Source of the DNA: Escherichia coli
GTDB lineage: Bacteria; Pseudomonadota; Gammaproteobacteria; Enterobacterales; Enterobacteriaceae
Assembly (NCBI RefSeq): GCF_003334305.1
Contig: NZ_QOWS01000015.1
Length of the DNA stretch: 64,000 nucleotides
Reading direction: 5' to 3' (one strand)
In this document: in pieces, positions 1 through 64,000 of the stretch
Layout: each line of letters begins with the position of its first letter
How positions within the stretch are numbered: position 1 is the first letter of the stretch
The notes under the pieces: model-generated
What the model saw: only the letters and a program-made list of their open reading frames with translations
The model's database searches: none
What the model was told of the DNA's origin: nothing
Made by a program: the position numbers and the translations under genes

Positions 1-31659: not shown

Positions 31660-32676
31660 TTAATCATCCGGCGTCAGTTCGCCGCGCAGGTTTTGGCTCA
31701 TGGCCTTGCGAATGGTTTCAGTATCCAGTTCCTGGCTCAGCAGGTAATGCAGTTTGGTTAGCGTGGCTTCTACAGTCATATCTGCACCGCCAATAACGCC
31801 GGCATGGGCGAGGGCGTTACCGGTGGCATAACCACCCATATTCACTTTACCGGACATACATTGTGTCAGGTTGACCACCACAATACCGCGATCGCTGGCT
31901 TCTTGTAATTCCTGCAGGAAGGCTTTGTTTTGTGGCGCATTACCCACGCCATAGGAGCGCAGAATCAATGCTTTCACCGGTTGGCGCAGAAAATTGCGCA
32001 CGACGTCAGCAGAAATCCCTGGATAAATCGTCACTACGCCAATTGGTTGTGGCGTGATTGGATGAACGATTAATTCCCCTTCACCGTGCGGGGCGGGTGG
32101 CGTATTCAAACGACGAATATGGATACCAGCTTCCAGTAACGGAGGAAGGTTTGGAGAGGCAAACGCATCAAAACCATCGGCATGGGCTTTGGTAGTGCGG
32201 TTGCCGCGATACAATCGGTTATTGAAAAAGAGCGTTACTTCGTTGATCGGATAATTCGCCGCAACGTACAACGCATTCAGCAGATTAATTTGTCCGTCAG
32301 AGCGTAACTCAGCCAGCGGGATTTGTGACCCTGTCACAATGACCGGTTTACCGAGATTCTCGAGCATGAACGACAGCGCAGAGGCGGTATACGCCATCGT
32401 GTCGGTACCGTGTAGAATGACAAAACCATCATAGTCGTCATAGTGCGCTTTAATATCTTCAGCAATATGCTGCCAGTCTTCCGGCGTCATATCAGAAGAA
32501 TCCATCAACGGCGTATATTCATGAATGGTGAAATCTGGCATCTCCGGGCGATGGAATTCCGGCATCAGCGCCAGTTGGCGTTGTAGATGACCTGACACCG
32601 GAATATAACCCTGCTCGGAACGCTGCATCCCGATGGTCCCGCCCGTGTAGGCGACGTAAATTGATTTCTTTTGCAT
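31660..32676 (-). CDS. ansA: Cytoplasmic L-asparaginase I
   Basis: 338 aa; N-terminal TGGTIG threonine motif. Confidence 0.95.
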   Translation of the reverse strand: MQKKSIYVAYTGGTIGMQRSEQGYIPVSGHLQRQLALMPEFHRPEMPDFTIHEYTPLMDSSDMTPEDWQHIAEDIKAHYDDYDGFVILHGTDTMAYTASALSFMLENLGKPVIVTGSQIPLAELRSDGQINLLNALYVAANYPINEVTLFFNNRLYRGNRTTKAHADGFDAFASPNLPPLLEAGIHIRRLNTPPAPHGEGELIVHPITPQPIGVVTIYPGISADVVRNFLRQPVKALILRSYGVGNAPQNKAFLQELQEASDRGIVVVNLTQCMSGKVNMGGYATGNALAHAGVIGGADMTVEATLTKLHYLLSQELDTETIRKAMSQNLRGELTPDD

Positions 32677-32842
32677 GATATTGATATGAATGATATCGAA
32701 AGAGCAAAAGTATATACGTGAGGCAGGAGGAGCGCACCTGATACTATGCGGATAAGGAAATATGGGGCGAGACAGCGGGAAGAGGATTCGTCGAGGTAAA
32801 AAATAATGTGGCCGACGATCTGTCGGCCACTCAGTACAAGAC

Positions 32843-34699
32843 TTAACGCACGTTGGCGCAGGTCAGGCAAAACGCATAACGGTTTTGTGGGTCGTTAAAC
32901 GCGGCCAGCTTGTCGCTTTCACTTTTAACGGTAGAGGCTACCGAGGCAAGCGGTGCAGGTAACATGGCCTGGAACGCATCTGGCAACATTGCCCGGACAG
33001 AACCAGACATGTTGTCCATCACTTTGTCGAAGAAGGTCGGTTCATCAACGTAGTATTCCAGATGCCACTGTTTCACTTTTGCCAGCTCTGCTGCTTTGGC
33101 AACCGCATCATCGAAATCCCCGAGACTATCGACCAGCCCGTTAGCTTTTGCATCCTGACCGGTCCAGACGTGGCCCTGGGCGATTTTATCAATTTGCTCC
33201 GGCGTCGAATGACGCGCATCAGCAACCAGCGTGATAAAGCGTTTATAGCCATTCTCAATGCTTAACTGCATCATCTGCTGTGCTTCCGGCGGCAGTGCCC
33301 TGGTGATAGAAACATCTGCCAGCGGTGAAGTTGAGACACCATCGGTATGAACACCAATCGAATCCAGACTATTTTCTACGGTGGTGATCACGCCGAAGAT
33401 ACCGATAGAACCGGTCAGGGTGCTGGGGTTAGCCACAATGTAATTAGCTGGCGTGGAAATCCAGTAACCACCAGATGCCGCCATGCCGCCCATCGATACA
33501 ACCACAGGCTTACCCGCTGCCCGGGCTGCTGCCAGTTCAGCGCGAATCACTTCAGACGCGGTAACGCTGCCGCCTGGGCTATTAACACGCAGGACAATCG
33601 CTTTCACTTTCGGGTCAAGGCGAGCGTCGCGGATTTGTGCCGCAGTGGTATCACCGCCAACTTTCCCCTGAGTTTCCTCGCCATCCATAATTGCGCCATT
33701 AGCAAAGACGACACCGATGCTGTCACCGGTATCTGCCGGCGTTTTCAATGCGTAATCGTAATAACTGATGGCGCGATAATTTTTATCAGTCTTACTCCAG
33801 CCGAATTCTTTGGTCAGTGCTTTTTCGATTTCCGCACTCGATGCCAGTGCATCGACCAGCTTGTTTTCCAGTGCATATTTCGCGGTATCGCCACCGGTTT
33901 TGGTTAAACCCTCAAGCAACCCTTGCGCGCCAGGGAATACCTGCTCAGCAGGGATCTGCCGGTTAGCGGCAACAGTATTCAGATAGTTTTGCCACAGCTC
34001 ACCAATCCAGCGGCTGTCAGCTTCGCGGGCTGCCGGTGACATATCATCACGAATAAACGGTTCAACGGCAGATTTATACGTACCCACGCGGAACACATGG
34101 GTGGAAACTTTCAGCTTATCCAGCAACGATTTGTAGTACAGACCGTTGGTAGCAAAACCGTGCAGATCAACCACGCCTTGCGGTGACAGCCAAATTTTAT
34201 TGGCGAAACTGGCGAGATAATATTGCCCCTGGCTGTAGTTCTCGCCAACGGCATAAACCGGTTTCCCGCTGTCACGAAACTCTTTCAGGGCTTTGCCGAT
34301 GTACTGCATAGACGGCTGGTCGCCGCCTGCGAAGTTTTTCAGATCCATCACGATACCGGTGATATTGCGGTCGTCCTTCGCCTGGCGAATGGTGTTGACG
34401 ATATCAAACAGTGAGTTTTCCTGCAGACGATCGGAACTGGCACCAAGCAGCTGGCGGCTTAATTTACTAAACCGCTGAGAACTGTCGGGTTTATCGACGA
34501 TCACACCAGAAATGTCCAGCAGCAGTGCGCCACGACTGGCCGTTTCTTTCGAATCACCACCACTGACCTGCATCCAGATCCCCACACCAACCAGTACGAG
34601 GAAAATAAAGAACAGGTTAAGTACCATTTCACGGACGAAATTCAGCAGACGCCACGTCCATTTAAAAAATCCGGCAATAAATCGCCAAAGGGTTCGCAT
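32843..34699 (-). CDS. sppA: Signal peptide peptidase A (protease IV)
   Basis: ORF trimmed to [10 protein letters not shown] (618 aa). Confidence 0.93.
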
Positions 34700-34859
34700 G
34701 TATTCTCCCAACTTAAGGTCACACCTGTCACAGGCGCAATAGATGTGGTTATCGTAATGACCCAACCGGCACTTGTCAGCAGGAATTGCGGACTGTGCTG
34801 TAACAAAATCCACTCTCGTGTTAATTTTGTGAATAAATATCACGACAGGAGTTAATCAA

Positions 34860-35411
34860 ATGGATGCACTCGAACTATTGATCAATCGCCGTAGCGCCTC
34901 CCGCCTGGCTGAACCCGCGCCAACGGGTGAACAACTGCAAAACATCCTGCGTGCGGGTATGCGTGCGCCGGACCATAAGTCCATGCAACCGTGGCATTTT
35001 TTTGTGATTGAAGGGGAAGGGCGCGAGCGTTTCAGCGCCGTACTGGAACAGGGGGCGATTGCTGCCGGTAGTGATGACAAAGCTATCGACAAAGCCCGTA
35101 ATGCGCCGTTCCGCGCACCGCTCATCATCACGGTGGTGGCGAAATGCGAAGAAAATCATAAAGTCCCGCGATGGGAACAGGAAATGTCTGCCGGATGCGC
35201 GGTCATGGCGATGCAAATGGCAGCCGTTGCCCAAGGATTTGGCGGCATCTGGCGCAGTGGCGCATTAACTGAAAGTCCGGTAGTGCGTGAAGCATTCGGT
35301 TGCCGTGAGCAGGATAAAATTGTCGGTTTTCTCTACCTCGGCACGCCGCAGTTGAAAGCATCTACGTCGATTAACGTCCCGGACCCGACGCCGTTTGTAA
35401 CTTATTTCTGA
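34860..35411 (+). CDS. ydjA: NAD(P)H nitroreductase-family protein YdjA
   Basis: 183 aa ORF. Confidence 0.92.
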
Positions 35412-35527
35412 TAATTGTCGCGAAACTGTCTGGATTGTGAGCAAAGGCGCAGGAATTCAGACACTCTCACTTATCACTTCACGGAATGAGGGTTACCATA
35501 CCCGGATTGCATTGACAGGAGATGTCC

Positions 35528-36571
35528 ATGAGCGAGAACTCGATTCGTTTGACCCAATACAGCCACGGAGCTGGTTGCGGCTGTAAAATTTCCCCAAAAG
35601 TGTTGGAAACCATCCTGCACAGTGAGCAGGCGAAGTTTGTTGATCCGAATTTGCTTGTGGGTAATGAGACCCGCGACGATGCGGCGGTGTACGATCTGGG
35701 CAATGGCACCAGCGTTATCAGTACCACCGACTTCTTTATGCCGATCGTTGATAATCCTTTCGATTTTGGCCGCATTGCGGCGACTAACGCCATCAGCGAT
35801 ATCTTCGCGATGGGGGGCAAACCGATTATGGCGATTGCGATCCTCGGCTGGCCGATTAACAAACTTTCCCCAGAAATTGCCCGCGAAGTAACCGAAGGTG
35901 GACGCTATGCATGCCGTCAGGCGGGTATTGCGCTGGCTGGCGGTCACTCCATCGATGCGCCGGAGCCGATTTTTGGTCTGGCGGTAACGGGGATCGTACC
36001 GACCGAGCGGGTGAAGAAAAACAGTACCGCACAAGCCGGATGCAAACTGTTCCTGACGAAACCGCTGGGGATCGGCGTTCTTACCACGGCTGAGAAAAAA
36101 TCACTGTTGAAACCAGAACATCAGGGACTGGCGACGGAAGTGATGTGCCGGATGAACATCGCAGGTGCGTCCTTTGCCAACATCGAAGGCGTAAAAGCGA
36201 TGACCGACGTTACTGGTTTTGGTCTGCTGGGCCATTTGAGCGAAATGTGTCAGGGCGCAGGTGTGCAGGCGCGCGTTGACTATGACGCGATCCCAAAATT
36301 GCCGGGGGTTGAAGAGTACATTAAGTTGGGCGCAGTGCCTGGCGGCACCGAACGTAACTTTGCCAGCTACGGTCATCTGATGGGTGAAATGCCGCGTGAA
36401 GTGCGCGATCTGCTGTGCGATCCGCAAACTTCTGGCGGTTTGCTGCTGGCGGTCATGCCGGAAGCAGAAAATGAGGTTAAAACTACAGCCGCCGAGTTTG
36501 GCATTGAACTGACGGCGATTGGCGAACTGGTGCCAGCGCGCGGCGGTCGTGCCATGGTTGAGATCCGTTAA
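35528..36571 (+). CDS. selD: Selenide, water dikinase (selenophosphate synthetase)
   Basis: ORF trimmed to [10 protein letters not shown] (347 aa); N-terminal HGAGCGCK. Confidence 0.95.
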
Positions 36572-36575
36572 TTCA

Positions 36576-38537
36576 ATGCGGTTGTTTATTGCCGAAAAAC
36601 CGAGTCTGGCGCGCGCCATTGCTGATGTCCTGCCCAAACCGCACCGTAAAGGCGATGGCTTTATCGAGTGCGGTAATGGTCAGGTGGTGACCTGGTGTAT
36701 CGGTCACCTGCTTGAGCAGGCGCAGCCAGACGCCTACGACAGCCGCTATGCGCGCTGGAATCTTGCGGATTTGCCGATTGTCCCGGAAAAGTGGCAATTA
36801 CAGCCCCGACCCTCCGTGACCAAACAACTTAACGTCATCAAACGGTTCCTGCATGAAGCCAGCGAAATCGTTCACGCCGGGGACCCGGATCGCGAAGGGC
36901 AACTGCTGGTGGATGAAGTGCTGGACTATCTACAACTGGCACCGGAAAAGCGCCAGCAGGTGCAGCGTTGCTTGATAAACGACCTGAACCCGCAGGCGGT
37001 TGAGCGGGCGATCGACCGTCTTCGTTCCAACAGTGAGTTTGTACCGCTGTGCGTTTCTGCGCTGGCGCGAGCGCGTGCCGACTGGCTGTACGGCATCAAT
37101 ATGACCCGTGCGTATACCATTCTCGGTCGCAATGCCGGTTATCAGGGCGTACTTTCCGTGGGACGCGTGCAGACACCCGTGCTCGGGCTGGTGGTGCGCC
37201 GCGATGAAGAGATTGAAAACTTCGTGGCGAAAGACTTCTTTGAAGTCAAAGCGCATATCGTGACACCTGCCGATGAGCGGTTTACCGCTATCTGGCAACC
37301 GAGCGAAGCGTGTGAACCGTACCAGGATGAAGAAGGGCGCTTGTTACATCGTCCACTGGCGGAGCATGTGGTTAACCGCATTAGTGGTCAACCGGCTATT
37401 GTCACCAGCTATAACGATAAACGGGAATCAGAATCCGCGCCGCTGCCGTTTTCGCTTTCGGCGTTGCAGATTGAAGCGGCAAAACGCTTCGGTCTGAGCG
37501 CGCAGAACGTGCTTGATATCTGCCAGAAGCTGTACGAAACGCACAAGCTAATCACTTATCCGCGTTCCGATTGTCGCTATTTGCCAGAAGAACATTTTGC
37601 CGGACGCCACGCGGTGATGAATGCCATCAGCGTTCATGCACCGGATCTGTTGCCGCAGTCAGTGGTAGATCCAGATATACGCAACCGCTGTTGGGATGAC
37701 AAAAAGGTCGATGCGCACCACGCCATCATTCCGACCGCAAGGAGTTCTGCGATCAACCTGACGGAGAACGAAGCGAAGGTCTATAACCTGATTGCCCGTC
37801 AGTATCTGATGCAGTTCTGCCCGGATGCGGTGTTCCGCAAGTGTGTTATCGAACTGGACATTGCCAAAGGCAAATTTGTCGCTAAAGCGCGTTTTCTTGC
37901 TGAAGCAGGTTGGCGCGCGCTGTTAGGCAGCAAAGAGCGCGATGAAGAAAACGACGGCACGCCATTGCCTGTGGTGGCGAAAGGCGATGAGTTGCTGTGT
38001 GAAAAAGGTGAAGTGGTAGAGCGGCAAACCCAGCCGCCGCGCCATTTTACCGATGCAACACTGCTTTCGGCGATGACCGGGATTGCGCGCTTTGTGCAGG
38101 ACAAAGATCTGAAAAAGATCCTTCGTGCGACCGATGGTCTGGGGACAGAAGCAACGCGTGCCGGGATTATTGAACTGTTGTTCAAGCGTGGTTTCCTCAC
38201 CAAAAAAGGGCGCTATATCCACTCCACCGACGCCGGAAAAGCGTTATTCCATTCGCTGCCAGAAATGGCTACGCGACCGGACATGACCGCGCACTGGGAA
38301 TCGGTGCTGACGCAAATCAGCGAAAAGCAGTGTCGCTATCAGGACTTTATGCAGCCGCTGGTGGGGACGCTATATCAGCTTATTGATCAAGCCAAACGTA
38401 CTCCGGTGCGGCAGTTTCGCGGCATTGTGGCTCCGGGCAGTGGTGGCAGTGCTGATAAGAAAAAGGCTGCACCGCGTAAACGTAGTGCGAAAAAAAGTCC
38501 GCCAGCAGATGAAGCCGGAAGCGGGGCGATAGCGTAA
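36576..38537 (+). CDS. topB: DNA topoisomerase III
   Basis: ORF trimmed to [10 protein letters not shown] (653 aa); Toprim and type IA topoisomerase domains. Confidence 0.95.
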
Positions 38538-38664
38538 GCGAGCGAATCTTTCGTGCTATTCGAGTCATATTCTGAAATATCCAGCGGATCAAGAAAATTC
38601 GTTGGATATTTTTTTTGCATGGATAAAATTATCGCCTCTAAAGTATGTAATAACAGGGAATGTG

Positions 38665-39706
38665 ATGAAAAAAGTTTTATTACAAAACCATCCTGGGAGC
38701 GAGAAGTATTCTTTTAATGGCTGGGAAATATTTAATAGTAATTTTGAACGGATGATTAAAGAAAATAAGGCCATGCTGCTTTGTAAGTGGGGGGGTGTAT
38801 TTAACATGTGTTGTCGCTGTAATGTTTGTATTCGCAGCGATAACATCCAACGGTTTGAATGAAAGAGGCCTGATTACTGCGGGATGCTCTTTTCTTTATC
38901 TATTAATTATGATGGGGCTTATTGTTCGGGCCGGTTTTAAAGCAAAAAAAGAACAACTGCATTATTATCAGGCTAAAGGTATTGAGCCGCTCAGTATCGA
39001 GAAGTTACAGGCGCTACAATTGATCGCACCTTATCGATTCTATCATAAGCAATGGTCTGAAACGCTGGAGTTCTGGCCGCGAAAGCCTGAACCTGGCAAA
39101 GATACCTTCCAATATCATGTGCTTCCTTTTGACTCGATCGATATCATAAGTAAAAGACGCGAGTCTTTAGAGGATCAATGGGGTATCGAAGATAGCGAAA
39201 GTTATTGTGCCTTAATGGAGCATTTTCTTTCTGGCGACCATGGAGCCAATACCTTTAAAGCAAACATGGAGAAAGCCCCAGAGCAGGTTATCGCCTTGTT
39301 GAATAAATTTGCTGTTTTTCCCTCAGACTATATCTCTGATTGCGCTAATAATCGCTCCGGTAAATCCTCGGCGAAGCTAATATGGGCGGCGGAATTATCA
39401 TGGATGATCTCGATATCAAGCACAGCTTTTCAAAACGGGACAATTGAAGAAGAACTGGCCTGGCATTATATAATGCTTGCTTCTCGAAAGGCGCACGAGT
39501 TGTTCGAAAGCGAAGAAGATTATCAAAAAAATAGTCTAATGGGATTTCTTTACAGGCATATCTGCTGCTATCGCAGAAAGTTAACGGATGCTGAACTTGA
39601 AGCGTGTTATCGTTACGACAAGCAGTTTTGGGAGCACTACAGTAAGAAATGCCGTTGGCCCATAAGAAATGTTCCCTGGGGAGCATCATCCGTTAAATAC
39701 TCATAA
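38665..39706 (+). pseudogene. ynjI: ynjI (DUF1266 inner-membrane protein) disrupted by +1 frameshift in a G7 tract
   Basis: Two ORFs (38602..38862 and 38795..39706) in adjacent frames; removing one G at 38789-38795 fuses MKKV...KWG to VYLTCVV..., giving 346 aa as recalled for K-12 YnjI. Confidence 0.65.
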
Positions 39707-39720
39707 ACGCCTGAAATTTT

Positions 39721-39814
39721 GCCGGGGGCGCTGCGCTTGCCCGGCCTACATTAGAGCGTAACTGCAATGAATTGTGCCCATTTGTAGGCCTGATAAGCGT
39801 AGCGCCATCAGGCA
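39721..39814. repeat. REP/BIME element (two inverted REP units) between ynjI and gdhA
   Basis: GCCGGGGGCGCTGCGCTTGCCCGGCCTACA and TGTAGGCCTGATAAGCGTAGCGCCATCAGGCA match the E. coli REP consensus. Confidence 0.75.
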
Positions 39815-39822
39815 TTTACAAC

Positions 39823-41166
39823 TTAAATCACACCCTGCGCCAGCATCGCATCGGCAACCTTCACAAAACCGGCAATGTTCGCGCCCTGCACGTAGTTGGT
39901 TTGCTCACCTTCACCACCATGCTCAACACAGGCATGGTGGATATCCAGCATGATGTGATGCAAACGTGCGTCAACTTTCTCGGCTTTCCAGCCCAGGCGC
40001 GCAGCGTTTTGTGCCATTTCCAGGCCCGACGTTGCTACACCGCCAGCATTAGCCGCTTTACCCGGTGCAAACAGTACGCCTGCCTGCTGGAACAGTTCAG
40101 TCGCTTCGATGGTGGTCGGCATATTTGCCCCTTCAGCGACGGCTTTAACGCCATTGGCGATAAGCTGATGCGCGGCGTCAACATCCAGTTCGTTCTGGGT
40201 GGCGCAAGGCAGGGCGATATCAACCGGTACAGACCACGGCTGTTGGCCTTCGAGATAGACCAGACCAAATTCTTTGGCGTAATCTGCCACTCGACCATCG
40301 CGGCTGGCTTTGATTTCGATAAGACGTGCCAGTTTCTCTTTCGTGAATCCGCTTTCATCAACTACAGTGCCGCTGGAGTCTGACGCAGTGATCACACGAG
40401 CACCAAATTCCATCGCTTTTTCGATAGCGTACTGGGCGACGTTGCCGGAGCCAGAAACGGAAACGCGCATCCCTTCAAAACCCATACCGTGGCGTTTTAA
40501 CATTGCTTCTGTGAAATAAACCAGACCGTAGCCGGTAGCTTCCGGGCGAATAAGACTACCGCCAAATGAAAGGCCCTTACCGGTGAAGACGCAGGCGGTA
40601 TTGTTGGAGAGCTTTTTCATCATCCCCGCCATAAAGCCGACTTCACGACCACCAACGCCGATATCACCTGCCGGAACGTCGGTATCCGCGCCCAGATGAC
40701 GATAAAGCTCGGTCATCAGCGCCTGGCAGAAACGCATCACTTCGCCTTCGCTTTTACCTTTCGGATCAAAATCGCTACCGCCTTTACCACCGCCCATCGG
40801 CAGGGTAGTCAGGGCATTTTTGAAGGTTTGTTCGAAGCCGAGGAATTTGAGAATGGAGAGGTTAACTGACGGATGGAAGCGCATACCGCCTTTGTACGGG
40901 CCGATGGCAGAGCTGAACTGCACACGCCATGCACGGTTGACCTGTACCTGATTGCGATCATCAACCCATACCACGCGAAACTGGATCACGCGCTCCGGTT
41001 CAACCAGACGCTCCAGTAATGACATCTGGCGATATTTTGGATTTTGTTCAAGAAAAGGCCAGAGTGTGGTCATTACTTCACGAACGGCTTGCGCGAACTC
41101 GGTTTGATTCGGGTCGCGCTTTTGGACATGGTTGAGGAATGACTCCAGAGAATATGTCTGATCCAT
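39823..41166 (-). CDS. gdhA: NADP-specific glutamate dehydrogenase
   Basis: 447 aa ORF. Confidence 0.97.
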   Translation of the reverse strand: MDQTYSLESFLNHVQKRDPNQTEFAQAVREVMTTLWPFLEQNPKYRQMSLLERLVEPERVIQFRVVWVDDRNQVQVNRAWRVQFSSAIGPYKGGMRFHPSVNLSILKFLGFEQTFKNALTTLPMGGGKGGSDFDPKGKSEGEVMRFCQALMTELYRHLGADTDVPAGDIGVGGREVGFMAGMMKKLSNNTACVFTGKGLSFGGSLIRPEATGYGLVYFTEAMLKRHGMGFEGMRVSVSGSGNVAQYAIEKAMEFGARVITASDSSGTVVDESGFTKEKLARLIEIKASRDGRVADYAKEFGLVYLEGQQPWSVPVDIALPCATQNELDVDAAHQLIANGVKAVAEGANMPTTIEATELFQQAGVLFAPGKAANAGGVATSGLEMAQNAARLGWKAEKVDARLHHIMLDIHHACVEHGGEGEQTNYVQGANIAGFVKVADAMLAQGVI

Positions 41167-41401
41167 AGATATAAAACCCTTATATATTAATACGATTGTG
41201 CTTATGTTGTTTATGTGATGTGCTTTTGCAGTTTTCGACTATACCATCAAGAATGTGACGGTAAGCAAGAAAAAAATGACCCAGGAAAGCAAATTAATAA
41301 CGAGAGTAATCTCATAACCAAATGCGATAACTCAGACGCTAAAGTTTTGCCACCCGGCTACCGTTATCAGTAGCAGAGACAATAACGTTAAGGAGTTCCC
41401 T

Positions 41402-41674
41402 GTGAGTCGAGCATTGTTCGCCGTAGTATTAGCATTTCCATTAATTGCACTGGCTAACCCGCATTATCGTCCGGACGTGGAGGTAAACGTACCGCCAGAA
41501 GTGTTCAGTTCAGGCGGGCAGTCAGCGCAGCCCTGTACTCAGTGCTGCGTTTATCAGGATCAAAATTATTCTGAAGGGGCGGTAATTAAAGCCGAAGGAA
41601 TACTGCTGCAATGCCAGCGGGATGACAAAACCCTTAGCACTAATCCGCTGCTCTGGCGGCGCGTAAAGCCATAA
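41402..41674 (+). CDS. ynjH: DUF1496 secreted protein YnjH, GTG start
   Basis: 90 aa with signal peptide; 3' end overlaps nudG 3' end (convergent). Confidence 0.8.
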   Translation: MSRALFAVVLAFPLIALANPHYRPDVEVNVPPEVFSSGGQSAQPCTQCCVYQDQNYSEGAVIKAEGILLQCQRDDKTLSTNPLLWRRVKP

Positions 41675-42047
41675 ACGCCTCTAATAGTGGAATGTCAGCA
41701 GGGGCCAGCGGATATTGCAGCGCCTCTTCAGGTGAGCACCAGACCAGCGCCTGATGTTCATGTGCCTGTAACGTCCCGTGGAAGTCGGGTACGTGCCAGG
41801 CATGAAGATGGATAATCCGGCCCGAAACTTCTCGCTGATGGCTGGCAACATACTCACCCACAGTTGCTTCGATGCCCAATTCTTCGTTTAACTCACGCAC
41901 CAGTGCCTGCTGCTGGCTTTCATCCAGCTCGACTTTACCACCGGCAAACTCCCATAATCCCGCCTGATCGCTCTGGGCGGGGCGTTGCGCGAGTAAAATT
42001 TTGCCATCACGTTCAATGATGGCGGCAACAACTTCAATCATTTTCAT
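41640..42047 (-). CDS. nudG: Nudix hydrolase NudG (CTP/5-methyl-dCTP pyrophosphohydrolase)
   Basis: 135 aa; Nudix box GGKVELDESQQQALVRELNEELGI. Confidence 0.9.
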   Translation of the reverse strand: MKMIEVVAAIIERDGKILLAQRPAQSDQAGLWEFAGGKVELDESQQQALVRELNEELGIEATVGEYVASHQREVSGRIIHLHAWHVPDFHGTLQAHEHQALVWCSPEEALQYPLAPADIPLLEAFMALRAARAAD

Positions 42048-42133
42048 AAATTACACACGGGCAGATAAGCGAAAAATGCCATAATATCCGCACTGTTGCT
42101 CAATCAGAAAGGCTTTATATTTAAGGAGTGCCT

Positions 42134-42754
42134 GTGCTAGACCGCCATCTTCATCCCCGGATTAAACCGTTGTTGCATCAGTGCGTGCGGGTTCTTGATA
42201 AACCGGGCATTACGCCAGATGGTTTAACATTAGTGGGATTTGCCATCGGCGTGCTGGCTCTGCCGTTTCTGGCGCTGGGCTGGTATCTGGCGGCGCTAGT
42301 CGTCATTTTGTTGAACAGGCTGCTTGATGGTCTGGACGGTGCGCTGGCGCGGCGCAGAGAGCTTACCGACGCGGGCGGCTTTCTTGATATTTCTCTCGAT
42401 TTTCTCTTTTACGCGCTGGTGCCGTTTGGCTTTATTCTTGCTGCACCGGAGCAAAATGCGCTGGCAGGCGGCTGGTTGTTGTTTGCGTTTATCGGCACGG
42501 GCAGCAGTTTTCTCGCCTTTGCTGCACTGGCAGCAAAACATCAGATTGATAACCCCGGTTATGCACATAAGTCGTTTTACTATCTGGGGGGATTAACCGA
42601 AGGCACAGAAACGATCTTACTGTTTGTGCTGGGATGTTTATTCCCTGCATGGTTTGCGTGGTTTGCGTGGATCTTCGGTGCGTTGTGCTGGATGACGACC
42701 TTTACGCGGGTGTGGAGTGGGTATCTGACGCTGAAGTCGCTCCAGCGTCAGTAA
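42134..42754 (+). CDS. ynjF: CDP-alcohol phosphatidyltransferase-family membrane protein YnjF
   Basis: ORF 42128..42754; preferred start is the second GTG (MLDRHLHP) with RBS taaggag; motif DGxxAR. Confidence 0.82.
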   Translation: MLDRHLHPRIKPLLHQCVRVLDKPGITPDGLTLVGFAIGVLALPFLALGWYLAALVVILLNRLLDGLDGALARRRELTDAGGFLDISLDFLFYALVPFGFILAAPEQNALAGGWLLFAFIGTGSSFLAFAALAAKHQIDNPGYAHKSFYYLGGLTEGTETILLFVLGCLFPAWFAWFAWIFGALCWMTTFTRVWSGYLTLKSLQRQ

Positions 42755-42762
42755 TTGCAATG

Positions 42763-44070
42763 TTATTTGCTACTGTCCGGGCCGCGTTCACCGGTTGCTA
42801 CCGGATTTTTTGGATCGCTGCTCCATTCGTACCAGCCGCCGTCATACACGGAAACATTCTTCCAACCCATGGCGCGTGCGTACATAAAGGTTTCGGACGC
42901 GCGCCAGCCGGTGCCGCAGTAGAATGAAACTTGCTGCTCTGGTTTGATATTCCACGCTTTCCACATAGCGGTAATATCATCGGCGCTGCGCATGGTGCCA
43001 TCCGGGTTATGAAAATCTTCCATATGCGTCGAGTCGCTACCAGCGTGTCCCCAACGTGCTCCGGCTATTTCACCTTTTGGTTTAATATAGCTGTAACCGC
43101 TGGTCGTACCGATAAATTCTGGCCACGAACGAATGCTCACCAGCGATGCATCCTGGCGATGCAGCAGTCCACGGGCCTGTTCCATATCGAGCATCAACTG
43201 CGGTTGTGCCGGGATCTTCACGCCGAAATCCGGTTCCGCTTTCACTTTCGGTGGCGTTCCTCGCTCAACAGGCAGTCCCGCGTCGGACCAGGTTTGCCAG
43301 CCGCCATCCAGCAGACGCACATCTTTCACGCCTGCGTAGAGCATAATTTGCGCCACACGCGCTCCAGCGTATACGTCACGCCCGTACAGAATGACCGTGG
43401 TGTCATGGCGAATGCCGTGTTTTGCCAGCATCGCTTTTAGTTGTTCATCAGAAACTTTGTTCCACAGCGGTTCGCTTTCCACTTCGTTGGTATCGATGTA
43501 GTCAGCGCCAGGAATATGGCTGATAAGGTAAAGCTTAGGAGCGCCCCAGGCCGCTTCAATGACTTTCCAGTCACCGGCAGGTTTCGCCGTAACCTCTTTA
43601 CCTTGTTGCAGGTCGTGCAGCCATTGCGGATAAACCAGCTGCTCAAAGTGCGGCAGTTTTTGTAGACGGGAAGGTTCGCTTAGCGCGTCACTCAGAATGG
43701 AGATATGCGTAAAACCTGCTTTTTGCAGACGCGTTTTGACGGCGTCGACATCTTTGTCATTGCCGTACAGCGCCACCGGAGCATCGGTTTTCAGATTATG
43801 TTGCTTGATCCACTCATAGAGCTGTTCGGTGCTCATTTTGTCGAGCCAGCTGGCAGAGAGGTTTAAGGCGGCAGGTTCATGACCAGAAGGGCCATTTAAG
43901 GTTTGTGGCCAGCCGTTATAAAACGCGCTGGGGCGAGTATCTATCGCTTTGCCATTTTGTTGTTGAAGCTGGTCAAGTGTAAGAGGCTTCGCCAGTTCAG
44001 CGGCCCACGAAGAAGCGCAAGCCAGCCCTAAAGCCATTGCCAGCGCGGTCATTTGAGAAACACGTTTCAT
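42763..44070 (-). CDS. ynjE: Periplasmic thiosulfate sulfurtransferase (multi-rhodanese) YnjE
   Basis: ORF trimmed to MKRVSQMTAL (435 aa) with signal peptide. Confidence 0.88.
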   Translation of the reverse strand: MKRVSQMTALAMALGLACASSWAAELAKPLTLDQLQQQNGKAIDTRPSAFYNGWPQTLNGPSGHEPAALNLSASWLDKMSTEQLYEWIKQHNLKTDAPVALYGNDKDVDAVKTRLQKAGFTHISILSDALSEPSRLQKLPHFEQLVYPQWLHDLQQGKEVTAKPAGDWKVIEAAWGAPKLYLISHIPGADYIDTNEVESEPLWNKVSDEQLKAMLAKHGIRHDTTVILYGRDVYAGARVAQIMLYAGVKDVRLLDGGWQTWSDAGLPVERGTPPKVKAEPDFGVKIPAQPQLMLDMEQARGLLHRQDASLVSIRSWPEFIGTTSGYSYIKPKGEIAGARWGHAGSDSTHMEDFHNPDGTMRSADDITAMWKAWNIKPEQQVSFYCGTGWRASETFMYARAMGWKNVSVYDGGWYEWSSDPKNPVATGERGPDSSK

Positions 44071-44136
44071 CGAAAATCCCGACATTGTAGTTTTGAGTGC
44101 GCCATTCTGAACTGACGCATTGAGAAAAACTTTGCG

Positions 44137-44790
44137 TTATCGCAGTTTGTTGTAATTTTCTGACCACTGCGCCATATCCAGAACAGAACTATCAGCAGGA
44201 ACATCCTGGAGATCGTGCGTTACCTGAACGACGGGGATCGCCAGTTCGCGAACTTCGCTGAACACCCACTGGCGAAAATTATCGCGCAGAGCCACATCAA
44301 GACGGCTGAATGGCTCATCCAGGAGTAACGCTTTTGGCTGAGCGAGAAGGGCGCGCAGCAGGGCCACCCGCGCTCGCTGACCGCCTGATAATGTCGCAGG
44401 GTCCTGGTGATAAGTTTCAGCCAGTCCCGCTCGATCAAGCGCGTCTTTCACGGCATTGCGCCTGGCAGTCCCCTTGAGCGTCGACGGTAGCGCCAGCAGT
44501 AAATTTTGCCCGACGCTGAACTGGTCAAATAACAGTGCATCCTGGAAAAGAATGCCAATCTGACGCTGTGCGGTGGGTAGCATGTCAATCCGTTGCTCAT
44601 TGAACCATAGCTCACCTGTACAAGAAAACTGTCCAGCCAGTGCACCAATCATCCATGAAAACAGAGTGGATTTTCCACAGCCAGACGGCCCCATTAACGT
44701 GACAATGTCACCTTTATCCACCGTAAAGTTAACGTTTGTCAGCAAGCGGCTTTCTGGTAAACGTAGCGAAACATTTTTCACGCAGAGCAT
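44137..44790 (-). CDS. ynjD: ABC transporter ATP-binding protein YnjD
   Basis: ORF trimmed to MLCVKNVSL (217 aa); Walker A GPSGCGKST and signature LSGGQR. Confidence 0.88.
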   Translation of the reverse strand: MLCVKNVSLRLPESRLLTNVNFTVDKGDIVTLMGPSGCGKSTLFSWMIGALAGQFSCTGELWFNEQRIDMLPTAQRQIGILFQDALLFDQFSVGQNLLLALPSTLKGTARRNAVKDALDRAGLAETYHQDPATLSGGQRARVALLRALLAQPKALLLDEPFSRLDVALRDNFRQWVFSEVRELAIPVVQVTHDLQDVPADSSVLDMAQWSENYNKLR

Positions 44791-46325
44791 TAGCGGAGTC
44801 CTTGTCTGACATAACCTACCCATTTTGCGACTAACGCGGTCAGGGCAAAAATAATAAGCGGTAACAACAGTTGCCATAAAGCCTGGGCGGCGAGAATACC
44901 GTTGCTGCCGCCGCTGCTTAATGCCACCGCCTCAGTGGTGAGCGTCGGAAAACGCCCCGCGCCCAGCCACAGCGTCGGCATATACTGCGCAATACTGACT
45001 GAAAATCCCACCGCGAAGGCAATCAGCACAGGGCGCAACATGAGTGGGCATTTCACGTAAAAGAAGATTTTGGCCCGCGACCAGCCCAGTGTTTGCGCAA
45101 TCAAAATTAACCGTGAATCAATGCGCTGCCAGGCGGGTTGCAGGATAAACAGCATCCACGGCATTACCCACAGCAGATGCCCCCAGACCACCGCCGTCCA
45201 GCTTCCATCCAGGTTCAGCCATAGCGCCAGCGTGTACTGGCCCGCCACCAGTGGCAGAGCGGGCAATAGAATGGGCAACCAGAGCCACAACTGGCGACGC
45301 TGTGGCCCCCATTCCAGCCACAGCAGTAACAGGAGCAAAGCGATGAATGTCGCCACCAGCCCCATTGTCAGGCTGTTGATGAGTGCTTCACTATTGATCG
45401 TCGACTGATCCGCGAGGATCGCCAGCAGAACCACACACAGCACACCGGTTAAGGGTAAAAAACTCGCCAGCGTAGTGCCTGGTAATAAAGGTGTGGCAGG
45501 CTTGCGAATGCCATCTACGCGGGGAATAGTGCGCCGCCAGCTGCGCCATAGCAGATAGCTCAGCAAAACGTAGGCGGCGAGTAACAGCATCAGCAGCAGA
45601 CTGGCGAGTGCGCCTTTCGTTTGTTGATCCGCGTCGCCCTGAGTTAACCACTGCCAGCTAATTACTGCCAGCGTCGGTGGATTACCTGGCCCAAGAATAA
45701 TCGCCACATCCACGACCGAAAGCGACCAGGCAACAATCGCCAGCATCGCCATTGCCAGCGAAGGCGCGACGGAGGGCAACAGCAGCCAGTTCAGGCATTG
45801 CCAGCGGCTGTAGCCCAGCGAATCCAGCACAATGACCTGCTGCAACAGCCGTTTTTCGCTCAATACTGCCGCTAAGATCCACAGCAGAAATGCGCTTTCT
45901 TTCACTGCAAGGGTGAGGCCCAGACCGATGCCAAATCGGTCCATTGGCGGAGTGAAATACGGGAAATAGTCATATAGCAGCCCTCCGTCAGCAAAGAGCA
46001 GCAGGGCGCTGGTGGCAAAAGCCACATGGGGAATGGCGAGCAGCCACGGCAGACGGGCGCACATACGCTGCCATTTCGGCCCAGGCCATAGCGCCACAAT
46101 CACCAGCAGGGCAATCAACAATGCCCCGACCGCCGCGATGGTTGTCGACACCAGCGTTGCCAGTAATGCATGCGGTAACTGTGGATCGGCAAATAACGCC
46201 TGCCAGTGTGTCAACGACAACGCAGGCGATATCAGCGTGAGAGCTGCCGGGATCAGCGGTGCATAAATCACCGCCACCATCGCCCACAGCAAAAAGATTA
46301 ATGCGTACCGTAACGGCGTAACCAT
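44790..46325 (-). CDS. ynjC: ABC transporter permease YnjC
   Basis: ORF trimmed to MVTPLRYALIF (511 aa); stop overlaps ynjD start. Confidence 0.88.
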   Translation of the reverse strand: MVTPLRYALIFLLWAMVAVIYAPLIPAALTLISPALSLTHWQALFADPQLPHALLATLVSTTIAAVGALLIALLVIVALWPGPKWQRMCARLPWLLAIPHVAFATSALLLFADGGLLYDYFPYFTPPMDRFGIGLGLTLAVKESAFLLWILAAVLSEKRLLQQVIVLDSLGYSRWQCLNWLLLPSVAPSLAMAMLAIVAWSLSVVDVAIILGPGNPPTLAVISWQWLTQGDADQQTKGALASLLLMLLLAAYVLLSYLLWRSWRRTIPRVDGIRKPATPLLPGTTLASFLPLTGVLCVVLLAILADQSTINSEALINSLTMGLVATFIALLLLLLWLEWGPQRRQLWLWLPILLPALPLVAGQYTLALWLNLDGSWTAVVWGHLLWVMPWMLFILQPAWQRIDSRLILIAQTLGWSRAKIFFYVKCPLMLRPVLIAFAVGFSVSIAQYMPTLWLGAGRFPTLTTEAVALSSGGSNGILAAQALWQLLLPLIIFALTALVAKWVGYVRQGLR

Positions 46326-47464
46326 TCTTGTTCCAGTGCATTCACCCATCCTGCGTGCGGTTCAGCCAGTACCGGCGGCAGATCCTGCGGCATTCTTGAT
46401 TGCAATATTTCGCGCTGCCCGTCAGGCAGTTTTTGCGGATCGAGAACAGAAGGATCGCCCCAGACAACGGGATCTGCTTTACGCAGTTGCGCATCGGGTG
46501 AGAGCAGGAAATTGGCAACTACCTTCGCCGCAGCACTGGCATTCGCGTTGGCTGGAATGGTGACGAAATGCACGTTGCCTATCATCCCCTCGCGAAAGCC
46601 AAAACTGTAACTGCTTGCCGGCAAATCGCCGCTGGCGATTTTTTGCTGCGCATGCGCGGGGCTAAAGGTCAGCGACAGGCGCAATGTGCCGGCTTTCAGC
46701 AGAGCATCCATCCGCGCGGGCGAAGGCGGGAAATCCTTTCCTTCGCGCCACAAATACGGATGTAGCGCATCAAGATATTGCCACAAGGGAGCAGTGACAC
46801 GGGCGAAAGTCGCATCGTCCGGCGCTTCTTTTAATGCGGCGGGATCTGGCGTCAGCATAATCAGCAACTGTTCAAGAAACGCCGTGCCGGTAAAGTCCGG
46901 TGGGCGCGGATAAGTAACCGTGCCGGGATTGACTTTAGCAAACTCCAGTAAGGCTTGCGGCGTTTGTGGTGGCTGTGGCGTAACATCGCGGCGGGCGATA
47001 AACGTCAGTTGTGCGCCGCCCCAGGGCGATTCCGCACCTTGTGTCGGCACTGAAAAATCTTCCCGCACCGGCAGCTGTGTGTCGACATAGCGCCAGTTGG
47101 GCAGAGTCTCCGCCCAGCCCGTTTGTAATAAATTGGCCTCTTTTAAGGTGCGGAAGTTTTCGCCGTTCACCCAGAGCAGATCCACCGAGCCGCCCGTTTT
47201 ACGTCCGGCAGCAGCTTCGGTCTGAATGCGCTTCACCGCGTCTGCGGCATCCGCGAGACGAACAATCTTCAGGTTTATAGCGTAATGGGTTTTCATCTCG
47301 CCGCTAACCCAGTCGAGATAGCGGTTAATTGCGGTATCGCCGCCCCAGGCGTTAAACCAGACGGTTTGCCCTTTGGCCTCATTTTTAATTTCCTGCCAGT
47401 CACTGGCATGTGTTGCCAAAGAAAACAGCGATAACAATCCCAGCAACCACCCACAATGGCGCAT
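46298..47464 (-). CDS. ynjB: ABC transporter periplasmic substrate-binding protein YnjB
   Basis: 388 aa with signal peptide. Confidence 0.88.
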   Translation of the reverse strand: MRHCGWLLGLLSLFSLATHASDWQEIKNEAKGQTVWFNAWGGDTAINRYLDWVSGEMKTHYAINLKIVRLADAADAVKRIQTEAAAGRKTGGSVDLLWVNGENFRTLKEANLLQTGWAETLPNWRYVDTQLPVREDFSVPTQGAESPWGGAQLTFIARRDVTPQPPQTPQALLEFAKVNPGTVTYPRPPDFTGTAFLEQLLIMLTPDPAALKEAPDDATFARVTAPLWQYLDALHPYLWREGKDFPPSPARMDALLKAGTLRLSLTFSPAHAQQKIASGDLPASSYSFGFREGMIGNVHFVTIPANANASAAAKVVANFLLSPDAQLRKADPVVWGDPSVLDPQKLPDGQREILQSRMPQDLPPVLAEPHAGWVNALEQEWLRRYGTH

Positions 47465-47473
47465 CTTCCCTCC

Positions 47474-48022
47474 TTAAGAACGTTTTTCCGGAATACGGCA
47501 CAGCCCCTGAGCGGGAATGTCCATGGCAGAATTAAAACGAGCCGACAGGTTTTGCAGGCCGATCAATGCCGTCAGTTCGGTGAGCGCCTGAGCGTCAAAA
47601 TGCGCAGCCAGTCGGGTACGCAGGGCATCATCGACTGTTGGCGGTGTGACGCTTGCGGCTTCGGCGTACTCCAGCGCCAGCCGTTCTTCATCGCTAAAGA
47701 GCGGGCTTTGCCGCCAGTCAGCCACTGCCAGCAGTTTATCGTTGCTGCCGGTACGCTCGGCGACTTTCATACTGGTGATATCCACGCAAAACTCACACAG
47801 GCACATTTGCGCAATGCGCGCGCTGACAAGCGATCGCACTACCGGATCGAGCGGTGAGCGTTTGCGCTCCAGCCACCCAACAAACATTGACACCAAATAA
47901 AAGATAAACGGGATCCGCCCCCACCAGCGAATCGGGCTTAGCACCTCGCCGTAATGGCGACGATGCAGCCACGCCTGCGGACGTAAAATGAAAGGAATTT
48001 TGCTAAGCGGCGGTAAACCCAT
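47474..48022 (-). CDS. ynjA: Carboxymuconolactone decarboxylase (AhpD-like) family protein YnjA
   Basis: 182 aa ORF. Confidence 0.88.
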   Translation of the reverse strand: MGLPPLSKIPFILRPQAWLHRRHYGEVLSPIRWWGRIPFIFYLVSMFVGWLERKRSPLDPVVRSLVSARIAQMCLCEFCVDITSMKVAERTGSNDKLLAVADWRQSPLFSDEERLALEYAEAASVTPPTVDDALRTRLAAHFDAQALTELTALIGLQNLSARFNSAMDIPAQGLCRIPEKRS

Positions 48023-48729
48023 CAGTCATTCCTCTTCTGGCGCTCAAGCCATATTTTCTTCGCCATAAAAATCACCACGGTCAGGGCAAACAGAATAAAC
48101 AGTCCGGTGACAAACCAGAAAGTACCGCCTGTTAACATGCTGCCCGCCCAGGAATAAACAATAGTCGCCGGTAATTGACCAAGCCCGGTGGCGATAAAAA
48201 ACGAGCGAAAACGTATTGAAGTCAGACCGGCAGCATAGCTGATTGGATCGAAAGGGACAAAAGGCAATAACCGACAGACCAGGATGGTGTGTTTGCCGTA
48301 GCGAGTGAAAAAGCCGTCCATACTGTCAAGCACGGTTTTGCCGGTTAATTTTTCCACCACTTCGCGGCCCATCACTCTGGCGATAAAAAAGCACAGCGCC
48401 GCGCCGGCCATCGAACTGGTCCACGACAGCAAGCCGCCCCAGAACGCGCCAAACAGCGACGCATTGGCAAAGGTGATCAAAAACGCAGGTAGCGGTGCAG
48501 CAATGGCCTGTAAAATCATCAACAAGAACGAGACAACTGCCGCCAGTGCGCCGTAAGACTGAATAAAGCGTTCTATACCCTGTTGGTCCACGGCGGCAAA
48601 CGCCGCAACGCTGCGATTGATAAACTCATGGACGCCGGGAAGCAGCGCCCATGCGAGCAGCATAGCGAACAACAGGATGATGAGGGTTATACGGTAGTAC
48701 CAGATTTTACGCGATTGTATCTTCATCAT
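48022..48729 (-). CDS. ydjZ: TVP38/TMEM64 (DedA-related) inner-membrane protein YdjZ
   Basis: 235 aa membrane ORF. Confidence 0.88.
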   Translation of the reverse strand: MMKIQSRKIWYYRITLIILLFAMLLAWALLPGVHEFINRSVAAFAAVDQQGIERFIQSYGALAAVVSFLLMILQAIAAPLPAFLITFANASLFGAFWGGLLSWTSSMAGAALCFFIARVMGREVVEKLTGKTVLDSMDGFFTRYGKHTILVCRLLPFVPFDPISYAAGLTSIRFRSFFIATGLGQLPATIVYSWAGSMLTGGTFWFVTGLFILFALTVVIFMAKKIWLERQKRND

Positions 48730-48743
48730 CCTTTATCCTGGCT

Positions 48744-49421
48744 TTATTCGGTGATTTTAAAGGTAACCGTTGCCAGCGTGTTATCCGCCGGGAGAACTGA
48801 GGCATTGCCTTTGAATTTCACTTCGCCGCGTTTTTCCACCGCACCATAAGTGTATGTTGCATTGCTGACGATGCCGACCGGGCAGCTATCCAGACACACC
48901 AGGCAACCCGTTTTCTTCTCTTCTGCTGCCGTTAAATTACCGCCAAAGCGCATGTCCAGTTTCTTGCCATTACTGTCAACAATCACTTCATCGAAGGAAT
49001 ACGCTTTTGCCGCCCCTTGCCAGTTGACCGAAATATCCAGTTTGCTGCCTGTGACATGAGTCGTTTCTTTATTATCCATCGTCATGTTTTCGCCCGGCGT
49101 ACCACCTGCCTCTTTCAGGGCTTCATAAAATGCTTTCGGGGTCGCATAAGCCATAAACAGCGATTTATGTCCGTTGGAGCCATCTTTAAACACAATACCG
49201 TGACGAGTGTCGTCGGTGAGGAAACGACCATTAATTTGCACCAGCATGGTTACCGTATGGTTATTGGCATCGACGCGCAGCGGTTGGCTGTTCGAAAGTC
49301 CGTCGTATTCCACTTTTGCCGCCGCATTCTCTTTTTGATCGCAGCCGCTAAGCCCGGCAACAGCCAGTAAGCAGAGTGCAGCCAGTCCTTTTTTCCATGA
49401 CACTGAATAATGTTGCGACAT
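48744..49421 (-). CDS. ydjY: Lipoprotein with C-terminal Cys-rich (ferredoxin-like) motif YdjY
   Basis: ORF trimmed to MSQHYSVSWKK (225 aa); lipobox LSGC; CxxCxxxC. Confidence 0.85.
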   Translation of the reverse strand: MSQHYSVSWKKGLAALCLLAVAGLSGCDQKENAAAKVEYDGLSNSQPLRVDANNHTVTMLVQINGRFLTDDTRHGIVFKDGSNGHKSLFMAYATPKAFYEALKEAGGTPGENMTMDNKETTHVTGSKLDISVNWQGAAKAYSFDEVIVDSNGKKLDMRFGGNLTAAEEKKTGCLVCLDSCPVGIVSNATYTYGAVEKRGEVKFKGNASVLPADNTLATVTFKITE

Positions 49422-49425
49422 CGTT

Positions 49426-50136
49426 CTATCCTTCATTTTTTGGGTGAGTAAGTGGGCTGCGGCGCGAAGCAGACAGATCCACATGTTTGTGTCGGGCGTA
49501 GAGTTTTGCGAGCTGGACGAGAATAAACAGCGCCAGGCCCGCCAGACAGAGTTGTAAAATAAAGCGCAGCGTAATGCCTTCATTGGCGAGATCGCTTGCC
49601 ATCACGGTATAAATAACAATACCGGGCAGGGTCGTGAGTGCCGAAATAAGGGTATAAGGCCAGAAGGCGATGGTGGTTAATCCGTAAGCGTAATTTTGAA
49701 TATTGTAAGGAAACAACGGGATTAAGCGGGTCAGAATAAGAAAATCAATACCGTTACGCGCAATGCCTTTTTCAATGGCCTGGAAGGTATGGCTATGGCC
49801 CACGTATTTCAGCAGTAAATCACGTCCCAGCCAGCGCGCCAGCAGGAATGAGCACGAGGAGGCCAGCGTTGCGGCAATTAATGAGAGTAGTGTCCCTAAG
49901 AGCGGGCCAAAAACTATTCCTCCAGCGATCACCAGTATGCTTCCTGGTAACAGAAAGAGGGTGGCAATGATGAATAACAGAATATAGAGGCTACAACCGA
50001 ACAATCCGCTCTGGCGAATGAGTGTCTGTAAGTGGGGTAAATCGGTGAGCAGATCGAATAAACCGAAAGCGTGGATAGCGTAAATGACCAGCGCAAAAAT
50101 AAGACAGGCAAACAGAAAGTTACGCTCAGCGTTCAT
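49426..50136 (-). CDS. ydjX: TVP38/TMEM64 family inner-membrane protein YdjX
   Basis: ORF trimmed to MNAERNFLFA (236 aa). Confidence 0.85.
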   Translation of the reverse strand: MNAERNFLFACLIFALVIYAIHAFGLFDLLTDLPHLQTLIRQSGLFGCSLYILLFIIATLFLLPGSILVIAGGIVFGPLLGTLLSLIAATLASSCSFLLARWLGRDLLLKYVGHSHTFQAIEKGIARNGIDFLILTRLIPLFPYNIQNYAYGLTTIAFWPYTLISALTTLPGIVIYTVMASDLANEGITLRFILQLCLAGLALFILVQLAKLYARHKHVDLSASRRSPLTHPKNEG

Positions 50137-50302
50137 CGTGGAGTTTCCTATATCAAACTTGATAATAGAGAAGTGGTCAGACAACTAAAAACGCAGTGAC
50201 GGTATAACAAAGGACGGCAGGCAACAAATCATTACTGACAGTTTGTTGATTTTTCTCAAGGTTAATTCTCCTGACCCAGTTTGAGCCAGGAGAGCTGCTA
50301 AA

Positions 50303-51109
50303 TTAGCGGCGGAAGGTCGCCCAGACGGGGGCGTGATCGGACGGTTTTTCCATGCTGCGAATTTCATAGTCGATGCCGGTTTCTACGCAACATTCTGCCA
50401 GCGGTTGGCTGGCGAGCAGCAGGTCGATGCGCAGACCACGGTTATCGTCAAAACCTTTTGAGCGGTAATCAAACCATGAGAAACGATCTGCTGTTTGCGG
50501 ATTAGCATGGCGGAAGGTATCGACCAACCCCCAGCTCATCAGCCTGTCCATCCATTCGCGCTCTTCCGGCAGGAAAGAGCATTTACCGGTACGCAGCCAG
50601 CGCTTACGGTTTTCTTCGCCAATGCCGATATCCAGATCTGTAGGGCTGATATTCATATCGCCCATAATCAGTACCGGATTATCACGTTTGAGTTCGGTTT
50701 CCAGGTAGTTTTGCAGATTCTGATAAAACTGCGCTTTTGCCGGGAATTTTATCGGATGGTCGCGGCTTTCACCCTGCGGGAAGTAACCGTTGATCACGGT
50801 GACATTACCCAGCAGTGAGGGGATTTCCGCCATAATAATCCGCCGCTGCGCCTCTTCGTCGTCACCGGGAAAGCCGCGACGCACGGCAATCGGCGTCTCT
50901 TTGGTCAGCAGCGCCACGCCATAATGGCCTTTCTGCCCGTGATAAAACACGTTGTAGCCGAGCTTCGCCACCTCTTCGAGCGGAAACATATCGTCATGAA
51001 CTTTTGTCTCCTGCAGGCCAATCACATCCGGTTGGTGCTTTTCGACGATGGCTTCAAGCTGGTGAGGTCTGGCGCGCAGGCCGTTGATATTAAAAGAGAC
51101 AAATTTCAT
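50303..51109 (-). CDS. xthA: Exodeoxyribonuclease III
   Basis: ORF trimmed to [14 protein letters not shown] (268 aa). Confidence 0.96.
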
Positions 51110-51466
51110 AGTCGCTGCCATTTATTCAGATAAAGAGTGCGTGGATGGTAGCAGAATTTCGCGTTGCTTACCGCCTGTTGTTAAGTGATTTGATCGATGG
51201 TTGTTAATGATGTCAACGATGGCGCAAAAAATGCCCGCTTTTGGTGCGCGCTGCGTCAGAATGGCGCAGTAATTTCCAGTAAATTTCGTCAATGATCACA
51301 ATTCCAGAATTATATTTTACTTCTGCATAACATTGCGTTTTTTATTCTTTTTATTCACCCACATCGCAAACGTATTCACTTTATATGCACTTTAAATGCA
51401 TATGGTTTGGTTATAACTCCTTGATTTCCAGTTAGCCTCCGCCGTTTATGCACTTTTATCACTGGC

Positions 51467-51482
51467 TGGCACGAACCCTGCA
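51467..51482 (+). promoter_or_regulatory. Sigma-54 promoter-like element TGGCAC-N5-CTGCA upstream of astC
   Basis: GG/GC dinucleotides spaced as in the -24/-12 consensus, about 75 bp upstream of astC; ast operon is known to be NtrC/sigma-54 and ArgR controlled. Confidence 0.6.
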
Positions 51483-51518
51483 ATCTACATTTACAGCGCA
51501 AACATTACTTATTGTTAA

Positions 51519-57582
<6,064 letters not shown>

Positions 57583-57587
57583 TACTT

Positions 57588-57611
57588 ACCCGCAGAAATC
57601 ATTCTGCGGGT
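57588..57611 (+). terminator. Hairpin after astE (probable ast operon terminator)
   Basis: 10-bp stem ACCCGCAGAA/TTCTGCGGGT with loop ATCA; downstream moderately T-rich. Confidence 0.5.
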
Positions 57612-57911
57612 ATTAAGTTGCTTTCTTATAAATTAATACAGATTAATCCTGGTTATTTGCTTTATTTATCACCAGTCATCCGGTATAGTTCTTCATAATC
57701 TCTGCAAAATCATCGTGTTGTATTATTCTCTCATCACTCTCCATCAAATTTTCTTTTTTTCTCCATAATTGGCGCAAAAGTGTTTTTTACACTTTCATTG
57801 TTTTACCGTTGCTCTGATTAATTGACGCTAAAGTCAGTAAAGTTAATCTCGTCAACACGGCACGCTACTTAAGAAAGCCGTAATAAATAACTGAAAGGAA
57901 GGATATAGAAT

Positions 57912-58397
57912 ATGCGTAAATTAACTGCACTGTTTGTTGCCTCTACCCTGGCTCTTGGCGCGGCTAACCTGGCCCATGCCGCAGACACCACTACCGCAGC
58001 ACCGGCTGACGCGAAGCCGATGATGCACCACAAAGGCAAGTTCGGTCCGCATCAGGACATGATGTTCAAAGACCTGAACCTGACCGACGCGCAGAAACAG
58101 CAGATCCGCGAAATCATGAAAGGCCAGCGTGACCAGATGAAACGTCCGCCGCTGGAAGAACGCCGCGCAATGCATGACATCATTGCCAGCGATACCTTCG
58201 ATAAAGCAAAAGCTGAAGCGCAGATCGCAAAAATGGAAGAACAGCGCAAAGCTAACATGCTGGCGCACATGGAAACCCAGAACAAAATTTACAACATCCT
58301 GACGCCGGAACAGAAAAAGCAATTTAATGCTAATTTTGAGAAGCGTCTGACAGAACGTCCAGCGGCAAAAGGTAAAATGCCTGCAACTGCTGAATAA
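57912..58397 (+). CDS. spy: Periplasmic ATP-independent chaperone Spy
   Basis: 161 aa with signal peptide. Confidence 0.96.
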   Translation: MRKLTALFVASTLALGAANLAHAADTTTAAPADAKPMMHHKGKFGPHQDMMFKDLNLTDAQKQQIREIMKGQRDQMKRPPLEERRAMHDIIASDTFDKAKAEAQIAKMEEQRKANMLAHMETQNKIYNILTPEQKKQFNANFEKRLTERPAAKGKMPATAE

Positions 58398-58521
58398 TCT
58401 TTCAGCCAAAAAACTTAAGACCGCCGGTCTTGTCCACTACCTTGCAGTAATGCGGTGGACAGGATCGGCGGTTTTCTTTTCTCTTCTCAAACAGTTGTAA
58501 AAAAAGCCTGATCACCACTAA

Positions 58522-60022
<1,501 letters not shown>

Positions 60023-60037
60023 TGTTGACTCCGAATG

Positions 60038-60053
60038 CTGGTTATCTATCCAG
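60038..60053. promoter_or_regulatory. Putative LexA (SOS) box CTGGTTATCTATCCAG upstream of cho
   Basis: CTG-N10-CAG 16-mer 15 bp upstream of the cho start; cho is a known SOS gene. Confidence 0.55.
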
Positions 60054-60104
60054 TGTAACAGCCGGGAAGCGATTAAAAAAGAGGCGGGTCGATGACAAAG
60101 GTTA

Positions 60105-60210
60105 CACCGTCTGACGTGCTACGCCTGTCAGGCCTATTCGACTCCTGCAATGTATTGAATTTGCATAGTTTTGTAGGTCGAATAAGGCGTTCACGCCGCA
60201 TCCGGCGTGA
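60105..60210. repeat. REP/BIME-like repeats in cho-nadE spacer
   Basis: GTAGGTCGAATAAGGCGTTCACGCCGCATCCGGCG matches REP consensus in reverse; a second degenerate unit lies upstream. Confidence 0.6.
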
Positions 60211-60251
60211 ACAAATTACTCTTTTTCGCACAATCCAATATGTGCAAATTA

Positions 60252-61079
60252 TTACTTTTTCCAGAAATCATCGAAAACGGTAATTGGCGGACGGCGTTTA
60301 TGTTCGGTTTTCAGATACCAGTTCTCTATTGTTCTGGCGACCTGTTCAGGTACGTTTTTCCCTTCCAGATAGTCGTCGATATTGTCATAGGTCACGCCGA
60401 GTGCCACTTCATCTGGCAGAGAAGGGCGATCATCTTCCAGATCGGCCGTTGGCGCTTTCTTATAAAGGTGTTCCGGGCAACCTAATGCCGCCAGTAACTG
60501 TTTACCCTGACGTTTGTTGAGACGATACAGCGGATTAATGTCCGTACCGCCGTCACCATATTTAGTGAAGAATCCGGTAATGGCTTCTGCTGCATGATCG
60601 GTGCCCACCACGACACCGCTGGTCATACCCGCAATGCTATATTGTGCTTTCATCCGCTCACGCGCTTTTTCATTGCCACGGACAAAATCGCTCAGTTCAA
60701 TGCCTGCTTCCCGCAATGCCTGCTCGCTAGCCAATACCGCGCCCTTGATATTAACGGTTAATACGCGATCCGGTTGAATAAAGGCAATGGCATCCTGGCA
60801 ATCTTGTTCGTCGGCCTGAACACCATAGGGCAGGCGTACGGCAATAAATTGCAGTGATTCGTTGCCAGTTTCCTGGCGCAGCTCATTAATCGCCATCTGG
60901 CACAGCTTTCCGGCAAGCGTGGAGTCCTGACCGCCGCTGATCCCGAGCACCAGTGATTTAATGAACGGATAAGTTTGCAGGTAGCTTTTCAGAAAATCGA
61001 CACTACGACGAATTTCCTCTTCAGCATTAATCTGCGGTTTTGCGCCCAGCGCCTTTATTATTTGTTGTTGCAATGTCAT
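60252..61079 (-). CDS. nadE: NH3-dependent NAD+ synthetase
   Basis: 275 aa; P-loop SGGQDS. Confidence 0.96.

Positions 61080-64000: not shown

Follow-up and report, generated by a model that had tools for sequence, protein, structure and literature searches.

Sequence and reading frame of ynjI

The window (the whole 64 kb stretch of DNA that was analysed) contains ynjI, with topB upstream and gdhA downstream on the opposite strand. YnjI is an inner-membrane protein, the promoter of which is activated by BglJ–RcsB and influenced by H-NS/StpA (PMC3950696). The features of the locus are as follows.

38665..39706, + strand: ynjI pseudogene, DUF1266 inner-membrane protein gene (1042 nt versus 1041 nt in K-12)
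38665..38862, + strand: ORF1, with ATG at 38665 and TGA at 38860–38862; predicted truncated product of 65 aa
38789..38795, + strand: G7 homopolymer, the run named in the sequence-only reading of this DNA
38789..38799, + strand: hypervariable segment, allele G7TGTA (11 nt), +1 relative to the ancestral 10 nt G5TTTTA of K-12
38795..39706, + strand: ORF2, the remainder of ynjI in the +1 frame (303 codons, fully open)
38796..38796, + strand: T interrupting the tract; G in all nine nearest relatives, or deleted on alignment against G8TA strains
39164..39679, + strand: part coding for DUF1266 (PF06889), residues 167–338 of the repaired protein
39272..39272, + strand: A7-private substitution, A here and G in the nearest relatives; E203K in the repaired protein

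Positions 38785–38800 read AAGTGGGGGGGTGTAT and positions 38785–38805 read AAGTGGGGGGGTGTATTTAAC. The product of ORF1 is predicted to comprise 43 native residues followed by 22 out-of-frame residues. Both transmembrane stretches and the DUF1266 domain are encoded within ORF2; the DUF1266 part lies 3′ of the frameshift, so that translation starting at ATG 38665 does not reach it. Removal of one G restores a single 346 aa product with no stops inside it, which differs from K-12 YnjI (WP_000756910.1, 346 aa) at six residues and which is matched by the Pfam DUF1266 model over the full model length with an i-Evalue of 1.1e-24. The native frame is thus broken relative to the intact orthologues of 343–346 aa (K-12, Escherichia sp. 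MOD1 and Pseudocitrobacter), as defines a frameshift pseudogene. Independent initiation of ORF2 at GTG 38795 was considered and set aside: the sole purine-rich stretch available is the G run itself, which abuts the codon and leaves no spacer.

The sequence-only reading had proposed that a G7 run at 38789–38795 splits ynjI by a +1 shift into two ORFs in adjacent frames, and that deletion of one G fuses them into a product of 346 aa, the length of K-12 YnjI. The run was found at exactly these positions, the two ORFs (65 aa, then 303 codons in the next frame) were recovered and the fused length agrees with that of the K-12 protein. The implied contrast of G6 in K-12 with G7 here was wrong: K-12 MG1655 reads AAG TGG GGG TTT TAT (K W G F Y), i.e. 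G5TTTTA, and encodes a 346 aa product. G7 in K-12 as well, which had been named as an observation that would count against the reading, was likewise not found, though K-12 does not carry G6 either. A simple G6-to-G7 model was discarded on these grounds and because the one-G-deleted sequence has no exact match in complete genomes: the repaired G6TGTA allele gave zero exact matches in 3486 ynjI-bearing genomes, the best match being A7 itself at 98.9% with one gap.

The G7 run is the only run of at least seven G or C in the 64 kb window. Dinucleotide-preserving shuffles gave an expectation of 4.9 G7 or C7 runs per 64 kb versus the one observed, and the notion that the run is statistically surprising was dropped. 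The significance of the site lies in the break of the reading frame and not in the existence of the run.

Source strain and assembly

Window positions 14001–64000 match E. coli strain A7 (NZ_CP028767.1; orangutan faeces) at every base. The ynjI sequence is 100% identical to A7 locus AOY58_RS12495, which already carries the PGAP label 'frameshifted' and which is the sole pseudogene among 51 features in 50 kb of the A7 assembly. The G7TGTA allele was seen in A7 only, the band of at least 99% identity consisting of 11 records (A7 plus about ten half-length matches), and the G count in A7 rests on one assembly.

In strain A28, which stems from the same sequencing project as A7, an extra G frameshifts the conserved msrB gene at the equivalent of window position 30424. 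This is probably an indel error of the assembly and calls for caution with homopolymer calls in that data set.

Alleles of the tract

Alleles were read from representatives of each identity/length class and from 53 metagenome contigs; numbers of exact matches refer to about 3484 complete genomes, and each includes about 10–20 half-length matches. A comparison of tract length across E. coli genomes, which the sequence-only reading had put forward as a check, returned a range of G6 to G11 variants beside G5TTTTA.

G4T4A: out of frame; one metagenome contig
G5T4A: in frame; K-12 type, ancestral; 2054 exact matches
G7TTA: in frame; intermediate
G4AGGTTA: in frame; interrupted
G6TA: out of frame
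G7TA: out of frame; 52 exact matches
G8TA: in frame; 460 exact matches; intact WP_000756942.1
G8A: out of frame
G9TA: out of frame; 189 exact matches
G10TA: out of frame; 109 exact matches
G11TA: in frame; 31 exact matches; 347 aa, WP_001724703.1
G11A: out of frame; 24 exact matches

With G11TA as the query, about 936 genomes fell into the poly-G class versus 2548 in the K-12 class; G5TTTTA accounts for about 73% of ynjI-bearing E. coli and runs of G6 to G11 followed by TA or A account for about 27%. The metagenome contigs comprised 38 with G5T4A, eight with G8TA, three with G9TA and one each with G7TA, G8A, G7TTA and G4T4A; judging by their names they are mostly short-read assemblies, and those with G9TA are of low coverage (1–4×). 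Genomes of the poly-G type are in frame in roughly 470 cases versus roughly 320–400 out of frame, figures that may in part be inflated because many complete genomes are long-read assemblies in which lengths of G8 to G11 are error-prone. These proportions were also considered as a test of selection and set aside as not decisive, given shared ancestry and possible assembly errors.

Strain AHM21C2872I carries G4AGGTTA, in which a synonymous GGG>GGA change leaves the gene in frame and the product intact (WP_021556881.1). This looks like a second, independent interruption that stabilizes a G7 run, parallel to the T in the window. One match to the ynjI region comes from a record designated a plasmid rather than a chromosome, perhaps through mis-assignment of the replicon.

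Ancestral state and nearest relatives

A protein-guided scan of one genome per species yielded neither E. albertii nor E. fergusonii but two true outgroups, Escherichia sp. MOD1-EC7003 (91% protein identity) and Pseudocitrobacter vendiensis (82%), which suffice to polarize the change though not to build a fuller outgroup series. Both carry G5TTTT, so the G run was lengthened within E. coli. The same scan returned YnjI fragments 100% identical to E. coli from Bacillus coahuilensis m4-4 (a 926 nt contig) and Alkalicoccobacillus porphyridii (a 266 nt contig), which are almost certainly E. coli contamination of these assemblies.

The nine nearest genomes differ from the window at about 3–4 positions in 24 001 nt (window 27000–51000); five of them were aligned directly (3–4 differences) and four were judged to be similarly close by their BLAST scores. 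Six of the nine carry G9TA and are annotated as frameshifted: 41 (Brazilian beef), TUM12355 (chicken meat), WL164 (patient, China), A28 (echidna), H15 and NCTC9088. The remaining three (FCI51, DETEC-E601 and TUM1887) carry G8TA and encode the intact WP_000756942.1. Relative to the G9TA strains the window shows three differences, at 31569 (A for G), 38796 (T for G) and 39272 (A for G), so that the tract itself differs only by the T at 38796 and is of equal total length. In the alignment of complete ynjI sequences, a single haplotype of informative SNPs over 1 kb bears G8TA, G9TA, G10TA, G11TA, G11A and G8A, which indicates that the tract changes length faster than the flanking sequence.

Two of the three differences that separate A7 from these relatives over 24 kb fall inside the 1042 nt of ynjI (binomial P for at least two of three = 0.0055). 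This clustering could reflect relaxed constraint, a small patch of recombination or chance.

Loss of ynjI in E. coli and selection

Between species ynjI is under purifying selection, with dN/dS values of 0.14 against Escherichia sp. MOD1 and 0.08 against Pseudocitrobacter. Within E. coli it has been lost by several routes. A W246* nonsense mutation (TGG>TAG; window about 39401–39403) occurs in complete genomes and in metagenome contigs (loci L007, L012, L019, L036, L038, L054 and L066); it is found in several haplotypes on both the G5T4A and the G8TA/G6TA backgrounds, which implies recombination or recurrent mutation. Further lesions include stops at codons 20 and 240 and second frameshifts; of 21 poly-G-type sequences in which the gene is complete, about nine have additional stops or frameshifts. 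Strain E4 has an IS1 element in place of all but the last 96 nt of ynjI, and insertion of IS10 into ynjI has been described in laboratory-evolved strains (PMC10044804). About 1936 of 5426 complete genomes (about 36%) have no ynjI between topB and gdhA (window 38538–39822); in these the topB–gdhA match spans 1986 nt versus 3201 nt with the gene, examples being strains 131, UPEC69 and F11. In strain JNU an IS621 element lies between ynjI and gdhA.

The gene is thus dispensable in nature, and the pattern of loss fits relaxed selection and decay at least as well as it fits a maintained contingency locus.

Origin of the A7 allele

The allele in the window is, with good confidence, a genuine loss-of-function allele of ynjI that arose by a +1 change in a derived, slippage-prone poly-G tract spanning codons 42–45. 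From the observed sequence, frame break, allele series, near-identical relatives and ancestral state we infer the following order of mutational steps, with slippage as the mechanism and with loss of expression as the outcome.

The ancestral G5TTTT would have given rise to a longer G run by T>G changes next to the run, to G7TT and then to G8T (Phe44>Gly); the in-frame intermediates G7TTA and G8TA imply such stepwise substitution at run-adjacent bases. T>G substitutions in this position are of the kind that may be made by transient misalignment at homopolymers, and in E. coli the bases adjacent to runs are substitution hot spots, partly via this route (PMC8510543; bioRxiv 10.1101/346874). Once the run had reached at least eight Gs, replication slippage would have produced the G6 to G11 variants with the gene in or out of frame. 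The longer a run in E. coli, the higher its indel rate, the rise being exponential; in K-12, 216 runs measure 8 nt, 19 measure 9 nt and a single one measures 10 nt (PMC8510543; bioRxiv 10.1101/346874), so that the G9 to G11 tracts of ynjI equal or exceed the longest K-12 runs.

The A7 lineage would then have inherited the out-of-frame G9TA, after which a single G>T at 38796 would have broken the run into G7–T–G. Neither the length nor the truncated peptide would be altered by this step, since GGG>GGT is synonymous (Gly) in the shifted frame. Translation from ATG 38665 is predicted to end after 65 codons, with neither the transmembrane stretches nor the DUF1266 part made and the gene consequently off. 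The pure run is seven rather than nine nucleotides, and reversion by slippage should therefore be much rarer than in the relatives; judging by the dependence of slippage on run length, the interruption has probably made the change less reversible and ynjI in A7 is probably an effectively locked-off pseudogene.

G9TA followed by G>T is the simplest route to G7TGTA. Insertion of a T into G8TA or duplication of GT in G7TA could each have produced the same sequence in a single step; these alternative parents leave the outcome unchanged, as all three routes lead to an out-of-frame gene.

Alternative explanations

The sequence-only reading had offered three causes for the split gene: a genuine frameshift, slipped-strand variation and a homopolymer sequencing error. 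The genuine frameshift is the best supported of these, six of the nine nearest relatives sharing the total length of the tract in the form of G9TA. An error would mean that A7 in truth carries an in-frame allele such as G8TA or G6TGTA and that the extra base or the T was introduced in the consensus. Homopolymers are the classic place for errors in long-read consensus sequences, and the extra G in msrB of A28 comes from the same project. A miscall of G7 is nevertheless unlikely because the +1 length is shared with six independent assemblies of near-identical genomes from different laboratories and because the run is shorter and interrupted; a T within a G run is atypical of a miscalled homopolymer length, and the A7 assembly is clean locally, with ynjI as its only pseudogene over 50 kb. 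We therefore regard an assembly artefact as very improbable, and the A7 frameshift is most likely inherited and real, as judged from these comparisons. Recoding of an inherited frameshift is less credible still. Full-length YnjI would in that case be made by +1 ribosomal frameshifting, with re-pairing of tRNA-Gly on G GGG GGG, or by slippage of RNA polymerase. Re-pairing of tRNA-Gly in the +1 frame is indeed feasible on GGG GGG G, and no stop interrupts the frame that follows. By sequence, however, the shift site shows no recoding signal: the A site holds neither a stop nor a rare codon (the next 0-frame codon is GGT), the arrangement is not prfB-like, and the frameshifted configuration is not conserved, most orthologues and the outgroups being in frame. 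Transcriptional slippage, for its part, is known mainly from A/T runs of nine or more. Taken together, these points leave recoding as an extremely unlikely source of YnjI in A7.

Slipped-strand variation, as the third cause, held for the tract family at the level of the population, one SNP haplotype carrying lengths from G6 to G11 and both G8 and G9 being present in strains identical over 24 kb. The family has several features of a contingency locus. A simple-sequence tract lies in the ORF (G7 here, G6 to G11 in related alleles, at codons 42–45), its length differs among close strains (G8TA in three, G9TA in six and G7TGTA in one) and the frame toggles with it, G8TA and G11TA being annotated as intact and G7, G9 and G10 as frameshifted. 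Active phase variation in A7 itself would require slippage of G7 to G6 (or G9), upon which a subpopulation would make full-length YnjI (K W G V Y L T…). The rate at which the family changes length relative to the flanking SNPs, the presence of in-frame and out-of-frame lengths among near-identical strains, the 303 codons that remain open downstream and the purifying selection on ynjI between species (dN/dS 0.08–0.14) are in keeping with such switching. Against it stand the pure run of just seven, given that the indel rate drops exponentially in shorter runs, the working mismatch repair of E. coli, and the absence of the in-frame G6TGTA from 3486 genomes. Many poly-G-type alleles moreover bear further inactivating lesions, and about 36% of genomes have lost the gene altogether, as would be expected of decay more than of a maintained switch. 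Phase variation in present-day A7 is accordingly improbable. A wider proposal is that in commensal and livestock lineages, roughly a quarter of the E. coli with ynjI, a true G8–G11 contingency tract has evolved that switches a BglJ–RcsB-controlled DUF1266 protein at a useful rate despite intact mismatch repair, A7 being a locked-off derivative in which the switch was frozen by the G>T change; this seems to us rather doubtful, if somewhat less so. The lengths found among near-identical strains show hypermutability, which falls short of reversible, selected switching. In the literature searched on ynjI or on poly-G phase variation in E. coli no description of this tract was found; a survey of homopolymers in Escherichia lists only a 'DUF1266 domain-containing protein' among the neighbouring genes tabulated in its supplement (PMC8928963).

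The best explanation is thus an ordinary inherited frameshift pseudogene that is already annotated in A7. What was added to the sequence-only reading is that the run is part of a poly-G tract, derived and hypervariable, that about a quarter of the E. coli with ynjI carry, and of which the window holds a unique, interrupted derivative of the G9 form.

Implications

For annotation, the consequence is that the inactivation of ynjI in A7 is most likely genuine and due to an inherited +1 length rather than to a miscalled G7, and that K-12 does not provide a G6 counterpart. More generally, the natural alleles present a homopolymer that was apparently built and then dismantled in a mismatch-repair-proficient species, the steps being visible as adjacent substitutions that lengthen the run (G5TTTT to G8T), slippage that spreads it over G6–G11 and interruptions (G7–T–G and G4–A–GG) that stabilize it. 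The site is a practical trap for long-read assemblies and for counts of pseudogenes, because its G9 to G11 tracts match or exceed the longest runs of K-12, and it may serve as a ready-made natural reporter of slippage rates in wild E. coli. Should switching prove to be frequent and selected, it would provide a first clue to what DUF1266 membrane proteins do. Were the tract a contingency tract, ynjI would be a chromosomal phase-variable gene of E. coli governed by a mononucleotide repeat, of which the literature searched gave no description.

Comparison with known systems

The A7 allele resembles the homopolymer frameshift pseudogenes of enterobacteria (labelled 'frameshifted' by PGAP) in that one base gained or lost in a mononucleotide run disrupts an ORF that is otherwise complete and in that the gene has also been lost by other routes in the species. 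What sets it apart is the origin of the run, which arose from the ancestral G5TTTT within E. coli and attains G9 to G11 in many strains. With the poly-G contingency genes of Campylobacter jejuni, Neisseria and Haemophilus, ynjI shares a G8–G11 tract in the 5′ portion of a gene for a membrane protein, length variants that toggle the frame, and on and off lengths among near-identical strains. Unlike in those systems, mismatch repair in the E. coli host is intact as far as is known, many ynjI alleles are further inactivated, the gene is often deleted and the allele in the window is interrupted as G7–T–G.

The run-adjacent changes from TTT to GGT to GGG, together with changes near the end of the run, match the hot-spot class of transient-misalignment (dislocation) mutagenesis as known from Kunkel and from the mutation-accumulation work of the Foster laboratory, although in ynjI the process is deduced from natural alleles (the intermediates G7TTA and G8TA) and not directly observed. 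Within E. coli, the O-acetyltransferase gene neuO of strain K1 is likewise turned on and off by the length of a repeat. The neuO gene is prophage-borne, its repeat unit is a heptanucleotide (7 nt) and its phase variation has been shown experimentally, whereas the tract of ynjI is chromosomal and mononucleotide and is known from sequence.

Follow-up and report, generated by a model that had tools for sequence, protein, structure and literature searches.

The closest described relatives of the two elements considered here are the REPs of Escherichia coli, of which there are approximately 600 copies (PMC3333891), and the BIMEs that they form. BIME-1, also known as RIP and associated with the work of Gilson, Bachellier, Boccard and Oppenheim, is a single-copy element in which a long, conserved L linker, often with an IHF site, connects z1 and y, and BIME-2 consists of y and z2 in tandem with short linkers (PMC3333891). 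Beyond these two classes there are atypical BIMEs, often present in multiple copies, in which an L-type linker is combined with REP types in 'wrong' positions, and the REPINs of Bertels and Rainey, a concept that comes from Pseudomonas and involves inverted REPs able to form a long mutual hairpin. REPs are bound and cleaved by TnpA-REP (RAYT), a REP-associated tyrosine transposase that acts on single-stranded DNA with a GTAG head and an imperfect hairpin, GTAG being needed for both binding and cleavage (PMC3333891). REPs also serve as targets of IS621, an element of the IS110 family with a bridge-RNA recombinase, whose natural target is ATCAGGCCTAC with a CT core (PMC11208160).

Here we compare with these systems two elements found in a 64-kb window, by which we mean the whole stretch of E. 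coli DNA that was analysed. Site 1 lies between ynjI and gdhA and site 2 between nadE and cho, both of them intergenic relative to the annotated genes. We conclude with high confidence that both loci are non-coding, non-autonomous copies of the enterobacterial REP/BIME family, with site 2 representing a decaying BIME-1 and site 1 an atypical BIME, that they are putative 3' barriers for the mRNAs of neighbouring genes, and that one of them is a landing pad for IS621. As two among the roughly 600 REPs of E. coli, they have little significance beyond their correct annotation, apart from some specific points concerning gdhA and strain-to-strain variation that are discussed below.

Genomic context and family membership

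The window is part of an E. coli chromosome: many complete E. coli chromosomes match the 1 kb surrounding site 1 with 100% identity, and the window is collinear with SE11 over pncA-nadE and with MG1655 over selD-chbA, its orientation being reversed with respect to the latter. In MG1655, sites 1 and 2 fall in the intervals 1843715-1843830 and 1823286-1823514, respectively. The RefSeq annotation of MG1655 lists no repeat features, and the REPs, being too short and too few for such an approach, went unreported in a generic repeat search of the window. The units were therefore judged by their own features and by comparison with REP consensus sequences (three E. coli sequences, y and Z) taken from the methods of PMC11208160; the coordinates of all features are collected in Table 1.

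All four REP units are imperfect palindromes of 20-40 nt that fold as hairpins. Relative to shuffled sequences, two of these folds are strong (39784-39813 and 60173-60206) and two are weak (39721-39749 and 60109-60137), and the two strong units are also the only ones that are individually significant by blastn-short, a search which revealed no further REPs in the window besides the units of sites 1 and 2. Three of the four units carry GTAG 5' of the hairpin foot, and the fourth carries ATAG (60134-60137). The original prediction had described the REP units at both sites as classic, a description that suits the two strong units; the other two are degenerate and recognisable only in context, with an ungapped identity of 22/29 to the short-Z consensus for 39721-39749 and of 22/26 to short Z for 60109-60137.

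Additional evidence for membership comes from the linkers of the two sites, which share the pattern TGCAATNNATTG...TTTGTAGG, with two matches in the window where zero would be expected by chance. When one genome per species was scanned for this pattern, many copies were found in E. coli. E. albertii had at least 25 and Pseudocitrobacter faecalis at least 16, and the copies in these two species show an A-z1-L-y-B architecture, while unrelated genomes yielded isolated chance matches only. Genuine family copies consist, in this order, of AGACTGATGACAAACGCAAAAT, a short Z, about 8 nt, TGCAATATATTGAATTTGCACGATTTT, a y unit and TGAACAAAGCGCACT. From 68 independent copies, found in E. albertii, Pseudocitrobacter and other E. 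coli loci, we built a profile HMM. Given that every L-linked Z among these copies is of the 29-nt short type, and that BIME-1 is defined as z1, L and y, we infer that short Z is z1. Covariation in the family alignment was uninformative, as the copies are too similar to each other.

The HMM matched site 2 with an E-value of 2.1e-32 (106.5 bits, model positions 4-133 of 139, zero indels) and site 1 on both strands, with E-values of 1e-15 (minus) and 3e-11 (plus). Furthermore, each of the two elements of about 100 nt matches 40 or more places per genome throughout all 5426 complete E. coli genomes. Similarity to genome-wide REP families was thus found both by consensus comparison and by profile search, in agreement with the original prediction, which had placed REP/BIME elements at both sites and had named the flanking genes correctly. 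As far as their sequence goes, sites 1 and 2 are ordinary copies of an already described family. The TnpA-REP gene lies outside the window, and no orthologues of either site were present among the loci fetched from other species. We also came across a 262-nt contig of Desulfosporosinus sp. OT and a contig of an uncultured Bacteroides MAG which each contain a canonical enterobacterial BIME-1, most likely as a result of Enterobacteriaceae contamination of these assemblies.

Table 1. Features of the two BIMEs, of the neighbouring genes and of the IS621 targets in the window
Feature	Position	Strand	Description
One-mismatch IS621 target ATCTGGCCTAC	30953-30963	+	REP head motif, in a non-REP hairpin
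ynjI	38665-39706, stop 39704-39706	+	Convergent with gdhA
Site 1 left REP	39721-39749	-	y/z1 hybrid; reads GCCGGGGGCGCTGCGCTTGCCCGGCCTAC
Site 1 linker	39750-39783	+	L-type with 6-nt deletion; pattern match and HMM gap
Site 1 right REP	39784-39813	+	Short-Z (z1), near perfect; reads GTAGGCCTGATAAGCGTAGCGCCATCAGGC
IS621 target ATCAGGCCTAC, CT core	39784-39794	-	Exact match, window scan
gdhA	stop 39823-39825	-	Convergent with ynjI
cho	start ~60022	-	Flanks site 2
Site 2 left flank, 'A'-type of BIME-1	60087-60108	+	GGTCGATGACAAAGGTTACACC versus family GACTGATGACAAACGCAAAATT; HMM alignment
Site 2 left REP	60109-60137	-	Degenerate short-Z (z1); reads GTCTGACGTGCTACGCCTGTCAGGCCTAT
Site 2 L linker	60138-60172	+	35 nt; small palindrome TGCAA-N10-TTGCA; pattern match
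IHF-type core CAATGTATTGAAT	60148-60160	+	Within site 2 L linker
Site 2 right REP	60173-60206	+	y type; reads GTAGGTCGAATAAGGCGTTCACGCCGCATCCGGC; GTAG at 60173-60176
Site 2 right flank, 'B'-type	60207-60216	+	GTGAACAAAT; HMM alignment
nadE	stop 60252-60254	-	Site 2 between nadE stop and cho start

Site 2 as a worn BIME-1

The predicted sequence was present at both sites, but site 2 proved to be slightly wider than anticipated: with its conserved flanks it extends over 60087-60216, compared to 60105-60210 in the original prediction, and runs from the A flank through z1, the L linker and y to the B flank. It shares with BIME-1 the single-copy, head-to-head arrangement of inverted z1 and y, the long conserved L linker with its IHF-type core and the outer flanks, it aligns with the 68 family copies from end to end, and its linker equals the family consensus at every conserved linker position.

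On the other hand, both REP units of this otherwise canonical element show signs of degeneration. The z1 unit has a head that reads ATAG instead of GTAG (CTAT on the plus strand, 60134-60137) and a weak stem, with a fold of -7.7 kcal/mol and a z-score of -1.1. The y unit is identical to the y consensus at 31 of 34 positions (blastn-short E=8e-8), but its lower stem is weakened, with GGTCGAAT replacing GGCCGGAT. Its minimum-free-energy fold (-15.1 kcal/mol, z -3.3) is not the canonical one but an alternative, perfect 10-bp hairpin between the y loop and the B flank (60189-60212). In MG1655, the y head (aligned to 60173) reads ATAG as well, meaning that the second GTAG has been lost and both heads are mutated in K-12.

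Site 2 is found at a coverage of at least 80% in all 5426 of the 5426 complete E. coli genomes. Its presence everywhere, together with its mutated heads, is consistent with a fixed, decaying copy, given that GTAG is required for binding and cleavage by TnpA-REP, and site 2 is probably no longer a substrate of this enzyme. Taken together, these features lead us to classify site 2 as a canonical but worn single-copy BIME-1 ('RIP').

The hairpin of site 2 lies 64 nt upstream of the cho start codon. Closer to that gene, 15 nt upstream of the start codon, is CTGGTTATCTATCCAG (CTG-N10-CAG, 60038-60053), which we take to resemble the LexA box expected for cho, an SOS-inducible gene. The end of the site 2 BIME-1 is located 34 nt upstream of this LexA-like box.

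Site 1 as an atypical BIME

The plan of site 1, namely a REP ending in CTAC, a linker and a REP beginning with GTAG, is common to site 2. The right REP matches the short-Z consensus GCCTGATGCGCTACGCTTATCAGGCCTAC at 29/29 positions plus a 1-nt insertion, with a blastn-short E-value of 7e-8, GTAG at 39784-39787 and an RNA fold of -14.9 kcal/mol (z -4.4). The left REP combines the length of a short Z with a y-like GCCGG...CCGGC foot. Its GTAG, which reads on the minus strand, appears as CTAC on the plus strand (39746-39749). In the opposite orientation, the unit is placed by the BIME-1 HMM at the y position, with 5 nt deleted. Its RNA fold reaches -15.7 kcal/mol, but with a z-score of only -0.75 because of its GC content.

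Between the two units, the linker reads TGCAATGAATTG and TGCCCATTT with a 6-nt gap in between, compared to TGCAATATATTGAATTTGCACGATTTT in the family. It lacks the 3' arm of the small L palindrome as well as the 3' half of the IHF-type core: CAATGAATTG has been retained and the AATTTG that should follow it is gone. This is relevant to the IHF sites which the original prediction had envisaged. The textbook IHF consensus is WATCAANNNNTTR. The IHF-type core of site 2, intact at the sequence level, has one mismatch to this consensus, and such a match is not by itself statistically meaningful. Due to the loss of 6 nt, the linker of site 1 probably does not bind IHF, leaving an IHF site plausible at site 2 only.

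Site 1 matches the HMM on both strands because it is chimeric, with a plus-oriented linker, a near-perfect z1 in the y slot and a y/z1 hybrid in the z1 slot. It consequently departs from the BIME-1 pattern of inverted z1 and y in a single copy, and is best classified as an atypical BIME rather than a BIME-1. Like other atypical BIMEs it pairs an L-type linker with REP types in unexpected positions; it differs from those elements, which often occur in several copies, by being a single pair and by the 6-nt deletion in its L linker. In addition, mutual pairing of the two REPs of site 1 can give a hairpin of about 45 bp (approximately -50 kcal/mol, z about -4) on either strand. This likens them to REPINs, although site 1 shows no sign of recent mobility, being identical in the window, SE11 and MG1655.

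Proposed functions and alternative explanations

From the behaviour of the family we infer three possible roles for these elements: protection of mRNA, attenuation of gdhA translation and binding of IHF. A role in mRNA stabilisation, which the original prediction had suggested for both sites, is plausible. The hairpins of site 1 would act as 3' exonuclease barriers for the gdhA and ynjI mRNAs, each of which would meet its proximal REP first: a distance of 9 nt separates the foot of 39784-39813 from the gdhA stop codon, and the foot of 39721-39749 follows the ynjI stop codon after 14 nt. Site 2 would protect the nadE mRNA in the same manner. Site 2 likely retains two activities, one through the IHF-type site of its L linker and one through a stable hairpin located in the 3' untranslated region of nadE, where the foot of 60173-60206 lies 45 nt after the nadE stop codon.

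The distance to the gdhA stop codon could have consequences for translation as well. According to the summary given in PMC12306157, REPs situated less than 16 nt from a stop codon lower translation. At 9 nt, the gdhA-proximal REP falls within this range of up to 15 nt and may thus reduce translation by stalling the terminating ribosome, so that gdhA lends itself to testing whether REPs control translation. The literature search yielded nothing relevant on gdhA in combination with REPs, and the supplements of PMC12306157 and PMC3333891 contained nothing on gdhA, ynjI, nadE or cho. As for ynjI, the gene is frameshifted in this strain by one extra G in a G-run (around 38785-38793) compared to MG1655, with the shift taking effect after about 42 codons, so any translation-coupled effect on ynjI is moot. 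The annotation of SE11 likewise lists the same gene as 'frameshifted', and the G-run might be phase-variable.

Several alternative explanations should be weighed against this reading. One is that the REP pairs terminate transcription of the flanking genes in both directions and independently of any factor. PMC3333891 mentions that termination at REPs has been reported in some contexts, and no strong structures other than the REP hairpins of site 1 are present between the convergent stop codons of ynjI and gdhA, where the long mutual hairpin is available on either strand. However, none of the REP hairpins is followed by a U-tract, and scans of both spacers for terminator-like and promoter-like sites came back empty. 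Neither site, then, has the combination of a GC-rich hairpin and a U-tract that marks an intrinsic terminator, and we regard this explanation as unlikely.

Another possibility is that the linker of site 2, and perhaps that of site 1, encodes a trans-acting small RNA of the ES036/CssrF type instead of being a passive repeat. The Rfam model ES036 (CssrF, RF02751) matches 60130-60172 on the minus strand with 42.9 bits, above its gathering score of 37.6, and CssrF has been seen by northern blot in Shigella, between dacB and yhbZ (PMC3071730). Nevertheless, the 43-nt model corresponds to the L linker plus a REP head and recurs in every BIME-1, which means that a match identifies the repeat and not a specific gene. 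Moreover, no promoter-like site was found at site 2, and site 1 scores only 12.8 bits against the same model, below the threshold. A second Rfam family of this sort, naRNA4 (CssrE, RF02564), is a y+z2 tandem array (REP325), and the y REP of site 2 matches one half of it with 26.9 bits, compared to a threshold of 59.5; site 1 matches neither ES036 nor naRNA4. Other weak Rfam matches (miRNA families, tmRNA_permuted) were, like that of naRNA4, all below threshold. We consequently view a dedicated small-RNA gene at these sites as very unlikely.

A third explanation, and one that the original prediction had included by listing gyrase sites, is that both elements are DNA gyrase binding sites or topological insulators. 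Some BIMEs are indeed bound and cleaved by gyrase, a role as supercoil barriers has been proposed for them (PMC6379681; PMC6907758), and site 1 is located between convergent genes, where positive supercoils would build up. Yet the genome-wide enrichment of gyrase cleavage has been reported for BIME-2, that is for tandem arrays of y and z2, in a study which does not address BIME-1 (PMC6379681), and neither of our sites is a BIME-2. They have no long-Z REP, with no long-Z match beyond the shared head, no short S linker and no tandem copies, consisting instead of single pairs with an L-type linker. The predicted gyrase sites are therefore not borne out, and we find this explanation highly improbable. 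Finally, the idea that the similarity merely reflects chance GC-rich palindromes, to which the two units that fold no better than shuffles and match weakly on their own might lend some appeal, can be dismissed almost outright, as it is refuted by the copy number in the 5426 genomes, by a linker pattern with a chance expectation of zero and by the HMM E-values of 2e-32 and 1e-15.

Site 1 as a target of IS621

Reading both loci as REP/BIME copies leaves the question of their involvement in recombination, the original prediction having portrayed both as potential hot spots. For site 1, there is direct evidence at the level of DNA. The only perfect copy of the IS621 target in the window coincides with the z1 head of site 1. 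Strain JNU has the gene of an IS621 transposase between ynjI and gdhA, with the junctions ...TTTGTAG/ATACTG... and ...AATACAAG/GCCTGATAAG..., where the slash marks the boundary. IS621 thus separates GTAG from GCC in this strain, and the AG (CT) core flanks it on either side. A 120-nt junction probe detected the same IS621 junction in 42 of the 5426 genomes, and these insertions could be descended from a single event. The DNA sequences thus show that the IS621 bridge-RNA recombinase uses this z1 head as a landing pad, and in this respect the predicted hot spot holds for site 1. The work of Choi from 2003 is said to have placed natural IS621 target sites in REPs.

The role of site 1 as an IS621 target has already been published: its 50-nt sequence is seq723 in Supplementary Data 2 of PMC11208160 (Durrant 2024), and it is no different from the other natural IS621 targets in REPs that this study reported, being one of them. 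Among the other three REP heads of the window, manual comparison revealed 2-3 mismatches to ATCAGGCCTAC, and none came up with one mismatch or fewer in the window scan.

Haplotypes downstream of gdhA

Site 1 is complete in 3474 of the 5426 genomes (64%). At least 1496 other genomes lack both ynjI and the BIME, and have instead topB, a spacer of 76 nt and gdhA, with a single y-like REP in between; about 450 genomes show neither of the two gdhA haplotypes at a coverage of 80%. Site 1 and ynjI thus travel together as a presence/absence haplotype. The homology of the window with the topB-REP-gdhA haplotype breaks off precisely at the gdhA stop codon and is regained only within topB, so that the two downstream haplotypes have no detectable homology beyond that stop codon. 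The replaceable segment covers approximately 38369-39822 and comprises the final ~170 nt of topB together with ynjI and the BIME, its counterpart being positions 3763-4001 of a topB-REP-gdhA locus, L003.

In both haplotypes, the foot of a REP is found 9 nt from the gdhA stop codon (39814-39822 in the window, 3993-4001 in L003), despite differences in the spacers and in the REP types, the gdhA-proximal unit being z1 in the ynjI-positive haplotype and y in the topB-REP-gdhA haplotype. Unless this is a coincidence, one could speculate that selection keeps a REP at exactly this distance in order to tune the synthesis of glutamate dehydrogenase, which would proceed through ribosome stalling at termination or through 3'-end protection. 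If so, the gdhA-proximal REP would be a domesticated regulator as opposed to a passive repeat. We consider such selection unlikely.

The yeaC-pncA junction and its hairpin

The original prediction had also raised the possibility of a relation between the two BIMEs and a REP-like repeat at the junction of a ydj deletion. Compared to SE11, the window lacks ydjL-ydjE (the ydjLKJIHGFE cluster, which is also present in MG1655), and yeaC is joined to pncA via 157 nt (30846-31002), a junction that is found in 1090 of the 5426 complete genomes. The 3' flank of pncA contains a hairpin (30955-30989) with the arms CTGGCCTACA and TGTAGGCCAG, a fold of -18.9 kcal/mol and a z-score of -4.95, and it is not located at the deletion breakpoint.

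This hairpin does not qualify as a REP: nhmmer returned E-values of 0.16 and 0.21, with only TTATCTGGCCTAC matching, and its GTAG/CTAC lies inside the stem, unlike in the architecture of REPs. A counterpart is present in the ydjE-pncA spacer of the ydj-positive strain SE11, with the 66 nt around the hairpin being 74% identical between the ydj haplotypes. As it occurs in ydj-positive strains too, the hairpin predates the deletion and was not created by it. The ~70 nt adjoining pncA were likewise observed to be only 74% identical to the ydj-positive haplotype. The yeaC-pncA junction looks like an old alternative haplotype and not like a recent deletion.

What part of the suspected relation stands is a shared head motif. 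The hairpin carries ATCTGGCCTAC, which differs from the IS621 target at position 4, where a mismatch is tolerated (PMC11208160), and Supplementary Data 2 of the same study includes this natural target as seq25. The ydj hairpin and the two BIMEs are therefore linked by a common head motif and a common insertion sequence, and not by common descent. Together, the perfect landing site at 39784-39794 and the one-mismatch site at 30953-30963 bear on structural variation from strain to strain.

The IS621 junction predicted for the pncA hairpin was present in one genome, that of strain 2011C-3911. Partial matches to this junction in many other genomes were traced to an unrelated IS621 copy near dppA. 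In E. coli 503025, between dppA and tRNA-Pro, the left flank of IS621 resembles the flank of the pncA hairpin over approximately 29 nt.

Follow-up and report, generated by a model that had tools for sequence, protein, structure and literature searches.

Gene content of the locus

The window, a 64,000-nucleotide stretch of an Escherichia coli contig (NZ_QOWS01000015.1), contains ynjA through ynjE, which are real core E. coli genes and were annotated before now. The five-gene region matches many E. coli chromosomes at 100% identity, and 5408 of the 5426 complete E. coli genomes carry at least 80% of it. A first-pass annotation had placed a five-gene set at 42763–48022, and its first and last positions are exactly the RefSeq gene limits; RefSeq and the domain matches also agree on its composition, an AhpD-like ynjA, an importer ynjBCD, and a secreted rhodanese ynjE. 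Its boundary omitted ynjF, which is convergent to ynjE and lies 8 bp from the ynjE stop. Gene coordinates are those of the RefSeq annotation transferred to the window (window position = locus position + 37762).

42134–42754, plus strand: ynjF, CDP-alcohol phosphatidyltransferase family membrane protein (RefSeq annotation)
42763–44070, minus strand: ynjE, secreted three-domain rhodanese
44084–44111, minus strand: sigma-70 promoter-like site TTCAGA-16-TACAAT, within the ynjD-ynjE gap
44137–44790, minus strand: ynjD, ABC ATPase
44790–46325, minus strand: ynjC, fused double permease
46298–47464, minus strand: ynjB, periplasmic substrate-binding protein, family NF008633
47474–48022, minus strand: ynjA, AhpD-like/CMD protein
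48022–48729, minus strand: ydjZ, TVP38/DedA (COG0398) membrane protein
48744–49421, minus strand: ydjY, lipoprotein, NF040466
49426–50136, minus strand: ydjX, TVP38/DedA membrane protein, the operon's first gene
50246–50259, minus strand: FNR-box-like palindrome TTGAGAAAAATCAA, between xthA and ydjX, with one mismatch to TTGAT-N4-ATCAA

Transcription units and FNR control

The gene junctions had initially been described as tight or overlapping. This holds for ynjA/ynjB (9-bp gap), ynjB/ynjC (28-bp overlap), and ynjC/ynjD (1-bp overlap), but ynjD and ynjE are separated by 66 bp with a promoter-like site inside, so that junction is not tight. The site is the sole promoter-like match within 42400–50500 and is consistent with ynjE having a promoter of its own. 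An operon running from ynjA to ynjE also proved too narrow: ydjX, ydjY, and ydjZ are packed as tightly as ynjABCD, the ydjZ stop overlapping the ynjA start by 1 bp, so the unit starts at ydjX (50136) and not at ynjA. Published FNR data likewise lead to a start at ydjX. Myers et al. (PMC3688515) reported ydjXYZ-ynjABCD to be FNR-activated, with a site at −60.5, and listed ynjE on its own as a further FNR-activated unit, its site lying at −41.5. The position of the box at 50246–50259 fits the −60.5 site, and no FNR box with two or fewer mismatches was found in the ynjD-ynjE gap. The transcription unit is ydjX-ydjY-ydjZ-ynjABCD, with ynjE separately FNR-dependent under its own promoter. Both units belong to one uncharacterised anaerobic iModulon, comprising ydjXYZ-ynjABCD, ynjE, yedEF, and yjiLM, which its authors relate to the use of molybdenum and selenium (PMC7888660); ynjF, on the strand opposite to ynjBCD in E. 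coli, is not listed in it.

The importer and its accessory proteins

YnjB, YnjC, and YnjD form a type-I, binding-protein-dependent ABC importer, as the first-pass annotation had supposed. YnjB has an N-terminal signal peptide, matches the SBP_bac_8 and SBP_bac_1 domains, and scores 555 bits against NF008633 (cutoff 203), a family of about 300 clusters at 50% identity (E < 1e-30). YnjC consists of two BPD_transp_1 halves, one strong and one weak, with about 12 hydrophobic or membrane segments, and YnjD carries a Walker A motif (GPSGCGKS, at 34), an LSGGQ signature (at 134), and LLLDEP. The top NCBIfam matches of YnjC and YnjD are PhnU2 (weak), another fused permease, and PhnT2, respectively; the importer proteins miss all curated equivalog cutoffs in NCBIfam. 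The AlphaFold model of YnjB (pLDDT 95) has as its nearest PDB folds generic cluster-D binding proteins, at 11–18% identity and a query-normalised TM-score of at most 0.67.

YnjE, described at the outset as a secreted multi-rhodanese, does have three rhodanese domains and a signal peptide, with identity to PDB entries 3IPO and 2WLR. The only cysteine of the mature protein is Cys385, in an intact active-site loop, CGTGWR. It has been placed in the periplasm, and the purified protein showed poor activity with thiosulfate or 3-mercaptopyruvate and no detectable thiosulfate:GSH activity, its physiological donor being called unclear (PMC10215317). YnjA is a CMD/AhpD-like protein with the motif C74-x-C76-x-x-C79 (CLCEFC), in which no signal peptide was found. 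NCBIfam matches of YnjA (101 versus 310 bits) and of YnjE to models with "seleno" in their names fall far under the cutoff. YdjY has a lipobox (LSGC27) and an invariant C173-xx-C176-xxx-C180-P motif, and a search of the PDB found no informative relative of its fold. YnjF carries the signature D..DG..AR-x7-9-G...D...D from residue 65, kept in 57 of 57 homologues; its closest NCBIfam models, archaetidylinositol-phosphate and PIP synthases, are matched under cutoff.

Gene neighborhoods in other bacteria

We compared 80 loci from other species, 59 of them outside the core enterics. In evolutionary terms the core consists of ynjBCD in translational coupling with ynjF, usually joined by a DedA/TVP38 protein and by a redox partner of the thiol/disulfide type. 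In other bacteria ynjF is the commonest conserved partner: in 39 of the 59 non-enteric loci it adjoins or overlaps a same-strand ynjD. DedA (22) and a class-I disulfide reductase (18) come next, and the six Vibrio loci contain ynjBCDF alone. The redox partner varies. It may be YnjA, of the AhpD type, a DedA fusion carrying either a class-I flavoprotein disulfide reductase (frequent near the importer) or an HdrD-like CCG domain, or a C_GCAxxG_C_C protein. YnjE, YnjA, and YdjY are found in none of the 59, and no rhodanese lies beside the importer there. Among enterics, every one of the 20 loci extending far enough has ynjE after ynjD, and in most genera, unlike E. coli, a ynjA homologue lies directly upstream of ynjF.

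The core also lies repeatedly beside the selenophosphate synthetase SelD or TIGR03169, the oxidoreductase that is SelD's fusion partner. TIGR03169 occurs in 12 and SelD in 5 of the non-enteric loci, either one in 13 loci spanning at least three orders; where both flanks extend 8 kb or more, only 8 of 34 loci have either. All 11 TIGR03169 candidates scanned exceed the curated 310-bit cutoff, and the SelD assignments pass their own. The two are fused in three Comamonadaceae loci (L034, L046, L079) and adjacent in L080, while in Rhizobiales a standalone TIGR03169 directly adjoins ynjD (L053, L075, L076) or ynjB (L058, L073). In Deefgea (L024), TIGR03169, a DedA::reductase fusion, ynjBCDF, and DUF3047 follow one another on one strand. 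The NADH-dehydrogenase-like::SelD fusion is widespread (PMC4561486), and it is only through the fusion with SelD that a function for TIGR03169 has been inferred. In Enterobacteriaceae selD is 6–10 kb away (35528–36571 in the window), a single arrangement that is vertically inherited.

The E. coli parts list recurs independently in one distant anaerobe. There, an extracytoplasmic, YnjE-like lipoprotein rhodanese (40% identity, same CGTGWR loop) lies with a YnjB-family binding protein, YdjY, a pair of DedA genes, and an FeS/CCG redox protein. A second case runs DedA-DedA-Cys-redox protein-YnjF::YnjB. The link between YnjE and the importer is probably functional, given the position of ynjE after ynjD in every enteric locus that reaches that far, the FNR activation of both units within one transcriptional module, and the pairing of rhodanese and binding protein in this anaerobe.

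Relation to known systems

Like the fused-permease importers of cluster D (ThiBPQ for thiamine, FbpABC/AfuABC for iron or sugar-phosphate, PhnS/T2/U2 for 2-aminoethylphosphonate, PotABCD for polyamine), YnjBCD has one binding protein, one fused double permease, and one ATPase, and the YnjB model superposes on PhnS (4r6y), FbpA, PotD, AfuA, and TbpA. Unlike them, YnjB sits in a family of its own, far in sequence from every solved binding protein, and the importers named are not characteristically coupled to DedA and a CDP-alcohol phosphatidyltransferase. CysPUWA/Sbp is likewise a binding-protein-dependent system, with a chalcogen oxyanion as substrate, but its permease layout differs and no cys-regulon genes lie near ynj. 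In E. coli, yedEF is co-expressed with the ynj/ydj module. SelD-centred neighbourhoods (Lin et al. 2015) resemble the ynj loci in their proximity to SelD or TIGR03169 and in their thiol-redox and sulfurtransferase-type accessory proteins, although the ynj linkage is partial (13 of 59 loci). After its own entries, the next PDB matches of YnjE are "Sulfurtransferase" chains of the 6H98 and 6KTV series (E about 1e-87, residues 33–427), which we take to be EanB, the anaerobic ergothioneine synthase; unlike EanB, YnjE is secreted, has no hercynine pathway genes nearby, and is weakly active with standard donors. LicABC- and Pcs-type head-group pathways share with the ynj loci the coupling of an importer to a CDP-alcohol phosphatidyltransferase or, in the anaerobe locus L095, to a choline-kinase-fold kinase and nucleotidyl/glycosyl transferases instead. 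YnjF differs from Pcs-type enzymes, scoring about 20 bits against phosphatidylcholine synthase cutoffs of 300–440, and the PIP-synthase models are missed as well.

What the importer may carry

The substrate was first suggested to be a sulfur compound such as thiosulfate; on this reading YnjBCD would take up thiosulfate, polysulfide, or another sulfane-sulfur donor for processing by periplasmic YnjE. The intact active-site loop of YnjE, its RefSeq product name, thiosulfate sulfurtransferase, the constancy of its enteric position, its recurrence near a YnjB-type binding protein in the distant anaerobe, and relatives of the co-regulated YedE reported to transport sulfur compounds, zero-valent sulfur among them (PMC10812762; PMC11582611), are in keeping with this. 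The curated Cys-transporter models are nevertheless missed by large margins (CysT, 24 versus 246 bits; CysA, 116 versus 502), no CysP or Sbp match was obtained, and the conserved neighbours include no gene of sulfur assimilation. E. coli also already has CysPUWA for thiosulfate. With the enzymology of YnjE and the lack of a rhodanese in the 59 non-enteric loci weighing against it too, thiosulfate uptake is poorly supported, and we regard sulfur import in general as improbable. Less probable again is that there is no shared function, YnjE being a sulfur relay for molybdopterin synthesis and its adjacency to the importer an accident of enteric synteny. Its own promoter, the gap from ynjD, the restriction of the rhodanese to enterics among proteobacterial loci, and the annotation of YnjE as a molybdopterin synthase sulfurtransferase (PMC3688515, which cites a report that YnjE and IscS act in that synthesis) would fit; a periplasmic protein is ill-suited to a cytoplasmic cofactor pathway, however, and both the shared iModulon and the recurrence in the anaerobe argue against chance. 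Some sources label YnjB homologues "putative thiamine transport system" (the JGI names of P0028 and P0087), but a thiamine-type importer seems very improbable indeed: ThiQ is among the better ATPase matches and TbpA among the fold neighbours (rank 30), but ThiQ, at 132, stays under its cutoff of 245, ThiB gives no match, TbpA ranks under many other binding proteins at 14–15% identity, no TPP or other riboswitch was found within 41500–51500, and no thiamine genes are among the neighbours.

A simple ion-uptake scheme leaves YnjF without a part. Its presence in the module implies an alcohol destined to be a phospholipid head group, either the imported molecule itself or a carrier for that molecule. 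YnjBCD may salvage a polar alcohol, a sugar, or a polyol (a metalloid-sugar is possible, for instance a derivative of an arsenosugar or selenosugar), which YnjF joins to CDP-diacylglycerol to make a novel membrane lipid flipped by DedA, the rhodanese and redox proteins being lineage-specific accessories. The coupling to a YnjF whose catalytic motif is intact throughout, fusions of YnjB to YnjF (P0194), to GT2, and to an ICMT/PEMT-like protein, and reports that some DedA relatives are lipid-carrier flippases (10.1101/2022.02.03.479048; 10.1101/2023.01.04.522824) speak for such a route. So do the TIGR04283 and TIGR04282 transferases (above cutoff), which five Comamonadaceae loci carry next to ynjD/ynjF, which L034 and L044 have although they lack YnjF, and which in L095 come with a kinase of the APH/choline-kinase fold. 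Against it, no such lipid is known from E. coli, whose ynjF stands apart in strand and iModulon, and head-group salvage alone leaves the disulfide-reductase, AhpD-like, rhodanese, and SelD/TIGR03169 neighbours unaccounted for. We consider it unlikely, if less so than the readings above.

A possible role in anaerobic selenium acquisition

Within an envelope module induced under anaerobiosis (ydjXYZ-ynjABCD with ynjE and ynjF), the five genes occupy the distal part. Our tentative preference, which we put forward as a possibility, is that the module serves to acquire selenium, or a related scarce chalcogen or metalloid, and to reduce it anaerobically. The chalcogen theme of the first-pass annotation survives, pointing to selenium more than sulfur, and selenium is the best candidate element, on evidence that is guilt by association throughout. 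TIGR04282 and TIGR04283, named for arsenosugar synthesis, are neighbours that point to arsenic or sugar and not to inorganic selenium. The fold neighbours of YnjB bind very different ligands and mature YnjB has no cysteine, which counts against selenium. So do the partial linkage to SelD or TIGR03169, the single inherited arrangement behind the enteric selD proximity, the sub-cutoff "seleno" matches, and the reported part of YnjE in molybdopterin synthesis. The literature searched, including PMC9312934 for selenium candidates, names no ynj or ydj family among them and reports for these genes neither a ligand nor a phenotype nor expression that responds to selenium. The "specific" selenite route of E. 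coli is uncharacterised (PMC2744661; PMC9312934), and in Cupriavidus selenite uptake has been linked to a DedA protein, as cited in PMC8679861.

Under the selenium reading, YnjE, through Cys385, and the Cys-motif lipoprotein YdjY would capture the element in the periplasm as a persulfide/perselenide-type adduct or, alternatively, free it from a carrier. YnjB would then bind the transported species for import by YnjCD, with the DedA proteins perhaps acting as a parallel carrier or flippase, and YnjA might reduce the imported species in the cytoplasm through its CxxC. The selenide produced could pass to SelD and, from there, supply the selenocysteine formate dehydrogenases.

Extent and regulation of the operon

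The genes ynjA to ynjE lie on the minus strand, and the interval that the first-pass annotation assigned to them, 42763-48022, has the ynjE stop and the ynjA start as its exact ends. This region of 5260 bp is 100% identical to that of many E. coli strains, and 5408 of 5426 complete E. coli genomes contain at least 80% of it.

Genes of the ynj cluster (coordinates in the window, transferred from RefSeq)
42763-44070, minus strand: ynjE, rhodanese
44137-44790, minus strand: ynjD, ATPase
44790-46325, minus strand: ynjC, fused permease
46298-47464, minus strand: ynjB, binding protein
47474-48022, minus strand: ynjA, AhpD-like protein

Short gaps separate ydjX from ydjY (4 bp), ydjY from ydjZ (14 bp) and ynjA from ynjB (9 bp), while ydjZ/ynjA (1 bp), ynjB/ynjC (28 bp) and ynjC/ynjD (1 bp) overlap. 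The tight or overlapping junctions noted earlier within the cluster thus hold from ynjA to ynjD but not for ynjD/ynjE, where the gap is 66 bp. Because every junction from ydjX to ynjD is tight, the packed unit begins at ydjX (50136) and not at ynjA; ynjABCDE had been taken as the whole unit, and ydjX, ydjY and ydjZ are packed directly upstream of it. This operon, with ydjX as its first gene, is controlled by FNR. A near-perfect FNR box with one mismatch lies at 50246-50259, between xthA and ydjX, and the sole sigma-70-like promoter match within 42400-50500 falls in the ynjD-ynjE gap. Both agree with the two directly FNR-activated units that Myers et al. defined by ChIP and expression, ydjXYZ-ynjABCD (site at -60.5) and ynjE (site at -41.5) (PMC3688515). 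For ynjE, no FNR box with two or fewer mismatches was found, and the evidence for FNR there is the published ChIP (PMC3688515). In E. coli transcriptomes, independent-component analysis groups ydjXYZ-ynjABCD, ynjE, yedEF and yjiLM into a single uncharacterised iModulon that is active under anaerobiosis and that its authors tentatively connect with Mo/Se usage (PMC7888660). Overproduction of BaeR has also been reported to induce ynjABCD modestly (PMC2731931).

YdjX and YdjZ belong to the TVP38/TMEM64 family in RefSeq, with weak NCBIfam matches to UptA/DedA (29-36 bits), and PF09335 is recorded on genes near YdjY and YnjB homologues in other genomes. The lipoprotein YdjY bears a CxxCxxxCP motif (Cys173/176/180) that is invariant. 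GC content steps from 0.485-0.493 in ydjX and ydjY (48744-50136) to 0.56-0.57 in ynjA, ynjB and ynjC (44790-48022), which is consistent with a mosaic origin of the operon. An Rfam match to tmRNA_permuted at 44756-44921 on the plus strand, antisense to the ynjC/ynjD junction, is almost certainly due to chance (25.6 bits against a gathering threshold of 47, E 0.047).

The importer and its associated proteins

YnjBCD is a type-I binding-protein-dependent ABC importer, as had been proposed. YnjB matches SBP_bac_8 (E 3.6e-13), constitutes its own NCBI family (NF008633, 555 bits against a cutoff of 203), carries the signal peptide MRHCGWLLGLLSLFSLATHA and has a two-lobed predicted model (pLDDT 95). 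YnjC contains two BPD_transp_1 regions, at residues 346-502 (E 2.4e-7) and, weakly, at residues 96-255 (E 1.4), among approximately 12 hydrophobic segments, with an EAA-like loop at 410. In YnjD, which has 185 NCBIfam ABC ATPase family matches, the motifs read as intact (Walker A GPSGCGKS at 34, LSGGQ at 134 and Walker B LLLDEP). YnjB had no match in a sequence search against the PDB, and the Foldseek matches were all generic cluster-D binding proteins whose ligands are unrelated, so the fold gives no guide to the ligand class. In architecture the system resembles the fused-permease cluster-D importers (Thi, Fbp/Afu, Phn type 2 and Pot) but is not a member of any of them. One 574-aa YnjB homologue from an ENA assembly (P0002, 98% identical to YnjB) carries both CMD and SBP domains and has the look of a YnjA-YnjB read-through, in which the 9-bp gap was probably bridged by a frameshift or a gene-calling artefact.

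The descriptions of YnjE as a secreted rhodanese and of YnjA as AhpD-like are both borne out. YnjE has a signal peptide and three PF00581 rhodanese domains, is identical to PDB 3IPO/2WLR, and contains a single cysteine in its mature form, Cys385, in the six-residue loop CGTGWR of the C-terminal domain. It has been reported to act in molybdopterin synthesis, as cited in PMC3688515. YnjA has a CMD domain (PF02627, E 3.6e-8) and the motif CLCEFC, of which C76-E-F-C79 forms a CxxC, and its PDB relatives include 2IJC, 2O4D and the AhpD structure 6K40. We considered YnjA as a member of the YciW-related (seleno)protein family NF053654, and its score of 101.5 bits against a cutoff of 310 marks a related family only; all "seleno" NCBIfam names for YnjA and YnjE are sub-threshold and so give no evidence of membership.

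An in-frame ATG 15 nt upstream of the annotated ynjE start, at 44085 (44070-44089, minus strand), opens a 440-aa reading frame and overlaps TACAAT, the predicted -10 hexamer. Should the published FNR site at -41.5 put the start of transcription near 44085, the ynjE message could lack a leader altogether or carry one of approximately 15 nt. A sigma-54 binding site has also been reported inside ynjE, at 1,838,205-1,838,213 of MG1655 (PMC4591121).

Convergent to ynjE is ynjF, whose stop codon lies 8 bp away (42754-42763). The signature D-x2-D-G-x2-A-R-x7-9-G-x3-D-x3-D begins at residue 65 of YnjF, is intact in 57 of 57 homologues and sits in a protein with approximately five hydrophobic segments; judged by this signature in a polytopic membrane protein, YnjF is a member of the CDP-alcohol phosphatidyltransferase family. 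No specific assignment reached its cutoff: the best, archaetidylinositol phosphate synthase, scored 63.2 against an equivalog cutoff of 180, followed by PIP synthase (41.9 against 170) and Pcs (about 20 against 300-440). A YnjF::YnjB fusion (P0194; the double colon denotes a fusion protein) exists, with PF01066 recorded. A second convergent pair, ynjH/nudG, overlaps by 35 bp (41640-41674), and both pairs are candidate excludons (PMC12288877).

A conserved core in other species

The YnjB family comprises approximately 300 clusters at 50% identity (E below 1e-30). Scanning one genome per species with 20 YnjB sequences that share W[IV]NGENF yielded 80 loci, a set therefore biased toward that motif and toward Proteobacteria, which we analysed by tblastn, ORF clustering and NCBIfam; many come from related genera, so the counts below are not independent. 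Among the 21 Enterobacteriaceae loci, ynjD is followed by ynjE in all whose contig extends far enough, with ynjF convergent behind ynjE. Of these loci, those of Escherichia and one Citrobacter are the only ones with ydjY, and only there does ynjA lie inside the ABC operon. In Citrobacter, Enterobacter, Kluyvera, Cedecea and others, a ynjA homologue sits directly upstream of ynjF on the other strand, an arrangement that links ynjA and ynjF with the importer within the enterics as well.

The 59 non-enteric loci come from Comamonadaceae, other Burkholderiales, Deefgea, Propionivibrio, Vibrio/Salinivibrio, Oceanospirillaceae and Rhizobiales. They contain YnjD (48), YnjC (44), YnjF (39), DedA (22), a class-I flavoprotein disulfide reductase typically fused to a DedA domain (18), the oxidoreductase domain TIGR03169 (12), DUF3047 (9) and SelD (5), with ynjD and ynjF often overlapping. 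YnjE, YnjA and YdjY were each found in none of the 59, where a sensitive phmmer search for rhodanese gave one marginal match. The rhodanese link to the importer is real but lineage-restricted. The conserved core consists of ynjBCD, ynjF, DedA and a thiol/disulfide-type redox partner, and this partner has been replaced non-orthologously from lineage to lineage. AhpD-like proteins recur beside the DedA::reductase in Rhodoferax, and one metagenomic locus reads DedA-DedA-C_GCAxxG_C_C-YnjF::YnjB.

Fusions of DedA/TVP38 to the class-I flavoprotein disulfide reductase occur in Proteobacteria (L024, 7775-9925; L046, 14261-16420), and in Desulfarculus a DedA beside YdjY is fused to an HdrD-like Fe-S/CCG domain (L092, 9205-10977). 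Such gene fusions hint that COG0398 DedA proteins may work with a cytoplasmic reductase. Genes for an MNIO-type RiPP (bufferin-like) maturase and an HvfX-family protein near some Comamonadaceae ynjB genes (L044, 8022-8963; L034, 17323-17880) are probably unrelated neighbours. Three remote YnjB homologues (P0159, P0168 and P0179; 37-46% identity) lie in unrelated contexts, may have other specificities and were left out of the evidence.

YdjY homologues of 50-60% identity occur in the strict anaerobes Finegoldia, Peptostreptococcus and Desulfarculus, where they always adjoin a DedA gene. One anaerobe (L094/L095) has two divergent units, with YdjY and a second DedA opposite a unit that encodes a lipoprotein rhodanese resembling YnjE (40% identity, loop YYCGTGWRA), a binding protein of the YnjB family (451 bits, 35% identity), DedA, an Fe-S/CCG protein, a choline-kinase-fold kinase, a permease and a fused TIGR04282+TIGR04283 transferase with both domains above cutoff. 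These are the parts found in E. coli, put together with other head-group enzymes. NCBI names TIGR04282/TIGR04283 arsenosugar-biosynthesis glycosyltransferases. The pair also adjoins ynjD/ynjF in five Comamonadaceae loci, occurs without YnjF in L034 and L044, lies near a remote YnjB homologue (L089) and appears as a GT2::YnjB fusion (P0131).

Selenium-linked neighbours

The pyridine-nucleotide-disulfide-oxidoreductase domain TIGR03169 is defined by being fused N-terminally to SelD, the selenophosphate synthetase, and this fusion is the commonest of the bacterial SelD fusions (PMC4561486). TIGR03169 or SelD is present in 13 of the 59 non-enteric loci, from Burkholderiales, Rhizobiales and Deefgea, and in 8 of the 34 that have 8 kb or more on both sides; Vibrio loci and many Rhodoferax loci have neither. 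All scanned TIGR03169 candidates near YnjB clear the curated cutoff, as the SelD calls do that of their own model.

Arrangements of TIGR03169 and SelD at non-enteric ynjB loci
Comamonadaceae L034, L046, L079: TIGR03169::SelD beside ynjBCDF - DedA::reductase - DUF3047
L080: TIGR03169 beside a separate SelD
L061: SelD alone
Rhizobiales L053, L075, L076: standalone TIGR03169 directly after ynjD
Rhizobiales L058, L073: standalone TIGR03169 directly before ynjB
Deefgea L024: TIGR03169 - DedA::reductase - ynjBCDF - DUF3047, on one strand

These lineage-specific arrangements argue against simple inheritance of one gene order. In enterics, selD lies 6-10 kb from the ynj cluster (35528-36571, plus strand, in the window, about 6 kb from ynjE/ynjF), with topB directly downstream. 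A total of 16 enteric loci share this spacing, which may be left over from the selD linkage of other lineages or be plain synteny. The E. coli selenoproteins are formate dehydrogenases, important mainly in anaerobic growth. The co-expressed yedEF genes have been linked to selenium by comparative genomics (PMC5322559), and a DedA protein has been implicated in selenite uptake in Cupriavidus, as cited in PMC8679861. According to two reviews, a high-affinity or specific bacterial selenium uptake route has never been identified, and the "specific" selenite route of E. coli is uncharacterised (PMC9312934, PMC2744661). Our literature searches on ynjF, ynjB and the ynj genes with selenium returned nothing functional.

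Possible functions of the module

We infer that the module handles something both imported and reduced, in connection with a phospholipid or sugar head-group transferase. Given the recurring SelD/TIGR03169 neighbours, the co-expression of yedEF and anaerobic FNR control, selenium is the best single candidate, which we put forward tentatively, as a reading somewhat short of probable. YnjE and YdjY would capture the element in the periplasm, YnjBCD and/or DedA would import it, and YnjA would reduce it in the cytoplasm, towards SelD. This scheme leaves YnjF without explanation. The main rival, which we consider rather unlikely, takes YnjF at face value: an imported alcohol, sugar or polyol would become a lipid head group through YnjF, possibly a metalloid-sugar in view of the TIGR04282/TIGR04283 neighbours. 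A further proposal, that ydjXYZ-ynjABCD, ynjE and ynjF together form the dedicated route for acquiring selenium (metalloid) that has been missing in E. coli and many Proteobacteria, via a lipid-linked intermediate, is very doubtful. Under it, YnjF would make a phosphatidyl-type carrier or metalloid-sugar phospholipid from the compound imported by YnjBCD, COG0398 DedA proteins would flip this product to the other side of the membrane, YnjE in the periplasm and the YdjY lipoprotein would load or unload the element, and thiol reductases (YnjA, the DedA-fused reductases and TIGR03169) would release selenide for SelD.

Import of sulfur or thiosulfate, the substrate suggested in the first-pass annotation, now appears quite unlikely. 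YnjE is without apparent thiosulfate:GSH activity, and its physiological donor has been called unclear (PMC10215317); curated models of CysPUWA failed to claim the importer (no CysP/Sbp match; CysT 24.3 against 246.1; CysA 115.6 against 502); and no sulfur genes are found among the conserved neighbours. That ynjE and the importer share no function is very unlikely, an idea weakened by their independent recurrence in the anaerobe of L094/L095. A thiamine importer is extremely improbable, since ThiBPQ membership also failed (ThiQ 132 against 245; no ThiB match) and an Rfam scan of the locus for TPP, Moco and other riboswitches found none.

Implications

The core annotated E. coli y-genes, the YnjE crystal structures and FNR control were already known; in the literature searched, we found no description of the conserved importer-YnjF-DedA-reductase module or its selenium/metalloid neighbourhood. 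The old partner of the importer is a phospholipid head-group transferase with DedA proteins, not the rhodanese, and the module recurs beside selenophosphate synthetase or its fusion partner. This comparative pattern bears on bacterial selenium uptake and on the roles of COG0398 DedA proteins and YnjF. If the selenium link fails, the coupling of the importer with YnjF still predicts an undescribed lipid or head-group pathway in E. coli.
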